Shown: one piece after another, positions 1-64,000 of the stretch
Layout of the letters: every line of letters begins with the position of its first letter
Position numbering within the stretch: position 1 is the first letter of the stretch
DNA from: Solirubrobacteraceae bacterium
GTDB lineage: Bacteria; Actinomycetota; Thermoleophilia; Solirubrobacterales; Solirubrobacteraceae
DNA length: 64,000 nt
Reading direction: 5' to 3'
NCBI GenBank assembly: GCA_035294545.1
Contig: DATGKS010000068.1
Coordinates: forward strand, 1,389 to 65,388
Position numbers and translations under genes: made by a program
Notes under the pieces: model-generated
What the model saw: the letters and a program-made list of their open reading frames with translations, nothing else
Databases searched by the model: none
What the model was told of the DNA's origin: nothing

Positions 1-341
1 TGGCGCAGCGCGTACTCGAGCTCGGAGGTCCGGTAGGCGGGGTTGATGTTGACGAGGATCACCCCGATCCGGGCGGTGGCGAACTGCACGAGCGTCCACT
101 CGTGCCGGTTCGGGCTCCAGATCCCGAGCCGGTCCCCCGTCCGCAGGCCGGCGGCGAGCAGCGCGCGCGCGACCTCGTCGACCGCCTGGCCAAGTTCGCG
201 CCAGCTCAGGCGCACGTCCTCGGCGCAGGAGACGAGCGCGTCGCGGTCGGGCCAGCGAGCGACCGTGCGATCGAGGTTGGCGCCGATCGTCTCCTCAAGC
301 AGGGGAACCGTCTCGGCTCCCCTGGCATACGCCTCACTCAC
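1..341 (-). CDS. AMP-dependent acyl-CoA synthetase/ligase, N-terminal part (gene runs off the left edge)
   Basis: Reverse translation from GTG at 341 gives [37 protein letters not shown]...[21 protein letters not shown], a typical N-terminus of AMP-binding ligases. GGGAGG lies 7 nt upstream of the GTG. It is absent from the ORF track because there is no stop inside the window. Confidence 0.7.
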
Positions 342-434
342 GTGTGACCTCCCTCGCTGTCGAACCCCGATTCTACGGCTCGGAGAGCGGCCCGCCCCCC
401 GCCGACGGAGAGCGTCATCCGTTCGCGCCCTAAG

Positions 435-1199
435 ATGAATCGTCTGATGCCGTCGACCGTCTCCGCGGCGCCTGACTGCAGGCTGCTGGAGGAGGATCCC
501 GAACTCGGAGAAATGCTCCCTGGCGAGCGCCGCGCCGCGGCGGCCGAGCGGTGCACGGCGAGCACGGTGCGCGTGCCCCGCGGGCGCTGGACGATCCCCG
601 GCTCGATGCACCTGTTCGACGGGATCGGACTGCTCGTGCTCGAGGGGCTGCTCCTGCGGCGGGTCGGCGTCGATGGCCGGTTCGGCGCGGAGATCGTCGG
701 CGAGGGCGACCTGATGCGCCCGCGCTACGGCGTGCCGCCGACGACGACGCTTCCGGTGACCGCCGGGTGGCGCGTGCTCACCCCCGCGAGGCTCGCGGTG
801 CTCGACGTCGAGGCCGCGCGGCGCTTCTCCGAGTTTCCGGAGCTGACCGGCGCGTTCGTCGACCGCGCGCTCAACCGCACGCGCAACCTGCAGATCTTGA
901 TGGCGATCGTCCACCACGCGCGCGTCAACGTGCGCGTGCACATGCTCCTCTGGCACCTGGCCGATCGCTGGGGGCGGGTGCGCAGCGAGGGCGTCCTCCT
1001 GCCGCTGTCGATCACCCACTCGGTGCTTGCGGACATGGTTGCCGCCCGGCGTCCGACGGTGACAAGCGCGCTGTCCGAACTCTCGCGCATGGACCTCGTG
1101 CGCCCCGTCGAGAGCGGCTGGCTGCTGCGCGGCGAGCGTCCCGGCGAGCTCGAGGAGCTCGCCATCCCGGACGTGAGCGGCGACGCGGCCGCCGCCTGA
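435..1199 (+). CDS. Crp/Fnr-family transcriptional regulator
   Basis: 254-aa ORF. A cNMP-binding-like region ([32 protein letters not shown]) is followed by a C-terminal HTH ([31 protein letters not shown]). Divergent from the ligase gene. Confidence 0.75.
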
Positions 1200-1273
1200 G
1201 CCGGCGACCCGATGGGCGTTCATGCCACGCGGGCACGCCGTGCTCGACGTCTGACCGCAGGCGCGGAAAACCT

Positions 1274-1852
1274 TCAGGAACCTTCGCCGGGCTCGGCGAC
1301 GATGTCTTCGACGGCGACGTCGACCCGCGAGACGGCCGCACCCGCCTGCGTTTCGAGGTCCGTGAACACCCGCTCCCGGACGCGCTCGGCGAGCCTGTCG
1401 ATCGGGGGCCCGAGCACGGCGACGAGACGGAGCGCGACCCGCACGCTGCCGGGCCGCTCGGGGTCCTCGCCGGCGCTCCGGACGGTCGCGAGCGCCACGC
1501 CGGGCACCGACATCGCGCTCGCCCGCACCAGCCGCGCGAGCACCGCATCGGCGACGCGCGTCTCGCCGAGCTCGGCGTCGATCACCATCCCTGCGCCGCC
1601 GGATCGGACGAGCGCTTGGATGCGAGCGACGATCCGCTCGGTGAGATCCTCCGGGATCGCGACCGCGGCCCGCGCGACCGCCTGAAACTCCTCCCACGCC
1701 TCGCGGATCGCCTCCAGCGCGGTCTGGCAGTACCGGCAGGCCGCCTGATGCGCACGATCGAGCGGCGCAGCGCCCTCGGTCACCTGGGCGATCAGGTCAT
1801 CGAGCGAGGCGCCGCACGGGAGCGACCCGGCATGGGCGTCGTCTAGCGCCAT
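1274..1852 (-). CDS. Putative anti-sigma factor: ZAS-type (H-x3-C-x2-C) N-terminus fused to an Asp23/alkaline-shock-like domain
   Basis: 192-aa ORF overlapping the upstream sigma gene stop by 10 nt. Ligand spacing is C13, H35-x3-C39-x2-C42 (HQAACRYC). The C-terminal half resembles Asp23/DUF322 ([14 protein letters not shown]...[11 protein letters not shown]). No TM segment. Confidence 0.6.
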
Positions 1853-2487
1853 CCCACCGTCCTCTTTAGCACCTCGGCGCGCGCCCGGTGGATGCGGCTC
1901 TTCACCGCGCCCTCGCCGATCCCGAGCACCTCGGCGACCTCGGCGTAGGAGAGGCCCTCGTAGTCGCGGAGCACGAGCGCGAGCCGCTGGTCATCCGGCA
2001 GCCGCGAGACCGCGCGCGAGACCGCGTCCATCCGCTCGCGCTGTGCCACGAGCCACGCCGGATCATCGGTTTCGACCGCAACATCGCCTTCGCGCAGCGG
2101 CGCCGAGGCGCGCCGCGCCGCGAGCATGCTCACGCAGCGGTTGGTGACGATCCGGTACAGCCACGTCGCGACCGAGCTCTCGCCCCGGAACCGCGGCAGC
2201 GACCGCCAGGCCCGCACGAACGTGTCCTGGGCGGCATCCTGCGCGTCGGCATCGGACTCGAGCATGCGCAGCGCGATCCGGTACACCCGCCCCTGATGCC
2301 GCCGCACGAGCTCGGAGAACGCGTCCACGTCCCCCGCGCGCGCCGCATCGACGAGCAGCGCATCATCGACGAACAGGACCACGACCGCGAGACGATAAGC
2401 CCCTCTCAGCTGAGCGCGAACGGCGCGAGCACGACGCCCCTCATCCTCGCCCGCGCCGGGAGGCGTCGCGGTAGCGCTCGAGAGCAT
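1843..2487 (-). CDS. ECF-type RNA polymerase sigma-70 factor
   Basis: Region 2 is FSELVRRHQGRVYRIALRMLESDADAQDAAQDTFVRAW and region 4 is LSYAEVAEVLGIGEGAVKSRIHRAR. The first 47 nt overlap the photolyase 3' end, so the real start may be the in-frame GTG at 2382. Confidence 0.85.
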   Translation of the reverse strand: MLSSATATPPGAGEDEGRRARAVRAQLRGAYRLAVVVLFVDDALLVDAARAGDVDAFSELVRRHQGRVYRIALRMLESDADAQDAAQDTFVRAWRSLPRFRGESSVATWLYRIVTNRCVSMLAARRASAPLREGDVAVETDDPAWLVAQRERMDAVSRAVSRLPDDQRLALVLRDYEGLSYAEVAEVLGIGEGAVKSRIHRARAEVLKRTVGWR

Positions 2488-3871
2488 CGCGCCGGGCCGC
2501 GGCGTGGTCGACGATCGGCTTCGGGTAGTCGCGTCCGATGCGGCAGTTGGCCTGCCGCTGCACGGCGTCGGGCATCCGCCACGGCTCGGCGAGGTGCTCG
2601 TCGGGCACCTCGGAGAGCTCAGGCACGTGGTGGCGCACGTACGCGCCGTCGGGATCGAAGCGTCGCTGCTGGACGGCGGGGTTGAACATGCGGCGGAACG
2701 CGGGCTGCGGATCGGCGCCGACCGAGGCGATCCACTGCCAGTTGCCGTTGTTCGAGGCCTCGTCGCCGTCGAGCAGCAGGCGCATGAACCAGCGCTCGCC
2801 CCAGCGCCAGTCGATGCCGAGATCCTTGCTGAGGAACGAGCCGGCGATCAGCCGCGCGCGGTTGTGCATCCACCCCTCGCGGCGGAGCTGGCGCATCGCG
2901 GCGTCGACCGCCGGGAACCCGGTTCGCCCCTCGCACCACGCCTCGAAGCGCCGTGGCGCTCGACTCCAGCGCAGCGTTCCGCGGTAGCGCTCCTGAAGCT
3001 CCTCGTCGACGACGGCGGGGAAGTGGGCGAGCACGTGAGCGAAGAAGTCGCGCCAGCAGAGCTGCCGGCGATACGCGGCGCCGCCAGGACCGGTCCGCTC
3101 CTGCGCCCGTTGCTCAAGCTCGCGCGCGGACAGGGAGCCGAAGTGCAGGTAGGGCGAGAGGCGCGAGACCCCGTCGCCCGCGAGCAGGTCGCGTCCCTCG
3201 GCGTACCCGTCGATCGGGCCGTCGATGAACCGTCGCAGCGCCCGCCGCGCCGCGCGCTCCCCGCCCGGCGCCGGCTCAGGGACCTCCTGGCGCAGACCGA
3301 GCGCCGCGAGCGTCGGCAGCTCACCGGTCGGCGGCCCACCGGCCGGCGACGCGCCCAGGCCCGGCAGGGTCCGCGGCGCGGGGAGCACGTCCCGGCGCGG
3401 TCGTCGCAGCCAGCTTCGGTGAAACGGCGTGAACGTCGTGTAGGGCTCCTCTGCGCCGGTGAGCACGTCCTGGGGCGCGTCGACCGCGAATACTCCGGGA
3501 TGGGCGATGACCCGCACGCCGTCGCGGGCGAGCGCCGCGGTGACGGCCGCCTGGCGGCGACGCGCGAACGGGCTCACGTCGGCGGTGAGGTGCACCACGG
3601 TCGCGCCGGTGCGCCGTGCGAGCTCCGGCAGCTCGCGCTCGGGCCGGCCACGGCGCACGACGAGCCCGCTGCCTCGGGCGCGCAGCGCCTCGTCGAGCTC
3701 GGCCAGGCACTCGAGCAGGAACTGGGTGCGCGGCCCGGACGCGTGCCGGCCGCCGAGCAACCGGTCGTCGAAGCAGAACACGGGAATCAGCGCGTCATCG
3801 CGGCGGGCGGCGTGCAGCGCCGGATGGTCGTGCAGGCGAAGCTCCCGCCGGAGCCAGAGCAGCGCGGTCAT
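2441..3871 (-). CDS. phr: Deoxyribodipyrimidine photolyase
   Basis: 476 aa from ATG 3871 (MTALLWLRRELRLHDHPAL...). The FAD-binding C-terminal signature is LLDGDEASNNGNWQWIASVGADPQP. The 646-aa track ORF is this gene plus a spurious upstream extension. Confidence 0.9.
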   Translation of the reverse strand: MTALLWLRRELRLHDHPALHAARRDDALIPVFCFDDRLLGGRHASGPRTQFLLECLAELDEALRARGSGLVVRRGRPERELPELARRTGATVVHLTADVSPFARRRQAAVTAALARDGVRVIAHPGVFAVDAPQDVLTGAEEPYTTFTPFHRSWLRRPRRDVLPAPRTLPGLGASPAGGPPTGELPTLAALGLRQEVPEPAPGGERAARRALRRFIDGPIDGYAEGRDLLAGDGVSRLSPYLHFGSLSARELEQRAQERTGPGGAAYRRQLCWRDFFAHVLAHFPAVVDEELQERYRGTLRWSRAPRRFEAWCEGRTGFPAVDAAMRQLRREGWMHNRARLIAGSFLSKDLGIDWRWGERWFMRLLLDGDEASNNGNWQWIASVGADPQPAFRRMFNPAVQQRRFDPDGAYVRHHVPELSEVPDEHLAEPWRMPDAVQRQANCRIGRDYPKPIVDHAAARRDALERYRDASRRGRG

Positions 3872-4326
3872 CCGAGGATCCGCCTCACCGCGTCGCGCCG
3901 GTAGGCGAAGATCCGCTGCAGGTCGCGACGCACGAACAGCGGATGGGCGAGCTCGCCGACTGGGCCGAGCGGCGGCGCGTAGTGGACCTCGTCGGAGACG
4001 ACGGTCCCGCCGGCCGCGGCCCGGAAGCGATGGCGGTGGTGCCACAGGCGGTATGGACCGCGCAGCTGGCGGTCGACGAACTCGCACCCCGGGCGCCAGA
4101 CCTCGATCTGCGACGTCCATCCCACCGGCACGCCGTGCACGCGCAGCCGGTAGTCGATGAGGGTTCCCTCCGCCATCTCGACGGGCTCGGGCGTGCGCAC
4201 CTCGAAGCGCAGCCACGGCGGCGTGATCCGCTCGAGGTTGCGCGCGGCAGCGAAGAACGAGAACACCTCGTCGATCGGCCGATCGACATGCTGCTCGGCG
4301 TGCAGACGATGGACCGCCATCGTCAA
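3868..4326 (-). CDS. SRPBCC (START/polyketide-cyclase-like) family protein
   Basis: 152-aa ORF with an ATGA stop/start overlap to phr. The fold-family call rests on overall similarity to SRPBCC proteins that accompany TIGR01777 epimerases. Confidence 0.75.
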   Translation of the reverse strand: MTMAVHRLHAEQHVDRPIDEVFSFFAAARNLERITPPWLRFEVRTPEPVEMAEGTLIDYRLRVHGVPVGWTSQIEVWRPGCEFVDRQLRGPYRLWHHRHRFRAAAGGTVVSDEVHYAPPLGPVGELAHPLFVRRDLQRIFAYRRDAVRRILG

Positions 4327-5243
4327 CCGACGACGTCGCGCAGCGCCGCCTCCAACTCGGGATGGGCGAACTCGAAGTCAAGCTCCTCGAGGCGCGCCGG
4401 CACGGCGCGCTGCCCGGCGCAGACGAGCTCGGCCATCTCGCCGTAGAGGAGCCGCAGCGCGGGCCCGGGGACCGGCAGCACCGCCGGACGACCGAGTGCG
4501 CGGCCGAGCGCCCGGGAGAGCTCGGCGTTCGTCACCGGAGCGGGCGCGGTCAGGTTGAGCGGACCGTTCGCCCGCCCGTCGTCGACGCAGTGCACGAGGC
4601 CGCGGACGACGTCGTCGAGGTGGATCCACGGCACGTACTGCCGGCCGCCGGCCACCGGGCCCCCGAGCCCCAGCTTGAAGAACGGGAGCATCCTGGCGAG
4701 CGCTCCCCCGCGTCCCGAGAGCACGACCCCCGTCCGGGTCCGGGCGACCCGCATCATCCCCGCCGCCGCTTCCGCCTCTCGCTCCCAGCCGACCACGACA
4801 TCGGCGAGGAATCCCGTGCCCGGCCCGGCGTCCTCGGTGAGCCGCGTGTCGTCGCGGCGCGGTCCGTAGTACCCGACGGCCGACTGGGAGACGAGCACGC
4901 GCGGACGCTGCTCGGCCTCGAGCGCCCGCAGGCCGGCCACGAGCGAGCGGGTTCCGAGCACTCGGGAATCGGCGATCCGCCGCTTGGCCTCGGGGGTCCA
5001 GCGCTGGTCGATCGGCTCCCCGAGGAGATGGACGACGGCGTCGGCGCCGCGCAGCGCCGCCGCCGGCGGGGGGGCTGAGGTCGGGTCGCTCCACACGGAC
5101 ACCTCCACATCGCCGCCGAGCGCGCGCCGCGCTCGCTCGGCGTCCCGGGACAGCGCCACGACCTGGTCGCCGCGCTCGCGCAGCGCCCGGGCGAGCGCCG
5201 CGCCGATCGTTCCCGTCGCGCCCGTGATCGTCACCCGCATCAT
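4323..5243 (-). CDS. TIGR01777-type NAD-dependent epimerase/dehydratase (YfcH-like, with DUF1731 C-terminus)
   Basis: Contains MMRVTITGATGTIGAAL (Rossmann GxxGxxG). The start is taken at ATG 5243, which makes an ATGA overlap with the upstream ORF stop. There is a 4-nt overlap with the SRPBCC gene. Confidence 0.85.
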   Translation of the reverse strand: MMRVTITGATGTIGAALARALRERGDQVVALSRDAERARRALGGDVEVSVWSDPTSAPPPAAALRGADAVVHLLGEPIDQRWTPEAKRRIADSRVLGTRSLVAGLRALEAEQRPRVLVSQSAVGYYGPRRDDTRLTEDAGPGTGFLADVVVGWEREAEAAAGMMRVARTRTGVVLSGRGGALARMLPFFKLGLGGPVAGGRQYVPWIHLDDVVRGLVHCVDDGRANGPLNLTAPAPVTNAELSRALGRALGRPAVLPVPGPALRLLYGEMAELVCAGQRAVPARLEELDFEFAHPELEAALRDVVG

Positions 5244-5467
5244 CCGTCCCCCGTTCGGTTCGTCGTCGTGAGCCACCTGGATCCGCATGAGGTCGTGGTC
5301 GCCAGAGCCAGCGTGAGGAGCGCGGAGGCGCCGGCAACGGCGACCGTGGCCGCCAGGGATCCGTCCGGAAGCCCGCGGCGGGCGGCCGCGGTGCTCGCGA
5401 TGTCCGCCAGATCCCCGGCGACCCGCGTCGCCAGCACGGCCGCCATCGCGTCCCTTCGCCTACTCAT
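5240..5467 (-). CDS. Hypothetical small hydrophobic protein
   Basis: 75-aa ORF with high third-position GC over most of its length. It is translationally coupled on both sides (overlaps at 5240-5243 and 5460-5467). No family recognised. Confidence 0.35.
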   Translation of the reverse strand: MSRRRDAMAAVLATRVAGDLADIASTAAARRGLPDGSLAATVAVAGASALLTLALATTTSCGSRWLTTTNRTGDG

Positions 5468-5693
5468 GGCGTCGCAGCGAGTCGCCGATCAGCCAGATCG
5501 TCGGCGGCCACAGACCGACGAACAGCGCGCGCCGCTCGGCGTTGCCGCGCTCGTCCTGGTCGACCGTCTTGGCGCGGATCCAGAGCGCGATGCACAGTCC
5601 GACCGACCCGAGCGAGAAAAGCTGCATGTGATCGGAGCGTAGGCCGGCGCGATGGAGGTATCGAACAATCATGCGGCATAACCCTACCCACAT
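5460..5693 (-). CDS. Hypothetical small membrane protein (first gene of the photolyase operon)
   Basis: 77-aa ORF with hydrophobic stretches (LFSLGSVGLCIALWI, LFVGLWPPTIWLIG). The first ~20 codons are A/T-ending, so the real start may be ATG 5627. Confidence 0.4.
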   Translation of the reverse strand: MWVGLCRMIVRYLHRAGLRSDHMQLFSLGSVGLCIALWIRAKTVDQDERGNAERRALFVGLWPPTIWLIGDSLRRHE

Positions 5694-5702
5694 CGACCGG
5701 TT

Positions 5703-5725
5703 AACCTCAACGCTCTGTTGAGGTT
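5703..5725. promoter_or_regulatory. Perfect 9-bp inverted repeat (AACCTCAAC-N5-GTTGAGGTT) in a divergent promoter region; candidate operator
   Basis: Read directly at 5703-5725, between the divergent starts at 5693 (-) and 5744 (+). It cannot be a terminator because both genes point away. On the minus strand, TTGAGG followed 18 nt later by TAGGGT gives a plausible -35/-10 pair overlapping the repeat. Confidence 0.4.
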
Positions 5726-5743
5726 TCCGACGAGAACCGCCTG

Positions 5744-6451
5744 ATGCCGCGGCGACCGACGTGGAGACGCCGCTGGCTGATCGCGGCCACCTGGCCGGTG
5801 GGCGTCGCGCTCACCTCCTGGGACTACATGTGGCGCACGACGCCGCTGCATCGCAGCGAGCGAATCATCGCCGAGGACGCCGTCGAGGTGCCGCCGTTCC
5901 CGGCCGGGATCAGCGCCGAGGAGGTGCAGGGCGAACGCGACGGGCACGGGGCGCTCTTCCATCGCCGCTACCGGACGGTCATCCGCGACGCCGACACGCG
6001 CTGCGAGGAGCTCATGGCGGCAGTGAACCGCAACCTCAACCGCCCCGCGCCGACGACGTTCGCGCGGTTCGAGAAGGTGCTCGGGGACGAGCGGCGACTG
6101 GCGGCCGGCGACGAGTTCGTCGTCCGCATGCCGGGGCCGTGGGATGGCCCGGTGCGGGTGGTCGCCGTCGGCCCGCGCTCGTTTCGTCTCGCGACCCTGC
6201 GCGGGCATCTGGAGGCGGGACAGATCGAGTTTCGGGTCGACGAGACGCCCGAGGGGGCGGTGAGCTTCGAGATCGAGTCGTGGGCGCGCTCGAGCAGTCG
6301 GCTCGTCAACGTCCTGTACCACCATCTGCGGATGGCCAAGGAGGTTCAGGCGCACATGTGGATCTCGTTCCTCGAGGGCGTCGTCTCGCTGTCCGGCGGG
6401 CGCATGGAGGGCGGCGTGCGGATGAGCACCGAGCGGGTGCCGGAGCGCTGA
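5744..6451 (+). CDS. DUF1990-family protein
   Basis: 235-aa ORF with segments FHRRYRTVIRDA, GDEFVVRMPGPWDGPVRVV and GHLEAGQIEFRV, typical of DUF1990 as I recall it. Confidence 0.7.
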   Translation: MPRRPTWRRRWLIAATWPVGVALTSWDYMWRTTPLHRSERIIAEDAVEVPPFPAGISAEEVQGERDGHGALFHRRYRTVIRDADTRCEELMAAVNRNLNRPAPTTFARFEKVLGDERRLAAGDEFVVRMPGPWDGPVRVVAVGPRSFRLATLRGHLEAGQIEFRVDETPEGAVSFEIESWARSSSRLVNVLYHHLRMAKEVQAHMWISFLEGVVSLSGGRMEGGVRMSTERVPER

Positions 6452-6452
6452 C

Positions 6453-7214
6453 ATGGCCGCCGCGGAGATGCTGGGGCCGCCGCGCGTGAGACGCATGCTC
6501 GCCGGGCTTCCCGGGCGGGCGCTCAACTTCGACCCCGCCGCGCTGCGGGACGCGGATCCCGGGAAGGGCTGGCGAATCACCGATCTGCGCCAGACGCTGC
6601 CCGGCGAGCCGCCGGGTCCCCCGCTTCCGGATGGCAGCTGGGAGATCGCGCGGCGGCTGATGCGCGGCTACGAGTTCGCCGACCCCTCGATCGTCCACGC
6701 CTACTACGACCCCGCGATCCCGCTCGAGAATCGCAACATGGTGCTGGAGCTGCGGGCGCTCGGCGTGCTCCACCTGCTCGTGGGGGTGCGCGTCGCCGAG
6801 GTGTACGAGCGCGAGAGCCGGATCGGGACACGGCCCGTGACAGTCTGGGGCTGGAGCTACCGCACGCTCGAGGGCCACGTCGAGATGGGACAGATGGACT
6901 GGCAGGTGTGGAAGTGGGCCGACAGCGGCGAGGTCGAGTTCCGCGTGCATGCGGTCTCCCGCGAGGCGCCGATCGCCAACCCGATCGTCGCGCTCGGCTT
7001 CCGGCTGCTCCGCGGTCGCGAGCGCGAGCGCTTCCTGCAGAGCACCCGGCGGCGCATGCGGACGTTCGTCGAGCTCGCGCTCGCCGACCCCGATCGCGGC
7101 GGTGAGCCGGTGCGCGCGGCGGCGGCCGAGCTCACCGCGCGGCGCTCTCCGGCCGACGACCCGGCCCACGCCGAGTTGGCTCGCGGCCTCGACCACGAAG
7201 GAGGCTCTGTCTGA
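6453..7214 (+). CDS. DUF1990-family protein (second paralogue)
   Basis: 253-aa ORF starting 1 nt after the previous stop. Contains WGWSYRTLEGHVEMGQMDWQVWKW and EVEFRVHAVSR. Confidence 0.7.
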   Translation: MAAAEMLGPPRVRRMLAGLPGRALNFDPAALRDADPGKGWRITDLRQTLPGEPPGPPLPDGSWEIARRLMRGYEFADPSIVHAYYDPAIPLENRNMVLELRALGVLHLLVGVRVAEVYERESRIGTRPVTVWGWSYRTLEGHVEMGQMDWQVWKWADSGEVEFRVHAVSREAPIANPIVALGFRLLRGRERERFLQSTRRRMRTFVELALADPDRGGEPVRAAAAELTARRSPADDPAHAELARGLDHEGGSV

Positions 7215-7483
7215 TGGTCCGCGGATACGTCATCGCCCAGCGGCCGAACCGCCCGCTCATGCTCGCAGTCGCCGCCGCCGCGCTCGCCCGCGGCACCGGC
7301 GGCGCCACCGCCCGGCGGGCGGCGACCGCCGCCCGGCTCAGCCTGCTGTGGTGGTCCTACGAGGAGCTCGTCGATGGGGCGAACGCGTTTCGCCGGCTGC
7401 TTGGCGCGCTCGGCGGCGCCTACTGCGTCTCGGCCCTCGTCCGCGAGCTGCGCGGGCCATCGAGCGCCTCCGGCCCGAGGTAG
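7214..7483 (+). CDS. Hypothetical small membrane protein
   Basis: 89-aa ORF whose start overlaps the upstream stop (TGATG). GC3 is consistently high. Hydrophobic segments are LMLAVAAAALA and LLGALGGAYCVSALV. Confidence 0.5.
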   Translation: MVRGYVIAQRPNRPLMLAVAAAALARGTGGATARRAATAARLSLLWWSYEELVDGANAFRRLLGALGGAYCVSALVRELRGPSSASGPR

Positions 7484-8301
7484 GAGAGCGTGCGGTTGGT
7501 GATCGCCGCCGCCAGCCTGAGCTGCTCCGGCACGAGCGGGGCGGGCGGGCGCCCGAGCCGGTCCGCGACCCGCTGGGGCAGCTCGGGGGCGGCGGCGCCC
7601 GCGATCTCCGCGCAGACGCGGGCCGCGGTGTGCGCGACCGCCGGCTCGACGCTCCAGATCGCCTCGAGCACCCGGGCTCGGCCACGCCGGCCACCCGGCG
7701 CCGGCGGTCGCTCCCACGCCGCGAGGCACACGCTGTGCCCGGGCGCACAGCACACGATCGTCCATTCCCGCGCGAGCGGGTGGCCCGGCCCCACCGGGAC
7801 CTCGAGCGGCCCGTCGGACGGCGCGCGCACCCGCTCGAAATCGGCGAACACGATCGCCAGCTCCGCGCTCTCCGAGAGCTCGCGCCAGCGCGGCTCCGCC
7901 TGGCGGTAGAAGCGCTCGGTCTGGAACGAGGCGAACAGGAGCGCCCGCTCCGCGCGGGCGAGGCTCTCATCCTCGATCGCGCGGGAGAGCGCGAGCAGCA
8001 CCGGCTTGCGCAGGGGACGTGGCTCGAGGTCGGGCCTCCGCGCCCGCACGTCCGCCCACACCGATCCGCCCCCGTGGTGGTTCTCGCTCGTGACCCGCGC
8101 GATCGCCCCGGCGAGCGACATGCCGGCCGCGCGCTCGCCGGCGAGGCGGCGCACGAGCTCGACGTCGGTCTCGCTGTAGCGCCGGTGCCCGCTCGGCAGC
8201 CGCCGCGGCGCGGGGAAGCCGTGTCGCCGCTCCCACATCCGGAGCGTGCCCTCGGAGACGCCGGTGCGCGCCGCGAGCTCGCCGATCGACAGATCGCTCA
8301 C
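7420..8301 (-). CDS. MerR-family transcriptional regulator with a C-terminal putative sensor domain
   Basis: 293 aa from GTG 8301. The MerR HTH is LSIGELAARTGVSEGTLRMWERRHGFPAPRRLPSGHRRYSETDVELV, followed by a ~200-aa C-terminal domain (DICT-like by recollection). The 506-aa track ORF is an upstream over-extension. Confidence 0.8.
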   Translation of the reverse strand: MSDLSIGELAARTGVSEGTLRMWERRHGFPAPRRLPSGHRRYSETDVELVRRLAGERAAGMSLAGAIARVTSENHHGGGSVWADVRARRPDLEPRPLRKPVLLALSRAIEDESLARAERALLFASFQTERFYRQAEPRWRELSESAELAIVFADFERVRAPSDGPLEVPVGPGHPLAREWTIVCCAPGHSVCLAAWERPPAPGGRRGRARVLEAIWSVEPAVAHTAARVCAEIAGAAAPELPQRVADRLGRPPAPLVPEQLRLAAAITNRTLSYLGPEALDGPRSSRTRAETQ

Positions 8302-8368
8302 CGAAGCTTCCTGAACATGAACACGGTGTGCAGCTTTCCCTCCAGGACTGTATCCGGCGCGCGGGCCC

Positions 8369-8400
8369 GGTGATCCGAAACATGGTGCGACCACGTATGC
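8369..8400 (+). promoter_or_regulatory. Candidate ECF-sigma promoter GGTGATCC-N18-GTATGC upstream of the sigma gene
   Basis: Read directly. TGATCC is at 8371-8376, 73 nt upstream of the ATG at 8449. The same octamer occurs upstream of tatA and of the ferritin-like gene. Confidence 0.35.
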
Positions 8401-8448
8401 GCAGTTGAGGAGGCCCCGCGCCGGACACGGCGCAGCCCATCCACCACA

Positions 8449-9057
8449 ATGCACCCGATGCTCCCCTTTCGCCAGCAGCGGGACGACCCGCGCCGCCTCG
8501 CCGACGAGGACCTGATGGCGCGCGTCCGGGACGGTGACACGCGCGCGTTCGAGGTGATCTTCGATCGCCACGCGGACGTCGCGTTCTCGCTCGCCTACCG
8601 GATGTGCGGCCGGCGCGCGGTCGCCGAGGAGATCGTGCAGGACGCGTTCTTGTCGCTGTGGCGGTCCGGCGCCCGCTACGACCGCACCCGCGGCAGCGTG
8701 CGCTCGTGGGTCCTCGGCGTCGTCCACAACCGGGCGATCGACCTCTTCCGCCGGGAGTCGACCCGCAGCTCCCGGGACGTCTCCGACGAGCAGGCTGTCG
8801 CGCGGCTGCCCTCCGGGGACTCGACGGAGCGCGAGGTCGAGCGCCGCGACGACGCCGCCCAGGTGCAGGCCGCGCTCGCCGACCTGCCCGCCGAGCAGCG
8901 CCAGGTGATCGAGCTCGCCTACTACGGCGGCTTCAGCCATGCCGAGATCTCGACGATGCTCGAGCTGCCACCGGGGACCGTGAAGGGCCGGATGCGACTC
9001 GCCCTCTCGAAGCTGCGGGTCACGCTCGGCGAGCCCCAGGAGGTGGTGAGGCGATGA
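8449..9057 (+). CDS. ECF sigma factor (SigK-like by gene context)
   Basis: 202 aa. Region 2 is FEVIFDRHADVAFSLAYRMCGRRAVAEEIVQDAFLSLW and region 4 is FSHAEISTMLELPPGTVKGRMRLAL. ATGA overlap with the anti-sigma gene. Confidence 0.9.
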   Translation: MHPMLPFRQQRDDPRRLADEDLMARVRDGDTRAFEVIFDRHADVAFSLAYRMCGRRAVAEEIVQDAFLSLWRSGARYDRTRGSVRSWVLGVVHNRAIDLFRRESTRSSRDVSDEQAVARLPSGDSTEREVERRDDAAQVQAALADLPAEQRQVIELAYYGGFSHAEISTMLELPPGTVKGRMRLALSKLRVTLGEPQEVVRR

Positions 9058-9785
9058 GCCCGGACGAGCGCACGCCGGGCCGCGACGAGCACCCCTGCGG
9101 CGCCGACGTCGCCGCCTACGCGCTCGGCGCGCTGGAGCCGGCAGAGGCCGAGGCGTTCGGCCGGCATCTCGAGACCTGCGCGATCTGCCCGCCGGAGCTC
9201 GAGGCCTTCCGACAGGTGGTCGACGATCTCGGGGCCGGCGTGCCGAGGGTCGAGGCGCCGCCCGACCTCAAGCGCCGCGTGATGCGCGCGATCGAGGCCG
9301 AGCCACGCGACGCGCCCGCCGGCTCGTGGCGGGCACGTCGGGCGCGCCGGCGCGACGCGGTCGTGCGCGGACGCTCCTGGCTGCGCGGGCCGACGCTCGC
9401 GCTCGGGACCGCGATCGCGTTCGCGGTCGCCGCCATCGTCGTCGTCGTGATCGCGTTCCCGGGCCGTCCCGCCGGGCGCACCGTCCGGGCGTCGACGACC
9501 GTCGGTGGCACCGCGGCGCTGCACATCTCCGCGAACAACACCGAGCTGGTCGTGCGCCATGTCGCGCCGCCGCCGCGCGGCAAGATCTACGAGGTCTGGG
9601 TCCAGCACGGCACGGGCAGGGCGCGCGCGAACACGCTCTTCCGCGTCGACCGCGACGGCGACGCCGCCGTCCACATCTCGGGCTCGATCTACGGCGTCAG
9701 CCACGTGATGGTGACGGCGGAGCCGGCCCCGCACGGGAGCCGAGCACCGACGGGCTCGCCCGTCATCACCGCCACGCTGTCGTGA
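9054..9785 (+). CDS. rskA: Anti-sigma-K factor, RskA-like (zf-HC2 N-terminus, one TM, extracytoplasmic RskA domain)
   Basis: 243 aa from ATG 9054. Contains HLETCAICPPELEAF (H-x3-C-x2-C), the TM segment LALGTAIAFAVAAIVVVVIAF, and the C-terminal IYEVWVQHG...VMVTAEPAPHGSRAPTGSPV. Confidence 0.8.
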   Translation: MSPDERTPGRDEHPCGADVAAYALGALEPAEAEAFGRHLETCAICPPELEAFRQVVDDLGAGVPRVEAPPDLKRRVMRAIEAEPRDAPAGSWRARRARRRDAVVRGRSWLRGPTLALGTAIAFAVAAIVVVVIAFPGRPAGRTVRASTTVGGTAALHISANNTELVVRHVAPPPRGKIYEVWVQHGTGRARANTLFRVDRDGDAAVHISGSIYGVSHVMVTAEPAPHGSRAPTGSPVITATLS

Positions 9786-9806
9786 GTCGCGTCCGCGTGT
9801 CTCCGC

Positions 9807-9838
9807 GGTGATCCAGGGCGCGGCGCGACGCGCATACC
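9807..9838 (+). promoter_or_regulatory. Candidate ECF-sigma promoter GGTGATCC-N18-CATACC upstream of tatA
   Basis: TGATCC is at 9809-9814, 65 nt upstream of the tatA ATG and 22 nt after the rskA stop. Confidence 0.35.
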
Positions 9839-9878
9839 TCCACGTGCCAACGTTCAGCAATCGATCGGAGTCGTCCCG

Positions 9879-10124
9879 ATGGGCCTTGAGAACCCCCTCC
9901 ACATCGCCATCATCCTCGTCGTCGTGCTCATGGTGTTCGGCGCGAAGCGCCTGCCCGAGATGGGCAAGGGGCTCGGCGAGGGCATGCGCGGCTTCAGGTC
10001 GGCGCTGTCCGGCGAGTCACGCGAGGACCATCCGAACCGGGTCCACGAGCTGACCGCCGCCGAGGAGCCGGCGGCGACCCGCTCCGACGCCGGCGAGCGG
10101 CGCTCGCCCGAGCCGGTCGCCTGA
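9879..10124 (+). CDS. tatA: Twin-arginine translocase subunit TatA/E
   Basis: 81 aa: MGLENPLHIAIILVVVLMVFGAKRLPEMGKGLGEGMRGFRSAL, a canonical TatA N-terminus. Confidence 0.85.
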   Translation: MGLENPLHIAIILVVVLMVFGAKRLPEMGKGLGEGMRGFRSALSGESREDHPNRVHELTAAEEPAATRSDAGERRSPEPVA

Positions 10125-10150
10125 TCGGACCGTCGCCGGGCGGCCGGGCT

Positions 10151-11407
10151 GTGAGGATCGCGATCATCGGAGCCGGGATCTCCGGGCTCACGGCCGCGCA
10201 TCTGCTCGATCCGGTTCACGAGGTGACGGTGTTCGAGGCCGCCGGCCGCCCCGGCGGCCACACGCACACCGTCCGCGTCGACACGCCGAACGAGACGCAC
10301 GAGGTCGACACCGGCTTCATCGTGTTCAACGATCGCAACTATCCGCGCTTCGAGCGCCTGCTGGGGCGCCTGGGAGTGCAGTCGCAGCCCTCGACGATGA
10401 GCTTCAGCGTCTCCGACGGCGGCGACTTCGAGTACTGCGGCGCGTCCCCCAACGGCCTGTACGCGAGGCGTGCGCACCTGGTGACCCCGTCGTTTCAGCG
10501 GATGATCGCCGACCTCGCCCGCTTCAACCGGGCGGCGCGTGCGCTTGTGCGCGACGCGCCGTTCGACGGCGAGGACGCGGACATTTCGCTCGGGGCCTGG
10601 CTTGAGCGCGGGCGCTTCTCCCGGGCGTTCATCGAGCGCCTGATCGTGCCGCAGGCCGCGGCGGTGTGGTCGGCCGACCCGGCCCAGATGTGGACGTTTC
10701 CCGCCCGCTTCCTCGCCGAGTTCTTCGACAATCACGGGATGCTCGAGTTGCGCAACCGGCCACGCTGGCGGACGATCCGCGGAGGCTCGGCCCGCTACGT
10801 CGAGGCGCTCACCGGACGGCTGCGCGGCCGGCTGCGGCTCGCCACGCCGGTGCGGAGCGTCACGCGCGCCGCCGATCACGTGCTCGTCACCGCGCGGGGC
10901 GGCGAGCCCGAGCGCTTCGACGAGGTCGTGCTCGCCACCCATTCCGACCAGGCGCTCGCGCTGCTCGAGGATGCGAGCGATCTGGAGCACGCGCTCCTCT
11001 CGACGCTCCCCTACCAGACGAACGAGGCAGTGCTCCACACCGATGCCTCACTCCTTCCGCGCCGCCGTCGCGCCTGGGCGAGCTGGAACTACCACCTGCT
11101 CCCCTCGCCGACCGGCCGCGCGACCGTCACCTATCACATGAACCGCCTGCAGTCGCTGCGCGCCGAGCGGGAGCTGTGCGTGACCCTCAACCGCACCGAG
11201 GCGATCGACCCAGCGCGGATCATCCGCCGGATCGCCTACGCGCACCCGGTCTACACGCCGGCGGGAGTGGCCGCCCAGGGCCGGGTGGCGGAGATCAGCG
11301 GCCGCAACCGCACGCATTTCTGCGGCGCGTACTGGGGCTGGGGCTTCCACGAGGACGGTGTCGTCTCCGCCGAGCGGGTGGCGAGGCGGCTCGGGGCCGC
11401 GCTTTGA
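10151..11407 (+). CDS. FAD-dependent oxidoreductase (amine-oxidase-like)
   Basis: 418 aa. N-terminal Rossmann motif MRIAIIGAGISGLTAAHLL...VFEAAGRPGGH. Confidence 0.85.
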   Translation: MRIAIIGAGISGLTAAHLLDPVHEVTVFEAAGRPGGHTHTVRVDTPNETHEVDTGFIVFNDRNYPRFERLLGRLGVQSQPSTMSFSVSDGGDFEYCGASPNGLYARRAHLVTPSFQRMIADLARFNRAARALVRDAPFDGEDADISLGAWLERGRFSRAFIERLIVPQAAAVWSADPAQMWTFPARFLAEFFDNHGMLELRNRPRWRTIRGGSARYVEALTGRLRGRLRLATPVRSVTRAADHVLVTARGGEPERFDEVVLATHSDQALALLEDASDLEHALLSTLPYQTNEAVLHTDASLLPRRRRAWASWNYHLLPSPTGRATVTYHMNRLQSLRAERELCVTLNRTEAIDPARIIRRIAYAHPVYTPAGVAAQGRVAEISGRNRTHFCGAYWGWGFHEDGVVSAERVARRLGAAL

Positions 11408-12213
11408 GGCTCGTGGCGTCGATCGGCGACCGGGCGGCGCCGGGCGGCCGCCGGACGCGTTCCGGCGGGCAGGCGAGCTGCCTGTACGAGGGGACGATCC
11501 GCCACCGCCGCCGCCTTCCGCACCGCGAGTTCCGCCACCGGATCACGCTTGCCTACGTCGACCTCGGCGAGCTCCCGGGTCTGCTCGGCGGGCGCCTGAC
11601 CCGCCCGGGACCGGGGCTCCTGCGCTTCCGCCGCGCCGACTACCTCGGCGATCCGGCGATGCCGCTCGCCGAGGCCGTCCGCGAGCGCGTCCGGTCGCTC
11701 GCCGGCGCCCGCCCCGCCGGCCCGATCCGCCTCCTCACGCAGCTGCGCTCGTGGGGAACCTGCTTCAACCCGGTGAGCTTCTACTACTGCTTCGCCGACG
11801 GCGGCGAGCGCCTTGAGCATGTCCTCGCCGAGGTGACGAACACCCCGTGGGGCGAGCGCCACTCCTACCTGCTGTCCGAGTGCCGGGCCGGCTCGCGGGT
11901 CATCGGCGGCTCGTTCGACAAGGCGCTCCACGTCTCACCGTTCTTCGGCATGGACCACCGCTACCGGATCCGGGCGTCGAGGCCCGGGCAGACGCTCTCG
12001 GTCCACATCGACAGCGAGCGCGACGGCACGGTCGCGTTCGATGCGACGCTCGCGCTGCGCCGCAGTGAGCTCACCCCGGCGTCCGCGGCGCGGCTCAGCC
12101 TCGCGTATCCGGCGGCAAGCGCGCGCGTGCTCGCGCTCATCTACGGCCACGCGCTCGCCCTGAGGCTGAAGCGCGTCCCGGTCCATCCCCACCCGGGGGT
12201 CCTGGGCGCGTGA
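11404..12213 (+). CDS. DUF1365-family protein
   Basis: Contains CLYEGTIRHRRRLPHREFRHRITLAYVDLGEL and FNPVSFYYCF. The start is TTG 11404 (TTGA overlap with the upstream stop) or GTG 11413. Confidence 0.8.
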   Translation: MRLVASIGDRAAPGGRRTRSGGQASCLYEGTIRHRRRLPHREFRHRITLAYVDLGELPGLLGGRLTRPGPGLLRFRRADYLGDPAMPLAEAVRERVRSLAGARPAGPIRLLTQLRSWGTCFNPVSFYYCFADGGERLEHVLAEVTNTPWGERHSYLLSECRAGSRVIGGSFDKALHVSPFFGMDHRYRIRASRPGQTLSVHIDSERDGTVAFDATLALRRSELTPASAARLSLAYPAASARVLALIYGHALALRLKRVPVHPHPGVLGA

Positions 12214-13463
12214 GGCCGCGCGAGACGCTCGCCTGGCGCGCCGCCGCCACCGCGCTGCTGCGGCAGATCCGCGTCGGCTCGCTCGTGATCGCCGACGGGT
12301 CCGACGGGCGGCGGCTGAGGTTCGGCCGCGGTGCGCCGGCGGCGACGATCGAGGTGCACGACCCGAGCTTCTGGAGGGCGCTGCTGCACGGCAGCCGCGG
12401 GCTCGCCGACTCCTACGCCGCGGGCGTCTGGGATTCCCCCGACCTCGTGGCGGTCATCCGCCTCGCGGCCCGCAATGCGATCGTGATCGACCGGGTCCGG
12501 CGCGCGACGGCGCCGCTGTGGACGCCGCGTCAGCGACTGCGGGCGCTCGTGCGCCCCAACAGCCGCCGGCGCAACCGGCGCGACATCGCCGCGCACTACG
12601 ACCTCGGCAACGAGCTGTTCAGCCGCATGCTCGACCCGACGATGTCCTACTCGTGCGCGCTGTTCGAGCGCGAGGGGATGAGCCTCGAGCAGGCGTCGGT
12701 CGCCAAGCTCGAGCGGGTCTGCGAGCAGCTCGACCTGCGCGCCGGCGATCACGTGCTTGAGATCGGGACCGGCTGGGGCGGCTTCGCGATCCATGCCGCG
12801 GCGACGCGCGGCTGCCGGGTGACGACGACGACGATCTCCGCCGAGCAGCACGCCTACGCGGTCGCGCGGGTCCGTGAGGCGGGCCTGGAGGAGCTCGTGA
12901 CCGTGCTCCGCAGCGACTACCGGGACCTGCGGGGCCGCTACGACAAGCTCGTGTCGATCGAGATGATCGAAGCCGTCGGCTGGGAGCGGATCGGCGCGTT
13001 CCTCGCGCAGTGCTCCCGGCTCCTGCACCCCGACGGCGCGATGCTGCTGCAGGCGATCACGATCGACGATCGCGCCTATGAGGTCGAGAAGGCCTCGCGC
13101 TCGTTCATCAAGGAGTACATCTTCCCGGGCGGCTGCCTGCCCTCGCTCGAGGTCATCCAGCGCAACCTCGCGCGGCGCACCGACCTGCAGACCGCCGACC
13201 TGCACGACCTCACGGCGAGCTACGTGACGACGCTGCGGTGCTGGCGCGAGCGCTTCCTCGCGCACTCCGAGGAGCTCGCGGGGCTCGGCTACGACGAGTC
13301 GTTCCGGCGGCTGTGGACGCTCTACCTCGCCTACTGCGAGGCCGGGTTCGCGGAGCGGCGGATCTGCGACGTCCAGCTGCTGCTCGTCAAGCCGCGCTGG
13401 ATCGCGCCGCACGCAGCCGCCGGCGCGGACTCGCTGGACTCCGCGATCGCGGCGCTGAGATGA
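12210..13463 (+). CDS. Cyclopropane-fatty-acyl-phospholipid-synthase-family SAM methyltransferase
   Basis: 417 aa. Contains YDLGNELFSRMLDPTMSYSCALF and VLEIGTGWGGFAIHAA. GTGA overlap with the DUF1365 gene. Confidence 0.9.
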   Translation: MRPRETLAWRAAATALLRQIRVGSLVIADGSDGRRLRFGRGAPAATIEVHDPSFWRALLHGSRGLADSYAAGVWDSPDLVAVIRLAARNAIVIDRVRRATAPLWTPRQRLRALVRPNSRRRNRRDIAAHYDLGNELFSRMLDPTMSYSCALFEREGMSLEQASVAKLERVCEQLDLRAGDHVLEIGTGWGGFAIHAAATRGCRVTTTTISAEQHAYAVARVREAGLEELVTVLRSDYRDLRGRYDKLVSIEMIEAVGWERIGAFLAQCSRLLHPDGAMLLQAITIDDRAYEVEKASRSFIKEYIFPGGCLPSLEVIQRNLARRTDLQTADLHDLTASYVTTLRCWRERFLAHSEELAGLGYDESFRRLWTLYLAYCEAGFAERRICDVQLLLVKPRWIAPHAAAGADSLDSAIAALR

Positions 13464-13468
13464 ACGGA

Positions 13469-13501
13469 ACGTGCGGCCGAGCCGATGGCCCGGCCGCACG
13501 T
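13469..13501. terminator. Bidirectional hairpin between convergent genes
   Basis: Perfect 11-bp stem ACGTGCGGCCG / CGGCCGCACGT with an 11-nt loop, read directly. It lies 6 nt after the methyltransferase stop and 27 nt after the ferritin-like gene stop. Confidence 0.6.
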
Positions 13502-13527
13502 GCCGCAAAACACGGCGTCGCCTCGGC

Positions 13528-14148
13528 CTAGGAGAGGAAGCCGAGCTTCGTGAGCGTCTTGGCAGCGGTCGAGGCGGTGATCGCCTTCGGCCCGAACGCC
13601 GGAAGCACGGCGTGACCCCCGGCTGCCGCGTCGAGGAAGGAGTAGTGCGTCGCCTCGTTGGCCGCGACACCCGCGGCGGCGACCCGCAGGTCCGGCGAGC
13701 TGAACTCCTTGACCGCGCCCATGTAGGTGGCGACGAACGCCTCCTCCAAGGCGACACCGGTGTCGACGAGCGCCTTCTTCGAGGCGACGTACTTGCCGGG
13801 GACCGTCAGCTTGAAACCGTGCGGGACGTGGGAGCCGAGCATCTTCTTCCAGGCATCCCGGTGTGCGACCTCGTCCTTGTAGGCGGCCACGAAGTAGTCG
13901 CGGTTGCTCAGCTTGAACTTCCGATAGTACGTCTTGAGGATCGCGCCGTAGATCGTCACCGCGAGCGTCTCGGCGATGTAGCCGGTCTGCAGGACCGTGA
14001 TGTCGCTCTTCGTCGTCTTGGCGAACGCGACGCCGTCCATCGTCGCGAGCACGCCGCCGGCCCCGACGAGCATGACGCTGCCCTTGGCGGCGTTGCGGAT
14101 GAACTGCCCGCGGCTGACTCTCGGCGTCGCTTCATTCACTTCGGTCAT
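13528..14148 (-). CDS. Tat-exported ferritin-like domain protein
   Basis: 206 aa. A twin-arginine-like signal (SRGQFIRNAAKG...AFA) is followed by a helical ferritin-like region. AAGGAG lies 5 nt upstream of the ATG. There are visibly more A/T-ending codons than in neighbouring genes. Confidence 0.65.
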   Translation of the reverse strand: MTEVNEATPRVSRGQFIRNAAKGSVMLVGAGGVLATMDGVAFAKTTKSDITVLQTGYIAETLAVTIYGAILKTYYRKFKLSNRDYFVAAYKDEVAHRDAWKKMLGSHVPHGFKLTVPGKYVASKKALVDTGVALEEAFVATYMGAVKEFSSPDLRVAAAGVAANEATHYSFLDAAAGGHAVLPAFGPKAITASTAAKTLTKLGFLS

Positions 14149-14189
14149 GCATGCTCCTTAGTCTGAGGGGACACATTCCGGCCGTGCCC

Positions 14190-14221
14190 CTAGTTCGCAC
14201 GGACCCGCCGAGCGGATCACC
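14190..14221 (-). promoter_or_regulatory. Candidate ECF-sigma promoter GGTGATCC-N18-AACTAG upstream of the ferritin-like gene
   Basis: The reverse complement of 14214-14221 is GGTGATCC, 66 nt upstream of the ATG at 14148. Confidence 0.3.
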
Positions 14222-14277
14222 CACGGTCCGAACCTCGCGGATCGATACCGCCCCGCCCGTCACCGCCGAGGCCGGGA

Positions 14278-14661
14278 TCAGTCGCCCGGCTCGCCGTCGA
14301 TCACCCGCTGGGCGATCGCGAACGCCGCGTTCGCCGCGGGCACGCCGGCGTAGATCGCGGTGTGGAGCAGAACCTCTGAGATCTCCTGCGGGGTGAGGCC
14401 GTTGCGGAGCGCGCCGCGGACGTGCATCTCGATCTCGTTCTCGCGCCCGAGCGCGGTGAGCGCGGCGAGCGTGATCATCGAGCGCGCGCGGCGATCGAGG
14501 CCGTCGCGGGTCCACGCATCGCCCCACGCGGTGCGGGTGATGAAGTCCTGCCACGGCTCCGTGAACTCGCTCGTGCGAGCGATCGCCCGGTCGACGTGCT
14601 CGTCGCCGAGGACCGCCCGGCGCACCTCCATCCCGGCGGCCCGACGTTGCTCGTCATCCAT
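14278..14661 (-). CDS. pcaC: 4-carboxymuconolactone decarboxylase
   Basis: 127 aa, carboxymuconolactone decarboxylase family (ITLAALTALGRENEIEMHVRGALRNGLTPQEISEVLLHTAIYAGVPAA). Last gene of the pca operon. Confidence 0.85.
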   Translation of the reverse strand: MDDEQRRAAGMEVRRAVLGDEHVDRAIARTSEFTEPWQDFITRTAWGDAWTRDGLDRRARSMITLAALTALGRENEIEMHVRGALRNGLTPQEISEVLLHTAIYAGVPAANAAFAIAQRVIDGEPGD

Positions 14662-15433
14662 CGCTGCCCTCCAGGTGCTCGATGATCAGGCGGTTGACCT
14701 CCTCGGCGCGCTCGACGCTCGCGAGGTGCGAGCCCGGATCGAGCAGCTCGAAGCGCGCCCCCGGGATCGCCGCCGCGATCCGCTCGCCCTGCGCCGGCGG
14801 GATCGCGCGGTCCTGGGCGCCGGCGATCACGAGCGTCGGGGCGCGGACCGCGCCGAGGTCCGCGACGACGTCGTGGGTGGCGACCGCTTCGCAGCAGCCC
14901 GCGTAGCCCTCGACCGGGGTCTCGGCGATCATCCGCCGGTGGGCGGCGACGACGTCGGGGTGCGCGGCCGCATACGGCGCCGTGAACCAGTTCGCGACGA
15001 CGGCGTCGGCGATCGGCTCGGTCGCGCCGGCGGCGCGGACGGTCCGGGCGCGCTCCCGGAAGGCGTCCGGGTTGAGCGTGTCAGGCGCGCTGCAGATGAC
15101 GACGAGGCGGCCGAGCCGCTCCGGGGCGTGGATCGCGAGCCACTGGCCGACCATCCCCCCGATCGACACGCCCGCGTAGTCCGCCCGCGCGATCCCGAGC
15201 CGGTCCAGCACCCCGATCACATCGCCTCCGAGCTCCGCGATCGTGTACGGCCCCTCCGGCGCCGGCGAGCCGCCGTGGCCGCGGTGATCGAAGCGGATCA
15301 GTCGTCGCGCGGCCGAGAGCGCCCGCACCTGCGGGTCCCACATGGCAAGCGTCGTCCCGAGCGAGCCGCCGAGCAGCAGGACGGGAGCGTCGGCCGGCCC
15401 GTCGGCAACGTGATGGAGCGCGACCGGGCTCAT
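14654..15433 (-). CDS. pcaD: 3-oxoadipate enol-lactonase
   Basis: 259-aa alpha/beta hydrolase with the GVSIGG nucleophile elbow. 8-nt overlap with pcaC. Confidence 0.85.
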   Translation of the reverse strand: MSPVALHHVADGPADAPVLLLGGSLGTTLAMWDPQVRALSAARRLIRFDHRGHGGSPAPEGPYTIAELGGDVIGVLDRLGIARADYAGVSIGGMVGQWLAIHAPERLGRLVVICSAPDTLNPDAFRERARTVRAAGATEPIADAVVANWFTAPYAAAHPDVVAAHRRMIAETPVEGYAGCCEAVATHDVVADLGAVRAPTLVIAGAQDRAIPPAQGERIAAAIPGARFELLDPGSHLASVERAEEVNRLIIEHLEGSDG

Positions 15434-15530
15434 CGCGGCCTCGCCTCGTGGGCGGCGAGCGCGCGGTCGACGAGCGGGCTCACCGCGGCCTCGCCTCGTG
15501 GGCGGCGAGCGCGCGGTCGACGAGCGCGCC
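15421..15530. repeat. Tandem duplication (2 x 50 bp) of the pcaB-stop / pcaD-start junction
   Basis: 15431-15480 versus 15481-15530 are 47/50 identical by direct count. Confidence 0.9.
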
Positions 15531-16604
15531 CGCGCCGTCGGGGAGCGGCCGCTCGCCCATCGCCGCCGTGGCGCGACCCGCGGCCATCCGCTCGGGGTCG
15601 ACGACGAGCCCCTCGAGGAGATCGCGCGCCCACGCCGCCGCCGAGCCGACGAGCACCGTCAGCTCAGGAAGTGTCCCCCACTCCGCCTGCCAGGCGCCGG
15701 CCGCGCGCTGATGCTCCTGCCCCATCGCGCCGAGCATCGTCGCCACGAGGCCGGGCACGCGCGTGACGCAGGCGAGCACCGCGACCGAGGCGACCGGGTT
15801 GCGCTTGTCGGGCATCGCGCTCGAGCCGCCGGCGCGGCCCTCGGCGACCTCGGCGACCTCGGTCTGCGAGAGGAGCGTCACGTCACGGGCGATCTTGCCG
15901 AGCACCCCGGCGCCCACCCCGAGCACCGACGCGGTGAGCGCGGTGCGCACGCGGATCGTCGCCCACCCCATCACCGGCTCGACGAGCCCGAGCTCGCTCG
16001 CCACGCGCGCCGCGACGCGCGGATCGCGTCCGCCGACGGGCCCGCCCATCTGCACCGCGCACTCCGCCTCGCGGACGTGGACGAGGTGGCCGCGTACCTC
16101 GTCGAGCCCGTCGAGCCAGCCCGCGGCGTGCAGGCCGAACGTCGTCGGCAGCGCCTGCTGGAGGAGGGTCCGGGCGATCATCGGCGTCTCGCGGTGCTCG
16201 GCGGCGAGGCGCGCGGCCGCCTCCGCCGCCCCGTCGAGCTCGGCGAGCAGCGGGTCGAGGGCGCGGCGCACGAGCAGCATCAGCGCGGTGTCGACGATGT
16301 CCTGGCTCGTCGCGCCGGCGTGGACGTATTCGGCCGCCGGCGGGCCGAGCGCGTCGCGGAGCGCGGCGACGAGCCCGATGACGGGCGTCGCATGCTCGGC
16401 GAGCGAGCGGCGCAGGCGATCGACACCGATCCGGTCGATGTCCCGGGCGCCGGCGACGATCTTGATCGCGATCTCCTCCGGGATCTCGCCGAGGTCGGCG
16501 AGCGCTCGGGCGAGCGCGACCTCGACGTCGACCAGCGCGCGCAGCCACGCCCGGTCGCTCAGCTGCTCGGCGACCGCCCCGCGCGCGTAGATCGCCTCGA
16601 ACAC
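15480..16604 (-). CDS. pcaB: 3-carboxy-cis,cis-muconate cycloisomerase
   Basis: 374 aa from GTG 16604, fumarate-lyase superfamily (HAGATSQDIVDTAL, GSSAMPDKRNP). The upstream part of the 544-aa track ORF is a spurious extension through pcaG. Confidence 0.85.
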   Translation of the reverse strand: MFEAIYARGAVAEQLSDRAWLRALVDVEVALARALADLGEIPEEIAIKIVAGARDIDRIGVDRLRRSLAEHATPVIGLVAALRDALGPPAAEYVHAGATSQDIVDTALMLLVRRALDPLLAELDGAAEAAARLAAEHRETPMIARTLLQQALPTTFGLHAAGWLDGLDEVRGHLVHVREAECAVQMGGPVGGRDPRVAARVASELGLVEPVMGWATIRVRTALTASVLGVGAGVLGKIARDVTLLSQTEVAEVAEGRAGGSSAMPDKRNPVASVAVLACVTRVPGLVATMLGAMGQEHQRAAGAWQAEWGTLPELTVLVGSAAAWARDLLEGLVVDPERMAAGRATAAMGERPLPDGAGALVDRALAAHEARPR

Positions 16605-16606
16605 GA

Positions 16607-17173
16607 TCAGACGGCGAAGAACACGGTCTCGTGCGGACCCTGGACGTGGATGTCGAAGCGATAGCCACCGTGCCCGTCCGGCTCGGCGAGCAGCGTCTGG
16701 CGGCGGTCGGCGGGCACGCGGGCGAGCACCGGGTCGCCGTCGTTGGCCTCGGGCTCGTCGGCGAAGTAGATGCGGGTGACGACGCGGTTGAGCATCCCGC
16801 GGGCCATGAGCGTCACCGCGAGGTGCGGGGCCTGCAGCCGGCCGCGGGGGTCCTCGACGCGCCCCGGCTTCACCGTGAGGATCTCGTAGCTGCCGTCGCC
16901 GTCCTCGGTCCCGTAGCGCGCGAACCCGTGGAAGCCGCGCAGCGTGGACGGGCCGCCGTGCCCGTGCATGTCCGCATAGCGCCCGTCCGGATCCGCCTGC
17001 CAGGTCTCGATCAGGTGGTCGGGAATCGGGTCCCCGTGTCCGTCGTAGATCGTTCCGTGAAGCGTGAACGCCCCCGGTGTGCCGGGGTCGACGGCATGCG
17101 GTCCGCCCGTCCACGGCAGGCCGATCGCGAAGTACGGGCCGACGGTCTGCGACGGGGTGAGCCTGAAGTTCAC
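16607..17173 (-). CDS. pcaG: Protocatechuate 3,4-dioxygenase alpha subunit
   Basis: 188 aa from GTG 17173 (GTGA overlap with the pcaH stop). Contains VNFRLTPSQTVGPYF and PHLAVTLMARGMLNRVVTRIYF. Confidence 0.9.
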   Translation of the reverse strand: MNFRLTPSQTVGPYFAIGLPWTGGPHAVDPGTPGAFTLHGTIYDGHGDPIPDHLIETWQADPDGRYADMHGHGGPSTLRGFHGFARYGTEDGDGSYEILTVKPGRVEDPRGRLQAPHLAVTLMARGMLNRVVTRIYFADEPEANDGDPVLARVPADRRQTLLAEPDGHGGYRFDIHVQGPHETVFFAV

Positions 17174-17952
17174 AGCTCCTCCTCGAAGAACGTCGCCGCC
17201 GGTCCGCGCAGGTAGATGTCCCACTCGAAGCACTGTGCCCAGTCGGGCTGCGTGCCGTGGATCGAGAACGTCGAGATCATCGCCTCGCGGGCCCTCGGGT
17301 CGCGCACGGAGTTGAAGATCGGGTCATAGGGGAAGAACGGGTCGCCCGGAAAGTACATCTGGGTGACGAGGCGCTGCGCAAACGCCCGGCCCATGAGCGA
17401 GAAGTGGATGTGGGCCGGCCGCCAGGCGTTGTAGTGGTTGCCCCACGGATAGGGGCCCGGCTTGATCGTCGTGAACCGGTAGCGCCCCTCGGCGTCGGTG
17501 AGGCAGCGCCCGGCGCCCGAGAAGTTCGGATCGAGCGGCGCCGGATACCGATCCCACCTGTGGCGGTAGCGGCCGCACGCGTTCGCCTGCCAGATCTCGA
17601 CGAGCGTGTCGCGCAGCGGCTTGCCCTCGGTGTCGTAGACGTGGCCGATGACGATGATCCGCTCGCCGATCGGCTCACCGGCGTGCTGTCGGGTGAGGTC
17701 GGCGTCGAGCTCGGTCATCCCGAGTCGCTCCGAGAGCGCCGGGCCGGTGATCTCGCCGAGCGTGTGCGGGAGGTAGACGAGCGGCTCCTTCGGATGCCGG
17801 AGCGCGGTTGACTTGTAGGGCTCGTAGTCGAGCGGTGGATGCGCGTCCCCGGGCTCGCGCCGGTAGACGAGCGGGGTGTCGGCGATCGGCGTGTAGATCC
17901 GGCGCGGCTCCTCGGGATCGGTGGGGGTGGGCTCGTGCTGCTCGACGGACAT
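17170..17952 (-). CDS. pcaH: Protocatechuate 3,4-dioxygenase beta subunit
   Basis: 260 aa from ATG 17952, preceded by GAGGAGG. Contains VEIWQANACGRYRH and WRPAHIHFSL. Confidence 0.9.
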   Translation of the reverse strand: MSVEQHEPTPTDPEEPRRIYTPIADTPLVYRREPGDAHPPLDYEPYKSTALRHPKEPLVYLPHTLGEITGPALSERLGMTELDADLTRQHAGEPIGERIIVIGHVYDTEGKPLRDTLVEIWQANACGRYRHRWDRYPAPLDPNFSGAGRCLTDAEGRYRFTTIKPGPYPWGNHYNAWRPAHIHFSLMGRAFAQRLVTQMYFPGDPFFPYDPIFNSVRDPRAREAMISTFSIHGTQPDWAQCFEWDIYLRGPAATFFEEEL

Positions 17953-17968
17953 CGTCCGGCCTCCTCGT

Positions 17969-18748
17969 TCAGCGGTTGACGAGCTCCCGCAGCGCGCGGA
18001 GCTCCTCCTCGGTGGCGGGCGGTGTGCGCGCGAGGTCCTCGGCGACGCGGAGCGTCCAGCCGGTCGCCGCGCGCACGTCCTCCACCTCAACCCCCGGGTG
18101 GATCTGGGTGAGCGTGAGCTCGGGCGCCTCGGCGGGATCGAGCTGCACCGGCCGGAGCACGCCAAGATCGGTGACGACCGCGGTTGGGCCGGCGCCGGTG
18201 AACCCGAGGCGCGTGCGGTCCCCGGCGGCGTCGCCGAACCCGACCGTCGTGCGGAAGTCGAGGCGCTCGACGAACGTGCGCGGCGAGTGCGGAGCGATCA
18301 CGACGACCTCTTGGCAGCAGGCGGCGATCTCGGGCGCGCCGCCGGCCCCGGGCAGGCGCGTGCGGGGGCGGGCGTAGTCGCCGATCACGGTCGAGTTGAG
18401 GTTCCCGTGGCGGTCGACCTGGGCGGCGCCGAGGAACGCGACCTGGACGCGGCCGGTCCCGATCCAGTAGTTGAACATCTCCGGGACCGAGACGACCGCA
18501 TCGGCGGTCTCCGCGAGCTCGCCGTCGCCGATCGACAGCGGGATGCGATACGGCTTGGCGCCGATCGTCCCCGACTCGTAGACGAGCACGAGCTCGGGGT
18601 TGTGGACCATGCGCGCGAGCAGCGCCGCGGTGCTCGGCCGGCCGACGCCGATGAACACCGAGCGGGCGTCGGTGAGCAGGCGCGCGGCGACGATCGTCTG
18701 CAGCTCGCCCGTCGTCGCCGGGGTGAGGTCGGTCGCAGTCTCGGTCAT
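17969..18748 (-). CDS. pcaJ: 3-oxoadipate CoA-transferase subunit B
   Basis: 259 aa from ATG 18748 (MTETATDL...). Contains the CoA-transferase B motif LVYESGTIG. An in-frame GTG at 18796 is an alternative start. Confidence 0.85.
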   Translation of the reverse strand: MTETATDLTPATTGELQTIVAARLLTDARSVFIGVGRPSTAALLARMVHNPELVLVYESGTIGAKPYRIPLSIGDGELAETADAVVSVPEMFNYWIGTGRVQVAFLGAAQVDRHGNLNSTVIGDYARPRTRLPGAGGAPEIAACCQEVVVIAPHSPRTFVERLDFRTTVGFGDAAGDRTRLGFTGAGPTAVVTDLGVLRPVQLDPAEAPELTLTQIHPGVEVEDVRAATGWTLRVAEDLARTPPATEEELRALRELVNR

Positions 18749-18830
18749 CGGGTTACGGTCGCGTCCCGGGGGTCGGTCGTCTCGGTCACCCGGCACCCCG
18801 TCCCTGGCGCAGCGCGCTCGTTTCGGTCAT
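18745..18830 (-). repeat. Three start-like units spaced exactly 41 nt apart at the pcaI/pcaJ junction
   Basis: ATG 18830, GTG 18789 and ATG 18748 each begin (A/G)TGACCGA(A/G)AC. Read directly on the minus strand. Confidence 0.85.
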
Positions 18831-19642
18831 CGCGTCGCACCCTCCGACAGCACGTGGTCGTTCATCCAGGCGGTGAACTCGTCGCGGTCGCGGCTGAGGG
18901 TGTCCCAGAACCGGTAGAAGTCGTTGTCGCGCGTCGTGATCCCCGCCGCATAGGAGGGCTGTGAGCCGCCCGGGGCCTCGGCGACCGCGTCGATCACCCA
19001 GCCCGGGATCACGACGCCGCCGGGTCGCGGCTCGAGCGTGTCGACGATCCGCTCGACCGTGACGAACGAGCGCTCGGCGCAGAGCACCGCCTCCTTCTGC
19101 ACGCCGGGGATGCCCCACAATTGCACGTTGCCGTCGCGGTCGGCCTCCTGGGCGTGGACGATCGAGACGTCGGGGCGGAGAGCCGGCACGGCGGTGAGCG
19201 TCTCCCCGGTGAACGGGCAGGAGATCTCCCGGACGTTCGTGCGCTCCCGCAGGTCGGTGCCCACGTAGCCACGCATGACCGCGAACGGCAGCCGGGCCGC
19301 GCCGGCCGCGTAGCGGTTCGCCATGCCGGCGTGGCTGTGCTCCTCGATCTCGATCGCCCGCGGCCAGCCGTGCTCGATCGCGTCGCGGAAGCGGTGCAGC
19401 GACCCGACCCCCGGGTTGCCGCCGTAGGAGAACACGAGCCGGCGGGCGGCGCCCATCCCGATCATCTGGTCGTAGAGGATGTCGGGGGTCATGCGGATGA
19501 GCTCCAGCTCGGTCCGTCCCTGGCGCAGCACCTCGTGTCCGGCGGCGAACGGGATCAGGTGCGTGAAGCCCTCAAGCGCGACGGAGTCGCCGTCGTGCAC
19601 GAGCGCGGCGACCGCGTCGGACAGGGTCGTGATCTCAGCCAC
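18827..19642 (-). CDS. pcaI: 3-oxoadipate CoA-transferase subunit A
   Basis: 271 aa from GTG 19642, preceded by GGGAGG. CoA-transferase family I alpha subunit (VALEGFTHLIPFAAGHE, SYGGNPGVG). Confidence 0.85.
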   Translation of the reverse strand: MAEITTLSDAVAALVHDGDSVALEGFTHLIPFAAGHEVLRQGRTELELIRMTPDILYDQMIGMGAARRLVFSYGGNPGVGSLHRFRDAIEHGWPRAIEIEEHSHAGMANRYAAGAARLPFAVMRGYVGTDLRERTNVREISCPFTGETLTAVPALRPDVSIVHAQEADRDGNVQLWGIPGVQKEAVLCAERSFVTVERIVDTLEPRPGGVVIPGWVIDAVAEAPGGSQPSYAAGITTRDNDFYRFWDTLSRDRDEFTAWMNDHVLSEGATR

Positions 19643-19704
19643 CGGCGACCTCCCGGGTCGGCGTCGCGATCTCAGCCAGCGGCGACCTCCCGGGTCGGCG
19701 TCGT
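19631..19704. repeat. Tandem duplication (2 x 37 bp) of the pcaI SD/start region
   Basis: 19631-19667 versus 19668-19704 are 35/37 identical. A third partial copy (19/23) lies at the pobA 3' end, 19735-19757. Confidence 0.9.
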
Positions 19705-19734
19705 GAATCCGGCCCCGCCGGCGGCCTCCTCACC

Positions 19735-20973
19735 TCAGCCACGCGCGACCTCCGCGGCCAGTGGCGCGGGATCCGGGACCGTGCGCTCGAGCGGCAGCCC
19801 GACATAGTTCTCGGCGAGCGCCGTCGCCTGCGCCCGCGAGGACGCGACGTAGCGCAGCTGGGAGAGCGCGAGCTCGGCGCCGTAGGCGTCGTCGCCGGGA
19901 TCGGTGTGGAGCATCGTCGTCATCCACCACGAGAAGTGCTGGGCGCGCCACACGCGCGCAAGACAGCGATCCGAATAGGCGGCGAGCGGCGCCTCGTCGC
20001 CGTCGCGGAACCGCGCCACGAGGGCCCGCGCGAGCACGGTGACGTCGGCGACCGCGAGGTTGAGGCCCTTCGCCCCGGTCGGGGGCACGATGTGCGCGGC
20101 GTCGCCGGCGAGGAACAGGTTGCCGTGGCGCATCGGGGCGGCGACGAAGCTCCGCATCGGCGTGATCGAGGCCTCGCTGATCGGGCCCTCGTTCAGCTCG
20201 AACCCCTCGCCGTCGAGCCGCGCGTGGAGCTGCGTCCAGATGCGATCCTCCGACCAGTTCTGAAGCGTGTCGTCGGGAGTCACCTGCAGGTAGAGCCGGC
20301 TCACGGTCGGCGAGCGCATGCTGTAGAGCGAGAACCCCTCCGGGTTGCGGGCGTAGATGAGCTCGTCGGTCGCGGGCGTCGCGTCGACGAGCACGCCGAG
20401 CCAGGCGAACGGGTAGCTCCGCTCCCACGTCCGGATGGCCTCGGCGACGGCCTGGCGGCAGACTCCGTGGAACCCGTCGCAGCCGGCGATGACGGCGGCG
20501 CGCAGTTCGTGCGCGGAGCCGTCGTGCTCGTACCGGACGAGCCCGCCCTCGCCCTCGAAGTCCTCGATGTGCACGTCGCGTACCTCGAATCGCAGCGGCA
20601 GCCCGTCGCTCAGACGCGCGGCGATCAGGTCCTTGACGACCTCGGTCTGCCCGTACACGGTGACCGAGCGCCCGCCGGTGAGCTCGTCCATCGGAATGTG
20701 ATGGCGCGTGCCGTCGAAGCGCAGGTAGATGCCTCCGTGGCGCAGTCCGTCGGCATCGAGGCGCTCGGCGACGCCCGCCTCGTGGAGCACGTCGACCGTG
20801 CCCTGCTCAAGCACGCCGGCGCGGACCCGCGCCTCGACGTAGTCGCGGCTGCGAGCCTCGAGGATGACCGCCTCGATCCCCGCCCGGGAGAGCAGTCGCC
20901 CGAGCAGCAGGCCGGCCGGTCCGGCCCCGATGATCGCCACCTGTGTCCGCTCCGCAGCCATCCTGCCCGACAC
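19735..20973 (-). CDS. pobA: 4-hydroxybenzoate 3-monooxygenase
   Basis: 412 aa. Contains VAIIGAGPAGLLLG and LAGDAAHIVPPTGAKGLNLA. The start may be ATG 20961. Confidence 0.9.
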   Translation of the reverse strand: MSGRMAAERTQVAIIGAGPAGLLLGRLLSRAGIEAVILEARSRDYVEARVRAGVLEQGTVDVLHEAGVAERLDADGLRHGGIYLRFDGTRHHIPMDELTGGRSVTVYGQTEVVKDLIAARLSDGLPLRFEVRDVHIEDFEGEGGLVRYEHDGSAHELRAAVIAGCDGFHGVCRQAVAEAIRTWERSYPFAWLGVLVDATPATDELIYARNPEGFSLYSMRSPTVSRLYLQVTPDDTLQNWSEDRIWTQLHARLDGEGFELNEGPISEASITPMRSFVAAPMRHGNLFLAGDAAHIVPPTGAKGLNLAVADVTVLARALVARFRDGDEAPLAAYSDRCLARVWRAQHFSWWMTTMLHTDPGDDAYGAELALSQLRYVASSRAQATALAENYVGLPLERTVPDPAPLAAEVARG

Positions 20974-21093
20974 AGTAATGGTTTCCGCGTGGGCGCAGAG
21001 CGGTCACCGCGTTCGCAGAGCGAACCCACGCCACGATGATGCTCGCTGGCCGAACGGCGGGATCGGCCCCCGCGCCCGCCGCGCGAACGCGCG

Positions 21094-21321
21094 TCAGGAG
21101 ATCCTGATGAGGACGATCGTGTTGACGACGAACAGGATCGCGAACACGATCGTCCAGCGGTTGAGGTTGCGCTCGACGAGCGAACCCCCGCCGAGTGGCC
21201 CCTGGCCGGTGCCGACGCCGAACGCTCCGGAGAGGCCCGCGTCCTTGCCGGAGTGCATGAGGATGAGGAAGATGAGCCCCACGCAGAGGACGATCTGGAC
21301 GAAGTCGAGGACGACGGTCAC
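21094..21321 (-). CDS. secG: Preprotein translocase subunit SecG
   Basis: 75 aa with two TM segments and the characteristic Gly-rich loop (HSGKDAGLSGAFGVGTGQGPLGG). Confidence 0.85.
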   Translation of the reverse strand: MTVVLDFVQIVLCVGLIFLILMHSGKDAGLSGAFGVGTGQGPLGGGSLVERNLNRWTIVFAILFVVNTIVLIRIS

Positions 21322-21674
21322 GGCGCCGATGGTAGCTCGGAGCCGCCGCTCGAGCGAGCGTCCGCGGATGGGTCCCAGGTCCCGCGCTCTCGCGCCGCGT
21401 CGGCCTGCGCCTCGTCGAGTCGGTGCAGGATCTCGATCGCCTCCGCGCGCAGCGCGCCGTCGATCTCGCGGTGGTCCTCCTCGGAGAGCTTGCCCGTCCG
21501 CAGGTCCATCTCCGCGTCGCGGATCTCGCGGTACTTCGCGTCGCGCGCGGCCTCGAGGTCCGCGACCGTCACCCCGAGGTCCGAACGGCGGTGGCGAGCG
21601 GCACGCAGCGGGCCGGTGATGAGCATGAACACGGCCGCGAGCACGGCGAGGACGATGAGGTACTGCCAGACCAT
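21318..21674 (-). CDS. Small single-TM protein, possibly a CcmI-like cytochrome c maturation accessory protein
   Basis: 118 aa from ATG 21674, just downstream of ccmF. An N-terminal TM segment (MVWQYLIVLAVLAAVFMLI) is followed by a charged helical region (LEAARDAKYREIRDAEMDLRTGKLSEEDHREIDGAL) reminiscent of CcmI N-termini. 4-nt overlap with secG. Confidence 0.45.
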   Translation of the reverse strand: MVWQYLIVLAVLAAVFMLITGPLRAARHRRSDLGVTVADLEAARDAKYREIRDAEMDLRTGKLSEEDHREIDGALRAEAIEILHRLDEAQADAARERGTWDPSADARSSGGSELPSAP

Positions 21675-21679
21675 GCCGC

Positions 21680-24040
21680 TCAGGCCGCGGGGTCGGGCGG
21701 GCTTGTGCCGTAGCCGGAGACGCGCGGGCCCGTGCCGGGGCCGGACGCGCGCAGGCGGGTGACGAGCTCGCCGGCGCGGGCGGGCTGTTGGACGCCCGGG
21801 CCGCTTGCGCCGGTGGCGGGCGCGGTCGCGCGGCCGCCGCGGCGGGCGGCGCGCCCGCCGGTCGGGCCGTGGTCGTCGGGCGAGCGGCGCGGCCGGACGG
21901 GGATGAGCGCGATCAGCCCGCCGATCGCCGCGATGATCGCGCCGAGCCACAGCCAGGTGACGAGCGGCGAGACCTCGATCAGGAACTGGGTCGGCCACGG
22001 ATGCGTGACCCAGCGGTCGGTGAGCTCCTGCACGGCGCGGTCGCGGAGCTGGAAGACGGCGGCGAGCTTCTGCATCTTCACCCGCAGCGGCAGCTTCGCC
22101 GCCTGGACCGCGTTGATCGCGCGCGCGAAGTCGCGATCGCCCCTGGCGATGATCGGGGCGAGCGGCTGGAGGTTCGCCGAGATCACGACCCAGATGTCGT
22201 GGGTGAGCCCGGCGTCGAGGCCGACCGTCGACTCGTCGGAGGCGCCGAGGCTCGTCTCGAAGAAGCGGCCGAGCGGCGCGCTCGAGGTTGCGGACGGGTA
22301 GACGCCGTAGACGGTGCGCAGCGTCGTCACCCGGTGCCCCGCGCGCGAGACGCGGATGATCGCGCCGAACGCGAGCTTCTGCGGGGTCGCGGCCGCCACC
22401 GGTCGCACGTACGTGAACGTGTACCCGTCGCTCCGCACGCTCTGGCCGGGCGCGAGCATCGCGCGGCGCTGGTGCTGGAACGACGTGGAGGCCGCGACGC
22501 CGACGAGCGCGATCACGACCCCGAGATGGACGATGTAGCCACCGTAGCGCCGCCGGTTGCGGGAGACGAGCCGCGTGAGCGCGAGCGGCCCGGGCTCACC
22601 GGCGCCGCGGCGGCGCACGCGCGTGCCCCGGACGAACTCCTGCACGACGGTCGCGACGACGAAGGCGGCGGCGCAGAACATCGCGAGCGCCCCGGTATGT
22701 CCGCTCGCGCCGGGGACGAGCAGGAGCACGACGAGCGCCACGAGGCCGGCGGCGAGCGGGAACGCGAAGTTCGAGCGGAGCTTGTCGAGCGACATCCGCC
22801 GCCACGGGATGATCGGCGCGATCCCGGCGAGCGCGACGACGGCGACCGCGAGCGGGTCGATGAACGGCAGGAACGCCGCCTGGCCGACGGTGATCTCGTT
22901 GCCCGTCAGCGCCTGGGAGATGAGCGGGAAGAACGTCACCCAGAAGATGACGAGCGTGAGCGCGACGAGCACCATGTTCTGGGCGACGAACATCGCCTCG
23001 CGCGAGAAGATCGAGGCGATGCTCGCTTTGGACTTCAGGCTGTCGTAGCGCCAGAGCACGAGCCCGATCGAGCCGAGCGTCATCACGCCGACGATCACCA
23101 CGAACGCGACGTCGAGCGTCGGGTCGGGCACGAACGCGTGGATCGAGGAGAGGACCCCCGAGCGCACGAGGAAGTCGCCGACCATCGCCATCACGCCCGC
23201 GAGCATCACGAGCGAGACGTTCCAGACGCGGAGCATCCCGCGCTTCTCCTGGATCATGATCGAGTGGATGAACGCGGTGGCGACGAGCCACGGCATGAGC
23301 GCGGCGTTCTCCACCGGGTCCCAGCCCCAGAAGCCGCCCCAGCCGAGCTCGGTGTAGGACCAGCGCGCACCGAGCACGATGCCGATCCCGAGGAACAGCC
23401 AGGCCCCGAGCGCGAATCGCCGTGTCACCGCGATCCATTCGCTGTTCAGCCGGCCCGAGACGAGCGCGCCGACCGCGAAGCAGAACGGGATCAGCATGAG
23501 CGTGTATCCCGAGTAGAGCATCGGGGGGTGGACCATCATCGTCGTGTGGCGCAGCAGCGGGTCGAGGCCCGCGCCCTCCGCCGGCGCCGGCGAGCTCGTC
23601 ACGAACGGGTTGGCCATGAACGTGTTGAGCGTGAGGAAGAACCCCACGAGCAGGAACAGCGTCGCCTGCGCCCAGGGGACGACCATGCGGATCTTGTTGC
23701 GCGTGAGGAACAGCGCGAGGCTCGACCAGGCGCTGAACAGCAGCACCCAGAGCAGCAGCGAGCCCTGCTGCGTCGACCAGATCGCCGCGACCCGGTAGAG
23801 GAACGGCGTCGTCGACGAGGAGCCGTCGGCGACGATGTTGTAGGAGAAGTCGTTGCCGACGAACGCCGCGTCGAGGATGACGAACGCGACGAGCGAGATG
23901 AGCGCGAGCGCGTACATCGCGCGGCGGCCGGAGTGGATCCACGCCTCGTCGCGCGCGCGGCCGCCGTACAGCGACGCGCCGAGCCCGTACACGGCGGTGG
24001 CGAAGCCGAGGATCAGCAGGAGTCGGCCGACGGATGCCAT
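21680..24040 (-). CDS. ccmF: Cytochrome c-type biogenesis heme lyase CcmF
   Basis: 786 aa, polytopic, with the WWD motif WGGFWGWDPVEN. Confidence 0.9.
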   Translation of the reverse strand: MASVGRLLLILGFATAVYGLGASLYGGRARDEAWIHSGRRAMYALALISLVAFVILDAAFVGNDFSYNIVADGSSSTTPFLYRVAAIWSTQQGSLLLWVLLFSAWSSLALFLTRNKIRMVVPWAQATLFLLVGFFLTLNTFMANPFVTSSPAPAEGAGLDPLLRHTTMMVHPPMLYSGYTLMLIPFCFAVGALVSGRLNSEWIAVTRRFALGAWLFLGIGIVLGARWSYTELGWGGFWGWDPVENAALMPWLVATAFIHSIMIQEKRGMLRVWNVSLVMLAGVMAMVGDFLVRSGVLSSIHAFVPDPTLDVAFVVIVGVMTLGSIGLVLWRYDSLKSKASIASIFSREAMFVAQNMVLVALTLVIFWVTFFPLISQALTGNEITVGQAAFLPFIDPLAVAVVALAGIAPIIPWRRMSLDKLRSNFAFPLAAGLVALVVLLLVPGASGHTGALAMFCAAAFVVATVVQEFVRGTRVRRRGAGEPGPLALTRLVSRNRRRYGGYIVHLGVVIALVGVAASTSFQHQRRAMLAPGQSVRSDGYTFTYVRPVAAATPQKLAFGAIIRVSRAGHRVTTLRTVYGVYPSATSSAPLGRFFETSLGASDESTVGLDAGLTHDIWVVISANLQPLAPIIARGDRDFARAINAVQAAKLPLRVKMQKLAAVFQLRDRAVQELTDRWVTHPWPTQFLIEVSPLVTWLWLGAIIAAIGGLIALIPVRPRRSPDDHGPTGGRAARRGGRATAPATGASGPGVQQPARAGELVTRLRASGPGTGPRVSGYGTSPPDPAA

Positions 24041-24064
24041 GCGCTCAGCGGCGGTCGCCCGCCG

Positions 24065-24523
24065 TCACTCCGAGCCTGCGCCGGAGGAGCCGGCCTTCGG
24101 GATGGCGCCCGAGGCGGCCTTGTACTTCGAGGGGCACTTCGTCGTCAGCGAGTTCGCCACGCCGGTGTAGGGCGCGGTCGGCGAGGCTCCCTCCTTGACG
24201 TCGACGAGCACCGCCCGCCCCTGCGCGAACGGGTCGGGGATCTCGCCCGTGTAGTGCACGGCGGCCGTCACGTCGCTCTTCGGGTCGCGGATGCGGAAGT
24301 CGAGCCCCGAGTTCGTCCGACGCACGGAACCGTCGACGACCGTGCCGGCGAGGATGTACGTCGTCCCGGGCTTCGCCCGCTTGATGAGCTGCGAGGCCGT
24401 CACCTCATCGCGGCCGGCGGAGAAGCTCGTGTAGACGAGCGCGGCCGCGAGCACGACCGCGCACGAGAGCGCGACCCCCAGGCGGATGGCGCGCTTGCGG
24501 CTCGGATCCATACGGCTCGCCAT
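24065..24523 (-). CDS. ccmE: Cytochrome c maturation heme chaperone CcmE (CxxxY variant)
   Basis: An N-terminal TM anchor and OB-fold region (YILAGTVVDGSVRR...FRIRD). The heme-binding position reads KCPSKY instead of KHDENY. The start is ATG 24523 or 24511. Confidence 0.85.
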   Translation of the reverse strand: MASRMDPSRKRAIRLGVALSCAVVLAAALVYTSFSAGRDEVTASQLIKRAKPGTTYILAGTVVDGSVRRTNSGLDFRIRDPKSDVTAAVHYTGEIPDPFAQGRAVLVDVKEGASPTAPYTGVANSLTTKCPSKYKAASGAIPKAGSSGAGSE

Positions 24524-24590
24524 TGTCGCACGCCCGCCCCGAGGCCCGCCGCGGTGGCCCGTTTCCGGTTCCCCTCCTGACCTCACGGAA

Positions 24591-24608
24591 TGTTAGCGGT
24601 CTGTTAGC
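24591..24608. promoter_or_regulatory. Direct repeat TGTTAGC-N4-TGTTAGC in the ccmE / zinc-ribbon divergent intergenic region
   Basis: Read directly, in a locally AT-richer stretch between divergent genes. Confidence 0.25.
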
Positions 24609-24666
24609 AACCGGACAAACGCGGCAGGCCTCCGGAAACCAAACCGATAAGTGAGCGTTGTTGTCC

Positions 24667-25020
24667 ATGACTGTGATGACGAAATCCACACCCGGCGCCC
24701 TGCTGCTCAGGCGCCGTCGTGACGGGCGACCGGGGCGGGTTGCGGAGCCGGCAGAGGTCGCGGAGCCGGCAGAGGTCGCGGAGCCGGCACGGGTCGCGGA
24801 GCCGGCACGGGGCGCCGAGACCCACCGGGCTCACGCCACCGCCCAGGCCACCGACGCGTCCCCGTCCCGGACCCGCACGCTCGCCGGCGCCCACGGCCCC
24901 CGGCGGCTCGACGTGCCCCAGGACCAGGCGACGTACGCGTGCCGCTGCGGCTTCGTGTTCGAGGCCGCGGTCTCGACGTCGGTCGGCTGCCCGCACTGCG
25001 GCGACGCCCAGGCCTGGTAG
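24667..25020 (+). CDS. Small zinc-ribbon protein with an Ala/Glu/Pro hexapeptide repeat linker
   Basis: The C-terminus YACRCGFVFEAAVSTSVGCPHCGDAQAW carries CxC...CxxC. The middle of the protein is 4 x (VAEPAE-like). The start is ATG 24667; the track gives an upstream alternative at 24658. Confidence 0.5.
   Translation: MTVMTKSTPGALLLRRRRDGRPGRVAEPAEVAEPAEVAEPARVAEPARGAETHRAHATAQATDASPSRTRTLAGAHGPRRLDVPQDQATYACRCGFVFEAAVSTSVGCPHCGDAQAW
24742..24813 (+). repeat. 4 x 18-bp in-frame tandem repeat (GCGGAGCCGGCAGAGGTC)
   Basis: Read directly. The first two units are identical and the last two differ at 2-3 positions. Confidence 0.9.
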
Positions 25021-25304
25021 ACGCAACCGCGCTCTCGACGTCGGTCGCCTGGCCGCGCGGCGACGACTGCCGCCGCTGTCGACCCGAGCCGACCGCCCGT
25101 GGCCAGGACCGGGAGCAATCGACACATCACGATCCCGGGCGCCGCAAACCCCCTGCTATGGTGCCCGCCGCGGTCGATCCTCGGCCGCGAGGCAGCTTGC
25201 TTGGGTCCCGCGCCAAACCGCGCGGTTCGGGTCAGCCGTCGCCTCCCGAACCACAGCGGCCCCGGCCAACGCCGGCGTCCCGCCCCAAGGAGTTGATCAG
25301 CTTC

Positions 25305-26528
<1,224 letters not shown>

Positions 26529-28298
26529 GCGACGACGGGCGCTCGCGCCCGCGGAGGATCTCGATCTCTGCCGCGCGCATGCGCCCCGGCGCCGCCGCGG
26601 CAGGATCCTCGCCGGTTCCGGGGTTGCGCGCGTACCGGGGGTAGGCGCCTGAGGAGACCTGCAGGCGGATTCTATGGCCGGCGGCGAAGCGGTGGCCGAG
26701 CGGCCACAGCTCGAAGCTCACCCGGACGCTCCCGTCCGCGTCGGGCACATCGCGCTCGGGGCGCACCGAGGCGAGCGCATCGCAGACGTTGCGCGACACC
26801 CCCGCCGGGTCGACGTCGCACACGCGGGCGAACACGTCGAACGACGGCGCGTCGGAACGCGCCCAGATCTCGACCGACGGACGGCCGATCGCCTCGAGCG
26901 TCGCCTCGAGCGGCTCGGTCGTGAACGTGAGCACGTCGGACCGGGCCTCGAGCGGCCCGTTGTCGACGACCGCCTCGCGGGACATGAGCACCGGCCCGCC
27001 GAACGACGGGGTCGGGTCGGCGGGGTCGTAGCGGTAGCGCTCGGCGCCGTTCGCGTCCTCGGGCGGCTGCGGGGAGAGCGTCCCGCCCTCGCGCAGGAAC
27101 AGGCGTCTCGGCTGCGCGCGGGGCGGGGGCCACGCCGGAAACTCGCGCTGCACGGCGCCCTCGCCGGTGAGCCGCAGCCGGACGGGGAGCGTCTCCGGCT
27201 CGGCGCGCAGCAGCCGGTCGTCGCCCAGCAGGTGGGCGCGCAGGAACGCGATTCCGTCGCGATGGCCGACCGCCGCCAGCTCCGGCGAGGTGTGCGTCCA
27301 GGGGCCGATCGTCAATCGCGGCGTCCGGCCGGCGTCCTGGAGCGCGCGGACGTCCTCGAGCATCCACGGCAGCAGGATGTCGTGCCAGCCCCCGACGAAC
27401 GACACCGGGACCCGGACGCGCCCGACGGCGGCGGAGAAGTCCCGCCGCATCCAGTACTCGCCGTCGCGGCCGGGCTGCTCGAAGCTCTCGCGCAGCCAGG
27501 CGACCGGCGCCCCGGTGGCGATTTCGTCGAGCCCGATGAGCGGGTGCTCGCGCAGCAGCTCCCCGAGCGAGCGGAGCGCGCGGTTCACCTGCAGCGGCGC
27601 CAGCCGCTTCTCCTGCGCGGCGACGATCGCCATCCACGAGGCGATCGTCTCCAGCGAGATCGAGCCGCCCGCGTACGTCTGGCTGTGGAACTCCGAGGCG
27701 CTCACCTGGATCGCCATCGCCGCCAGGTCCTCGGGCTCGTCGGCGGCGAGCGCCCATTGCACGAGGCCGAGGTAGCTCGGGCCGAACGTCCCGACCTTGC
27801 CGGCGTGCCACGGCTGCGCGCGCAGCCAGCGGAGCGTCGCCGCGCCATCCGCGCGCTCGTCGAACGGCGCGAACGTCCCGCCGGAGCCGAACGTGCCGCG
27901 CACGCTCTGCACGACGACCTGGAGGCCGCGCTCGGCGAGGAGACGTCCGAACAGCACCCCGACGAACTGCCGCCGGCCGTAGGGGGAGCGCACGAGCACG
28001 GTCGGCTGCGGACGTCCGGCGGTGGCGGCGGCCACCCAGCGGTCGGCGAGGAGCACCACCCCGTCATCCATCTCCACCGGCAGGTCGCGCTCGTGCACGA
28101 GCTCGGTGGTGAGCGGGCGGATGAGACGCATCCGACGCCCGAGCAGCTCGCTGAGCAGCGTCATGGGCGGCGAGCGTAGCGGGATCGCCCTCCGGGGAGG
28201 ACGACCCGCTCGACCTCGCGGGCCGACCAACCGTGGCGAATGCTCGTCGTCGCTGATCAGGTTTGCCGCTGTCAGGAACCGGACAGCCTGAGAGCGCG

Positions 28299-28868
28299 AT
28301 GGTCCCCGAGGCGCAGCTTGAGCGCGGTTCCTACGGGCGTCGACCGGCCGGCCCGGGCTGGTTCGTGCTGAACGCGCGCGAGGCGGAGTGGCTCGACGGG
28401 CCGTTCGGCGCCTACACGCCGTTCGAGAACACCGAGCGGCGCTTCGCCGAGCTCGGATTCAACATCGCCGTGCTCCGCCCGGGCGAGCCGAACGGCTACT
28501 ACCACGCCGAGAACGTCCAGGAGGACTTCCTCGTGCTCGATGGCGAGTGCCTGCTGCTCGTGGAGGAGCAGGAGCGGCGGCTGCGGCGCTGGGACTTCGT
28601 GCACTGCCCGCCGCACACCCGCCACACGTTCATCGGGGCGGGTGTGCGGCCGTGCGTGCTGCTCGGCGCCGGCAACCGCGATCGCGAGGACCACACGGTG
28701 CGCTACCCGGTGTCCGCGCTCGCCCGCCGCCACGATGCCGGCGTGGCGAGCGAGACGGACGATCCGACGGTCGCCTATGCCGCCGCGGACCCGGACGTGC
28801 CGGTCGCGTTCGAGCGCTCGTGGCTCCCGGGCCACGAGGACGAGGTGGCCCGGCCCGCGGGCCGCTGA
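28299..28868 (+). CDS. Cupin-domain protein
   Basis: 189 aa from ATG 28299. Cupin motifs YHAENVQEDFLVLDGEC and FVHCPPHTRHTF. Confidence 0.7.
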   Translation: MVPEAQLERGSYGRRPAGPGWFVLNAREAEWLDGPFGAYTPFENTERRFAELGFNIAVLRPGEPNGYYHAENVQEDFLVLDGECLLLVEEQERRLRRWDFVHCPPHTRHTFIGAGVRPCVLLGAGNRDREDHTVRYPVSALARRHDAGVASETDDPTVAYAAADPDVPVAFERSWLPGHEDEVARPAGR

Positions 28869-28922
28869 TCCCTCGCCGCGGCCGCCCGCCGCACGGCGGC
28901 GGAGCCCGCTCGCCGCTGCCGG

Positions 28923-30383
28923 TTACTCCGACTGCAGCCGCCAGCCGTGCTCGCCCGGGAGCGCAAGCGCGTCCTCGGGGCCCCACGAGCCCTGAGCGTA
29001 GGGCGCGGCGCGCGGGCCGTGGTCGAGCACCGGCTCAACGACCTCCCACAGCCGCTCGATCTGCTCCGAGCGGGTGAACAGCAGCCGCTCGCCGAGCATC
29101 ACGTCGTGCAGCAGCCGCTCGTAGGCCTCGAGCCCGTCGTGGCCGTCGAACGCCTCCTCGACGTCGAGCTTGAGCGCCGCATTGCCGAGCGACAGCGTCG
29201 GCCCGGGGATCTTCGCCTGAACCTCGACCCGCACCTGCGGATCGTCGGAGAGCTCGAACACGAGCTCCGACGGGCGCGCGCTGGCGCGGGCGTTCCCATC
29301 ATCGGGGAAGATCCGCAGCGGCGCCTCAGTGAAGCCGATCGTCACGGTCCGCCGCCCCTCGGCGAGCGCCTTGCCGGTCCGCAGGTAGAACGGCACGCCC
29401 GACCAGCGCCAGGTGTCGACCCACACCTCGAGCGCGGCGAACGTCTCGACCATGGAGTCGTCGGCCACGCCGTCGCTGTCGCGGTAGCCCTCGTACTGGC
29501 CGAACACGACGCGCTTCGGGTCAAGAGGGCGGATCGCCTGAAAGACCTTCGTGCGCTCGGTGTGGAGCGCGTCGGCATCGATCCGCGACGGCGGCTCGAG
29601 CGCGACGATCCCGAGGATCTGCATGAGGTGGGTGACGACCATGTCGCGGAACGCGCCGGTCTGCTCGTAGAAGCTCGCGCGGCCCTGGATGTCGAGCTTC
29701 TCCGGGACGTCGATCTGCACGTAGGAGACGTGGTCGCGGTTCCACACCGGTTCGAAGATCCCGTTCGCGAAGCGCAGGGCGAGGATGTTCTGGGCCGCCT
29801 CCTTGCCGAGGAAGTGGTCGATCCGGTAGATCGACTCCTCCTCGACTACCTCGTGCAGCGCCCGATTGAGCGCCCGGGCGCTCTCCACGTCGTGGCCGAA
29901 CGGCTTCTCGACGACGAGCGCGGCGGTCTCGGCGATGCCGGTGTCGCCGAGCATCCGCACCATCGCCTCCATCGCCCGCGGCGGCACCGACAGGTAGACG
30001 AGCCGCTCGCCGCTCGCGTCGATCTCGCGCTCGGCCGCCTGCACCGCGGCGGCCAGCTCCCGGCCGTCCTCCGCCGAGGACGCGACGAAGCTCAGCCGTG
30101 CCGCGAACTCCTCCCAGCTGTCGTCGAGCTCCATCCGCCCGAACTCCCCGAGCGCCTCGTGGACGAGCCCGCGGAAGTCGTCGTCGGAGCCCGGCGAGTG
30201 GCGACCCGAGCCGATGATCCGGAACCGCTCGGGCATGAGCCCGGCCTTGTAGAGGTGGTAGAAGCCGGGGAACAGCTTGCGCTTGGCGAGGTCGCCGGTG
30301 GCCCCGAAGAGCACGAGCACCCGGTCTGACGGGCGCCGAGCGCCGTCGGCCCGCGGCGCCGCCCCACCGTCGCCGGGGCTCAC
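28923..30383 (-). CDS. zwf: Glucose-6-phosphate dehydrogenase
   Basis: 486 aa from GTG 30383 (GTGA overlap). Contains GATGDLAKRKL and RIDHFLGKE. Confidence 0.9.
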   Translation of the reverse strand: MSPGDGGAAPRADGARRPSDRVLVLFGATGDLAKRKLFPGFYHLYKAGLMPERFRIIGSGRHSPGSDDDFRGLVHEALGEFGRMELDDSWEEFAARLSFVASSAEDGRELAAAVQAAEREIDASGERLVYLSVPPRAMEAMVRMLGDTGIAETAALVVEKPFGHDVESARALNRALHEVVEEESIYRIDHFLGKEAAQNILALRFANGIFEPVWNRDHVSYVQIDVPEKLDIQGRASFYEQTGAFRDMVVTHLMQILGIVALEPPSRIDADALHTERTKVFQAIRPLDPKRVVFGQYEGYRDSDGVADDSMVETFAALEVWVDTWRWSGVPFYLRTGKALAEGRRTVTIGFTEAPLRIFPDDGNARASARPSELVFELSDDPQVRVEVQAKIPGPTLSLGNAALKLDVEEAFDGHDGLEAYERLLHDVMLGERLLFTRSEQIERLWEVVEPVLDHGPRAAPYAQGSWGPEDALALPGEHGWRLQSE

Positions 30384-31348
30384 GAGTGGCCCGCGATCGC
30401 GTGCGGGATGTACGGCTCCTCGAGCGCGGCGATCTCCGCCTCGGAGAGCTCGAGCCGCTCGGCCGCGATCGCGTCCTCGACATGGCCGGGCTTCGTCGCA
30501 CCGACGATCGGCGCCGTCACCCCATCCTTGGCGAGCAGCCACGCGAGCGCCACCTGCGCGGGCGGCGTGCCGCGCGCGTCCGCCACCTCGCGCAGCCGAT
30601 CGACGACATCGAAGTCCTGCTCGGTGTAGAGGGTGTCGGCGAACGAGTCGGTGCGGGCGCGGGTGGTCGAGCGCTCGCCGCCACGCGACCGGGTCCCGGC
30701 GAGCATCCCGCGAGCGAGCGGGCTCCAGGGGAGCACGCCGACGCCCTGGTCGATGCACTGCGGGATCATCTCCCGCTCCTCCTCGCGGTAGATGAGGTTG
30801 TAGTGGTTCTGCATCGACACGAACCGCGTCGGCCCGGCGGCCTGGAGCTTGGCGAACTGCCAGGCGTACATCGAGCTTGCGCCGATGTAGCGGGCCTTGC
30901 CCGCCTTGACGACGTCGTGCAGCGCCTCCATCGTCTCCTCGACGGGCGTCGTCGGATCGAAGCGGTGGATCTGGTAGAGGTCGACGTAGTCCATCCCCAG
31001 GCGCCGCAGCGAGGCGTCGATCGACGCCATGACGTGCTTGCGTGAGAGCCCCCGGCCGTTCTCGCCGGGCATCGTGGGACCGTGCACCTTCGTCGCGACG
31101 ACGTACTCCTCGCGCATCCCGAACAGCTTCGGCAGCACGCGCCCGGTGACGACCTCGCTCTGCCCGCCGTTGTAGACGTCGGCGGTGTCGAAGAACGTGA
31201 TCCCGCCCTCGACGGCGGCACGGATGAGCGGCTCGGCCTCCTCCTCGCCGAGCGCCCACTCACGGCTCTCGTGCCGGCCGTAGCTCATCATCCCCAGGCA
31301 CACGCGCGAGACGCGCAGGCCGGTCGCTCCGAGGTTCACGTGCTGCAT
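30380..31348 (-). CDS. Aldo/keto reductase
   Basis: 322 aa. Contains GITFFDTADVYNGGQSE and KARYIGASSMYAWQ. Confidence 0.9.
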   Translation of the reverse strand: MQHVNLGATGLRVSRVCLGMMSYGRHESREWALGEEEAEPLIRAAVEGGITFFDTADVYNGGQSEVVTGRVLPKLFGMREEYVVATKVHGPTMPGENGRGLSRKHVMASIDASLRRLGMDYVDLYQIHRFDPTTPVEETMEALHDVVKAGKARYIGASSMYAWQFAKLQAAGPTRFVSMQNHYNLIYREEEREMIPQCIDQGVGVLPWSPLARGMLAGTRSRGGERSTTRARTDSFADTLYTEQDFDVVDRLREVADARGTPPAQVALAWLLAKDGVTAPIVGATKPGHVEDAIAAERLELSEAEIAALEEPYIPHAIAGHS

Positions 31349-31390
31349 GGGGCTCCGATCGGGTCGCGGGTGGGCGTCGTGCCCCCGACA

Positions 31391-32092
31391 CTAGCCCGCC
31401 GCGCGGAGCACGTCCGCGCGGTTGAAGTGGGTGAACACCCGTCCGTCGCCCTCCGGCGCCGGCGTGCCGAGCGTGGCGAACGCGCGCTCGAGCGCGTCCC
31501 GGCGCTCGTCGAGCGCGGGCCGCCGCGCGGGATCGACGGCGAGCATGTGCGCGCGGAACGCCTCGGCGCTCTCCAGGCACGTCTCGGTGATGTAGCGCTC
31601 GGTCCGCTCCCGGCGCAGGCCGCGCTCCGTACCGCGCTCGATGGCGGCGAGCGCCGCAGCGCGGGCCTCGCTCTCGACCTCGACGATGGACTGCAGCTCG
31701 AACCAGTCTCCCTCGGGCAGCGGCTCGGACACGTACACCGCCCCGCCCGGGCGCAGCACCCGGCGGGCCTCGGCGAGCGCGGCGTCCATGTGCTCGATCG
31801 CCACGTGGTGCAGCGAGCGCATGAACACGACGAGGTCCCGGCTGGCGTCGGGAAGCGGCAGCGCCTCGGCCCGCCCGACCGCGTACTCGATGCCCGGCTG
31901 GTCCTCGCCGGCCGCGCGGGCGGCGGCGAGCAGGTCTCCCGTGATCTCGAGCGCGATGACGCGCGCGCCGTCGGCCGCGAGAGCGCGCGCGAGCCAGCCG
32001 CTGCCGCAGCCGACGTCGACGGCGGTGACGCCGGCGACCGGATGGAGGCGCTTGAGCACCGCGATGTCGGTCGTCGGCTCCACGCGCTGCAC
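31391..32092 (-). CDS. Class I SAM-dependent methyltransferase
   Basis: 233 aa from GTG 32092. Motif I is AVDVGCGSGWLARALA. Confidence 0.75.
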   Translation of the reverse strand: MQRVEPTTDIAVLKRLHPVAGVTAVDVGCGSGWLARALAADGARVIALEITGDLLAAARAAGEDQPGIEYAVGRAEALPLPDASRDLVVFMRSLHHVAIEHMDAALAEARRVLRPGGAVYVSEPLPEGDWFELQSIVEVESEARAAALAAIERGTERGLRRERTERYITETCLESAEAFRAHMLAVDPARRPALDERRDALERAFATLGTPAPEGDGRVFTHFNRADVLRAAG

Positions 32093-32113
32093 TGTATTGG
32101 CAGGCTGTGCGCG

Positions 32114-32995
32114 ATGACCGCCGCCCGCATCGCCATCTCCCTGCCGTACACGGCGCCGCTCGACGCGGCCGCGCTGCTCGATTACTTCGCCCGCCGCGCG
32201 GTCCCGGGCATCGAGCGGGTGGCCGACGGCGTCTACGAGCGGAGCCTCGCCCTCCCCCACGGCCCCGGTGTCGTCGCGCTCGACCTCGGAGCGGCCGCCG
32301 CCGGCGACGGTCCCCTCCACGCCGAGCTGACGCTCTCCGACGCGCGCGACCGAGCCGCCGTGGAGGCGCTCCTGCGCGCGCTGCTCGATCTCGATCACGA
32401 TCCCGGTCAGGCGCGTGAGCTGCTCGGGGGCGATCCGCTGCTCGCGGGCGCGCTCGCCGCCGCCCCCGGGCGCCGGGTGCCGGGCGCGGCCGACGCGACC
32501 GAGCTCTGCGTGCGCACGGTGCTCGGCCAGCAGATCTCGCTGGCGGCCGCCGCGACCGCAGCCGGTCGTCTCGTCGCCCGCTACGGCGCCGGGCTCGGGC
32601 CGCTCGCCCGCGGCGCGGTGACGCATCTCTTCCCCACCGCCGCGGCGCTCGCGGCGGCCGACCCGGAGACGCTCGCGATGCCGCGCGCGCGGGCGCGCTG
32701 CCTCGTCGGCCTCGCGGCGGCGCTCGCGTCGGGGGAGCTCCCGCTGCGACGCGGCGGCGACGGGGACGCGGCGCGGGCTCGGCTGCTTGCGCTCCCCGGC
32801 ATCGGACCGTGGAGCGCCGACTACATCGTGATGCGCGTGCTCGGCGACCACGACGTGTTCCTCGCAGGCGACCTCGGCGTGCGCCGCGCGCTTGAGCGCG
32901 CCGGCCTGCCTGCCGATCCGCGCTCCGCGGCGGCGCTTGCCGAGCGCTGGCGACCGCTGCGCTCCTACGCGATGCAGTACCTGTGGGCGCTCTGA
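32114..32995 (+). CDS. alkA: DNA-3-methyladenine glycosylase II (AlkA-like, HhH-GPD)
   Basis: 293 aa from ATG 32114. An AlkA N-terminal domain is followed by LPGIGPWSADYIVMRVLGDHDVFLAGDLGV (HhH-GPD). Confidence 0.8.
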   Translation: MTAARIAISLPYTAPLDAAALLDYFARRAVPGIERVADGVYERSLALPHGPGVVALDLGAAAAGDGPLHAELTLSDARDRAAVEALLRALLDLDHDPGQARELLGGDPLLAGALAAAPGRRVPGAADATELCVRTVLGQQISLAAAATAAGRLVARYGAGLGPLARGAVTHLFPTAAALAAADPETLAMPRARARCLVGLAAALASGELPLRRGGDGDAARARLLALPGIGPWSADYIVMRVLGDHDVFLAGDLGVRRALERAGLPADPRSAAALAERWRPLRSYAMQYLWAL

Positions 32996-33013
32996 ACGCC
33001 ATCTCTCCAACCG

Positions 33014-33174
33014 GTGTCGCGTTTGGCTGGTTCGTTGGCACGAAGAGGTGCCATTGGTGGATGCCTGGCCGAGCACAGGATCCGTGGTGTGGCAGCGCCA
33101 CACGAGGATCCGAGGACGCCGCCGGGCGCCGCCACGGGTGTCTCGACGGCAACCGAACCGGCCAAACGCGACAC
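33014..33174. other. ~160-nt concentric imperfect palindrome (long rod-like hairpin); candidate structured sRNA or MITE-like element
   Basis: The outer 24-bp stem pairs 33014-33037 with 33150-33174 (one G-U pair, one bulge). The apical hairpin at 33078-33111 is GGATCC...GTGTGGC-AGC-GCCACAC...GGATCC. Both are centred on ~33095, and the arms between them pair partially. It lies in the alkA/ligase convergent intergenic region. Confidence 0.3.
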
Positions 33175-33238
33175 ACGAGACTCATCAGTCTGGTGCGCCG
33201 ACCGCGGCGCGCATCGCCGTGCCGCGCGCCTCGCCGGG

Positions 33239-34873
33239 TTACCGGCGCGCGCGGGGGCGCAGGCGGGCGCGGAGCGCCTTGCGGTCGATCTTGCCGACGG
33301 GCGTGAGCGGGACCGCGTCGACGATGTGGATCTCCCGCGGGTACTTGTAGCCGCCGATCCGCTCCTTGGCCCAGGCGATGAGCTCCCGCGGGGCGAGCGT
33401 CGATCCCGGCGTGAGCGCGACGAACGCGACGACCTCCTCCCCGTGGCGGAGGCTCGGCGCGCCGACGACGCCGGCCATCGCGACCTCGGGGTGCTCGGTG
33501 AGCGCGTCCTCGACGTCGCGCGGATAGACGTTGAAGCCTCCGCGGATGATGAGGTCCTTCTTGCGGTCGACGACGAACAGGTAGCCGCGCGCGTCCTGGT
33601 AGCCGAGGTCGCCGGTGTGCAGCCACCCGTCGCGGATCGCGGCCGCGGTCGCCTCCGGGGCCCGCCAGTAGCCGCGCATGACGCCCGGGGAGCGCACGCA
33701 GATCTCGCCGATCTCGCCCGGAGGCAGCGGCCGCCCCTGCTCATCGCGGATCTCGAGCTCGGTCCCCGGCACCGGCACCCCCACCGAGCCGATCCGCTCG
33801 CGCCCAACGGGGCTCGAGGAGATGAGCGCCGCGGTCTCGGTCATCCCGTAGCCCTGGCGGATCTTCGTCCCGGGCAGCCGCGCGACCAATGCACGCTCGG
33901 TCTCCTCCGGGAGCGGCGCTCCGCCCGAGGTGAGGTAGCGCAGGGACGAGAGGTCGTAGTCCTCCAGCGGGCAGCCGAGCAGCAGCTGGATCATCGTCGG
34001 CACGACCGAGCTCTGCTGCAGCTCGTGGTCCTGGACGGTCTCGAGGAACTCGATCGGCTCGAACCAACGGAGCAGCACGGTGAACATCGGCTCCTCGGCG
34101 TGGAGGCCGGCGACCGTCACGAGCAGTCCGTAGGCGTGGGAGAGCGGCAGCGTGGCGAGCACGCGGGTGACCCCCGGCTGGTGGGCGGAGCGGTAGGCGG
34201 CGTGGCCCGTGTAGTGCAGGCTCGCGTGCGAGAGCATGACGCCCTTCGCGCGTCCGGTCGTGCCGCCCGTGTAGAGCAGCGCGGCGAGATCGTCGTCGTC
34301 GCGGTCGACGATCGGAGCGGGGTCGGCCTGCTCGAGCTCCGAGAGCGTCGCCCCGGCGGCCGCCGCCGCGCCGCCCGCCGCCGCCCGGAGCGCCTCGCCC
34401 TCCGTCGCCGCGCCGAAAGGCGCCGCCTCGGTGCAGAGCACGTGGCGGAGCTCGGGTAGGCCGGCGCCGGCGGCCCGAACCTTGTGCAGGAACTCGGGCG
34501 TCGTCACGACCGCGCGCGCCCCCGAGTCGGCGAGCACGTGGCGGAGCTCCGCCTCGCCGAGCAGGAACGTCACCGGCGTCACGACGAGCCCGGCCCGCCA
34601 GGCGGCCTGGTAGACGATCGACACCTCAGGACAGTTGGCCATGCAGACGACGACCCGCTCGCCCGGGGCGAGGCCGAGCCCCGCGAACCCGCCCGCGAGC
34701 CGCGCCGCACGCTCGGCGAGCGCGGCCGCCGAGTGAACTCGCCCCTCGAACAGGAGCGCGGGATGGTCGCCCCGTCGCTCGAGGTCCTCCTCGGCGACGC
34801 GAGCGAGATGCCGCGGTCCCCGGAGCGAGCCGTCGGCAGGCGACGTGGGGACCGGTTTCCGGGAAGCGGTCAT
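33239..34873 (-). CDS. AMP-dependent long-chain acyl-CoA synthetase
   Basis: 544 aa. AMP-binding motifs LLYTGGTTGRAKGV, GYGMTE and WLHTGDLG. Confidence 0.9.
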   Translation of the reverse strand: MTASRKPVPTSPADGSLRGPRHLARVAEEDLERRGDHPALLFEGRVHSAAALAERAARLAGGFAGLGLAPGERVVVCMANCPEVSIVYQAAWRAGLVVTPVTFLLGEAELRHVLADSGARAVVTTPEFLHKVRAAGAGLPELRHVLCTEAAPFGAATEGEALRAAAGGAAAAAGATLSELEQADPAPIVDRDDDDLAALLYTGGTTGRAKGVMLSHASLHYTGHAAYRSAHQPGVTRVLATLPLSHAYGLLVTVAGLHAEEPMFTVLLRWFEPIEFLETVQDHELQQSSVVPTMIQLLLGCPLEDYDLSSLRYLTSGGAPLPEETERALVARLPGTKIRQGYGMTETAALISSSPVGRERIGSVGVPVPGTELEIRDEQGRPLPPGEIGEICVRSPGVMRGYWRAPEATAAAIRDGWLHTGDLGYQDARGYLFVVDRKKDLIIRGGFNVYPRDVEDALTEHPEVAMAGVVGAPSLRHGEEVVAFVALTPGSTLAPRELIAWAKERIGGYKYPREIHIVDAVPLTPVGKIDRKALRARLRPRARR

Positions 34874-34995
34874 CCGCGGCGAGGTTATTACGGCTCGTCG
34901 GCCGGTTTCGAGGGTCAGGAACCGGCTCGGGCTGCCGATAACCGGGGCCGTATGGGACCGTCCGCCCCGTCACTCCCCACCCGGAGCCGACATCG

Positions 34996-36117
34996 ATGAG
35001 GCTCGTCCGCGTCGACCGCATCGCCGACGGGATGGAGCTCGCGCGCGACGTGCCGGCCGAGTCGCTCGGCTCCGCGCCGCTGCTGCGCCAGGGCGTGCGG
35101 CTGTCGGGCGCGGTCGCCGCCTCGCTCGAGCGGCGCGGGGTGCGCGCGGTGTGGATCGAGGACGACCTCGGCGAGGGCATCGTCCCGATGCAGCCGCTGT
35201 CCGACGACGTGCGCCGCTCGGCCGAGCGCGCGGTCGTCACCTGTCTGGACCGGGCGCGGGAGACCGGCGGCGCGGCGCCGATCGCCGACGACGTGCTTCA
35301 GCATCTCGAGACAGCGGCGCGCGGCGTCATGGACGCGATGGAGGACTGCCCGGAGGCGGCGCTCGCACTCGACGACCTCGCGAGCGCCGACACCTACACC
35401 TACAGCCACTCGATCCGCGTCACGACGCTCGGCATGGTGCTCGGGCACCGGATCACGCGGCTCGACGGCTGGGTCGACTGGCGCGGGCGGCGCCGCTACG
35501 ACAACGTGCCGGCGCGGATGGCGGAGATGGCGATGGGCCTGCTCATCCACGACATCGGCAAGATCGCGGTGCCCGAGACGATCCTCAACAAGCCGGGCCC
35601 GCTCACCGCCGAGGAGTGGGAGCTGATCCGCATGCATCCCAGCGCGGGCGCCTCCCTGCTTCCCCCCGACCGAGTCTCGCCGCGCAGCATCGCGATCGTC
35701 CGTGATCACCACGAGCGCTGGGACGGCGACGGCTATGAGAGCGGCCGCGCCGCCGAGGAGATCCACCCGTTCGCGCGCATCGCCTCGGTCGCGGACGTCT
35801 ACGACGCGATCACCGCCGACCGGCCCTACAAGGCCGCCAACCCGCCGCACGTCGGCGTCCGCGTGATCCGGGAGGGCGCCGGCACGCAGTTCGACCCGAT
35901 CGTCGTCGGGCACTTCCTCCATGTCGCCATGCCCTACCCCGTCGGCTGGGAGGTCGCCCTCCCCGACGGGAGCGCGGGCGTCGTCGCCGACGTCGACCCG
36001 ACACAACCCGAAACCCCCCTCGTTCGCCACCTCGACCCAGCGGGCCGGATCTGCGAAACGGAGCTGCACATCGTGGACGGAGTCGTGCGGGACGAACGCG
36101 AGGGTTTGTACAACTGA
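34996..36117 (+). CDS. HD-GYP domain phosphodiesterase with a DUF3391-like N-terminal domain
   Basis: 373 aa. Contains HSIRVT, LLIHDIGKIAVP and HHERWDGDGY. Confidence 0.85.
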   Translation: MRLVRVDRIADGMELARDVPAESLGSAPLLRQGVRLSGAVAASLERRGVRAVWIEDDLGEGIVPMQPLSDDVRRSAERAVVTCLDRARETGGAAPIADDVLQHLETAARGVMDAMEDCPEAALALDDLASADTYTYSHSIRVTTLGMVLGHRITRLDGWVDWRGRRRYDNVPARMAEMAMGLLIHDIGKIAVPETILNKPGPLTAEEWELIRMHPSAGASLLPPDRVSPRSIAIVRDHHERWDGDGYESGRAAEEIHPFARIASVADVYDAITADRPYKAANPPHVGVRVIREGAGTQFDPIVVGHFLHVAMPYPVGWEVALPDGSAGVVADVDPTQPETPLVRHLDPAGRICETELHIVDGVVRDEREGLYN

Positions 36118-36210
36118 CGGTAGGGACACCGTGGACATCCGGCCAATTCGCTCCGCCGATCCGATGGACATCATGCCCCGCAGTACGACCCCCGCAAGGA
36201 GGGAGAACCG

Positions 36211-36498
36211 ATGAGCCCCGAACGCACCCAGGCCTACCGTCGCGTCATGCGCACCCTCGACGACCTCGGACCGAGCAAGCTCCAGCGATCCGAGCAGGAC
36301 CGCATCCGCTTCGCCGCCGACAACCTCATCTTCAGTGCCGACTTCGCCTCCGAGGAGGCGCATGAGGCGCTGCGTGACATCGACGAGCTCTGCGTCGCGC
36401 TCGTCGACAGCGGCCGCTGGGAGGCCGCCACCGCCGAGCGGCTCGAGCGTGACGTGCTCGCCTGCGGGCCGAGGCAGCCGCTGGCGACCGCCGTCTGA
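36211..36498 (+). CDS. Hypothetical protein
   Basis: 95-aa ORF preceded by AAGGAGGGAG 5 nt upstream of the ATG. Acidic and helical; no family recognised. Confidence 0.55.
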   Translation: MSPERTQAYRRVMRTLDDLGPSKLQRSEQDRIRFAADNLIFSADFASEEAHEALRDIDELCVALVDSGRWEAATAERLERDVLACGPRQPLATAV

Positions 36499-36553
36499 GC
36501 TCGCGCAGCCTCACCGAGCCGCCCCATTCTGAAGCGAGCCTGAGCGAGCCTCC

Positions 36554-36994
36554 CTGAGCGAGCACCACGATCTGGGGCGGTTCCACGACGCCCAGGCGGG
36601 CGGGACGTACGAGCGCGTGCTCGCCGAGTTGCGCGCCGGGCGCAAGACGGGCCACTGGATGTGGTTCGTCTTTCCCCAGCTCGACGGCCTCGGCCGCAGC
36701 CCGACCGCCCGCCACTACGCGATCCGGTCGCTGCACCACGCCCGGGACTACCTCGCCGATCCGGTGCTCGGCCCGCGGCTGCGGGAGTGCTGCTCCGCGC
36801 TGCTGTCGCTCCCCGACCCGGTGGACGCCGCGCGGGTGCTCGGGCCTGTCGACGCGCTCAAGCTGCGCTCGTCCATGACGCTGTTCGCGCGCGCGGCCGA
36901 CGACGATGAGATCTTCCGGGCAGTGCTCGCGCGCTTCTACGCGGGCGCCGAGGACGAGGCGACGATCCGGCTGCTCGGCGCCGATCCCGGGTAG
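36554..36994 (+). CDS. DUF1810-family protein
   Basis: Contains GRKTGHWMWFVFPQLDGLGRSPTARHYAI. The track ORF starts at GTG 36617, but the family N-terminus (DLGRFHDAQ...YERVLAEL) extends upstream in frame. Candidate starts are CTG 36554 or 36572. Confidence 0.7.
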   Translation: MSEHHDLGRFHDAQAGGTYERVLAELRAGRKTGHWMWFVFPQLDGLGRSPTARHYAIRSLHHARDYLADPVLGPRLRECCSALLSLPDPVDAARVLGPVDALKLRSSMTLFARAADDDEIFRAVLARFYAGAEDEATIRLLGADPG

Positions 36995-37005
36995 CGTACC
37001 GGCCG

Positions 37006-38211
37006 ATGAGCCCGCCGTCGGACGCGAAGGATCCCCGCGCGCCGACGGCTCGCCCAGAGGACGTCCTCCTCCTCGACGACACGCTGAGCGGCTCCGAGCG
37101 CGCGCTCCGCGACCGGGTGCGCGCGTTCGCCGCCGAGCGCGTCCTGCCGGTCATCAACGACTACTGGGAGCGCGCCGAGTTCCCGTTCGAGCTGATCGCC
37201 CCGCTCGCGGAGCTCGGCGTCGTCGGCGGGGTCATCGAGGGATACGGCTGCCCTGGGCTGTCGCGCCGCGCGGCAGGGATCGTCGCCCGGGAGCTGGCGC
37301 GCGCCGACGGCTCGTTCAACACGTTCTTCGGCGTCCACTCGGGCCTCGCGATGGGCGCGATCGCGCTGCTCGGCTCCGAGGCGCAGAAGCAGCGCTGGTT
37401 ACCGCCGATGGCCCGCCTGGAGAAGATCGGCGCGTTCGCGCTCACCGAGCCCGAGCACGGCTCGGACTCCGTCGCGCTCGAGACATGCGCGCGGCGGGAC
37501 GGCGAGCATTGGGTGCTCGACGGGCGCAAGCGCTGGATCGGCAACGCGTCGATCGCCGACGTGGTCGTCGTGTGGGCGCGCGACGAGCACGGCGACGTCG
37601 GCGGCTTCCTCGTCGAGAAGGGCGCGCCCGGCTTCGACCCCTCCCCGGTGATCGCAGGCAAGATCGGCAAGCGCGCGGTCTGGCAGACCGAGATCAGCCT
37701 CTCGGAGGTCCGCCTCCCGGCCGACGCCCGGCTCGAGCGCGCGCGGTCGTTCCGCGACACCGCCCGCGTGCTCGCCGACACGCGCGCGGGCGCCGCCTGG
37801 GAGTGCGTCGGGCACGGGATGGCGTGCGTCGAGGCGGCGGTCCGCCATGCCTCCGAGCGCCGGCAGTTCGGCCGCCCGATCGCGTCCTTCCAGCTCGTGC
37901 AGGCCAAGCTCGCCACGATGGCCGCCGAGCTGACCGCGATGCAGCTCGTCTGCTTTCGCCTCGCCGAGCTTCAGCAGGCGGGCGCCGCGACCGGCGAGAT
38001 GTCATCGCTCGCCAAGTTCCACAACGTCCGCAAGGCGAAGCTCATCTGCTCGGAGGCGCGGGACGTCCTCGGCGGCAACGGGCTGCTCCTGGAGAACCAT
38101 GTCGCGCGCCACCTCACCGACATGGAGATCGTCGACACCTACGAGGGAACGGACTCGATCCAGTCGCTGCTGCTCGGGCGCGCGCTCACCGGGATCTCGG
38201 CGTTCGCCTGA
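37006..38211 (+). CDS. Acyl-CoA dehydrogenase (glutaryl-CoA dehydrogenase-like)
   Basis: 401 aa. Contains GAFALTEPEHGSDS and EIVDTYEGTDSIQSLLLGRALTG. Confidence 0.9.
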   Translation: MSPPSDAKDPRAPTARPEDVLLLDDTLSGSERALRDRVRAFAAERVLPVINDYWERAEFPFELIAPLAELGVVGGVIEGYGCPGLSRRAAGIVARELARADGSFNTFFGVHSGLAMGAIALLGSEAQKQRWLPPMARLEKIGAFALTEPEHGSDSVALETCARRDGEHWVLDGRKRWIGNASIADVVVVWARDEHGDVGGFLVEKGAPGFDPSPVIAGKIGKRAVWQTEISLSEVRLPADARLERARSFRDTARVLADTRAGAAWECVGHGMACVEAAVRHASERRQFGRPIASFQLVQAKLATMAAELTAMQLVCFRLAELQQAGAATGEMSSLAKFHNVRKAKLICSEARDVLGGNGLLLENHVARHLTDMEIVDTYEGTDSIQSLLLGRALTGISAFA

Positions 38212-38226
38212 GGGAGCGCCCGGGTT

Positions 38227-38898
38227 TCAGGCCCGCGGTAGCTCGAAGCGATCGCGCGCCGCCTCGACGCGCGCATGGATCGCGCAGCCGCCCAGGTGGT
38301 CGTTGACGAGCCCCATCGACTGCATGAACGCGTACGCGGTCGTCGGGCCGGTGAACCGCCAGCCGCGGCGCTTGAGGTCCTTGGAGAGGGCCTTCGACTC
38401 CTCGCTCAGCGTGAGCGCGCGCAGCGTCGCGTGGTCCGGGGCGCGCGCGCGGCGCGGCGGCGCGAAGCTCCAGATGTGCCGGGCGAGCGATCCCTCGGCG
38501 TCGACGAGTTCGACCGCCCGCGCGGCGTTGTTGATGACGGCCTCGATCTTGCCGCGGTGGCGGACGATCCCCGCGTCCTGCAGCAGCCGTTCGACGTCGG
38601 CCGGGCCGAAGCCGGCGAGCACGCGGAAGTCGAAGCCGGCAAACGCGGCCCGGAACGCCTCGCGCTTGCGCAGGATCGTCAGCCACGAGAGTCCCGCCTG
38701 GAAGCCCTCGAGGGACAGCTTCTCGAACAGCCGGATGTCGTCGGCCGTCGGAAATCCCCACTCGGTGTCGTGGTAGTGGACGTAGTCGGGCGCGGAGCCG
38801 GCCCACGCGCAGCGGGCCACGCCCTCCGGCCCGTGGACGAGGCCGTCCGCCGGCGGCTGCGCCGCGACGGCGGGCGCCGGGTCAGTTGCGGGCGGCAC
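38227..38898 (-). CDS. tag: DNA-3-methyladenine glycosylase I
   Basis: 223 aa. Contains YHDTEWGFP, LFEKLSLEGFQAGLSW and YAFMQSMGLVNDH. Confidence 0.9.
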   Translation of the reverse strand: MPPATDPAPAVAAQPPADGLVHGPEGVARCAWAGSAPDYVHYHDTEWGFPTADDIRLFEKLSLEGFQAGLSWLTILRKREAFRAAFAGFDFRVLAGFGPADVERLLQDAGIVRHRGKIEAVINNAARAVELVDAEGSLARHIWSFAPPRRARAPDHATLRALTLSEESKALSKDLKRRGWRFTGPTTAYAFMQSMGLVNDHLGGCAIHARVEAARDRFELPRA

Positions 38899-39310
38899 AG
38901 TCCGAGCAGAGACCGCTGACGACGACCTGCGCGTCGTCGGCGCGCAACCCGAGGCTCGTCGCGGCCCGCAGCACCGCCGCGTGATCGGTGACGCAGTCCA
39001 GGTCGGTGACCGCGCCGCACCGGCGGCAGACGAAGTGGTCGTGGGCGTCGGTGCGGGCGTCGAAGATCACCGCGCCGGAGCCGCCGGGCACGCGGCGCAC
39101 CTGCCCGAGCTCCACCAGCAGTTCGAGCGTCGCGTACACAGTCGGCAGCGAAACGCCGGGCATCAGCCGACTCACCTCGCCGAACACCGTCTCCGCGGTG
39201 ACGTGGCCGCCCCTCTCCCGCACGACCTTCGCGATCGCAAGGCGCTGCGGGGTGACGCGCCCGCCGCGGGCGCGGAGCGCGTCGGCAAGTGCGGTCTCGG
39301 TGGCGTCCAT
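38882..39310 (-). CDS. Fur-family transcriptional repressor
   Basis: 142 aa. The winged helix is RVTPQRLAIAKVV. Metal sites are HDHFVCRRCG and the C-terminal CSDC. 17-nt overlap with tag. Confidence 0.85.
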   Translation of the reverse strand: MDATETALADALRARGGRVTPQRLAIAKVVRERGGHVTAETVFGEVSRLMPGVSLPTVYATLELLVELGQVRRVPGGSGAVIFDARTDAHDHFVCRRCGAVTDLDCVTDHAAVLRAATSLGLRADDAQVVVSGLCSDCAARN

Positions 39311-39344
39311 GACTACGCCTTTGACGGTACCACAGCGGAGACGT

Positions 39345-39384
39345 TCTCTTGAGCAAAATGCTATCTTGTGTCTCTTGCGATAGC
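39345..39384. promoter_or_regulatory. AT-richer repeat cluster upstream of the fur-family gene; candidate autoregulatory box
   Basis: An inverted repeat GCTATC-N13-GATAGC sits at 39360-39384. A direct repeat TCTCTTG sits at 39345 and 39371. Both lie 35-75 nt upstream of the ATG at 39310. Confidence 0.3.
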
Positions 39385-39485
39385 TCGCACGTCCGGCTTA
39401 CAGCGGAGCATGTCCGGATCGATGCGGGAGCCGCCGAGGAGGAGCACGTCGTCCGCGACGGGCTCGAGGATCGCGAAGCCGCGAG

Positions 39486-39614
39486 CCCTACGTGCTGATC
39501 GAGTGCGGCAACATGCGCAATGCGGCCGATGCGGCGCTCCTCACCTCCCCCCGCTGGCAGCACCGGGCCGCGACGGCGATCGCGAGCGCGATCACCCGCT
39601 TCCTCGGCGGCTGA
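39486..39614 (+). pseudogene. 3' remnant of an N-acetylmuramoyl-L-alanine amidase (Amidase_3) gene
   Basis: The in-frame translation PYVLIECGNMRNAADAALLTSPRWQHRAATAIASAITRFLGG-stop matches the conserved C-terminus of Amidase_3 enzymes. Nothing amidase-like is readable upstream in any frame. Confidence 0.45.
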
Positions 39615-39618
39615 CCCC

Positions 39619-40761
39619 GTGAGCGGCCCGCTGGTCCCGCTGGCGACGGTCGCGCGGGAATGGACCCGCATCGGGGTCACCGGCTTCGGCGGCCCTCCCG
39701 CCCACATCGCGCTCCTGCGCGAGCTGATGGTCGAGCGCACCCGGTGGATGTCGGCCGCCGAGTTCCAGGACGCGAACGCGGCGTGCGGGCTGCTGCCCGG
39801 CCCGGCGTCGACGCAGATGGCGCTGTTCTGCGCCTACCGCGTCGCCGGCGCGCCCGGCGTGCTGGTTGGCGGGATCGGGTTCATCGCGCCCGCCGTCGTG
39901 CTCATCGTCGCGCTCTCGCTGCTGTTCCTCGCCCACCACCCGCCGCTCTGGATCCGGGGCGCCGGGGCGGGAGCGGGCGCGGCGGTGGCGGCGGTCGCCG
40001 TCCATGCCGCGCGCGGCTTCGTCGCGCCGAGCCTCGCCCGCGCGGGCGAGGCGCGCGCCCGGCGCGTGCGGTGGGCGCTGTACGTGATCGTCGGCCTGCT
40101 CGCCGCGGTCCTGCTCGGCCCGTACCTCGTGCTCGCGCTGCTCGCCTGCGGCGCGCTCGAGGCGGCGCTCGCCGGCGGCGTGCGCCCGTCGGCGGGGCTC
40201 GCGCTCGTGCCCGTGACAGCGACCGCCGGCGGCCTCGGCGCGCTCGCCTGGACGGCGTTCAAGGTCGGAGCGCTGTCGTTCGGCGGCGGCTTCGTGATCA
40301 TCCCGCTCATGCAGGGCGACGCGGTCCACGTGCACCACTGGATGTCGAACGCGCAGTTCCTGAACGCGGTCGCGCTCGGACAGGTGACCCCCGGACCGGT
40401 CGTGGCGACGGTGGCGGCGGTCGGATACGCGGCCCGCGGACTGCCCGGCGCCGGCCTCGCGGCGCTCGTCGCGTTCGCGCCCTCGTTCTTGTTCATCCTG
40501 ATCGGCGGCCCGCGCTTCGAACGGCTGCGACGCAACCTCGTCGCCCAGGCGTTCCTCGACGGGGCCGGGCCGGCGGCGATCGGCGCGATCTTCGGCGCTG
40601 GGATCCTGCTCGCGATCGTGCTCCGCGGCTGGCAGTTCGGGTTGCTCGCGCTCGGGGCGCTGGCGTTGCTCGTGCTCCGCCGCGGCGTCGTGGAGACGCT
40701 CGTCGGCGCCGGGGTCATCGGCGTCGTCGTCGTGCTCGCCGGGGGCGGCCTGCCCGCGTAG
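39619..40761 (+). CDS. chrA: Chromate transporter (CHR family)
   Basis: 380 aa from GTG 39619. It has duplicated CHR halves (FGGPPAHIALL...LLPGPASTQ and FGGGFVIIPLM...LGQVTPGPV). Confidence 0.85.
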   Translation: MSGPLVPLATVAREWTRIGVTGFGGPPAHIALLRELMVERTRWMSAAEFQDANAACGLLPGPASTQMALFCAYRVAGAPGVLVGGIGFIAPAVVLIVALSLLFLAHHPPLWIRGAGAGAGAAVAAVAVHAARGFVAPSLARAGEARARRVRWALYVIVGLLAAVLLGPYLVLALLACGALEAALAGGVRPSAGLALVPVTATAGGLGALAWTAFKVGALSFGGGFVIIPLMQGDAVHVHHWMSNAQFLNAVALGQVTPGPVVATVAAVGYAARGLPGAGLAALVAFAPSFLFILIGGPRFERLRRNLVAQAFLDGAGPAAIGAIFGAGILLAIVLRGWQFGLLALGALALLVLRRGVVETLVGAGVIGVVVVLAGGGLPA

Positions 40762-40771
40762 CAACCGGGGC

Positions 40772-42181
40772 TCAGGCGCGGGCCGCGGGCGGCTCCGCCG
40801 ACGCGCGCCGGGTCGCGCCGGCGAACGAGACGCCCATGAGCGCCCCGCCGCCCGGCCCGTTCGCCGCCGACACGTGCCCGTCGTGCGCCTCGGCGGCCTG
40901 CTTGACGATCGCCAGGCCGAGCCCGGAGCCCGGCATCCGCCGCGCGCGCTCGGAGCGGTAGAAGCGGTCGAACACGTGCGGGAGGTCCGCCTCGGGGATC
41001 CCCGGCCCGTGGTCGCGCACGGTGAGCATGCCGCCGCGGAGCGTCACCTCGACGAGGCCGTCGCGGTCGCTCCACTTGCGCGCGTTATCGATCAGGTTGG
41101 AGACCGCACGGGCGATCAGCTCGGGCGAGCCGTCGACGACGGTGGGCTCGAGATCCAGCTCGAATCGCATCTCCGGGGCGCGGCGACGCGCCCGCTCAAC
41201 CGCCTCCGAGACGACGACGTCGAGCTCGACCGGCTCGCGTCGCTCGTCGATGCGCGCGCCGCGCGCGAGCTCGAGGACGTCGGCGACGATCTGCGTGAGC
41301 TCGTCGAGCTCGGCGACGATCGCGCCCTGGAGCTCGCGCCGGTCCTCGGCCGGCAGCCGGTCGGCGTCGAGGAAGATCTGGATGTTGCTGCGGAGCGCCG
41401 CCATCGGCGTGCGCAGCTCGTGCGACGCATCGGCGATCAGATGGCGCTGGGCCTCGACCGAGGCCTCGAGCGCATCGAGTGTGCGGTTGAAGCTCGTCGC
41501 CAGGCGCCGCAGCTCGCTCGTCGGACCGAGCTCGAGCCGTCCCGGCTGGGCGAGCGAGCTCGTCGCGCGCTCGGTGCGCGCGGCGAAGCGCAGGATCGGC
41601 GCGACCGCGACCCGGCCGATCGCCCATCCGAGGATGCCGCCGAGCACGACCCCGACCGCGACGAGGATCAGGTAGGTGTCGAGCAGGCCGTCGAGCGTCC
41701 GTTCGGTGTCCGTGAGCGGGAGCGCCACCTCGACCGCCTTCCAGTCGGGGCGGTCGCCGACCGCGAGGATCTCGACCGGCGTGTCGTCGACCGTCGCACT
41801 GAAGTAGGCGGTGCCGCGCGCGGCCCGGGCGATCGCGCGCACCCGCGGCGTCACCGGCAGCTGCGGGCCGCCCGACTCGGTGACGACGCGCCCGTTCGGA
41901 CAGACTGACTGGAAGTAGCCGGTCGGTCCGCCGAGCGGGGAGCGCGGGATGCGGAAGCCGCGGGCATGGGCGCACACCGGGTGCCGCCGGGGATTGTCGT
42001 TGTCCTGATCGCCTGACCGCGGGTGGGGGCCCAGGTAGGGTGCGGCCTGCGTGGCGAGCTCCTGCCGGATCTCCGAGAGCAGCCGCGAACGCGTGCCGAG
42101 GTATCCGATCGCGCCGAGCACGAGCGTGATCGCCGCCACCGACAGCGCCGTCGCGAGCGCGATGCGGGTGCGCAGGCTCAC
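40772..42181 (-). CDS. Sensor histidine kinase (HAMP-HisKA-HATPase)
   Basis: 469 aa from GTG 42181 (GTGA overlap with the regulator stop). The H-box is ADASHELRTPM, and GSGLGLAIV is present. Confidence 0.85.
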   Translation of the reverse strand: MSLRTRIALATALSVAAITLVLGAIGYLGTRSRLLSEIRQELATQAAPYLGPHPRSGDQDNDNPRRHPVCAHARGFRIPRSPLGGPTGYFQSVCPNGRVVTESGGPQLPVTPRVRAIARAARGTAYFSATVDDTPVEILAVGDRPDWKAVEVALPLTDTERTLDGLLDTYLILVAVGVVLGGILGWAIGRVAVAPILRFAARTERATSSLAQPGRLELGPTSELRRLATSFNRTLDALEASVEAQRHLIADASHELRTPMAALRSNIQIFLDADRLPAEDRRELQGAIVAELDELTQIVADVLELARGARIDERREPVELDVVVSEAVERARRRAPEMRFELDLEPTVVDGSPELIARAVSNLIDNARKWSDRDGLVEVTLRGGMLTVRDHGPGIPEADLPHVFDRFYRSERARRMPGSGLGLAIVKQAAEAHDGHVSAANGPGGGALMGVSFAGATRRASAEPPAARA

Positions 42182-42855
42182 GAGGCGGACCGCAGCACGT
42201 AGCCGACCCCGTGGACCGTCTGGATGACGCGCGGCGAGCCGTCGCGCTCGAGCTTGCGCCGCAGGTAGCCGATGTAGACGCGCAACGAGTTCGTCGCGAG
42301 CGTCGCGTCGTAGCCCCACACCCGTTCGTAGATGAGGTCGGTGCTGAGCACCCGCCGGGGATTGAGCATGAACAGCTCGAGCAACTGGTACTCGGTGCGG
42401 GTGAGCGGCTCGACACGGCCGTTCACGCGCACCCCGTGCGAGCCCGGGTCGAGCTCGAGGTGCTCGAAGCGGAGCACCCCGGGGTCGGAGTCGTCGAGGT
42501 GGCGGCGGGCGATCGCCTTCAGCCGCGCGCGGAGCTCACGCACGTCGTAGGGCTTGACCAGGTAGTCGTCGGCGCCCGCCTCGAGACCGGCCACCCGGTC
42601 CTCGACGGCGTCGCGCGCGGTGAGCATCAGGATCGGCGTGCGGTCCCCCGCGGCGCGCAGCCGCCGGCAGATCTCGGTCCCGTCGAGCAGCGGAAGGCCG
42701 AGATCGAGCACGATCACGTCGCCGGCGCCCGCACGCGCCATGTCAAGCCCCTCCTGGCCGTCGGCGGCGGTCTCGACCTCGAAGCCGCCGAGCACAAGCG
42801 CGCGGCGCAACGCGGTGCGCAGCGAATCGTCGTCCTCGATCACCAGTACGCGCAT
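42178..42855 (-). CDS. OmpR-family response regulator
   Basis: 225 aa from ATG 42855 (MRVLVIEDDD). The receiver carries DLGLP, and there is a winged-helix C-terminus. Confidence 0.9.
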   Translation of the reverse strand: MRVLVIEDDDSLRTALRRALVLGGFEVETAADGQEGLDMARAGAGDVIVLDLGLPLLDGTEICRRLRAAGDRTPILMLTARDAVEDRVAGLEAGADDYLVKPYDVRELRARLKAIARRHLDDSDPGVLRFEHLELDPGSHGVRVNGRVEPLTRTEYQLLELFMLNPRRVLSTDLIYERVWGYDATLATNSLRVYIGYLRRKLERDGSPRVIQTVHGVGYVLRSAS

Positions 42856-42955
42856 GTCGATCTCTGCCTGCGCCCGCGGCGCACCGCCCATTGTCCCGGT
42901 CCGCGCAACCGCGGGGGCGCCGGGAGGCGCCGGCGGCGGCCTCTACGCTGCGCCG

Positions 42956-43510
42956 GTGCTCACGATCGCGCTGATCGCGGTCTCGATCGGACTCGACAAC
43001 TTCGCCGCATCGATCGCGATCGGCCTCGCCGGCATCGACCGCCGGCTGCGCGTGCGGATCGCCGTCGTGTTCGGCCTCTTCGAGGCCGGCATGCCGCTTC
43101 TCGGCCTTCTCGCCGGGCGCGGCCTCGCCCAGAGCCTCGGCGGCTCGGCGCACATCATCGGCGGCGGTCTGCTGATCGCCACCGGCGCCCACGCGATCGT
43201 CTCGACGCTCCGCTCCGACGACGAGGCGAACGCGCTCGCGGGGGCGCTCGCCGGCCCGTCGCTCGCCCGGCTGCTCGTCCTCGGTGCGGCGCTCAGCATC
43301 GACAACCTGATCGTCGGATTCGCGCTCGGGACCGACCACGCGCCGCTGCTGCTCAGCATCGTGACGATCGGGGTGGTGAGCGTCGCCCTCTCGCTCATCG
43401 GGCTCGAGCTCGGCGCCCGCCTCGGGAAGCGCGTCGACCGCTACGGCGAGCTGATCGGCGGCGTCGTGCTCGTCGGCGTCGGCATCGCCGTGCTCACGCG
43501 CCTGATCTGA
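42956..43510 (+). CDS. mntP: Manganese efflux pump MntP family
   Basis: 184 aa from GTG 42956. Contains SIGLDNFAASIAIG and AALSIDNLIVGFALG. Confidence 0.8.
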   Translation: MLTIALIAVSIGLDNFAASIAIGLAGIDRRLRVRIAVVFGLFEAGMPLLGLLAGRGLAQSLGGSAHIIGGGLLIATGAHAIVSTLRSDDEANALAGALAGPSLARLLVLGAALSIDNLIVGFALGTDHAPLLLSIVTIGVVSVALSLIGLELGARLGKRVDRYGELIGGVVLVGVGIAVLTRLI

Positions 43511-43599
43511 GCGATCCGAGGCTTCCCGCGCCCGAAGAACCCCGAGTCGACCCGCCGACAGGTGCTCCCGCGGCAGCCGCATGGAACTACGATCGAGTC

Positions 43600-44280
43600 G
43601 TGCCAACGGTCGCGCTGATCGAGGACGAACCCGGGATCGCCGACTTCGTCAGCCGCGGGCTCAGCTCCCGGGGACTCGTGGTGCGCACGGCGCTCGACGG
43701 CGAAGCGGGCCTCGAACTCGCGCTCAGCGACGACGTCGACCTCGTGATCCTCGATCTCATGCTGCCGCTGCGCGACGGGCGGGAGATCCTCGACGAGGTC
43801 GCGCGGGAGCGGCCGGGGCTGCCGGTGATCGTGCTCACCGCGCTCGGGGAGGTCGAGGATCGGGTCGAGGGGCTGAAGGCGGGCGCCGTCGACTACGTGG
43901 TCAAGCCGTTCGCGTTCGCCGAGCTCGAGGCGCGCGTGCAGACCCACCTGCGGATGGCCCGCCAGATCCCCCCGACGCGGCTCCGCGTCGGTCCGCTCGT
44001 GCTCGACCTGCTCGAGCATCGCGCGACGCTCGACGGGCAGCCGATCCGGCTGTCGAACACCGAGTTCGACCTGCTGAAGTACTTCATGCGCAACCCCGGT
44101 CAGGTCCTCTCCCGCGAGCAGATCCTGCGCGCCGTCTGGGGCTACGACCACGATCCGGCGACGAACGGCGTCGACGTCTACGTCGGCTATCTGCGCCGCA
44201 AGCTGCACCGCGAGGGTCGGGAGTCGGTGACGATCTCGACGCTCCGCTCCCGCGGGTATCGGCTCGACGACCCGCGATGA
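43600..44280 (+). CDS. OmpR-family response regulator
   Basis: 226 aa from GTG 43600 (VPTVALIEDEP...). The receiver carries DLMLP, and the winged helix contains TNGVDVYVGYLRRKL. Confidence 0.9.
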   Translation: MPTVALIEDEPGIADFVSRGLSSRGLVVRTALDGEAGLELALSDDVDLVILDLMLPLRDGREILDEVARERPGLPVIVLTALGEVEDRVEGLKAGAVDYVVKPFAFAELEARVQTHLRMARQIPPTRLRVGPLVLDLLEHRATLDGQPIRLSNTEFDLLKYFMRNPGQVLSREQILRAVWGYDHDPATNGVDVYVGYLRRKLHREGRESVTISTLRSRGYRLDDPR

Positions 44281-45797
44281 TCCGGCGCTCGAGCCTGCGC
44301 TGGCGTCTGGTCGCAGGCTTCGTCGCCACGATGGTCGTGGTGCTCGCGGTCGTGTTCGTGCTCGTCTACGAGCAGACCGGCAGCCAGCTGCGGGCCCAGA
44401 CCGACAGCGACGTGCGCGGAGACGTCACCCAGCTTGTGGAGGCTGCGCGCACGCTCCACGCCGGCACCGCGGGGGGGCTCGCCGCCGAGCTCGCGCGCTA
44501 CATCCGCGCCCAGCCCTACTCGTCGACCTCCCCGCTGCTGTTCGCGGTCCTCGGACGGGGCCCGGCGATCAGCAACCATCCGGAGCTCCTGATCTTCCGC
44601 CGTCGGCCTGAGCCGCACGAGACCCGCGTTCAGCAGGCCCAGGAGCTCGCGGAGAGCCGCGTGCTGCGCACGGGCGCGACCGGCCTGCGCACGGCGATCG
44701 TCCCGGACCTCGGCCGCGCGCGCATCGACGAGCAGATCGTCATCGTCGCCGGCGTGCGAGTGCGCCTCGGCGCGGGCGAGTCGCTGCGGAACGTCGCCCG
44801 CGGGCAGCGCGCGGTCGCCCGCACGTTCCTGCTCGCGGGCGGGGTCGGCCTCGCGCTCGTGCTGCTCGGGGCGTACCTGGCGGGCGCGCTCATCTCACGC
44901 CCGCTGCGGCGGATGGCCCGCGTCGCCGCGCAGGTGAGCGACGGCGCCCTGGAGCCGCGCATGGCCATCTCCCCCACCGCCAGCCGCGAGATCCGCGTGC
45001 TCGCGCGATCGTTCAACGGCATGCTCGACCGGCTCCAGTTCGCGTTCGCGAACGAGCGCGCGTTCGTCGCCGATGCCTCCCATGAGCTGCGCACGCCGCT
45101 CACCGTCATCGCCGGCCAGTTCGAGGTCCTCGCCGGCGAGGCCCATCCCTCGCCGGAGGACATCCGCCGCACCCAGCGGTTGATCAGTGCGGAGATCGCC
45201 CGCATCTCACGCCTGATCGACGACATGCTCCTGCTCACCCGGTCCGGTCACGCCGACTTCCTGCGACGGGACCGCTTCGCGCTCGAGCCGTTCATCGCCG
45301 ACCTGTGGGCGACGACCACGGCGGGGCGCGAGCGGCGCTTCGAACTCGGGCCGCTGCCCGCCGGAACGCTCGACGCCGATCCCGACCGACTCGCCCAGGC
45401 GCTGCGCAACCTGATCGAGAACGCGATCGTCCATACCGAGGAGCCGCAGGGGCTCGTCGCCCTGACGGCAGAGCTGCGTCCGTCCGGGCGGCTGCGGTTC
45501 GCGGTGGAGGACGACGGGCCCGGCATCCCCGAGGACGAGCGCGAGCGCGTCTTCGAGCGCTTTCACCGCACCGACCGGGGACGCGACCGCGTCTCGGGCG
45601 GAGCGGGTCTCGGCCTGTCGATCGTGCGCGCGATCGCCGAGGCTCATGGGGGGCGCGCGCGGGCGACGGAGCGTCCGGGGGGCGGCGCCCGCCTCGAGCT
45701 CGAGCTGCCCGGATTCCGGGCGGCGGCGCGCGTCCCCACGGACCCACCACCACCCGTTTCACAAGTCGTTCACAACTCGGCCGCCCGGCGCTCCTAG
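44277..45797 (+). CDS. Sensor histidine kinase
   Basis: 506 aa from ATG 44277 (ATGA overlap). Two TM segments, then HAMP. The H-box is ADASHELRTPL, and GAGLGLSIV is present. Confidence 0.85.
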   Translation: MIRRSSLRWRLVAGFVATMVVVLAVVFVLVYEQTGSQLRAQTDSDVRGDVTQLVEAARTLHAGTAGGLAAELARYIRAQPYSSTSPLLFAVLGRGPAISNHPELLIFRRRPEPHETRVQQAQELAESRVLRTGATGLRTAIVPDLGRARIDEQIVIVAGVRVRLGAGESLRNVARGQRAVARTFLLAGGVGLALVLLGAYLAGALISRPLRRMARVAAQVSDGALEPRMAISPTASREIRVLARSFNGMLDRLQFAFANERAFVADASHELRTPLTVIAGQFEVLAGEAHPSPEDIRRTQRLISAEIARISRLIDDMLLLTRSGHADFLRRDRFALEPFIADLWATTTAGRERRFELGPLPAGTLDADPDRLAQALRNLIENAIVHTEEPQGLVALTAELRPSGRLRFAVEDDGPGIPEDERERVFERFHRTDRGRDRVSGGAGLGLSIVRAIAEAHGGRARATERPGGGARLELELPGFRAAARVPTDPPPPVSQVVHNSAARRS

Positions 45798-45859
45798 CAT
45801 CGGCGGTTCGCGTCCTGGGCCGGTGTGACGCCCCGGACCGCCCCGGACCGCGCTCCGGC

Positions 45860-46489
45860 GTGAAGATCCAACTCGCATCCCTGTTTCGTGGCGACGACCG
45901 CGACCTGTTCGAGCTGTTCGAGCGGGCCGGCGCGAACATCCGTCGCTCCGCGGAGCTCCTCGTGGAGATGCTCGGCAACTTCCCGGACAGCCTCCACCTG
46001 GCGGGCGAGATCCGCGACTGCGAGCACGAGGGCGACCACATCACGCACGAGCTCATCGAGCGCATGAACAAGACGTTCGTCACCCCGATCGAACGCGAGG
46101 ACGTCCTGCTGCTCGCCTCCGCGCTCGACGACGTCGTCGACTACATCGAGGAGGTCGCGGATTTCCTCGGCCTGTACCGGATCGAGGCACCGATGGCGCA
46201 GGCCGAGCGGCTCGCCGGGATCCTCTGCCGCGCGACCGGCGAGCTCTCCCGGGCGCTGCTCCTGCTGCACGGGTTCAAGGACATCCGCCCGCACGTCGTC
46301 GAGATCCATCGGCTGGAGAACGAGGGAGACGCGATCGTCCGCGAGGCGATCACCTCGCTGTTCCAGCCGGGGATCGACCCGGTCGGTGTGATCCGCTGGA
46401 AGGACATCTTCGAGCGCCTCGAGCAGGCGATCGACTCGACCGAGCGCGCCGCCTACATCCTCGAAGGGATCCTCATCAAGAACGCATGA
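45860..46489 (+). CDS. DUF47 / PhoU-like (TIGR00153) Pit accessory protein
   Basis: 209 aa from GTG 45860. Contains EHEGDHITHELIERMNKTFVTPIEREDV and ENEGDAIVREAI. Confidence 0.85.
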   Translation: MKIQLASLFRGDDRDLFELFERAGANIRRSAELLVEMLGNFPDSLHLAGEIRDCEHEGDHITHELIERMNKTFVTPIEREDVLLLASALDDVVDYIEEVADFLGLYRIEAPMAQAERLAGILCRATGELSRALLLLHGFKDIRPHVVEIHRLENEGDAIVREAITSLFQPGIDPVGVIRWKDIFERLEQAIDSTERAAYILEGILIKNA

Positions 46490-47586
46490 GCGGCGACATC
46501 ATCCTCGTCATCGTCATCCTCACCGCGCTCGCGTTCGACCTCACCAACGGCTTTCACGACACGGCGAACGTCGTCGCCACCGCGATCTCGACGCACGCCC
46601 TCCCCGCGCGCGCCGCGGTGACGGTCGCCTCGCTGCTCAACTTCGCGGGCGCATTCATCTCGCTCAAGGTCGCGGACACCGTCGGCAAGGGCTTCGTCGA
46701 TACCCACGCGGTCACGACGACCGTCGTGTTCGCCGGCCTCGTCGGCGCGATCGCGTGGAACATCATCACGTGGTACTTCGGGCTGCCGTCGAGCAGCTCG
46801 CACGCGCTGATCGGCGGGCTCGTCGGCTCGACGGCCGCCGCCTCGGGGTTCGGCGCGGTCGACGGCGGCGGGCTGCTCGGCAACCTCATCGTCCCCGCGA
46901 TCGCGGCGCCCATCATCGCGTTCCTCACGGCGGGCGTGTCGATCCTGCTCGTCTACCGGATCGTCGGCCGCCTGCGGCCGGGGCCCACCAGTCGCGGCTT
47001 CCGGCTCGGACAGCTCGCCTCGAGCGGCCTGCTGTCGCTCTCCCACGGCACGAACGACGCGCAGAAGACGATGGGCGTGATCACGCTCGCGCTCGTCGCG
47101 CACGGATCGATCTCGGCCGCAGCGTTCCACGTCCCCGCGTGGGTCATCGTCGCCTCCGCGACGGCGATCGCGGTCGGCACCTTCAGCGGCGGCTGGCGGA
47201 TCATCCGCACGCTCGGCACGCGCATCGTCACGATGGACCCGGCGCAGGGGTTCGCCGCGCAGGGCGCGGGCGCCGCCGTGATCCTCGCCGCCTCCAGCGT
47301 CGGCTACCCCCTCTCCACGACGCATGTCATCTCCGGCGGCATCATGGGCGCCGGCGCCGGCAAGCGCGCGTCCGCGGTTCGCTGGGGGGTCGCCGGGAAC
47401 ATCGTCACCGGCTGGGTGCTCACGCTGCCGGCCGCCGCCCTGTTCGGCGCCGCGATCGACCTGCTGAGCGGGCTGTTCGGCCACGGCGCGGCCGGCCCGC
47501 TCGTGATCACGGTCCTGCTCCTCGCCGGCCTCGTCGTCGTCTTCGCCCGGCGCGCCCAGCAGGCCGCCGCCCCCGCCGCGCCGTGA
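46486..47586 (+). CDS. pit: Inorganic phosphate transporter, PiT family
   Basis: 366 aa. Contains NGFHDTANVVATAIST and a second GTNDAQKTMG repeat. 4-nt overlap with the DUF47 gene. Confidence 0.9.
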   Translation: MSGDIILVIVILTALAFDLTNGFHDTANVVATAISTHALPARAAVTVASLLNFAGAFISLKVADTVGKGFVDTHAVTTTVVFAGLVGAIAWNIITWYFGLPSSSSHALIGGLVGSTAAASGFGAVDGGGLLGNLIVPAIAAPIIAFLTAGVSILLVYRIVGRLRPGPTSRGFRLGQLASSGLLSLSHGTNDAQKTMGVITLALVAHGSISAAAFHVPAWVIVASATAIAVGTFSGGWRIIRTLGTRIVTMDPAQGFAAQGAGAAVILAASSVGYPLSTTHVISGGIMGAGAGKRASAVRWGVAGNIVTGWVLTLPAAALFGAAIDLLSGLFGHGAAGPLVITVLLLAGLVVVFARRAQQAAAPAAP

Positions 47587-47885
47587 TCCAGGCCGCGATC
47601 GACACCGCCTCCGTGGCCGCGATCGACACCCGCTCCGTGGCCGCGGGCCTCGCCGCGATCGACACGCATCTGCTGCTCCGCGTGTTCTACACGGCGCTGA
47701 TCGCGGGGGTCGCGGTGTCGGTCGTCTTCTCCCTCACCGTCTACGGCATGACGCGCTCAAGCGACATGCGCCGCGCGGACCGCCCGCTCGCGGCGACGGG
47801 CTACGCGGCACTCGGGATCGTCGGCCTCGCGCTCACGGCGGCGCTCATCGCCTACGGCCTCGTGCTCCTCGCCCACAAGAGCTGA
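47583..47885 (+). CDS. Hypothetical small membrane protein
   Basis: 100 aa from GTG 47583 (GTGA overlap with the pit stop). The N-terminus carries in-frame 24-bp repeats (AAIDTASV / AAIDTRSV / ...AAIDT), followed by two hydrophobic helices. Confidence 0.45.
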   Translation: MIQAAIDTASVAAIDTRSVAAGLAAIDTHLLLRVFYTALIAGVAVSVVFSLTVYGMTRSSDMRRADRPLAATGYAALGIVGLALTAALIAYGLVLLAHKS

Positions 47886-47950
47886 CCGCCCGGGGCCGGC
47901 ACGGTCCTCGCGGCCGGCGCCGGTTGGCGTGTGCCCGCGGCCGGAGGAGA

Positions 47951-48451
47951 ATGACGTCGATGCAGCCTGGAGCACGACGCCGCCGGCTCGATGAGACGCT
48001 TCGCGTCGCCTACAGCGAGGGCCTGCTCAGCGAGACCACGTTCGTCGCGCGGCTCGAGCGCGTCCTGAGTGCGAGAACGGTCGATCCCCCGGGTCTCGTC
48101 GGCGACCTCACGATCGGCGCGAGCCGCGGCCCCCGCGCGGCCGTTCACCGCCTGACCGCGCGGATCACGATGTGGCCCCGGCGCCGAACGGTGTCGCCGC
48201 TCGCGCTCGACTGGTCCGGAGCGGCGGCCGAGCGCCTGCTCGTCGGACGCGCACCCGAGTCGGACATCGAGTTGTGCGACGAGACCGTCTCCCGTCGTCA
48301 CGCCGAGCTCCTGTGGCGCAGCGGCACGTGGGTCGTCCATGATCTCGGCTCCCGCAACGGCACGATGCTCAACGGGCGCCGCGTTGAGCGGGCACAGCTG
48401 CGGCCTGGCGACTATCTCTCGTTCGCCCGGCACACCGTGCGTGTCGACTGA
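47951..48451 (+). CDS. DUF1707-FHA two-domain protein
   Basis: The N-terminus LRVAYSEGLLSETTFVARLERVL is DUF1707-like. The C-terminal FHA domain is LLVGRAPESDIELCDETVSRRHAELLWRSGTWVVHDLGSRNGTMLNGRRV. The start is ATG 47951 or 47960; the track ORF starts at 47924. Confidence 0.75.
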   Translation: MTSMQPGARRRRLDETLRVAYSEGLLSETTFVARLERVLSARTVDPPGLVGDLTIGASRGPRAAVHRLTARITMWPRRRTVSPLALDWSGAAAERLLVGRAPESDIELCDETVSRRHAELLWRSGTWVVHDLGSRNGTMLNGRRVERAQLRPGDYLSFARHTVRVD

Positions 48452-48654
48452 CGTGTCGCGACGGCCGCACCGGACGGTGGGCAAGCGCAGCGAACGCAAT
48501 CGGGCCCGGGCGACCCCGGCGGCGACGGATCCTGCGTCCTTGCCAGGCAACCCCCAAGTGGCGCCTCTTGGTGCCGGCGAACCAACTAAGCGCGACGCGA
48601 GCGTGCCGCCCGAGTCGTGGCCGTGGTCGATTCCCATCAGCGTCCGGACTTCCG

Positions 48655-48866
48655 GAGAGAACGCTGCTGTCAGCGTCGATTTTGAAGACTGGCACCAGCT
48701 CACGCGCCGGGGTGTCGGCGATCCGGAGTGGCGGCGGGCCAGGCCGGCGATCTTCACCCACATGCCCCGGCAGCTCGAGCGGATCTTCGGTGAGCCCCGA
48801 TGCGGCCGTCGCGAGGTGCCGGCCCCCGGATGCAGCGGCTTCCTGGTCCGCGCCTGGCGGACGTGA
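48655..48866 (+). pseudogene. Possible N-terminal remnant of a polysaccharide deacetylase gene
   Basis: The translation AVSVDFEDWHQLTRRG...MPRQLERIFGE resembles the very N-terminus of DUF3473-type polysaccharide deacetylases and then degenerates. There is no plausible start or full-length frame. Confidence 0.3.
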
Positions 48867-48868
48867 CG

Positions 48869-49531
48869 ATGTCGTGCCCCACGTCGCACATCGAGGTGGA
48901 GGCCCGACTGCTGGACGCGGCGCTGCCCCCGAACGCGTGCGTGCTCGACGCCGGCTGCGGACGGACGACACGGCTGACGGCCCATCGAGACCGGATCTCG
49001 CGGCTCGTCGGCATCGACCTCGACCGGACCGCGCTCGCCGAGAACCACGGCATCGACGAATCGGTCGTCGGTGACCTGTGCGAACCGCTGCCGTTCCCCG
49101 ACGCGACGTTCGACGCCGTGTACGCGAACTTCGTGATCGAGCATCTCGGCGCTCCCGGCCGGGCGTTCACCGAGTGGCGTCGGGTGCTCAAGCCGCGTGG
49201 CGCGCTGATCGCGCTCACCTCCAACTCGGCCAACCCGCTGGTCGCCGCGTCCGCGCTGCTCCCCGAGCGGGCGCGGGTGGCGATCAAGCGGGTGGGGGCC
49301 GGCGCCGTCGAACGTGACGTCATCCCGGCCCACTACCGCGCGAATCGTCTCGGCCGCCTCGACGACCTGCTGCGCCGCAGCGGGTTCGCGCCCGTCGACG
49401 TCGTGCACGCGGCCACGCTGCATCGCTACATGGCGCGGGCGCCCCGGATCGAGGCGGCGATCCGGACGATCGAGGGCTCCTTGCCGGCGCGGCTGGGCGC
49501 GACGATCGTCGCCTGGTACGCCGCGATCTGA
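48869..49531 (+). CDS. Class I SAM-dependent methyltransferase
   Basis: 220 aa from ATG 48869. Motif I is VLDAGCGRTT, followed by FDAVYANFVIEHL. Confidence 0.7.
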   Translation: MSCPTSHIEVEARLLDAALPPNACVLDAGCGRTTRLTAHRDRISRLVGIDLDRTALAENHGIDESVVGDLCEPLPFPDATFDAVYANFVIEHLGAPGRAFTEWRRVLKPRGALIALTSNSANPLVAASALLPERARVAIKRVGAGAVERDVIPAHYRANRLGRLDDLLRRSGFAPVDVVHAATLHRYMARAPRIEAAIRTIEGSLPARLGATIVAWYAAI

Positions 49532-49554
49532 CCGCCGCGAACCGCATCGCCAGG

Positions 49555-49667
49555 GCTCAGCGAGACCACGTTCGTGAGGCGCCTCGCCCGCGTCCGGAGC
49601 GCGGGGACGTTCGATCCCGCCGGGTCTCATCGGCGACCTCACGATCGGCGCGAGCCGCGGCCCCCGC
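49555..49667 (+). pseudogene. Frameshifted partial copy of the DUF1707 segment of the FHA gene
   Basis: 49555-49667 aligns by eye with 48025-48136 at roughly 85-90 percent identity. It carries one extra nucleotide (GATCCCGCCGGG versus GATCCCCCGGG) that breaks the frame. Confidence 0.6.
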
Positions 49668-50249
49668 CCGCCACGCTCCTCGTCCTGGGCGTCGCCGCCG
49701 GCGCCTGTCCGGATCCGGTCCACGTCGTGGTGGAGCGCGGTCACGGGATCCGCTGCCCCGGGGACCATCACCGGCTCGTCTCCGGATCGACTTCGACGTC
49801 GTCTGAGCGGCACGGTTCGACGCGTGCCGCAGGGTGCGCCGGCGCCTCCGTCACAGCCGGCGCGGCGTACGCTTCGGCCTGGAGATGCGCCATCGCGCTG
49901 CGTGGATCGCGACGGACCTGTACTGCATGGTGGTCGCCCGGGGCGGCGGCGTCCTTGCGGCGTCGTCGCCGTCCACGACCGGCGGCCCCGCGGCGGCGCG
50001 CTCCGACGGACCGGGCACACGCGTGCGCGCACGCGACGACGCGTTCGACGTGGGCTTCAGCCGGGACGGGCGATCGATCGCGCACCCGCGACAGACCGGC
50101 TGTCGCGGTACGGCGGTCCGCGCCGATGGCCCGGGTGGCATGATCGCGCTTGCCCACTCCAGGAGCCGCGACGTCAGCTGCGATGCCCCTCTCAGCTGGC
50201 CGGATGCAATCGCCTGGCGCCAGTCGCGTCCACACGGGCCGTCCTGAGC

Positions 50250-51455
50250 ATGGTGCGGCGCGTGCAGTGGGCCGCCGCCGGGCGGCGCCTGACCGTGTGG
50301 GGCGCCCGGGCGGCGCTGATCGTGTCCCTGAGCGGGTCGACGGCGGCCGCAGCCAGCCCGGCGACCGCAGCCAGCCCGGCGACCGCAGGTGGACCGGCGA
50401 CCGCAGGTGAACCGGCCGCCGCGGGCGGCCCCGCGCATGTCAGGGCGGCAGCGACGCCGCCCCCGCCCCGTGCCGCGGCCGCGGCGCGGACATCCGCCAC
50501 CGTCCTGCCGGCCACCGCGACCGCCGCGCAGACGGCCGCCACGGTCCCGCCGCTCGCGCCGGCTCCCGGCCAGCCGGATCCGAGGAGCCTGTGGGCGTCA
50601 CGGCCGATCCCGGCGGTCGTCGCCGCCGCCGACGCGGCGCGGGCGAACGCGCCGCTGCCCAGCCCGATCGTCTCCACGCCGCAGCCCGGCGGGATCCCCG
50701 CAAGCTGCGAGCCGCGCTTCGGAGGCGGCCTGATGCCGCACTCGCTGTGCCGGCTGGGCGATCCGACCGCCCGACGGGTGCTCGCCCTGGTCGGCGACTC
50801 CCACGCCGGGATGTGGGGGTCCGCGCTGATCGACGCGGCCGCCGCGCAGGGGTTCGCGCTCGTGCCTCTCGACAAGCCCGGGTGTCTGCTCTATGCCCTC
50901 AGCCACTTCTCGCTCGCCTGGCCGTGCGCGGGCTGGTACGGGTGGGCCCTGACCGAGGATCGAAAGCTGCACCCGGTCGCCACGATCGTCTCCTTCGACT
51001 TCACCGCCGGCATGCAGGCGCATCCCCGACGGACCGTACGCCGGCTGCGCGCCGTCCTCGAGCACGTCCGGCACGGCGTCCTGATCGTCGACCCTCCCGG
51101 ACAGACGCAGATCCCCTGGGCCTGTCTCGCAAGCCCCTCCGCGACGATGGGCACCTGCTCCTCGCACCTGCCTCCGACGTACGTGCCGCTGATGCGCGCG
51201 ATCGCGCGCTCCGCCCATGTCACCGGCTATCCGGCGATCCCGACGCTGCAGTGGTTCTGCGACCGCGGCATCTGCCCGATGGTCATCAACGACACGATGA
51301 CCCTCGTTGACCACAGCCACATGGCGAGCGCCTACAGCTCCGAACTCGGCCCGCTGCTCAGCGCCACCCTGCGCCCGACCCTCGCGGGCTTCGACCGCCA
51401 CCCGGTCGACCGGCGCGAGCGCCGGGCCGCACGCCGTCACGTCCCTCGCACCTGA
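50250..51455 (+). CDS. Secreted SGNH-hydrolase-domain protein (stand-alone form of the acyltransferase-3 C-terminal domain)
   Basis: 401 aa from ATG 50250. It has a signal-like N-terminus, an Ala/Pro repeat linker, then LALVGDSHAGMW...DKPGC...DHSHMASAY. Confidence 0.65.
   Translation: MVRRVQWAAAGRRLTVWGARAALIVSLSGSTAAAASPATAASPATAGGPATAGEPAAAGGPAHVRAAATPPPPRAAAAARTSATVLPATATAAQTAATVPPLAPAPGQPDPRSLWASRPIPAVVAAADAARANAPLPSPIVSTPQPGGIPASCEPRFGGGLMPHSLCRLGDPTARRVLALVGDSHAGMWGSALIDAAAAQGFALVPLDKPGCLLYALSHFSLAWPCAGWYGWALTEDRKLHPVATIVSFDFTAGMQAHPRRTVRRLRAVLEHVRHGVLIVDPPGQTQIPWACLASPSATMGTCSSHLPPTYVPLMRAIARSAHVTGYPAIPTLQWFCDRGICPMVINDTMTLVDHSHMASAYSSELGPLLSATLRPTLAGFDRHPVDRRERRAARRHVPRT
50349..50420 (+). 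repeat. 4 x 18-bp in-frame tandem repeat (GCAGCCAGCCCGGCGACC)
   Basis: Read directly. It encodes AASPAT AASPAT AGGPAT AGEPAA. Confidence 0.9.
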
Positions 51456-51569
51456 CCTCCCGCGGCCGAGTACGTTCTGGGGCCTGGTGGCGATCTTTTC
51501 GTACGCGCCTCCGCGGGTCGCGGCGATTCCCGGAGAGGAGGCCCGCGCGTCGGCGCGAAGAGGACCTCG

Positions 51570-51992
51570 ATGTATCCGGTGCGCGTCATGGCCGGCCTCG
51601 CCGCAGAGCTGCGCCGGGTGCTCGGAGCCGAGACGACGATCCACGGTCGGCTGCGCGACCGCCTCGTCGCGCTCGCGCTGACGACGATCGGCGTCGATCT
51701 CGCGTGCGCCGTCGTGGCATACCTGACCGAACCCGGCGAGCCTCAGTCGCAGATCAGGACGTTCGGGAGCGCGCTCTTCTGGACGACGACCCAGCTGTTA
51801 ACGGTCTCCTCCAACCTCAGCAACCCGATCTCGACCCCCGCCCGGATTCTCGACGTCTTCATGGAGATCTACGCGATCACCGTCATCGGCACCCTCGGCG
51901 GCACGTTCGGGGCGTTCCTGATCAGACGCGGGGAGCAGCTGGACGTGGCGCTCGGCGACGCACCGCCCGACCGGCGCGCCGCGCCGAAATGA
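51570..51992 (+). CDS. Two-TM ion-channel-like protein with a non-canonical pore loop
   Basis: 140 aa with a TM1 - pore helix - TM2 layout (FGSALFWTTTQLLTVSSNLSNPISTPARILDVFMEIYAITVIG). Lower GC than its neighbours. Confidence 0.55.
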   Translation: MYPVRVMAGLAAELRRVLGAETTIHGRLRDRLVALALTTIGVDLACAVVAYLTEPGEPQSQIRTFGSALFWTTTQLLTVSSNLSNPISTPARILDVFMEIYAITVIGTLGGTFGAFLIRRGEQLDVALGDAPPDRRAAPK

Positions 51993-52260
51993 CCGCGCCA
52001 CCGAGCCTGGCCACGAGAGCGACACCCTGCCGCCATACGCTCCGCGATCGCGATGCCGAGTTGCCCTCGAAGAGTGTCACCGCTCGCGCGAGGGCACGGC
52101 GAACGGCTCGGCTCAGCGCCTGACCGGTCGGCGACGCCGATCCACCCGCGGGACCGCGTTCAAGCCTGCCTCGGCCGGGATCTCGGACACGCCGGTTTGC
52201 CAAGCCTCGATCTGCGGTGACAGGCGCAGTCGGCGATCGCCGATAGCCAGGCCGGTCCCG

Positions 52261-53505
52261 CTACGACGCGAGGGTCTTTGCCAACCCGCGCCACGTCTCG
52301 ATCCGGCCTGTGACGCCCGCCTGGGTGAGGTAGACAAGATCGGGATCGGGGGCCGGGGACGCGTCCGAGTTGGTTCCGGCTTCGGCCTGCTCGATCAGCG
52401 CTTCGGCGATGTGGACCGCCGCGGTGGCATCGAATGGCAGCTTCAGCCACGTGTCGCTGTGGTGGCCGGCGATGGCCTCGGTGACGGTGTGCGGCAGACC
52501 CCACAGTGAGAGAAGGTGAGCGCCGATGTCTGCGTGGGTCACGCCGTGTCTCTCCCGTTCGACCTCGGCGATGGACCGGTGCTCGTTCGCCGCCCGGGCC
52601 AGGGTCGTCGCGAGGTCGTCCGGTGCGCGGGCGGCGAGGATGAGCAGTCCGATGTCGTGGAGCAGCCCGGCGGTGAACGCGTCCGCGGCCAGCCCGACCT
52701 CCTTCGAGATCGCCTGCGCGAGGCGAGCGACCCGCATGCAGTGGCGCTGGAGTTCATCAAGAGAGAAGCGGGGTATCGGGCTCTCGACCGGGAAGGCGCG
52801 AAACGCCTCGGCGTGGAGGAGCAGCGCGCGCAGCGTGTCCGTGCCGAGGTAGGCGACGGCGTCCGTGAGATTGGCTGTCGGCCGACGGCGGCCGAAGTAG
52901 GCGGAGTTGGCGAGCTGCAGAACCTTCGCGGCCATCGCGATGTCCTCACTGATCACCTCCGCGATCTCGGCGCCGCTGGCCCCTCCGCCCCGCAGCATCT
53001 CGCTGAGCCGCGCGTAGGCGCGAGGCAGAGACGGGAGCGCGGAGGCGCCGATGGTACGTGGGTCCATCTCAACGCGAGCGGCGACGTCCTGCAACGCACA
53101 GGAGCGTTCGAGGATGCGCGTGAGCTCATCCGTCCCGCAGGGCTTGGCGACGAGGCGATGTGCCGCGGCCGCCGCGCGGGAGACCATCGCCACATCAGCG
53201 TGGCCGGAGAGCACGATGCGGACGGTGGCCGGCGACATTTCGCGCGTGCGCTCCAGGACGCTTGCGCCGTCCAGCCCGGGCATGCGCAAGTCACAGACGA
53301 TCACGTCCTGCGGCTCGGAGGCGAGCACGGCCAGTGCGGCCTCGCCGCTGTTGACGAAGCTCATCTGCCAGCGGCGCCGGTAGGGTCTCAGCGCGTCACG
53401 CAGCCCCTCGAGCAGAGACTCGTCGTCGTCGACGAACAGGATCCGCTTCACGAAGGACGCGGCCGCCGTATCGGGCGACGGATCCCCGCAACCGGCGAGG
53501 CTCAT
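52261..53505 (-). CDS. Response regulator with an HDOD output domain
   Basis: 414 aa from ATG 53505. The receiver is ILFVDDDESLL...VIVCDLRMPGLDG. The HDOD region is VLQLANSAYFGRRRP...AGLLHDIGLLIL. Confidence 0.85.
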   Translation of the reverse strand: MSLAGCGDPSPDTAAASFVKRILFVDDDESLLEGLRDALRPYRRRWQMSFVNSGEAALAVLASEPQDVIVCDLRMPGLDGASVLERTREMSPATVRIVLSGHADVAMVSRAAAAAHRLVAKPCGTDELTRILERSCALQDVAARVEMDPRTIGASALPSLPRAYARLSEMLRGGGASGAEIAEVISEDIAMAAKVLQLANSAYFGRRRPTANLTDAVAYLGTDTLRALLLHAEAFRAFPVESPIPRFSLDELQRHCMRVARLAQAISKEVGLAADAFTAGLLHDIGLLILAARAPDDLATTLARAANEHRSIAEVERERHGVTHADIGAHLLSLWGLPHTVTEAIAGHHSDTWLKLPFDATAAVHIAEALIEQAEAGTNSDASPAPDPDLVYLTQAGVTGRIETWRGLAKTLAS

Positions 53506-54698
53506 CAAGCTGAGTCCGCGTCCATCACCAGCAACGGCTCGCGGACCGCGCCGCTCGCGAGGCTCTCCAGGCGCTCGATGAGAGGCGCGGTCACCTGCTG
53601 ACCCCGGGCGAGCAGGCAGCCACCGCCCGTCATGCGGGCATCGTCGGCCAGAACCATCCCCGCCCTCAGCTCCCGCACCCCGACCTCGCGGACCACCGAC
53701 TGAGTGGTCACGCCGACGAGCTGGCCCAGCTGCTCCAGCCACCGGCCGTCGTGGACGCGGCGGCCCCTCAGAATGGCAAGAGCGACCTCCGCCGAGCCCA
53801 CCCGGAACTCCAGCTCGAGGTACTCGAGTACGAGGTCGAGGAGTTCCACGCCGGGAGCGACCGGTGCAGAGGTACCGCATTCATCCTCCGCCTCATGCAG
53901 GGTGTCGACTGCATCGAGCAGCTGCACGACTCCCTCCAGGCGCGGGATCTTGCCGAGCAGGCGGCGGGTCACCCGCGGGACGCGTGCCGCCACGTCCGCT
54001 TCGGCGTCAGTCAGCGGCCGACGGTCCTGCATCTTCTCCGCGAGCTCCGGGGCAAGGGCGACCGTCCCGAGGTAGCGAAGCGTCGCAGCCGCCTCGACTT
54101 CCCACCAGTCGCGCAATCCCACAGCACGGCCGAGTTGCCCGGACAACTCGCCTGCACGCGCCATCTCGGCGGACAGGTCCGGATGGACGAGCGCCAGGAT
54201 CTCAGCGAATGCAGCCACGCAGCCGCGCAGGCTCTCCTGCAGCAGCGCCCGCTCGCCGGTCTGAAGCCGATGCTGCCCCATCGCCGCCACACACGCGCGC
54301 ATCAACTCCTCAGAGTCACACGGCTTGATCAGGAAGCGGAAGAGGTGCGCGTCATTGACGGCCCTGACCGCAGCGGGTACGTCCGCGTCCCCGGTCAGCA
54401 GGATGCGGACCGTGTCGGGGGCGGTCAGGCGTGCCATCCGCAACAACTCGGTTCCGCGCAGGCCCGGCATCCGCATATCGGACAGGATCACCGAGAAGCC
54501 GTCTGGCTGGCGCTTGAGGATCCCCAGCGCCTCAAGCGGATCGGAGGAGCTGACAACGGAGAATGAGCGCCCCAGAACGTCCGCGAGACCCTCGAGCACC
54601 GCGGGATCGTCATCCACACAGAGGATGCGTGGCCGCTCGTTCCCACCCCTGGTCCGAGATCGCAGCGCGCCGTTCGTCGTGGTGGCGAGCGGCGCCAT
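53505..54698 (-). CDS. Response regulator with a degenerate HD-GYP-like domain and a DUF3391-like C-terminus
   Basis: 397 aa. The receiver is ILCVDDDPAVL...VILSDMRMPGLRG. The middle region aligns to HD-GYP, but the HD position reads RY (ATLRYLGT) and the HHE/GYP motifs are absent. Confidence 0.75.
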   Translation of the reverse strand: MAPLATTTNGALRSRTRGGNERPRILCVDDDPAVLEGLADVLGRSFSVVSSSDPLEALGILKRQPDGFSVILSDMRMPGLRGTELLRMARLTAPDTVRILLTGDADVPAAVRAVNDAHLFRFLIKPCDSEELMRACVAAMGQHRLQTGERALLQESLRGCVAAFAEILALVHPDLSAEMARAGELSGQLGRAVGLRDWWEVEAAATLRYLGTVALAPELAEKMQDRRPLTDAEADVAARVPRVTRRLLGKIPRLEGVVQLLDAVDTLHEAEDECGTSAPVAPGVELLDLVLEYLELEFRVGSAEVALAILRGRRVHDGRWLEQLGQLVGVTTQSVVREVGVRELRAGMVLADDARMTGGGCLLARGQQVTAPLIERLESLASGAVREPLLVMDADSA

Positions 54699-56932
54699 CA
54701 GGACCTCAACGGGCTCGGCGCCGCGGATGCCTGCAGGGGAAGGGTGATCGTGAACGTCGTTCCCTGCCCGGGGGCGCTCACGCAGTCAAGCGAGCCGCCG
54801 TGGCGATTGATGGTCGCCAGCGCCAGCGCGAGCCCCTGCCCGGTCCCCTTGCCGATGGGTTTCGTGGTGAAGAACGGCTCGTAAATGCGATCGAGAAGGC
54901 CGGCGGGGATGCCCGGGCCGGTATCCGCGATATCGATGACGATGCACTCGTCGCGCTGCTGGGTGCGGACCGTGATCTTCCCGCGCTCGGCCCCCTGGGC
55001 GACCTGCTCCTCGAGGGCCTGGGCGGCGTTGATGATGAGATTGAGAAACACCTGGTTGAGCTCGGAGATGTTGCACACGATCTCCGGCAGGGGGCTCAGA
55101 TCGACCGTGACGTCGGCCACGTACTTGTATTCGTTGCGACACACCACAAGCGTCGTTTGCAGACCTTCGTTGATATCCGCTGGTGCCACCTCACCGGCGC
55201 CGGCGTGTGAGAAGCGCTTCATCGCCTGCACGATTGAGCGAACCCGGCCTATTCCGTCGACCGTGCGCTCGAAGGCTCCGGGGATGCGCTCCCGCAGGTA
55301 CTCGAGGTCAGCTTCCTGCTCGGCGTCGCAGATGGCTCGGCGACGCTGCTCAAGGGAAGCCGGCCCGTCTGAATACAACGTTTCGTGATACACGTCGGTC
55401 AGGTTGAGCAGGTCCGCCACCGCCTCGCGCAGGAAGCTCACGGAATCGCCCACGAACTGCAGGGGCGTATTGATTTCGTGCGCGATTCCGGCGGCGAGCT
55501 GACCGACGGCTGCCAGGCGCTGAGACAGCCGGCGGTCCGCCTCGAGACGGTCAAGCTCTCGTCCGACGGTGGCATCAACCTCGACGAGCCCGCGGCCGAG
55601 GGCAGACCCCAGCTCCGGGACACGATCGGCGGGATCGGCGGCCGTTCGCAACGCGGCGAGGCGATTCGTCCGCGGTCGCTCAGCCGAGGCGACGACAGTC
55701 CACTCTCGCCATGGCGCCGGCCCACTTCCCGTGCACCATCTGGCGATCGTGCCGCGATCGCTGCTGGGGCGGCCGAGCAGGTATCCCTGGGCGGCGTCGA
55801 TCCCAAGGTGGCTGACAGCTTCCAGGTCCTCTGGACGCTCGATGCCCTCGGCGATGATGCCGGCCCCGAGCTCTCGAGCGAGAGCGACAAAGGACCCCAC
55901 CGCCACTCGGCGTGCACCGTCCTCAGCCAGCCCGTCGATCAGCCAGCGATCCAACTTGATGAAGTCCGGTCGCAGCTCCAGGATGTGGCGCAACGACGCG
56001 TATCCGGCGCCGGCGTCATCCACCGCGATCCGCAGCCCGCGCTCCCGCCACGGCTGCAGCTCCTTGCGCAGGCTCGCGTACGCGGAGATCGCAGCATGCT
56101 CTGTCACCTCCACGACGAGCCGTGGCAGCGGCAGCATTCCATCGCGCCACATCTGCTCCCAGGGCGTGCAGTCGAGCAGCGCAGCGGGGCTGATGTTCAA
56201 GGTGAGCAGGTGGCCGGCGGACAGCGTCGGCAGGATCTCCAGCGCTCGACGCACGACCGTGACCTCCAACTGGACCCCGAGTCCGATTCGCTCCGCCGCT
56301 CCGAAAGCCTGCGGCGGACTCCGATAGGGCTCCGGGAAGCGCGCGAGCGCCTCCAGGCCGATGCACTCGCCGGTGACCATGTCAACGATCGGCTGGTAGG
56401 CCACGTCGAATCCACCATCGGTGATGAAGCGCTCGATATCACGCAGCATCGTCTTGCGGCGGCTGTGTTCCTCCGCGTCGAAGACGAGGAGTCCCGCGAG
56501 CAGCGACAGCGTCTTCACCGCCGACTGATCGAGATCCGGCCGGGGCGTGTGGCTCACCGCCGAAAGGGCACCCCACAGCGCCCCATCCGGATGTCGGACC
56601 GGAACCCCGACATACGCGGCGATGTGCGCGCGCGAGGTGATCTCGAGGTCGGCGACGCGTTCCTCCGTACCGGTATCGCGGATCAGGTTAGGCAGGCGAC
56701 CCGCGGCCATCTGATGGCTGTAGCTGTTCTGGATGGCCAGCGCATCCTCGGGGACAACGCGAAACGACGAGGTCGCTCCGGTGCACGCGCGGCACTGCTG
56801 CCAGCCGTCGCGGAACTCCCACAGATACACGGCGTCCACCCCCAGCTGCACGAGCGCGAAGTCGAGAATCCGCTCAAGCCTGAGCTGATCAGGACTCGTC
56901 GAAGCTTCCGGTCGAAAGGGCAGAGAGCTCAT
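54698..56932 (-). CDS. GAF-EAL-histidine kinase fusion protein
   Basis: EAL motifs are all present: YQPIV, GLEALAR, NISP, EVTE, DDAGAGYASL, KLD, EGIE and AQGY. These are followed by HisKA (AAGIAHEINTPL) and HATPase (GKGTGQGLALA). The start is taken at ATG 56932; the track gives GTG 56962. A/T-ending codons are frequent. Confidence 0.85.
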   Translation of the reverse strand: MSSLPFRPEASTSPDQLRLERILDFALVQLGVDAVYLWEFRDGWQQCRACTGATSSFRVVPEDALAIQNSYSHQMAAGRLPNLIRDTGTEERVADLEITSRAHIAAYVGVPVRHPDGALWGALSAVSHTPRPDLDQSAVKTLSLLAGLLVFDAEEHSRRKTMLRDIERFITDGGFDVAYQPIVDMVTGECIGLEALARFPEPYRSPPQAFGAAERIGLGVQLEVTVVRRALEILPTLSAGHLLTLNISPAALLDCTPWEQMWRDGMLPLPRLVVEVTEHAAISAYASLRKELQPWRERGLRIAVDDAGAGYASLRHILELRPDFIKLDRWLIDGLAEDGARRVAVGSFVALARELGAGIIAEGIERPEDLEAVSHLGIDAAQGYLLGRPSSDRGTIARWCTGSGPAPWREWTVVASAERPRTNRLAALRTAADPADRVPELGSALGRGLVEVDATVGRELDRLEADRRLSQRLAAVGQLAAGIAHEINTPLQFVGDSVSFLREAVADLLNLTDVYHETLYSDGPASLEQRRRAICDAEQEADLEYLRERIPGAFERTVDGIGRVRSIVQAMKRFSHAGAGEVAPADINEGLQTTLVVCRNEYKYVADVTVDLSPLPEIVCNISELNQVFLNLIINAAQALEEQVAQGAERGKITVRTQQRDECIVIDIADTGPGIPAGLLDRIYEPFFTTKPIGKGTGQGLALALATINRHGGSLDCVSAPGQGTTFTITLPLQASAAPSPLRS

Positions 56933-57023
56933 CACGAAATTGGCTCGAATAGGCTGCGGCACTCAATGAGGTTTCAGCGCTGCGCCCCCTTTGATCGGCA
57001 GCCCGCAGAGATCCCTGAGCAAA

Positions 57024-57048
57024 CTGGATTCGGAGGGTCCGAATCCGG
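57024..57048 (-). terminator. Hairpin downstream of tRNA-Gly
   Basis: GGATTCGGA-GGG-TCCGAATCC forms a perfect 9-bp stem, extendable to 11 bp. On the minus strand it is followed by TTTGCTC. Confidence 0.45.
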
Positions 57049-57220
57049 ACCGCGCGCCTGCTTTGAGGAGGACGCCCCGACCCAGCCGATCGCGCCGCAT
57101 GAGGCGGTGGAAGCCTCCGTACGCTCACTGAGCCAGAGGGGGTCTGCCCGGTTGCGGGGTCGGCTCGCGGCAGAGAGTCACGAATCTGGAGCTCGCGACC
57201 GCGCTCAGCCTTCGCCAGAG

Positions 57221-57293
57221 AGCGAACGACGGGCCTCGAACCCGCGACCTTCGGCTTGGGAAGCCGACGCTCTACCAACTGAGCTACGTTCGC
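57221..57293 (-). tRNA. tRNA-Gly (anticodon CCC)
   Basis: The cloverleaf was folded by hand. Acceptor: GCGAACG/CGTTCGC. D arm: GCTC-AGTTGGTA-GAGC. Anticodon arm: TCGGC-TTCCCAA-GCCGA. T arm: GCGGG-TTCGAGG-CCCGT. No CCA is encoded. Confidence 0.85.
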
Positions 57294-57430
57294 GCCGCGG
57301 AGTCGGATTTTAGGCGGCCCGGGCGGGGCGCGTCGACCCGATCGGCTGTCCGCGCACAGACGGAGCGGGCCTCGCGAGACGGCGAAACCGCGGCGTGCAC
57401 GGGCAGGCTCGCTCTACCATCGAACCGTCC

Positions 57431-57985
57431 ATGAAGAGGTTCGTGATCCCCGTTGGGGTGGTCGCCGCGGCCGTGGCCCTCATCGCGCTGCTCACCTGGG
57501 GGGTCTCGACGCACGCGGACACCGGCTCGATCGACTCGCGGGTGGCGCGCCACGACTATCCGCTCGTTCCGGGCTATCGCCAGCGGCTGCCGCTGCTCGG
57601 GACCAACCGGACGGCGTCGCTCGCCTCGTTCGGCGGACACTGGGTGCTGCTCAACGTATACGCCTCATGGTGCGAGCCGTGCCACGCGGAGGCGCCGCTG
57701 ATGGCCCGGGAGCAGCGGGTGCTCGCCGACCACCACGCGCGGCTCGTGGGCCTCACGTACCAGGACGCCGTATCGGCGACCCAGGCGTTCAACCGTCACT
57801 ACGGCCTGCATGAACCGGTGCTCCGCGACCTGAGCGGCAACTTCGTGCACAACCTCGGCACCTACGCCGTTCCCGAGTCGTTCGTGATCAATCCGCAGGG
57901 ACGGATCGTGGCTCTGATACGTGAGGAGATCTCGGCGAAGTGGCTGAACCAGACGGTGCTCCCGCTCATCTCCGGACAAGCATGA
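57431..57985 (+). CDS. Thiol:disulfide oxidoreductase, TlpA/ResA/CcmG family
   Basis: 184 aa from ATG 57431. A signal anchor is followed by a thioredoxin fold with WCEPC. Confidence 0.8.
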   Translation: MKRFVIPVGVVAAAVALIALLTWGVSTHADTGSIDSRVARHDYPLVPGYRQRLPLLGTNRTASLASFGGHWVLLNVYASWCEPCHAEAPLMAREQRVLADHHARLVGLTYQDAVSATQAFNRHYGLHEPVLRDLSGNFVHNLGTYAVPESFVINPQGRIVALIREEISAKWLNQTVLPLISGQA

Positions 57986-58479
57986 GCCGGTCCGTCCGCA
58001 CGCGCGCCTCGCTCGTCGCCGTCATGCTCGCCGTCCTCGCTCTCGGGGCCGCGCGGATCGCGCCGACCGCGCACGCGGCGGGCCACGCGAGGGTCTCGTT
58101 CACCCAGGCCCAGCAGCAGTTCAACTGCCTGATCTGCCACGAGCCGCTGAACGAGGCGCGCTCGGCGCAGGCCGACCAGGAGAACGCGCTGCTGCGCAGG
58201 CTGATCGCGCGCGGGGACACGATGGCCCAGATCAGGCGCACGATGGTCGCCAACTACGGGGTCGGGGTGCTCGCCAACCCGCCGAAGCGCGGGTTCGCGG
58301 TGCTGATCGTCGTCGTGCCCGTCGCCGTGATCGCGCTCGGAATCGTCGTGCTCGCCTACACGATCCCGCGCTGGCGCCGGCGCGCCGCCGAGCAGGAGCG
58401 CGCGCCCCACGGCGAGCCGCTTCAGCTGAGCGAGGCCGACCGCCGCCGGCTCGCCGCCGACCTCGCGCGCCACGACTGA
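57982..58479 (+). CDS. ccmH: Cytochrome c-type biogenesis protein CcmH/NrfF
   Basis: 165 aa from ATG 57982 (ATGA overlap). A CxxC motif (NCLICHEPLNEA) is followed by TMAQIRRTMVANYGVGVLANPP and a TM segment. Confidence 0.8.
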   Translation: MSRSVRTRASLVAVMLAVLALGAARIAPTAHAAGHARVSFTQAQQQFNCLICHEPLNEARSAQADQENALLRRLIARGDTMAQIRRTMVANYGVGVLANPPKRGFAVLIVVVPVAVIALGIVVLAYTIPRWRRRAAEQERAPHGEPLQLSEADRRRLAADLARHD

Positions 58480-58497
58480 CGGCCGGGGCCCCGGCCC

Positions 58498-58640
58498 CAC
58501 TCGGCACGCTGCGGCTCACCGCGGTCAGTTTCCGCCCCCGTCCGGCACGCTGCGGCTCACCGCGGTCAGTTTCGCCCCCACTCGGCACGCCGCGGCCACC
58601 GCGGTCAGTTTCCGCCCCCGTCCGGCACGCCGCGGCGCTC
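58498..58640. repeat. About 3.5 tandem copies of a 40-41-nt intergenic repeat
   Basis: The anchor GGCACGC occurs at 58503, 58544, 58584 and 58624. Each unit contains the 8-bp palindrome ACCGCGGT. The array lies between the convergent ccmH and argS genes. Confidence 0.85.
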
Positions 58641-58646
58641 CCAGGC

Positions 58647-60356
58647 CTACATCGAGTCGGGAGCGCTCACCCCGAGCAGGAACAGCGCCTGCGCGATCAC
58701 CTGGCGGGACGCCTGCGAGAGCGCGATCCGGCAGGCCTCGACCGACGCCGGCTGGGCGCCGATCACCTTGCAGTCCCGGTAGAACGCGGTGAAGTGCTGC
58801 GCGAGCTCGAGCGCGTAGGCGGCGATCCGGTGCGGCGCCCGACGCTCGGCCGCCTCGGCGACCTCGTCGGGAAACTCGGCGAGCATGCGCACGAGCGCCC
58901 GCTCGGCCTCCTCGAGCGACGGCGCGTCATCCCCGGCGGCCCATCCCTCGCCCTCGAGCGCGGCGGTCACCCGCGTCGCGTCGAGCTTTGAGAGCATCGT
59001 CACGATCCGCGCGTGGGCGTACTGGATGTAGTAGACGGGGTTCTCGCTCGATTGCTTGCGGGCGAGGTCGAGATCGAGGTCGACGGTGCGGTCGTGCGAG
59101 CGCTGGAGCATGAAGAAGCGCGTCGCGTCGACGCCGATCTCGGCGGTGAGCTCATCGAGCGTGATGAAGTCACCGCGACGCTTGGAGAACGCGGCGCGCT
59201 CCTTACCCTCGACGAGATGGACGAACTGCAGGATCGGCATCTCGAGCCGGTCCGGGTCGCCGCCGAGCGCGGCGAATGCCGCCTTCATCCGCGGCACGTA
59301 CCCGTGGTGATCGGCGCCCACCGGGATGATCTGGCGGTCGTAGCCGCGCTCGAGCTTCTCCAGCAGGTAGCCGAGGTCGCCGGCGAGGTACGTGGGCTCG
59401 CCGCCGGTGCGCCGCAGCACCCGGTCCGCATCGTCGCCGAACGCGGTCGAGCGCAGCCAGAGCGCCCCGTCGGATTCGTAGGACTGGCCGCCGCCGGCGA
59501 CGATCTCCAGCGCGCGTTCGACGTAGGAGGGCGAGCCCTCGTGAACGGTCCGCTCGGAGAAGAAGCGGTCGTAGTGCACGCCGTAGCGCTCGAGCGACTC
59601 CTTGATCTCCTCGATCAGCAGCGCCGCCGCGGCGCTTCCCGCCTCCGCAGGCGACATCTCGGTCAGGTCCTCGATCCGGCCCGCAAGCTCGGCGACGTAC
59701 TCGCCCTGGTAGCCGTCCTCCGGCGGCGCCTCGCCCCGCGCCCGGGCGATAACCGATTCGCCGAGGCGGGTGATCTGCCCGCCGGCGTCGTTGAAGTAGT
59801 ACTCGCGCCACACGTCGTGGCCGTGATGGGCGAGGATCCGGCCGAGCGCGTCCCCATAGGCGGCCGACTGGCCGTTGGCGGCGACCATCGGGCCGGTCGG
59901 GTTGGCGGAGACGAACTCCAGCAGCACCCGTTCGGCTCCCCCGGCGCGCAGCGCCCCGCCGCCGCCGAAAGACTGGCCGGCGCGGAGCACCGCGGCGAGC
60001 GCGTCGCGGTACCAGCCGTCGCTCATCGTGAGGTTGACGAACCCCGGGCCGGCGATCTCGAACGACGCGAGATCCGCACCGAGCTCGCGCGCGAGCGCGG
60101 CCCCGACGGTTTCGGCGATCTCGCGCGGCCCCGACCCGAGCGCGGGCGCGAGCAGCATCGCGACGTTCGTCGAGTAGTCCCCCTGGCCGGCGCGCCGCGG
60201 CCGACCGACCTGAAGCCCTGCGGGCGGCTCGGCGCCCGCCGGCGCCTGCACGTCGCCGCTGCGCGCCGCGATCGCCACGCGGGTGACGGCCCGCCGCAGG
60301 GACCCGACGGGATCCGTGCCGTCGCCCGATCCGCCGCCGGCGGCCCGCGCGCTCAC
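58647..60356 (-). CDS. argS: Arginine--tRNA ligase (HIGH motif degenerate)
   Basis: 569 aa. It has the Arg_tRNA_synt_N region, the catalytic core (VSANPTGP..., YYFNDAGGQI, FSKRRG) and the DALR anticodon-binding C-terminus ending in M. Confidence 0.85.
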   Translation of the reverse strand: MSARAAGGGSGDGTDPVGSLRRAVTRVAIAARSGDVQAPAGAEPPAGLQVGRPRRAGQGDYSTNVAMLLAPALGSGPREIAETVGAALARELGADLASFEIAGPGFVNLTMSDGWYRDALAAVLRAGQSFGGGGALRAGGAERVLLEFVSANPTGPMVAANGQSAAYGDALGRILAHHGHDVWREYYFNDAGGQITRLGESVIARARGEAPPEDGYQGEYVAELAGRIEDLTEMSPAEAGSAAAALLIEEIKESLERYGVHYDRFFSERTVHEGSPSYVERALEIVAGGGQSYESDGALWLRSTAFGDDADRVLRRTGGEPTYLAGDLGYLLEKLERGYDRQIIPVGADHHGYVPRMKAAFAALGGDPDRLEMPILQFVHLVEGKERAAFSKRRGDFITLDELTAEIGVDATRFFMLQRSHDRTVDLDLDLARKQSSENPVYYIQYAHARIVTMLSKLDATRVTAALEGEGWAAGDDAPSLEEAERALVRMLAEFPDEVAEAAERRAPHRIAAYALELAQHFTAFYRDCKVIGAQPASVEACRIALSQASRQVIAQALFLLGVSAPDSM

Positions 60357-61432
60357 GAGGACGCTCCCGCGACCGCGGGCTGGAACTGGGCCTCGAGCGC
60401 CTCAAGCGCCTCCGGATGCCCGATCGCGACGAGCATGTCGCCGGCCTCGAGCACGCGCTCGGGCGAGGGCTGGTGCTCGAGGCGTCCGTCGGTGTGGCGC
60501 ACCGCGACGACGACCGCCTCGCCGCTCACCGCCCCGATCGACCGGCCGATGCCCGGACACGCGGCCGGCACCTCGATCTCCTCCATCCGGTAGTCGGCGA
60601 CCTGCACGGCGCCGCCGACCTGCGGGCGCAGCGCCGTGCGCACCATCTCCGAGCCGGAGATCTTGTACGGGGAGATGACGCGGTCCGCGCCGGCGCGCCG
60701 GAGCTTCTTCTCGGAGTCCTCGGCCGACGCGCGCGCGACGATGAACACCCCGGGCGCGAGCTCCCGCGCGGTGAGCGCGATGAAGATGTTCTCCGCATCG
60801 GAGTCGACGCAGGCGATGATGGCGCGCGCCCGCGCGATCCCGGCCTCGATCAGCGCCTCGTCGTCGGCGGCGTAGCTCTGGATGAAGCTCACCCCGATCG
60901 ACTCCGCCATCTCGCGATTGGCCGGATCGGCGTCGATCGCCACGTGGGGCACGCCCGCCTCGCGCAGGTCGTGCGAGACCTGTCGTCCGACGCGGCCGAA
61001 GCCGCACACGATGATGTGGTCGGTGAAGGAGTCGATCATGCGCTGGGTGCGTCGCTGTTCGAGCAGGCCGCTCAGCTGGCCGGTCACGAAGAACTCGGCG
61101 ACCGTCGCCAGCCCGTAGAAGAGCGTACCTATGCCGAATATCTCAAGCAGGACGACGACGACCCGCCCGGCGCTCGAATGCGGGTCCTGGATCGAGCCGA
61201 GCGTCGTCACCGTGTCGAGCGTCCACACGAAGCCGTAGGCGACCGACACGCCGTCGGTGATCGAGAACGCGATGGAGCCCGCGATCACGAGCGCGGCGAG
61301 CGCGAGCAGGAGCACGGCGAGGCGGCGGGTGAACATCCGCAGTTCGCGGCGGGCGATGTCGCGCTGCGCGAGCGCCTGTCGTCGTCGCTCGACGGACTCC
61401 TCGTGCCCGACGAGCCAGTCCCGTTCCACCAT
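60353..61432 (-). CDS. Potassium-channel-family protein with RCK (TrkA-N/TrkA-C) domains
   Basis: 359 aa from ATG 61432. A 2-TM pore module is followed by IIVCGFGRVGRQV (Rossmann) and TrkA-C. The filter reads TVTTLGSIQD. Confidence 0.85.
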   Translation of the reverse strand: MVERDWLVGHEESVERRRQALAQRDIARRELRMFTRRLAVLLLALAALVIAGSIAFSITDGVSVAYGFVWTLDTVTTLGSIQDPHSSAGRVVVVLLEIFGIGTLFYGLATVAEFFVTGQLSGLLEQRRTQRMIDSFTDHIIVCGFGRVGRQVSHDLREAGVPHVAIDADPANREMAESIGVSFIQSYAADDEALIEAGIARARAIIACVDSDAENIFIALTARELAPGVFIVARASAEDSEKKLRRAGADRVISPYKISGSEMVRTALRPQVGGAVQVADYRMEEIEVPAACPGIGRSIGAVSGEAVVVAVRHTDGRLEHQPSPERVLEAGDMLVAIGHPEALEALEAQFQPAVAGASS

Positions 61433-61434
61433 GG

Positions 61435-61845
61435 TCAGTAGTGGTAGGGCTCGCCGGCGATGATCTTGTGCGCGCGGTAGAGCTGCTCGAGGAGCACGAC
61501 CCGCGCGAGCTGGTGGGGCAGTGTCATCGCCCCCAGCGACAGCGCGTGGTCGGCGCCGTCCACGCGCAGGCCGCCGAACGGGCCGCCGATCACGAAGCAG
61601 AGGTCCCGGCCGCTCAGCCGCCGCTCCTGCACCCACGTCGCGAACCGCTCGGAGTCGAACCCCTCGCCGGTCGCGTCGAGCACCGAGGTGAACGCCCGCT
61701 CCGGAACGCGCCGCGCGACCGCGGCGTCGTCGCGCACCTCGATCAGCTCGAGCCGCGCATGCCCTGCGAGCAGCCGCTGGTAGTGCTGGACGTCATCGGC
61801 GAATGGCGGGCGCAGCTTTCCCACGGCAACGACGGTGATCCGCAC
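61435..61845 (-). CDS. rlmH: 23S rRNA (pseudouridine1915-N3)-methyltransferase
   Basis: 136 aa from GTG 61845. Contains FVIGGPFG and TLPHQLARVVLLEQLYRA. Confidence 0.9.
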   Translation of the reverse strand: MRITVVAVGKLRPPFADDVQHYQRLLAGHARLELIEVRDDAAVARRVPERAFTSVLDATGEGFDSERFATWVQERRLSGRDLCFVIGGPFGGLRVDGADHALSLGAMTLPHQLARVVLLEQLYRAHKIIAGEPYHY

Positions 61846-61944
61846 GATGGGACTGTACCCGGGGAGGTTGACCCCCGGTTGGGGGCCGACACTCGGGGGG
61901 TCGCCGGGGGCGGAGGCCGCGGCTGGCGGCATACTACGAGCCAT

Positions 61945-62292
61945 ATGAGCGATCCGAATCAGCCCGAGCGCCACATCAACATCCATTTCGCGCCGGAGGT
62001 CATGGCCGGCCACTACTCGAACTTCGCGAACGTCAGCCACTCCGACTACGAGTTCACGCTCACGTTCGCCCGCGTCGACCATGAGGTCGAGGACGCGGAG
62101 ATCCCCGGCGTGGTCGTTTCGCGCATCAACCTCTCGCCGAAGTTCATGCGGGAGCTGATCGACGCGATGGAGGACAACTTCTCCAAGTGGCAGACCCGTG
62201 AGGGCATCAAGAACCTGCCCGAGTACGGACCCGGCGGCGGGGTCACCGGCACCGGGGGCCAGCCGGGCGAGTACACCGACGACGAGGCCTGA
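61945..62292 (+). CDS. DUF3467-family protein
   Basis: 115 aa from ATG 61945. Contains YSNFANVSHSDYEFTLTFARV. Confidence 0.75.
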   Translation: MSDPNQPERHINIHFAPEVMAGHYSNFANVSHSDYEFTLTFARVDHEVEDAEIPGVVVSRINLSPKFMRELIDAMEDNFSKWQTREGIKNLPEYGPGGGVTGTGGQPGEYTDDEA

Positions 62293-62295
62293 GCG

Positions 62296-63252
62296 CTGAC
62301 CGACACGGCCGGGGACGCCGCCGCGCAATCCGTCGCGACCTGCGGTGTCCTGCTTCCCACGTTCGACCCGACGCGCACCGGCGCGCGCCTGCCGATCGCC
62401 GAGGCGGCGCGCCAGGCCGAGGAGCTCGGATTCGACGCGCTCTGGGCGGGCGACCATCTCGCCTGCCCCGCGCCCGGGCTCGACGCCCCGGCGGCGCTCG
62501 CCGCCGCCGCGGCGGTGACCGAGCGGATCGGGCTTGGTTTCAGCGTCATGCTGCTCGGACTCCGGGCCCCCGCATGGTCGGCGAAGCAACTCCAGACGAT
62601 CGACCATCTCGCCGGTCCCGGACGGCTTCGGCTCGGCGTCGGGGTCGGCGGCGAGTTCCCCGAGGAGTTCGAGGCCGCGGGCGTGAACGTGCGCCAGCGG
62701 GGGGCGCGCCTCGACGACGCGCTCGACGTGCTCCCCGGCCTGCTGCGCGGCGAGCCGGTCGAGCACACCGGCCGCGCCCTCAGCGTCCGCTCCCCCGCGC
62801 TCGGCCCGGCGGTGAGCGCGCTTCCCCCGATCTACGTCGGCGGGCGCGGGGAGCCGGCGCTCCGCCGCGCCGCCCGCGTGGGCGAGGTCTGGCTGCCGAT
62901 GTGGCTCTCCCCGGCAAGGGTGGCCGAGCGCTCCACCCAGCTGGCGGAGATCGCGCGTGAGCATGACCGCCCCGCCCCCCGCACCGCCCTGCTCGTGCTC
63001 ATCCGAATCGACGACGACCGCGCCGCCGCGCGCGGGGTCGCCGACGCCCACCTGCGGGGGCAGTATCGGATGGGGCTCGACCCGGTCGAGCGCTGGACCG
63101 TGCTGGATAGCATCGACGGCGCCGTGGAGACGCTCAGCGAATACCGGGCGGTCGGGGTCTCCGAGTTCCTGCTGCTGCCGCTCGGTCCGGACGCGCTTCA
63201 CCAGTACGAGCCACTCGCCGAGGCGGCCGCCCGGCTGCGCGCCGCTTCGTGA
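62296..63252 (+). CDS. Luciferase-like (LLM-class, probably F420-dependent) oxidoreductase
   Basis: The frame is open from 62293. The N-terminal LLM part (GVLLPTFDP...AEELGFDALWAGDHL) lies upstream of the track start at 62515. The only in-frame start candidate near the 5' end is CTG 62296, so the start is uncertain. Confidence 0.7.
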   Translation: MTDTAGDAAAQSVATCGVLLPTFDPTRTGARLPIAEAARQAEELGFDALWAGDHLACPAPGLDAPAALAAAAAVTERIGLGFSVMLLGLRAPAWSAKQLQTIDHLAGPGRLRLGVGVGGEFPEEFEAAGVNVRQRGARLDDALDVLPGLLRGEPVEHTGRALSVRSPALGPAVSALPPIYVGGRGEPALRRAARVGEVWLPMWLSPARVAERSTQLAEIAREHDRPAPRTALLVLIRIDDDRAAARGVADAHLRGQYRMGLDPVERWTVLDSIDGAVETLSEYRAVGVSEFLLLPLGPDALHQYEPLAEAAARLRAAS

Positions 63253-64000
63253 GCGCCGGGACCGCCTACCGCTACGACGCCTCCGTGCTCCGCGAGGTGT
63301 TCGAGCGTCGCTTCACCTACGTCGCGGGCATCGAGCGCAACAGCCACCGCTTCGCCCGCAGCCCGGCGCTCCACGACCCGGCCACCGGCCGACGCTGGAC
63401 GTACGCCGAGCTCTGGAGCGACGCGGGGCGGCTCGCCGACGCGCTGCGCTCCCGCGGTGTCGCCCCGGGCCAGAGCGTCGTGTTCTCGCTGTTCAACGGG
63501 CCGGAGTTCGCGCTGCTGTGGGTCGCCTGCCTGCGCCTGGGAGCGATCGCCACGCCGATCAACTTCCGCCTGTCGGCCGGGGAGGTCGCGCACGTGCTCG
63601 ACGATTCGCTGCCGGGCGCGTTCGCGTTCGACGCGGCGCTGCAGCGCACGGCCGCGGACGCGCTCACGCGGGCCGAGCATCAGCCCGCGCTGCTCGTCGC
63701 CGTGGGCGAGGCCGCGGCCCCCGCCGCCTCGTTCGCGGAACTGCTCGCCACCGGCGATCCGGCGGCCGACGTCCACCCGCCGGCGGAGACGACGATCTAC
63801 GAGGAGACGACGCGGCTCTACACGTCCGGCACGACCGGCCTGCCGAAGGGAGTCTCACTCTGCAGCCTCACCGAGACGCTCTCGGCTCACGACGTGATCA
63901 TGCATTTCCCGCTCGAGCCGCACGACCGCACGCTCAACATGACGCCGTGGTTCCATCGCGGCGGCCTGTACTCGGGCGGGCCGAACCCGGTCTTCTACGT
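63249..64000 (+). CDS. AMP-dependent synthetase/ligase, N-terminal part (runs off the right edge)
   Basis: GTG 63249 makes a GTGA overlap. The AMP-binding motif LYTSGTTGLPKGV is present. Confidence 0.85.
   Translation, partial: MSAGTAYRYDASVLREVFERRFTYVAGIERNSHRFARSPALHDPATGRRWTYAELWSDAGRLADALRSRGVAPGQSVVFSLFNGPEFALLWVACLRLGAIATPINFRLSAGEVAHVLDDSLPGAFAFDAALQRTAADALTRAEHQPALLVAVGEAAAPAASFAELLATGDPAADVHPPAETTIYEETTRLYTSGTTGLPKGVSLCSLTETLSAHDVIMHFPLEPHDRTLNMTPWFHRGGLYSGGPNPVFY

Follow-up and report, generated by a model that had tools for sequence, protein, structure and literature searches.

What becomes of two coupled genes when the overlap that joins them is itself duplicated? The question is raised by the junction between pcaB and pcaD in the 64-kb stretch of DNA analysed here (the window), whose minus strand carries a protocatechuate/4-hydroxybenzoate operon composed of pobA, pcaI, pcaJ, pcaH, pcaG, pcaB, pcaD and pcaC. 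At this junction an earlier sequence-only reading had noticed a tandem duplication and, between the two genes, a short ORF overlapping both of them.

The genes of the operon were identified by profile searches. Against NCBIfam, the product of pcaB scored 331 bits with TIGR02426, slightly below the cut-off of 355.75, and that of pcaD scored 286.7 bits with TIGR02427, above the cut-off. The scores of pcaH and pcaG are also above their NCBIfam equivalog cut-offs, pobA reached 584 bits with NF006091, and pcaI and pcaJ both match the Pfam family CoA_trans. The last gene, pcaC, overlaps pcaD by 8 nt (ATGGATGA) and closes the coupled gene series. Judged by the relatives of PcaD the host lineage is Solirubrobacterales-like, the nearest ones in the genome collection being Solirubrobacteraceae MAGs with about 72% identity. 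A soil-metagenome contig (JGI 3300005524, here L081) matches the window with 100% identity, and pcaB is called as a gene there at 1830-2954.

The duplicated junction and its ancestral form

At 15421-15526 of the window TRF detected a tandem array of 2.1 copies with a period of 50; matches amount to 96% and indels are absent. The duplication was thus recovered as the sequence-only reading had claimed it, by TRF, by a register scan and in a read-based unitig that crosses the novel junction (see below). That reading had set 15431-15480 against 15481-15530 and counted 47 identical positions in 50, which is exact; the register scan showed that 49/50 is reached in other registers, from 15425-15474/15475-15524 through 15427-15476/15477-15526. 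An identity of 49/50 in tandem far exceeds chance. The sole mismatch within the unit is the A at 15433, in the ATG of pcaD, against the G at 15483, in a GTG. Through this difference the upstream ATGA has become GTGA, and the pcaB codon changes synonymously from CGA to CGG.

The breakpoints lie in CG^CTCG and CG^GTCG, with 2 bp of microhomology (CG) and consequently a 2-bp ambiguity of the register. The copies stand head to tail with no inserted bases, which together with the microhomology is what is looked for in slippage-type duplications. The unit is built of local pcaB and pcaD sequence (46/46), and no further copy of it longer than 21 nt was found in the 64-kb window, the only sequence searched. 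A promoter, a terminator or a structured RNA was considered as an explanation of the repeat and rejected: no promoter-like or terminator-like consensus sites were found across the whole operon, and direct repeats form no hairpin.

Both proteins are left unaltered by the duplication, PcaB ending in ...GALVDRALAAHEARPR before its stop codon and PcaD beginning with MSPVALHH. Between them lies a bridging (relay) ORF of 17 codons (Table 1). Translation bore out both ends of it as first described: its GTG overlaps the stop codon of pcaB (GTGA, 15483-15480), and its TGA at 15432-15430 overlaps the start of pcaD (ATGA, 15433-15430). The encoded peptide, VSPLVDRALAAHEARPR, is a chimera of three PcaD codons and the tail of PcaB. 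The sequence-only reading was right that it ends with the C-terminal residues of PcaB and miscounted them trivially, since 14 residues are shared and not 13. The GTG and the pcaD ATG are preceded by identical stretches of 20 nt with the same Shine-Dalgarno-like motif, for which the duplex with the anti-Shine-Dalgarno sequence was calculated at -8.5 kcal/mol.

A stop/start overlap of 4 nt, one of the very short distances typical of coupled gene pairs, is therefore present at both ends of the bridging ORF. The earlier claim that coupling is retained at both ends holds as a description of motifs, namely GTGA, ATGA and the duplicated Shine-Dalgarno; that functional coupling has been retained as well we infer with indirect support from the recurrence of such structures and from the bias in their periods. 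With the duplication the direct distance from pcaB to pcaD is +46 nt, beyond the range that is predictive of reinitiation (PMC10666635). The mean unpaired probability of the pcaD initiation region was 0.19 in the single-junction allele versus 0.31 in the duplicated one. Opening this region costs 18-20 kcal/mol in both alleles, and such structure is normal for G+C-rich DNA.

Table 1. Coordinates of genes, repeat copies, initiation signals and bridging ORFs in the pca operon of the window
Feature	Position	Strand	Basis and remarks
pcaB (3-carboxy-cis,cis-muconate cycloisomerase), 374 aa	15480..16604	-	NCBIfam TIGR02426/NF006554; stop TGA 15482-15480
pcaD (3-oxoadipate enol-lactonase), 259 aa	14654..15433	-	NCBIfam TIGR02427; start ATG 15433
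pcaC (4-carboxymuconolactone decarboxylase)	14278..14661	-	NCBIfam TIGR02425, 175 bits, above cut-off
Upstream (pcaB-proximal) 50-bp copy	15477..15526	-	TRF and register scan; pcaB tail, Shine-Dalgarno copy, GTGA stop/start overlap
Downstream (pcaD-proximal) 50-bp copy	15427..15476	-	TRF and register scan; repeated pcaB-tail sequence, Shine-Dalgarno, ATGA overlap with pcaD
17-codon bridging (relay) ORF, GTG-VSPLVDRALAAHEARPR-TGA	15430..15483	-	Translation; chain verified on L081; window-wide chain scan
Shine-Dalgarno-like GAGGCGAGG	15489..15497	-	5 nt upstream of the GTG of the bridging ORF
Shine-Dalgarno-like GAGGCGAGG	15439..15447	-	5 nt upstream of the pcaD ATG; now within the bridging ORF
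Two 14-codon relay ORFs, pcaI>pcaJ, MTETSALRQGRGAG and VTETTDPRDATVTR, each followed by a stop	18745..18830	-	Chained ATGA/GTGA/ATGA; 41-nt units
35-codon relay ORF, pobA>pcaI	19635..19742	-	GTGGCTGA (-8) overlaps at both ends

The form of the junction before the duplication can be seen in a near-identical population. An ENA contig (L082) encodes identical PcaB and PcaD proteins and has a single junction, ...GAGGCGAGGCCGCGATGAGCCCGGTCGCG, with one ATGA; the downstream 50-bp copy of the window is identical to it. Over about 5.7 kb this contig differs from the window only by two adjacent SNPs and the duplication, contig-end noise aside. The copy number is thus two in the window and in L081 and one in L082, with more than 99.9% identity elsewhere, in what is a single comparison of assemblies. 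The sample that gave L082 also contains a second contig (L086), which matches the window over 3.3 kb with 100% identity. A look-up of the exact PcaB protein returned the ENA contig alone and no additional sample.

That the single junction of L082 was produced by assembler collapse was considered and judged improbable, because unitig-based assemblers break at repeat boundaries and do not skip them. The contigs of the soil-metagenome run X1 have only the alleles of the window at the SNP sites 12670/12674, so that L082 is probably of another population and probably reflects real single-junction reads. A search of metagenome contigs for the junction motif GAGGCGAGGCCGCGRTGAGCCC gave one match (L083), which is unrelated, has no BLAST match to the window and was set aside.

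In a 90-95% identical relative from run X2, exactly the 50 bp are skipped. Relatives provided 64 pcaB>pcaD junctions, of which about 44 show the plain 4-nt NTGA overlap (ATGA or GTGA) and 11 an overlap of -11. Since L082, X2 and most relatives have a single NTGA overlap, the single ATGA is the ancestral state and the duplication is of very recent date. Reversion in L082 is conceivable in principle, but for the clade as a whole the direction of change is settled by the outgroups. The suggestion that the bridging ORF is a literal copy of the ancestral overlapping ATGA junction, for which a check of the relatives for a single junction had been proposed, is borne out by these three lines of comparison.

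The two populations differ by about two SNPs in roughly 7 kb, yet one substitution is found in the 100 bp of the repeat, exactly on the duplicated start. This may be due to chance, to a by-product of the duplication, to relief from the need to keep an ATG or to selection on initiation of the bridging ORF. A GTG is a weaker start than an ATG, and that the bridging ORF now has a GTG counts against the relay proposed below.

Bridging ORFs elsewhere in the operon and in relatives

A chain scan of the window returned 17 direct overlaps and just three relay chains, and all three chains are in the pca operon. Besides the one at pcaB>pcaD they lie at pcaI>pcaJ and at pobA>pcaI. The chain of two ORFs at pcaI>pcaJ leads up to PcaJ (MTET...), and the trace of duplication there is weak but significant, with 20/37 identical positions, a value exceeded by about 2% of shuffles. 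The bridging ORF at pobA>pcaI begins with VAEV, as PcaI does with VAEI, and ends with REVAGG and a stop, as PobA does with AEVARG and a stop. It holds a 37-bp tandem repeat (TRF, 19606-19703) together with a decayed internal copy of the junction, CTGGCTGA, at 19679. Both of these bridging ORFs therefore look like older products of duplication. The bridging units at the different junctions of the operon are mutually unrelated in sequence, and the spacing of the pobA>pcaI and pcaI>pcaJ junctions is equal in the ENA population.

Similar structures were found in the pca operons of relatives. In L009, whose PcaD is 60% identical, the pcaB>pcaD junction has an independent 44-bp duplication with two 15-codon ORFs, MTSVALGHALGEHQR and MTSVALGHALGGHRQ, each followed by a stop; ATGA is present at all three boundaries, and the nearest relatives of L009 have plain -4 junctions. 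At pcaH>pcaG of L019 a 23-bp duplication gives the series ...LFEEAF-stop, MVFKEAL-stop, MIFEVTPS..., linked by TGATG (-1) overlaps. L019 and L024 (PcaD 76% identical) have bridging ORFs at pcaB>pcaD of 26 and 16 codons, and at pcaH>pcaG of 7 and 12 codons, respectively. Since these differ in both sequence and length, it is the relay property that has been kept and not the sequence.

A 9-codon bridge is present in L020. Moreover, at pcaJ>pcaH, where pcaJ ends in ATGA with no direct overlap, 8 of 10 junctions are perfect chains; where the ending is TAA, TAG or CTGA, the spacers are ordinary and all three residue classes are represented among their lengths. The permutation test gave no significant trace of duplication in L019, L020, L024 and the short pcaJ>pcaH bridging ORFs. 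Matches of the chain scan in Nocardiopsis (L021, L031, L032, L039) and in L025 were discarded as out-of-frame readings within pcaD. On the evidence of these sequences the same bridging architecture appears to have arisen repeatedly, in this operon and in relatives.

If a duplicated junction is to form a relay, the length of its unit matters. To be relay-compatible the length must be 2 mod 3 where the overlaps are -4 or -1, and 1 mod 3 where they are -8. The periods were surveyed by an unbiased TRF pass over the window and 80 loci (576 kb) together with a permutation test. This gave six repeats that derive from duplication and contain a co-directional junction; five of them are relay-compatible, one is in-frame and none is out-of-frame. 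The relay-compatible repeats are those of 50 bp (-4 overlap), 37 bp (-8) and 41 bp (-4) in the window, of 44 bp in L009 (-4) and of 23 bp in L019 (-1). The in-frame case, 21 bp x 6.8 in L057, is a genuine junction amplification that gives an N-terminal heptad extension to the gene after pcaD. With a chance of one third for each class, the binomial probability of at least five of six in the named class is about 0.018, for six events found partly by inspection. A 60-bp repeat in L073 and a 21-bp repeat in L004 were considered as counter-examples to the period rule and rejected, as they are not at co-directional junctions. Only use of the duplicated start codon would lead one to expect such a bias, which suggests that the small ORFs at junction duplications are translated.

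Proposed relay and rival explanations

We propose that a 50-bp segment across the ancestral overlap of the pcaB stop and the pcaD start was duplicated in tandem, most likely through replication slippage between CGCTCG and CGGTCG, two short and imperfect direct repeats at a distance of 50 bp from each other. It is the microhomology and the gapless head-to-tail structure that point to slippage. As the unit is 2 mod 3 in length and carries the pcaB tail, the pcaD Shine-Dalgarno and an NTGA, its duplication restores the native C-terminus and stop of PcaB as well as the ribosome binding site and start of pcaD, and at the same time fills the gap of 46 nt with one 17-codon ORF. Ribosomes ending pcaB would reinitiate on the small ORF and then, 17 codons later, on pcaD. 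Such a relay would keep the structured initiation region of pcaD open and continuously translated, for which reason the duplication would be tolerated, and the bridging peptide would be a by-product. We are highly confident of the structural and evolutionary part of this explanation taken alone. The whole statement, with the two-step relay from pcaB to the small ORF to pcaD included, we consider fairly probable.

Measurements in other organisms are in line with such a relay. In native gene pairs of E. coli and Haloferax a spacer of +14 nt cuts reinitiation by 40-80% and one of +38 nt nearly abolishes it (PMC10666635), so that a bare gap of 46 nt would be expected to uncouple pcaD; in other systems coupling has been reported over longer spacers (PMC12548453). 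Short ORFs can also "deliver" ribosomes to a coupled gene (PMC12548453).

The main rival, which we regard as rather unlikely, is that the duplication is a neutral scar of slippage, pcaD initiating independently at its own Shine-Dalgarno and translation of the small ORF being immaterial. Both the Shine-Dalgarno and the ATG of pcaD are intact, which makes independent initiation possible, and the repeat, of very recent date (49/50), is not shared by near-identical populations, as would be the case for a transient neutral variant. Moreover, from what is established of the beta-ketoadipate pathway, PcaB and PcaD are separate enzymes and not subunits of one complex; we know of no complex between them, and strict stoichiometric coupling is not obviously needed. 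However, with an unused duplicated start no period should be favoured over another among the surviving duplications, and this is not the distribution seen in the six junction repeats. The older relays of this operon and those of L019 and L024 have diverged in sequence and length, yet their frames are open and stop/start overlaps stand at every boundary. The strong structure of the pcaD initiation region also speaks against independent initiation.

Less probable still, and in our opinion improbable as it stands, is an expression rheostat of the VNTR type, in which each relay unit would lower or otherwise reset how strongly pcaD and pcaC are translated in relation to pcaB, and the copy number, changed by slippage, would be selected to tune the ratios of the enzymes. 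The unequal copy number of L081 and L082 fits such a device, as do the gathering of all three relay chains of the 64-kb window in one operon and the frequency of relay ORFs in the pca operons of relatives. MIRU loci vary in a like manner, for example with two versus three 77-bp units at senX3-regX3 of BCG strains (PMC9392950; rates in PMC3635867). Against this, a single difference in copy number was observed, both older relay junctions are equally spaced in the two populations, and the concentration in pca operons may partly reflect the fact that the fetched loci are all centred on pca genes. A copy-number rheostat is nevertheless a possible refinement of the relay model.

It could also be argued that the duplication is an artefact of assembly and that the true genome has a single junction. 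The second assembly (L082) does have one, and the single-junction form has no unique 31-mers and hence could co-exist as an allele in X1. This soil-metagenome run contains 94% of the sampled words of the window. In the independent Logan assembly of X1 a 67-nt unitig corresponds to 15447-15513 with 0 mismatches and spans both the novel junction and the GTG. Its depth is 8, versus about 10 in the flanking unitigs, one of which stops at 15463 and the other begins at 15497; these breaks match those expected of a tandem repeat in a k=31 graph. The k-mers required by the novel junction (...GGTGAGCCCGCTCGTCGACC...) are absent from a single-junction genome, and as the 67-nt unitig carries them the duplication is present in the reads. 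Moreover, the contig L081 agrees with the window base for base. The artefact reading is already close to refuted, and we give it hardly any credence.

That the 17-residue peptide has a function of its own is scarcely conceivable, for the ORF is open and probably translated and nothing further speaks for it, whereas its product is a chimera no older than the duplication and the analogous bridging ORFs of relatives have no sequence in common with it or with one another.

Known systems and biological meaning

MIRU-VNTR loci, reportedly dealt with by Supply et al. in 1997, resemble the pcaB/pcaD repeat in several respects. MIRU units carry small ORFs whose ends overlap the stop and start of their neighbours at -4, and the units belong to a dispersed family, thought to be mobile, with some 40-50 related copies in each genome (PMC12548453; PMC3184786). 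As in MIRU loci, short tandem units (40-100 bp; here 50 bp x 2.1) stand between co-transcribed genes of an actinobacterial operon, and the unit carries an ORF that overlaps the flanking stop and start at -4, here through GTGA and ATGA. Copy number is unequal among close strains in MIRU loci (PMC9392950), and here it is two versus one in one comparison of assemblies. The 77-bp unit of senX3-regX3 is, by simple arithmetic, 2 mod 3 in length like the units of 50, 44, 41 and 23 bp described here. In contrast to MIRU, the pcaB/pcaD unit is a copy of the local junction with no dispersed copy in the 64-kb window, and its host is Solirubrobacterales-like and not a Mycobacterium. From these differences it does not appear to be a member of the MIRU family, nor to be a dispersed or mobile element.

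The bicistronic design or two-cistron cassettes of Mutalik et al. (2013) are said to be engineered at the 5' end of the transcript and to use a TAATG (-1) overlap. Two-cistron cassettes are also alluded to in another account (PMC12548453). The bridging ORF fits a leader of this kind: like the engineered leader cistron, which is about 16-17 codons long and brings its own Shine-Dalgarno, it has 17 codons, holds the Shine-Dalgarno of the following gene in its 3' part and ends in a stop/start overlap (ATGA). In both cases translating ribosomes would unfold the start region and be delivered there. The pcaB/pcaD case differs in that it is spontaneous, lies between two genes and would be fed from pcaB through the GTGA.

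In M. tuberculosis 4-nt NUGA overlaps that chain uORF to gene and uORF to uORF are common and have been read as termination-reinitiation, and Rho-dependent termination affects overlapping ORFs less readily (bioRxiv 10.1101/2022.06.01.494293). The four-nucleotide overlaps that chain ORFs are the point of likeness; most of those uORFs belong to 5' leaders, and how they arose was not addressed, whereas here an origin by duplication of a junction is visible. The ordinary ATGA or GTGA gene pair, for which the same termination-reinitiation is invoked (PMC6728339, PMC10666635), is the ancestral state of pcaB/pcaD and the commonest one in relatives. It differs from the present case, where two overlaps stand in series with a 17-codon ORF between them.

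MIRU-like coupled ORFs and the logic of bicistronic design are thus already known, and what seems to be new here is a junction-copy unit that was born locally. The relay cistron has been caught essentially at birth, with copies identical at 49 of 50 positions and a structure that is absent from a near-identical population. A new duplication that stands beside older, diverged versions, in the same operon and in relatives, makes up a series of natural experiments on translational coupling. The value of the finding lies in the recurrence and in the visible stage of birth rather than in a single locus. The series suggests a simple origin for intercistronic repeats of coupled ORFs such as the MIRUs, and it indicates that the logic of synthetic bicistronic design may arise spontaneously. 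As gene callers leave "intergenic" stretches of 40-100 nt unannotated, the number of relay ORFs is probably underestimated.

That relay-compatible periods are in excess points indirectly to use of the starts duplicated with a junction, and to selection for unbroken translation from one gene of an operon to the next. We tentatively suggest, as a possibility that we would not yet call likely, that duplication of the junction is a general route, hitherto undescribed, along which tightly coupled bacterial genes could be separated without loss of their coupling. Selection would mainly keep those periods that turn the copy into a relay cistron complete in itself, such duplications would represent the birth stage of MIRU-like minisatellites, and the gain and loss of units by slippage might provide a heritable and reversible tuning of the translation of downstream genes.

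Bridging ORFs and sequence variation within the window

The two 50-bp copies of the pcaB/pcaD junction differ by a single mismatch, which falls in the duplicated start codon (ATG at 15433 vs GTG at 15483) and is synonymous in pcaB; apart from it, about 2 SNPs in 7 kb separate the two near-identical populations. In the same operon, the pcaI/pcaJ junction is bridged by two ORFs with a unit of 41 nt, whose heads resemble the PcaJ start (MTET...), and the bridge is an older junction duplication. The ORF bridging pobA and pcaI contains a 37-bp tandem repeat (TRF 19606-19703) and, at 19679, a decayed internal copy of the junction (CTGGCTGA).

Within pcaH, the near-identical ENA contigs L082 and L086 both terminate at 17402-17536 and their mismatches to the window are clustered there, which suggests that this patch is strain-variable or recombined, breaking the ENA assembly. 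The window also carries a 40-bp repeat with unit CGGCACGCCGCGGCTCACCGCGGTCAGTTTCCGCCCCCGTC, which holds short palindromes.

Repeats and bridging ORFs in the window and in loci of relatives
Sequence	Position	Strand	Feature
Window	18745-18830	minus	Two 14-codon ORFs bridging pcaI and pcaJ, MTETSALRQGRGAG-stop and VTETTDPRDATVTR-stop; chained ATGA/GTGA/ATGA
Window	19635-19742	minus	35-codon ORF bridging pobA and pcaI; GTGGCTGA overlap (-8) at each end
Window	58502-58636		40-bp tandem repeat, 3.3 copies, 89% matches; outside any coding-like ORF
L001-L005, L015, L018, L030	about 470-580		3-12-codon ORFs at pcaJ/pcaH; ATGA at each end
L009 (Solirubrobacterales MAG)	2892-3004		Independent 44-bp tandem duplication of pcaB/pcaD junction
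L019	1183-1235; 2924-3004		Bridging ORFs at pcaH/pcaG and pcaB/pcaD
L024	1218-1253; 2954-3004		Bridging ORFs at pcaH/pcaG and pcaB/pcaD
L057 (Dactylosporangium sp. NBC_01737)	3745-3887		Amplified 21-bp unit, 6.8 copies; holds pcaD tail and stop (RDHVRG-stop)
L073	3767-3887		60-bp tandem duplication (95%); includes copy of pcaD 3' end (HVMD-stop)

Gene junctions in relatives

The pcaB/pcaD duplication of L009 gives rise to two 15-codon relay ORFs, and all three of the resulting boundaries are ATGA. The sister genomes L019 and L024 carry bridges at the same two junctions, unlike in length and in sequence; the pcaH/pcaG bridge of L019 (MVFKEAL-stop) is formed by a 23-bp duplication, and its overlaps read TGATG. 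At the pcaJ/pcaH junction an ATGA-to-ATGA chain was found in eight of ten cases (pcaJ ATGA-ended and non-overlapped), and no trace of a duplication origin was detectable in the short ORFs tabulated for this junction.

In L013, CTGA stands at the pcaB/pcaD junction (about 2580-2610), with no canonical in-frame pcaD start codon nearby; either a CTG start that overlaps the stop or an error in the MAG sequence could account for this. The pcaD frame of L025 and L061 shifts soon after a GTGA start (around 3001), which may reflect a MAG indel error or a genuine frameshift.

Other repeats around pcaD

The duplication that copies the pcaD 3' end in L073 is located between apparently convergent genes. 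When the array of L057 is read in the frame of the downstream gene, it encodes an in-frame N-terminal repeat of the heptad ADEETTS, and this amplification is the in-frame counterpart of the relay duplications.

Follow-up and report, generated by a model that had tools for sequence, protein, structure and literature searches.

Tandemly duplicated stop/start junctions form chains of frame-closed mini-ORFs in a pca operon of Solirubrobacterales

Three duplicated junctions in the pobA–pca operon

The stretch of DNA analysed here (64 kb in length, hereafter the window) belongs to a Solirubrobacterales genome and carries, on the minus strand, a pobA-pcaIJHGBDC operon for aromatic degradation. The genes pobA, pcaI-like, pcaJ-like, pcaH, pcaG, pcaB, pcaD and pcaC were all identified by NCBIfam matches. 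Five of these border the features described below: pobA (4-hydroxybenzoate 3-monooxygenase; 19735–20973; NF006091, E 1.7e-175), which ends in TGA at 19737–19735; the pcaI-like gene for CoA-transferase subunit A (18827–19642), whose MAEI start is kept in relatives; the pcaJ-like gene for subunit B (17969–18748), whose relatives start with MT directly on ATGA or GTGA; pcaB (3-carboxy-cis,cis-muconate cycloisomerase; 15480–16604), which ends in TGA at 15482–15480; and pcaD (3-oxoadipate enol-lactonase; 14654–15433; TIGR02427, E 1.4e-85). PcaJ would be 16 residues longer if translated from another in-frame GTG, at 18796. Three arrays of duplicated DNA are found between co-directional genes of the operon, each in the orientation of its flanking genes. 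The unit lengths given in the initial annotation (50 nt at pcaB/pcaD and 41 nt twice at pcaI/pcaJ) and its start-to-start distance of 100 nt at pobA/pcaI proved correct.

The pcaB/pcaD junction (minus strand, 15421–15520) is a tandem duplication of a 50-nt unit in two copies with 96% identity (TRF score 198; family D3 in the repeat search). Each copy comprises the tail of pcaB, a GAGG Shine-Dalgarno motif, an overlapping stop/start and the opening codons of pcaD. The two overlaps are GTGA at 15483–15480 and ATGA at 15433–15430, and between them lies a mini-ORF of 17 codons (minus strand, 15430–15483) that runs from GTG 15483 to TGA 15432–15430, the latter overlapping the pcaD ATG at 15433. Its product, VSPLVDRALAAHEARPR, is a chimera of the head of PcaD (MSP) and the tail of PcaB (LVDRALAAHEARPR), and its GC content by codon position (0.88/0.59/0.94) is still coding-like.

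At pcaI/pcaJ there are three overlaps, ATGA at 18830, GTGA at 18789 and ATGA at 18748, spaced by 41 + 41 nt. They delimit two mini-ORFs of 14 codons each on the minus strand. One, encoding MTETSALRQGRGAG (18786–18830), starts at ATG 18830, which overlaps the pcaI stop as ATGA, and ends in TGA 18788–18786, which overlaps GTG 18789; the other, encoding VTETTDPRDATVTR (18745–18789), runs from this GTG to TGA 18747–18745, overlapping the pcaJ ATG at 18748. The 41-nt units are diverged (21–22/41 identities) and were called neither by TRF nor by a general repeat search, and for this reason diverged junction copies were sought with purpose-written anchored scans. Conservation is concentrated in the start-proximal 12 nt, where 10/12 positions are identical versus 11–12/29 elsewhere (Fisher p ∼0.015–0.019).

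The pobA/pcaI junction contains GTGGCTGA at 19742–19735, CTGGCTGA at 19679–19672 and GTGGCTGA again at 19642–19635: a spacing of 63 + 37 = 100 nt, in which the 37-nt copies are 93% identical and each junction copy is preceded by GGAGG or GGGAGG. Here the chain is a single mini-ORF of 35 codons (minus strand, 19635–19742). Its start codon, GTG 19742, shares an 8-nt overlap with the pobA stop (GTGGCTGA), and its terminal TGA at 19637–19635 overlaps the pcaI GTG at 19642.

At all three junctions, then, each mini-ORF starts on the upstream stop and ends on the next start, as had been proposed, and chain-following finds an overlap of −4 or −8 nt (ATGA, GTGA or GTGGCTGA) at every link. Every unit is made of the tail of its own upstream gene (gene A) and the head of its own downstream gene (gene B), such that the flanking genes fully explain the units. 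Neither blastn nor the repeat search detected similarity among the three arrays, elsewhere in the 64-kb window or among 161 loci. The view that the three loci arose independently is thus upheld and, because their sequences are unrelated, gene conversion between them is excluded. The window and L081, an independent metagenome contig, do not differ anywhere across the three junctions, and the duplications are therefore not assembly artefacts. Copy numbers in L081 equal those of the window, and this sample of one near-identical sequence gives no sign of VNTR-type copy-number variation.

Other repeats noted earlier are also present in the window: an 18-nt unit repeated 4.7 times (24736–24819), a 24-nt unit repeated 2.3 times (47591–47645) and the claimed 62-bp duplication, which is a diverged ∼62-nt repeat lying across a TAG at 25018. 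A 40-nt unit repeated 3.3 times (58502–58636; 1 mod 3 and containing GTGA) was considered as a counter-example and set aside: it lies between convergent genes, where there is no junction.

Junction duplications in relatives

Relatives were surveyed in 2.0 Mb from 156 related loci. The ancestral junctions are plain overlaps: ATGA or GTGA at pcaI/pcaJ in most of ∼110 loci, and ATGGCTGA (RTGGCTGA) at pobA/pcaI in L082 and L083. The same sample holds approximately ten further independent junction duplications. In one instance a before/after pair is available: L085 has a single cgATGAcc junction, while L086, which is 92% identical, has at this point a 29-nt duplication flanked at both ends by the in-phase 7-nt microhomology CCACCAA. 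The best other relatives of the window are 81–86% identical at the protein level, near-identical L081 being the only closer one from which its own events might be reconstructed.

Besides L086, the closing cases are 17 + 17 nt at pcaB/pcaD (L089), 17 nt (L040), 68 nt (L112), 86 + 98 + 8 nt (L115), 46 nt on an 8-nt overlap (L036), 36 + 36 + 29 nt with a start-to-start distance of 101 nt (L016), 13 nt (L080) and, in Lentzea tibetensis (L053), 120 + 120 + 119 nt forming one 120-codon ORF of PcaD-head/PcaB-tail chimeras. The only in-frame extension is a 15-nt duplication in L151. Frame class was assigned by following each chain to the real downstream gene; several cases were classed after inspection, with gene starts from our own simple caller. 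On this footing the pooled tally is 12–13 closing, one in-frame N-terminal extension and none in the third frame, and the survey of relatives that the initial annotation had suggested thus reveals repeated frame closure. Classing by offset from the first copy was rejected: it labels L053, L115, L016 and L036 ‘in-frame’ and L089 and L080 ‘third-frame’, whereas chain-following closes them all. The counts also leave out an orthologue-anchored search for chains at pcaI/pcaJ, whose criteria were too loose: TTG was accepted as a start codon, as were starts lying within the aligned region. Duplications are not convincingly commoner at pca junctions than at others (∼3.6% vs 1.6%).

Frame closure and chance

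A duplication closes the frame exactly when its two end-points share a codon phase, each counted in its own gene; units whose length is 0 mod 3 preserve coupling as well, since they lengthen the downstream protein. Closure at all three junctions had been taken as a 1-in-27 event, but this estimate is not sound: the uniform 1/3 null fails, in-phase microhomology being commoner through codon periodicity. Among 429 intact NTGA junctions, the share of tail/head microhomologies that would close the frame ranges from 47% (k≥4) to 68% (k≥9). By itself, a mutational bias in phase would lead one to expect closure in 50–65% of duplications. For the three junctions of the window, once collapsed, the closing shares are 0.53, 0.53 and 0.64, and the probability that three of three close is ∼0.18.

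The pooled events are more informative. Against a uniform null the closing excess has p<0.001; with 12/13 closing against the microhomology null of 0.47–0.68, p = 0.0009–0.047, and for the pooled tally against 0.58–0.68, p = 0.009–0.047. The pooled excess of closing events over the mutational null is thus modestly significant (p about 0.01–0.05). The idea of selection for a translational relay is therefore sustained in part: pooled relatives exceed the mutational null, while the window alone does not show it.

A global test of chains across 558 gene pairs with gaps of 12–400 nt gave 50 closed mini-ORF chains versus 25, 20, 19 and 25 after frame perturbation by 1–2 nt, an enrichment of ∼2.3-fold; random re-pairing of gap halves closed 33 ± 4.4 of the 558 pairs. 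Restricted to NTGA overlaps the counts are 28 versus 12 and 8, and for Illumina metagenome loci 22 versus 7 and 6. Loci below 66% GC show no enrichment (4 versus 4 and 3). At 73% GC, stop codons are scarce in this DNA and open frames correspondingly cheap.

A putative ribosome relay and its relation to known systems

The best explanation, and one we hold to be on balance probable, is that slippage created the junction duplications and that their closed mini-ORFs keep termination–reinitiation coupling. The upstream gene's tail and the downstream gene's head would share a short microhomology in the same phase, and slippage between its two copies would generate a local tandem duplication of the overlapping stop/start. 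With an in-phase join, the duplicated start would open a short ORF of chimeric content, to which gene B contributes the head and gene A the tail, ending on the copied stop that itself overlaps a start. We infer translation of the mini-ORFs. Ribosomes that complete gene A could then begin again on the mini-ORF, stop after a few codons and begin once more on gene B, and coupling would be kept despite 50–100 nt of inserted DNA. Closure could have two sources: a bias at birth from codon periodicity, seen as a bias in opportunity, and a presumed loss of variants in which translation from the copied start would run through the real one in a different frame. Selection for a translational relay is likely rather than proven.

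It is possible, though we think it doubtful, that the arrays are a neutral by-product: slippage scars without a role, closed merely through in-phase microhomology and rare stops, with downstream genes using their own Shine-Dalgarno sites. The closing shares among microhomologies, both overall and at the window's own junctions, fit this account, as do the absence of enrichment at lower GC and the many other tandem repeats in the window. The long units (37, 41 and 50 nt) each carry GGAGG, GAGG or GGGAGG, so that fresh initiation downstream is possible; moreover, codon-position GC of the older mini-ORFs is flat, the coding GC3 signature having been lost, and their peptides are therefore not conserved. 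However, the pooled tally exceeds even the 0.58–0.68 null, and the internal GTGA needed for closure is kept in the diverged 41-nt and 17-nt arrays. In addition, the 17-nt units of L089 shift the downstream start away from its GGAGG and leave it without a Shine-Dalgarno motif; plausibly, only re-initiation can feed the start behind such short units.

Three other accounts appear improbable to differing degrees. That the mini-ORFs are not separate entities, the downstream proteins starting further upstream or having misannotated starts, is unlikely: pcaJ can be read in frame from GTG 18796 as a 275-aa ORF, and L151 provides one true in-frame extension, but the copied upstream starts at pcaD and pcaI lie in a different frame from the gene itself, PcaJ, PcaI and PcaD of relatives begin where the last copy aligns, and the route from 18796 still runs through the first pcaI/pcaJ mini-ORF. 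[quoted passage not shown] The architecture does match MIRUs as described in PMC4473831 and PMC12548453, and L112 and L053 (the latter on the minus strand) have inserts of ∼200 nt flanked by short junction copies; each unit is nonetheless built from its own gene-A tail and gene-B head, there is no blastn match between the three junctions or between loci, and no other copies occur within the window. Equally hard to credit is selection for a structured intercistronic RNA (a processing site, attenuator or protein-binding repeat) with incidental ORFs. The regions do consist of tandem repeats, and their transcript is rich in GC; yet folding energies at the three junctions are no better than those of shuffles (z = −0.88, −0.22 and +0.20), no Rfam match at E≤1 was obtained in the junctions, and the frame rule would be left unexplained.

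The proposed relay by duplicated junctions has affinities with several known systems. Termination–reinitiation coupling needs overlaps or very short distances, according to PMC10666635 and PMC6728339; overlaps of this kind (ATGA and TGATG) are matched here by ATGA, GTGA or the 8-nt overlap at every link, and relatives have a plain overlap at the same junctions. What differs is that, in the putative relay, two to four serial overlaps with throw-away mini-ORFs replace one. The bicistronic designs of biotechnology and the short upstream ORFs covered by PMC12548453 likewise use a short ORF for nothing but passing the ribosome on to a start at −4 nt, whereas here the ORF sits between two genes, is putatively fed by the terminating ribosome of the upstream gene and arose by duplication, not design. 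As in slipped-strand microhomology duplications (VNTRs and minisatellites), copies lie head-to-tail (93–96% identical for the 37-nt and 50-nt units) with short direct repeats at the unit boundaries (CCACCAA in L085/L086, for example). In contrast to these, the units span a gene boundary, which gives length modulo 3 a translational consequence, and there is so far no copy-number polymorphism, L081 (a sample of one) matching the window.

The closest resemblance in form is to MIRUs (Supply et al. 1997, as cited in PMC12548453 and PMC4473831). These two papers describe tandem units of 40–100 nt between operon genes in the same orientation, lacking dyad symmetry (compare the fold z-scores above), with small ORFs that overlap a neighbouring gene's stop at one end and the next gene's start at the other (−4 nt), as they do here. 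Unit lengths also fit the closing rule in both: in Table 2 of PMC3558156, 9/12 classic M. tuberculosis MIRU loci have units of 53 or 77 bp, both 2 mod 3. MIRUs are, however, a dispersed family thought to be mobile, whereas the units described here are locus-specific self-copies of their own junction, found in Thermoleophilia and other Actinomycetota rather than mycobacteria.

For annotation, longest-ORF calling misplaces starts at such junctions (pcaJ at 275 aa, pcaB at 544 aa) and leaves the mini-ORFs unannotated. A simple rule would describe the insertions tolerated at a coupled junction: modulo 3, the unit length must equal the offset of start minus stop. Even ahead of any selection, codon periodicity tilts junction duplications towards outcomes that do no harm, and the loci offer a natural series of one to four chained mini-ORFs with which to test the efficiency of bacterial re-initiation. 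They also suggest a plausible origin for MIRU-type repeats. More speculatively, and as a tentative proposal only, junction self-duplication may be a recurrent and selectively filtered process in high-GC Actinomycetota, one that inserts ribosome-relay spacers, possibly tunes subunit ratios and may represent the birth stage of MIRU-like elements before their dispersal.

Duplicated junctions of the pca operon

The window (G+C 72.7%) has its closest relatives among uncultured Solirubrobacterales of the class Thermoleophilia (PcaH identity 70–86%) and carries, on the minus strand at 14278-20973, an operon identified with NCBIfam and our own codon-bias gene caller: pobA, pcaI, pcaJ, pcaH, pcaG, pcaB, pcaD and pcaC, in that order. 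Four of the seven junctions are ordinary: pcaJ and pcaH are separated by 16 nt that include GAGGAGG, pcaH/pcaG reads GTGA, pcaG/pcaB TGAtcGTG and pcaD/pcaC ATGGATGA. The remaining three are duplicated. They are the sites named by the initial annotation, whose description (50 nt; 41 + 41 nt; 100 nt) was confirmed in every particular, as was the closing nature of all three: the copied start opens a mini-ORF whose stop overlaps the next start. No duplication was found at the other junctions across the 64-kb window; over all loci compared, only ~2–4% of coupled junctions are duplicated.

At pcaB/pcaD (15421-15520, minus strand) a 50-nt unit is present in two copies of 96% identity. pcaB terminates on the TGA in the first of two overlaps, GTGA at 15483-15480, whose GTG opens a 17-codon mini-ORF (VSPLVDRALAAHEARPR) ending at the TGA of the ATGA at 15433-15430; the ATG of this second overlap is the pcaD start. 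The encoded peptide is a chimera of PcaD head (MSP) and PcaB tail. At pcaI/pcaJ (minus strand) ATGA at 18830, GTGA at 18789 and ATGA at 18748 are spaced by 41 + 41 nt and delimit two 14-codon ORFs. These units are old duplications: only 21–22 of 41 positions are common to the copies, and the repeat finders run on the window did not call them. Conservation is concentrated in the first 12 nt (rTGACCGArAC), with 10/12 positions conserved versus 11–12/29 in the remainder (Fisher p ∼0.015–0.019). At pobA/pcaI (minus strand) GTGGCTGA at 19742, CTGGCTGA at 19679 and GTGGCTGA at 19642 are spaced by 63 + 37 nt and lie in a single 35-codon ORF, which runs from GTG 19742 to a TGA overlapping the pcaI GTG.

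Slippage had been held to be frequent in this segment, and further in-frame coding tandem repeats at 47591-47645 (24 nt ×2.3), 50341-50552 (18 nt ×3.7 and 42 nt ×1.9) and 13726-13788 (33 nt ×1.9) indicate that this is so for the genome. A weakly coding ORF at 24673-25020 (+) carries an in-frame 18-nt repeat (×4.7, 24736-24819) and, across its TAG (25018-25020), a diverged tandem duplication of ∼62 nt (24967-25085) with no coupled downstream gene. A 40-nt unit at 58502-58636 (×3.3, 89% matches, TRF score 221) with TGAccgcgGTGA motifs is not a gene junction; it lies in the spacer between the convergent genes 57982-58479 (+) and 58647-60356 (−).

Junction duplications in related loci

The comparison set consisted of 161 loci (2.0 Mb; 1,915 called genes) around pca operons in genomes and metagenomes. 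A frame-blind scan, in which the 35 nt around each stop were sought again 8–250 nt downstream, returned 46 matches with at least 23/35 identities against 6.4 expected. Coupled-junction duplications were picked from these and from the matches of an NTGA-anchored scan, and closure was judged by tracing the chain of overlapping ORFs to a homology-verified downstream gene. Ten related loci carry such duplications: at pcaI/pcaJ (29 nt in L086; 17 nt in L040), pcaB/pcaD (17 + 17 nt in L089; 120 + 120 + 119 nt in L053, Lentzea tibetensis), pcaJ/thiolase (68 nt in L112; 86 + 98 + 8 nt in L115), pcaG/pcaD (46 nt, on ATGTCTGA, in L036), pcaB/pcaC (15 nt in L151) and two junctions outside pca (36 + 36 + 29 nt, start-to-start 101, in L016; 13 nt with two NTGA motifs inside in L080). 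All close except that of L151, which genuinely extends the downstream protein in frame at its N terminus (MDDTA-MDDAA); in L016 the chain ends on an ATGA without a recognised downstream gene. In L. tibetensis (NZ_VOBR01000012) the array forms a 120-codon ORF at 12522-12884, composed of three ∼40-codon PcaD-head/PcaB-tail chimeras and ending precisely at the pcaD GTGA. The tally of junction duplications is 12–13 closing, one extension and none in the third frame. This differs from tandem repeats that are purely intergenic or cross a stop but no coupled start: their periods fall in every residue class, with 1, 3 and 4 cases at 0, 1 and 2 mod 3.

Inserts of ∼200 nt also occur between coupled genes in L112 (2955-3167) and on the minus strand of L053 (strand positions 13386-13589). 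They comprise 69 and 67 codons, close the frame and are edged by junction copies of 15–25 nt resembling target-site duplications; codon-position GC is flat in the former, while the latter has a coding-like GC3 (0.79/0.55/0.91).

In most related loci pcaI/pcaJ is a plain ATGA or GTGA overlap, pobA/pcaI is a plain overlap (ATGGCTGA) in L082 and L083, and the most syntenic metagenome-assembled genome (L010) lacks the duplication at all three junctions. Each duplicated unit joins the gene A tail to the gene B head across the overlap. Loci L085 and L086 are 92% identical and show the junction before and after duplication, respectively: CCACCAA bounds the 29-nt unit of L086 and occurs in the same codon phase in the tail of PcaI (P-T-K) and the head of PcaJ (A-T-N).

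Phase bias and the excess of closing junctions

A duplication of length L closes when L is congruent to (start − stop) mod 3, which is algebraically the same as having its end-points in gene A and gene B at equal codon position of their respective frames. Given a genome GC1/2/3 of 0.75/0.51/0.92, short exact matches are far likelier in phase. Among tail/head microhomologies at 429 intact NTGA junctions the closing share grows with match length, from 47% at k ≥4 through 52% (k ≥5), 58% (k ≥6) and 61% (k ≥7) to 68% (k ≥9). For the three window junctions, collapsed to single copies, the shares at k ≥4 are 0.53, 0.53 and 0.64, so that three closures in three have a probability of ∼0.18; the ∼1/27 (0.037) of the initial annotation rested on the wrong null. 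Lengths of 0 mod 3 also keep coupling, because the downstream protein is extended. Pooled, 12/13 closing gives p = 0.0009, 0.009 or 0.047 against phase-biased nulls of 0.47, 0.58 or 0.68, and a conservative 10/11 gives p = 0.003–0.09.

Closure was also assessed independently of sequence similarity. Among 558 pairs of adjacent genes on the same strand, separated by 12–400 nt, a chain of mini-ORFs with overlapping stops and starts spans the gap in 50, versus 25, 20, 19 and 25 when 1 or 2 nt were deleted, or 1 or 2 nt inserted, 6 nt before the downstream start (chi-square p = 0.0003). The excess persists when the count is restricted to NTGA overlaps (28 versus 12 and 8), to loci from Illumina metagenomes (22 versus 7 and 6) or to GC ≥0.70 (37 versus 17 and 12), and is lost below 66% GC (4 versus 4 and 3). 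When left and right gap halves were re-paired at random in 40 trials, 33 ± 4.4 pairs were bridged and never more than 42.

A neutral account, in which phase bias and the rarity of stops together yield closure, is viable if somewhat improbable. Selection for a translational relay, as originally proposed, is partly supported: the architecture recurs and is enriched, but the headline statistic made too much of it, since slippage in phase already tilts new duplications towards closing. The claimed independence of the three loci stands: no sequence similarity links the window arrays to each other or to any of the other loci compared, which excludes gene conversion and, over this range, a dispersed element. 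RNA structure, or a known RNA family, at the junctions is unsupported. So is assembly error, since an independently assembled metagenome contig (L081) matches the window exactly at all three sites. This ENA contig is identical to the window over 3,295 nt and then diverges abruptly within pcaH (L081 3296-3539), which suggests either a chimeric end of the assembly or recombination between strains at that point. Misplaced starts could matter only for pcaJ, via GTG 18796. This codon, within the pcaI/pcaJ array (18745-18830), shares the pcaJ frame, has an 11-nt overlap with the stop of mini-ORF 1 and provides an alternative path from pcaI via mini-ORF 1 to a 275-aa PcaJ, skipping mini-ORF 2.

A putative relay and its likeness to MIRUs

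Termination-reinitiation coupling requires overlapping or near-abutting stop and start (PMC6728339; PMC10666635). An insertion of 50–100 nt would uncouple the genes unless it were translated in a frame whose stop meets the following start, and a closing unit would supply just such an insert. Each long unit brings its own GGAGG, GAGG or GGGAGG, at a distance of 5–10 nt to the copied start. In L089 the 17-nt units lack room for a Shine-Dalgarno of their own and leave pcaD without such a motif, which would make re-initiation the obvious route. Junction arrays are robust: in L. tibetensis a +1 indel (119 to 120 nt) merges two mini-ORFs and closure still occurs at the last unit; the 63 + 37 array of the window behaves likewise, its merged ORF still closing.

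The closest known system is the mycobacterial interspersed repetitive unit (MIRU). Insertion of MIRUs is presumed to take place at start codons, so that the MIRU ORF is coupled at −4 nt (PMC12548453, citing Supply et al. 1997), and 9 of 12 classic M. tuberculosis loci have units of 53 or 77 bp, both 2 mod 3 (PMC3558156, Table 2). Judged by sequence, the pca arrays may operate like MIRU arrays. They differ in not being a dispersed family, the defining feature of MIRUs, and in being self-copies of their own junctions in another class of Actinomycetota. The literature searched, with incomplete coverage, yielded no description of junction self-duplication or of the phase-bias argument.

Together these analyses demonstrate a birth bias towards closing, as opportunity, and suggest, without proving, an additional selective filter. 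Codon-position GC is flat in the older mini-ORFs; if anything is conserved, it is frame and start context rather than peptide.

What the first reader, a model, noticed from the sequence alone, without database searches (positions are those of the whole stretch)
18745..18830. A chain of two 14-codon mini-ORFs, each with a 4-nt stop/start overlap, links pcaI to pcaJ
All positions are on the minus strand.
- pcaI stops at TGA 18829-18827. An ATG at 18830 overlaps that stop (ATGA).
- That ATG opens MTETSALRQGRGAG-stop. Its TGA at 18788-18786 is overlapped (GTGA) by a GTG at 18789.
- That GTG opens VTETTDPRDATVTR-stop. Its TGA at 18747-18745 is overlapped (ATGA) by the pcaJ ATG at 18748 (MTETATDL...).

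The three starts are exactly 41 nt apart, and each begins (A/G)TGACCGA(A/G)AC. The pcaJ 5' junction therefore appears to have been tandemly copied twice. Each copy kept both a start and an in-frame stop, so ribosomes could be handed on from stop to start. I do not know of a described multi-step relay junction like this.
Basis: seen in the sequence. Interest (0 to 1): 0.7.

Follow-up and report, generated by a model that had tools for sequence, protein, structure and literature searches.

The report
Two-step mini-ORF chain linking pcaI and pcaJ
In one soil bacterium, two enzyme-subunit genes that normally overlap by four bases are separated by an 82-base insert carrying two extra copies of the second gene's start signal, forming two tiny reading frames that could pass ribosomes from one gene to the next; this is a rare two-step form of a known kind of translational coupling.

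Summary
pcaI's TGA (18829-27) is overlapped by ATG 18830. A 14-codon ORF ends at a TGA overlapped by GTG 18789. A second 14-codon ORF ends at a TGA overlapped by the pcaJ ATG 18748. The starts are 41 nt apart and share RTGACCGARAC (4 hits in 64 kb, 0.15 expected).

Of 153 related Solirubrobacterales loci, 131 have a direct 4-nt pcaI/pcaJ overlap. The window carries about 82 extra nt. One-step versions recur in relatives (units of 20, 23, 26 and 29 nt). One is a near-perfect 29-nt tandem duplication of the junction. Only the window has two steps.

The start/stop chain follows from arithmetic: a unit of length 3n+2 that contains ATGA puts each TGA in frame with the previous start.

A clean 41-nt tandem duplication is only partly supported. 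The 11-nt cores match 9-10/11, but the unit tails match at chance level, and part of unit 1's tail resembles a segment inside pcaI.

Strong Shine-Dalgarno pairing precedes both mini-ORF starts (-10.0 and -9.8 kcal/mol) but not the pcaJ ATG (-4.1, the background level). This fits a termination-reinitiation relay but is untested.

Chains of coupled small ORFs are already described for mycobacterial MIRU arrays. I rate this a new variant of a known kind, of moderate interest.

The parts
18827..19642 (-). pcaI-like CoA-transferase subunit A (271 aa). Its TGA stop is at 18829-18827.
   Evidence: ORF list. PF01144 CoA_trans on the called gene. 78-92% identical to PcaI of 80 Solirubrobacterales loci. 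Weak match to TIGR02429 (35 bits, cutoff 128.5).
18841..18845 (-). GGAGG Shine-Dalgarno, 10 nt upstream of ATG 18830. This is the ancestral pcaJ ribosome-binding site.
   Evidence: Duplex energy with the 16S 3' tail is -10.0 kcal/mol. The same GGAGG/GAAGG with 10-nt spacing precedes the true pcaJ ATG in L001, L002 and L003.
18786..18830 (-). Mini-ORF 1 (unit 1): ATG, 14 codons (MTETSALRQGRGAG), TGA. Its start overlaps the pcaI stop (ATGA).
   Evidence: Its first 16 nt (ATGACCGAAACGAGCG) match the true pcaJ start of L001 (ATGACCGAGACGAGCG) at 15/16. It is therefore the orthologue of the ancestral pcaJ start.
18745..18789 (-). Mini-ORF 2 (unit 2): GTG, 14 codons (VTETTDPRDATVTR), TGA. Its start overlaps the stop of mini-ORF 1 (GTGA). 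Its stop is overlapped by the pcaJ ATG (ATGA).
   Evidence: It shares TGACCGAGAC plus GACCGACC with the pcaJ 5' end, with a 3-nt indel between them.
18794..18805 (-). AGGGACGGGGTG, a Shine-Dalgarno-like stretch upstream of GTG 18789.
   Evidence: Duplex energy -9.8 kcal/mol with a bulge. About 5.6% of background windows reach -9.8 kcal/mol or better.
17969..18748 (-). pcaJ-like CoA-transferase subunit B (259 aa). The homology-supported start is ATG 18748, which has no Shine-Dalgarno.
   Evidence: The public callers' product is the 259-aa form (P0001). Homologues begin MTET.../MSET... 11-14 residues before the conserved GELQTIVAAR. SD energy is -4.1 kcal/mol, against a background mean of -4.0.
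18794..18796 (-). Alternative in-frame GTG, which would give a 275-aa PcaJ.
   Evidence: SD energy is -4.6 kcal/mol. The extension PGDRDDRPPGRDRNP has no counterpart in the 22 closest homologues inspected.
18820..18835 (-). Repeat core, copy 1 (ACGCGATGACCGAAAC).
   Evidence: the repeat finder family D1.
18779..18794 (-). Repeat core, copy 2 (GCCGGGTGACCGAGAC).
   Evidence: the repeat finder family D1.
18738..18753 (-). Repeat core, copy 3 (ACCCGATGACCGAGAC). This is the working pcaJ start.
   Evidence: the repeat finder family D1.
19514..19529 (-). Internal pcaI segment GCTGCGCCAGGGACGG (codes LRQGR). It is identical to 18813-18798 in the tail of unit 1 and is a possible template for part of the insert.
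   Evidence: 16-nt exact match that extends to 24/27 with one gap. 7 of 150 shuffles reach the score against the whole window. 2 of 2000 reach it against the operon on the same strand.

Best explanation
The pcaI-pcaJ junction of this Solirubrobacteraceae genome started as the usual 4-nt ATGA stop/start overlap. It then acquired an insert of about 82 nt made of two 41-nt segments. Each segment begins with a copy of the pcaJ initiation region (CG-RTG-ACC-GAR-AC).

The pcaJ start contains pcaI's TGA, and 41 = 3n+2. Each copied TGA therefore falls in frame with the start 41 nt upstream. This yields two 14-codon ORFs joined head to tail by 4-nt overlaps. That much is shown.

Inferred mechanism: ribosomes finishing pcaI, or loading at the ancestral GGAGG, translate mini-ORF 1 and terminate at GTGA. 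They reinitiate on mini-ORF 2, terminate at ATGA, and reinitiate on pcaJ. This would carry translational coupling of the two subunits across a 78-nt gap that would otherwise break it. The peptides themselves are by-products.

The insert is probably a mosaic from replication slippage or template switching at the junction, not two clean rounds of 41-nt duplication.
For: - Anatomy confirmed.
- The motif is non-random: 4 hits against 0.15 expected.
- Ancestral state: 131 of 153 related loci have the direct NTGA overlap. The anchor-to-anchor junction length is 150 nt in the window against a mode of 62.
- Unit 1's head is the orthologue of the true pcaJ start and keeps its GGAGG at the conserved 10-nt spacing.
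- The process is caught in action in relatives. L083/L084 carry a near-perfect 29-nt tandem duplication of the junction (mini-ORF MTATKDVASR = pcaJ N-terminus + pcaI C-terminus) flanked by CCACCAA microhomology.
- Older one-step versions occur in L003, L081, L001, L002, L093, L163 and L164.
- L039 carries an in-frame 27-nt duplication instead.
- SD energies: mini-ORF 1 -10.0, mini-ORF 2 -9.8, pcaJ ATG -4.1, background -4.0. Other operon genes (pcaI, pcaH, pcaG) score -11.5 to -11.6.
- The cores are conserved at 9-10/11 while tails are at chance, 7-13/30 (Fisher p 0.03 to 0.0002). Both periods stayed exactly 41 nt.
- The junction RNA is less structured than shuffles (z = +2.1).
- No Rfam family, promoter or terminator is found there.
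- Published experiments show coupling collapses at gaps of about 20-38 nt and that overlaps are enriched for heteromeric complex subunits (PMC10666635). They also show 13 of 14 overlapping pairs are strictly coupled (PMC6728339).
- Short ORFs that deliver ribosomes are discussed in PMC12548453.
Against: - There are no expression or ribosome data, and the two-step form is seen in a single genome.
- Each reinitiation step is likely below 100% efficient, so a two-step relay should lower PcaJ relative to PcaI.
- The last step lacks an SD, and in E. coli SD removal cut reinitiation by 60-90% in most pairs tested (PMC6728339).
- An in-frame GTG (18796) exists.
- SD-independent initiation at ATG 18748 cannot be excluded. 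The pcaB start as called also scores only -1.9 kcal/mol.
- The unit tails are not demonstrably homologous. They are more diverged than 4-fold sites between the window and its nearest relatives (p4 = 0.27-0.43), so the origin is unresolved.
- In the one-step relatives an SD lies inside the mini-ORF just before pcaJ. There the mini-ORF may be irrelevant to pcaJ expression.
Confidence: 0.55

Rival explanations
1. Neutral relic. The insert is a tolerated scar of junction slippage. pcaJ is translated by independent, SD-less initiation at ATG 18748, and the mini-ORFs contribute little or act only as decoys.
For: The start/stop chain is an automatic result of a 3n+2 unit and needs no selection (arithmetic). 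The junction is unstructured (z = +2.1), which favours direct initiation. At least one other called operon start has no SD (pcaB, -1.9 kcal/mol). In L001 and L002 the upstream overlap has already been lost. ORF chains arise by chance in this GC-rich DNA.
Against: The cores of all three units, including start and stop, are conserved while the tails are randomised. The 41-nt period is intact twice. The strong SDs sit before the mini-ORFs, not before pcaJ. No relative shows a duplication of the 3n+1 class; the three loci whose overlapping ORF runs out of frame into pcaJ are not that class (L043/L045 look like 1-nt nanopore indels, L053 is a mis-anchored pcaI hit).
Confidence: 0.3
2. PcaJ starts at the in-frame GTG 18796 and carries a 16-residue N-terminal extension. 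The mini-ORF arrangement is incidental.
For: The 275-aa ORF from GTG 18796 is open. A weak AGGGA lies 5 nt upstream.
Against: SD energy is only -4.6 kcal/mol. The extension PGDRDDRPPGRDRNP has no counterpart in 22 close homologues, which all start near MTET/MSET. The public callers' product is the 259-aa form.
Confidence: 0.07
3. The insert is a small mobile or dispersed repeat (MIRU-like) that targets ATGA junctions, not a local duplication.
For: The unit size (41 nt) falls in the 40-100 bp range given for MIRUs (PMC2734929). MIRUs are reported to insert at start codons with -4 coupling (PMC12548453). The unit tails have no clear local homologue.
Against: No other copy of either unit occurs in the 64-kb window or in 160+ related loci. 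The unit heads are copies of the local pcaJ start and match orthologous pcaJ starts. Relatives carry different, locally derived units.
Confidence: 0.05
4. Assembly or sequencing artefact: the repeat number or frames are wrong.
For: The source is a short-read metagenome-assembled genome. Some related nanopore MAGs show likely 1-nt indels at this junction (L043 and L045).
Against: The three units differ from each other at more than half of their positions, so an assembler cannot have created or collapsed them. The junction is identical in a JGI contig (100% over 3780 nt) and an ENA contig. Three exact 4-nt overlaps would need coordinated errors.
Confidence: 0.03

Closest known systems
Translational coupling by termination-reinitiation at 4-nt ATGA/GTGA stop-start overlaps (Huber et al. 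2019, PMC6728339; Huber et al. 2023, PMC10666635)
   Same: Each of the three joints is a canonical -4 overlap between co-directional ORFs. The two genes encode subunits of one heteromeric enzyme, which is the class enriched for such overlaps.
   Different: There are three consecutive overlaps with two non-genic 14-codon ORFs between the genes, instead of one overlap. The last joint has no SD.
Mycobacterial interspersed repetitive units (MIRUs) in operon intergenic regions, e.g. senX3-regX3 (Supply et al. 1997, as summarised in PMC12548453 and PMC2734929). The detail that tandem MIRUs each carry a small ORF overlapping its neighbours is from my own recollection of that paper.
   Same: Tandem units of 40-100 bp lie between two genes of an operon. 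Each carries a small ORF coupled to the next ORF with -4 spacing, so downstream expression is little disturbed.
   Different: MIRUs form a dispersed, apparently mobile family (41 sites in H37Rv). Here the units derive from the local pcaJ start, are not found elsewhere in the sequence available, are strongly diverged from each other, and occur in a different actinobacterial class.
Short upstream ORFs that 'deliver' ribosomes to a downstream gene, including two-cistron expression designs (reviewed in PMC12548453)
   Same: A short ORF with a good ribosome-binding site ends in an overlap with the start of the real gene. The peptide has no role of its own.
   Different: The known cases use one short ORF at the 5' end of a message. 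Here two are chained inside an operon, between two coupled genes.

Membership tests
Translationally coupled overlapping ORF pair (termination-reinitiation) | Co-directional ORFs whose stop and start codons overlap by 4 nt (NTGA) | tested here: met
   ATGA 18830-27, GTGA 18789-86 and ATGA 18748-45.
Translationally coupled overlapping ORF pair (termination-reinitiation) | Translation of the downstream ORF depends on translation of the upstream ORF | not testable with these tools
   This needs reporter fusions with premature stops, or ribosome profiling. The SD distribution is only indirect support.
MIRU-type intergenic repeat | Tandem 40-100 bp units between genes of an operon, each with a small ORF coupled at -4 spacing | tested here: met
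   Two 41-nt units, each a 14-codon ORF with -4 overlaps at both ends. Size range from PMC2734929.
MIRU-type intergenic repeat | Dispersed at many loci of the same genome (mobile family) | tested here: not met
   No second copy of unit 1 or unit 2 in the 64-kb window or in the related loci. Only 64 kb of the genome could be searched.
MIRU-type intergenic repeat | Sequence similarity to MIRU consensus units | not tested
   No MIRU consensus was on hand. The unit heads are instead homologous to orthologous pcaJ starts.
Leader-peptide attenuator or regulatory upstream ORF | Alternative RNA hairpins or a terminator coupled to leader translation | tested here: not met
   No terminator-like site. 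The fold is weaker than shuffles, z = +2.1. No Rfam match with E below 0.89.
PcaIJ beta-ketoadipate:succinyl-CoA transferase (family I CoA-transferase) | Two adjacent PF01144 CoA_trans subunits inside a protocatechuate-pathway cluster | tested here: met
   PF01144 on both genes. Neighbours are a 4-hydroxybenzoate 3-monooxygenase (NF006091, 584 bits), protocatechuate dioxygenase beta and alpha, and a Lyase_1 gene.
PcaIJ beta-ketoadipate:succinyl-CoA transferase (family I CoA-transferase) | Scores above the curated cutoffs of TIGR02429 (pcaI_scoA) and TIGR02428 (pcaJ_scoB) | tested here: not met
   35.4 bits against a cutoff of 128.5, and 37.2 against 243.55. JGI names the homologues glutaconate CoA-transferase subunit B. 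The pcaI/pcaJ names therefore rest on gene context.

The most novel reading that the evidence does not exclude
The two-step chain is maintained by selection as a ribosome relay. Overlapping stop/start junctions would then expand under a rule: only 3n+2 duplications (relay) or 3n duplications (in-frame extension) survive. The number of relay steps would set the subunit ratio PcaJ:PcaI.

A related possibility: the insert has put pcaI and pcaJ in the same frame, separated by a single leaky-context TGA (UGA-C). It could therefore be a natural intermediate toward, or a low-level source of, a fused alpha-beta CoA-transferase.
Probability: 0.2. Interest if true: 0.6.

Novelty: new variant of a known kind. 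Interest (0 to 1): 0.4.

Why it matters
If the relay works, it is a natural construct in which ribosomes must perform three consecutive termination-reinitiation events, the last one without a Shine-Dalgarno. The efficiency and SD-dependence of reinitiation could then be measured in a native context.

The comparative series in this gene pair is also useful. It runs from a direct overlap, through a fresh 29-nt duplication and older one-step forms and an in-frame duplication, to the two-step form. It shows how 4-nt gene overlaps can come apart by slippage without uncoupling the genes. It also predicts which duplication lengths should be tolerated.

For annotation, the practical lesson is that the ribosome-binding site and the annotated start can sit 82 nt apart.

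Tried and rejected
- Tandem Repeats Finder on the junction found nothing. The units are too diverged for it.
- I tested the tails of the units for homology by alignment against shuffles. U1/U2 and U1/U3 are not significant and U2/U3 is borderline at p = 0.06. I therefore dropped the clean 41-nt duplication model.
- I looked for closer relatives that might show intermediate unit numbers. Scans of genome contigs and metagenome contigs gave nothing above about 87% PcaJ identity.
- The protein search found P0003, whose N-terminus (MTETATDLPP...) is almost the window's. No contig is on record for it. It comes from a protein-level assembly of SRR5579875. Its cluster mate P0121 has a different N-terminus.
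- An Rfam scan and a promoter/terminator scan of the junction found nothing. RNA folding showed no stable structure.
- A mechanical search for other ORF chains in the window returned about 30 hits, mostly in non-genic frames. It is not usable as evidence either way.
- The original MIRU paper (Supply 1997) is not in the library, so its details are cited from a review and from memory.
- I rejected functional micro-proteins. The mini-ORF peptides in relatives are unrelated in sequence (MMKATTQ, MSRGGTR, MTAEDARR, MNEEAAR, MTATKDVASR).

Full report
**1. The observation**

Reading the minus strand and listing ORFs confirms every coordinate in the finding.
- pcaI (18827-19642, 271 aa) ends ...SEGATR-TGA, and its stop lies inside ATGA at 18830-18827.
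- ATG 18830 opens MTETSALRQGRGAG. The stop of that ORF lies inside GTGA at 18789-18786.
- GTG 18789 opens VTETTDPRDATVTR. The stop of that ORF lies inside ATGA at 18748-18745.
- ATG 18748 opens pcaJ (259 aa, MTETATDL...).

The repeat finder reports a 16-nt element (ACNCG-RTG-ACCGARAC) in three copies, spaced 41 and 41 nt. RTGACCGARAC occurs four times in the 64-kb window against 0.15 expected, and three of the four are here.

Two cautions apply. Tandem Repeats Finder sees no array. Chains of overlapping ORFs are also frequent by chance in this GC-rich DNA (about 30 in the window). The significant feature is the repeated motif at exact spacing between two real genes.

**2. Source and genes**

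The window comes from a metagenome-assembled Solirubrobacteraceae genome. The 259-aa protein is on record as 'MAG TPA: CoA-transferase [Solirubrobacteraceae bacterium]' (P0001).

The junction is base-identical in a JGI contig (Ga0070737_10001733, 100% over 3780 nt) and in an ENA contig. Because the units differ from each other at most positions, an assembler cannot have manufactured them.

Both genes carry PF01144. They sit between a 4-hydroxybenzoate 3-monooxygenase gene and protocatechuate dioxygenase beta, alpha and a Lyase_1 gene. The pcaI/pcaJ names are therefore reasonable by context. However, the proteins score far below the TIGR02429 and TIGR02428 cutoffs and belong to the glutaconate-CoA-transferase-like branch (JGI names).

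**3. What relatives show**

I fetched 160 related loci and four more through protein look-ups. Of the 153 relatives in which both genes could be anchored:
- 131 have the pcaJ start overlapping the pcaI stop directly (NTGA);
- 9 have an adjacent start;
- 8 have one mini-ORF between the genes;
- 5 are unclear. Two of these are nanopore MAGs with likely 1-nt indels.

The distance from PcaI residue 262 to PcaJ residue 15 is 150 nt in the window. The mode is 62 nt, and all but three relatives fall in the range 35-97 nt. The window therefore carries roughly 82 extra nt and is the only two-step case.

Unit 1 is the orthologue of the ancestral pcaJ start. ATGACCGAAACGAGCG matches L001's true start, ATGACCGAGACGAGCG. 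The GGAGG lies 10 nt upstream in both, as it does in L002 and L003.

**4. A recurrent process**

L083 and L084 contain a near-perfect 29-nt tandem duplication of the junction: ACCAAGGACGTCGCGTCGCGATGAC(A/G)GCC, twice. It is flanked by CCACCAA microhomology. It gives the mini-ORF MTATKDVASR, which is the pcaJ N-terminus fused to the pcaI C-terminus.

Older one-step forms, with different units, occur in:
- L093 (26 nt);
- L003 and L081 (20 nt);
- L001 and L002 (20 and 23 nt, with the pcaI stop moved upstream);
- L163 (23 nt; same sample as the window, 91% PcaJ identity);
- L164 (17 + 20 nt, where the pcaI C-terminus VNEAGR is itself a former unit).

These are shown. Close relatives L082, L165 and L166 keep the simple overlap. 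L039 has an in-frame 27-nt duplication that simply lengthens the PcaJ N-terminus. The mini-ORF peptides are unrelated to each other, so the peptides are not the point.

**5. Arithmetic**

pcaJ begins ATGA, with pcaI's stop embedded in it. Any local copy of the start placed 3n+2 nt downstream therefore puts its TGA in frame with the preceding start.
- A 3n+2 unit gives a relay mini-ORF.
- A 3n unit gives an N-terminal extension.
- A 3n+1 unit gives an upstream ORF that runs out of frame across the pcaJ start and should be harmful.

The first two classes are seen and the third is not. 'Each copy kept a start and an in-frame stop' is therefore a consequence of the 41-nt period. It is not separate evidence of selection.

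**6. Origin of the window's insert**

A clean 41-nt triplication is not supported.
- In register, the 11-nt cores match 9-10/11. The 30-nt tails match 7-13/30, against about 10 expected from base composition (Fisher p = 0.03 to 0.0002).
- Gapped tail alignments are not significant, apart from a borderline U2/U3 result (p = 0.06; shared GACCGACC after a 3-nt indel).
- The tails are more diverged than 4-fold degenerate sites between the window and its nearest relatives (0.27-0.43).
- Part of unit 1's tail (18813-18798) is a 16-nt exact copy, 24/27 with one gap, of an internal pcaI segment at 19529-19514. Both read LRQGR. The match is reached by 7 of 150 shuffles against the whole window and by 2 of 2000 against the operon strand.

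The insert therefore looks like a mosaic from slippage or template switching. Alternatively it is an old duplication in which only the cores and the period were held. I cannot decide between these two.

**7. How it most likely works**

I computed Shine-Dalgarno pairing to the 16S 3' tail:

| Start | Energy (kcal/mol) |
|---|---|
| pcaI | -11.5 |
| pcaH | -11.6 |
| pcaG | -11.6 |
| mini-ORF 1 (ATG 18830) | -10.0 |
| mini-ORF 2 (GTG 18789) | -9.8 |
| GTG 18796 | -4.6 |
| pcaJ (ATG 18748) | -4.1 |
| background mean | -4.0 |

About 5.6% of background windows reach -9.8 kcal/mol or better.

The junction RNA folds less stably than shuffles (z = +2.1). It contains no Rfam family, promoter-like site or terminator-like site.

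Published experiments bear on the mechanism.
- 13 of 14 overlapping pairs tested are strictly coupled (PMC6728339).
- Coupling nearly vanishes once the gap reaches about 20-38 nt (PMC10666635).
- Overlaps are enriched among subunits of heteromeric complexes (PMC10666635).

A 78-nt gap would therefore uncouple pcaJ from pcaI, unless ribosomes cross it by translating the two mini-ORFs and reinitiating at each -4 overlap. That is the mechanism I favour, with confidence about 0.55 for the functional claim. I am much more confident of the structural and evolutionary description.

The main rival (about 0.3) is that the insert is a tolerated scar and that pcaJ initiates independently without an SD. 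Minor rivals are:
- a start at GTG 18796. This is disfavoured because no homologue has that extension and the callers' product is the 259-aa form;
- a MIRU-like mobile repeat. No other copies were found;
- an artefact (argue against it).

**8. Comparison with what is known**

Each joint is a textbook -4 overlap. The idea that a short ORF exists only to deliver ribosomes to the next gene is established (PMC12548453).

Tandem MIRU units in mycobacterial operons are the described precedent for several coupled small ORFs in series between two genes. The same review says MIRUs insert at start codons with -4 coupling. The detail that consecutive MIRUs each carry an overlapping small ORF at senX3-regX3 is from my recollection of Supply et al. 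1997, which the library does not hold.

The window fails the MIRU criterion of dispersal, and its units are locally derived. It works like a MIRU array but is not a member of that family. I rate it a new variant of a known kind.

**9. Side observation**

The insert length of 82 nt is 3n+1. That cancels the -1 offset of the ancestral overlap, so pcaI and pcaJ are now in the same frame with a single TGA between them. Read-through, or one point mutation, would give a PcaI-26-residue-linker-PcaJ fusion. This is speculative but cheap to test by proteomics.

**10. Verdict**

The feature is real and non-random, and in large part explained. It is a two-step version of a recurrent junction-duplication process that preserves stop/start coupling. 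Its function as a ribosome relay is plausible but untested. Interest is moderate (0.4).

Noticed in passing
window 18745-18830 (-): pcaI and pcaJ are in the same reading frame, with only TGA 18829-27 and no other stop between them. Read-through of this UGA-C, or a single point mutation, would produce a PcaI-26 aa (PKRARCARDGVPGDRDDRPPGRDRNP)-PcaJ fusion.
   Followed up: partly
window 18798-18813 (-) and 19514-19529 (-): The tail of unit 1 holds a 16-nt exact copy (24/27 with one gap) of a segment inside pcaI about 700 nt upstream. Both are read as LRQGR. This may be a templated patch. Significance is modest: 7/150 shuffles against the whole window and 2/2000 against the operon strand.
   Followed up: partly
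window 18485-18498 (+) vs 18774-18787 (-): The head of unit 2 (GACCGAGACGACCG) has a 14-nt perfect inverted match inside pcaJ about 260 nt downstream. The pcaJ arm is conserved in many relatives. It could be chance (blastn-short E = 0.006-0.07).
   Followed up: no
L083 and L084, junction about 30-60 nt upstream of the pcaJ match: A near-perfect (28/29) 29-nt tandem duplication of the pcaI stop/pcaJ start junction, flanked by CCACCAA microhomology. It gives the chimeric mini-ORF MTATKDVASR and is a young example of the process.
   Followed up: yes
L039, pcaJ 5' end: An in-frame 27-nt duplication of the pcaJ start (MTDADPAAG-MTDANAGG...). Here the same kind of event lengthens the protein instead of making a mini-ORF.
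   Followed up: partly
L164 (GCA_035713425.1 DASSZT010000110.1), junction before locus position 601: Three junction copies in a row: GTGAACGAGGCGGGACG / ATGAACGAAGAGGCGGCACG / ATGACC. The pcaI C-terminus VNEAGR is itself a former unit, read in frame, and is followed by the mini-ORF MNEEAAR.
   Followed up: partly
L118 (Ga0318562_10002969), between pcaI and pcaJ: A 79-codon ORF of unknown origin sits between the two genes with 4-nt overlaps at both ends (insert of about 230 nt). L027 has a 24-codon ORF in the same position.
   Followed up: no
L043 and L045 (nanopore-based MFD MAGs): The ORF starting at the pcaI stop runs out of frame into pcaJ. In L045 a 1-nt change in a C-run would restore MTISRKPPEAP...ASASEVQ. 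These are probably homopolymer indel errors, not biology.
   Followed up: partly
L162 (ENA k141_420400), positions 2793-3037: This contig is identical to the window up to position 2793. After that it differs at 139 positions in an ungapped comparison. The cause could be an indel, a strain variant or a chimeric contig end inside pcaH.
   Followed up: no
window 49771-49854 (-), 22516-22599 (-), 15433-15483 (-): The mechanical chain scan lists other short ORFs (28, 28 and 17 codons) with 4-nt overlaps between two long open frames. They may be mis-assigned starts or further one-step junctions.
   Followed up: no
window 33834-33846 (-): The fourth copy of ATGACCGAGAC in the window (GGATGACCGAGACCGCG). 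From the surrounding sequence it appears to lie inside a coding region and is not a junction repeat.
   Followed up: partly
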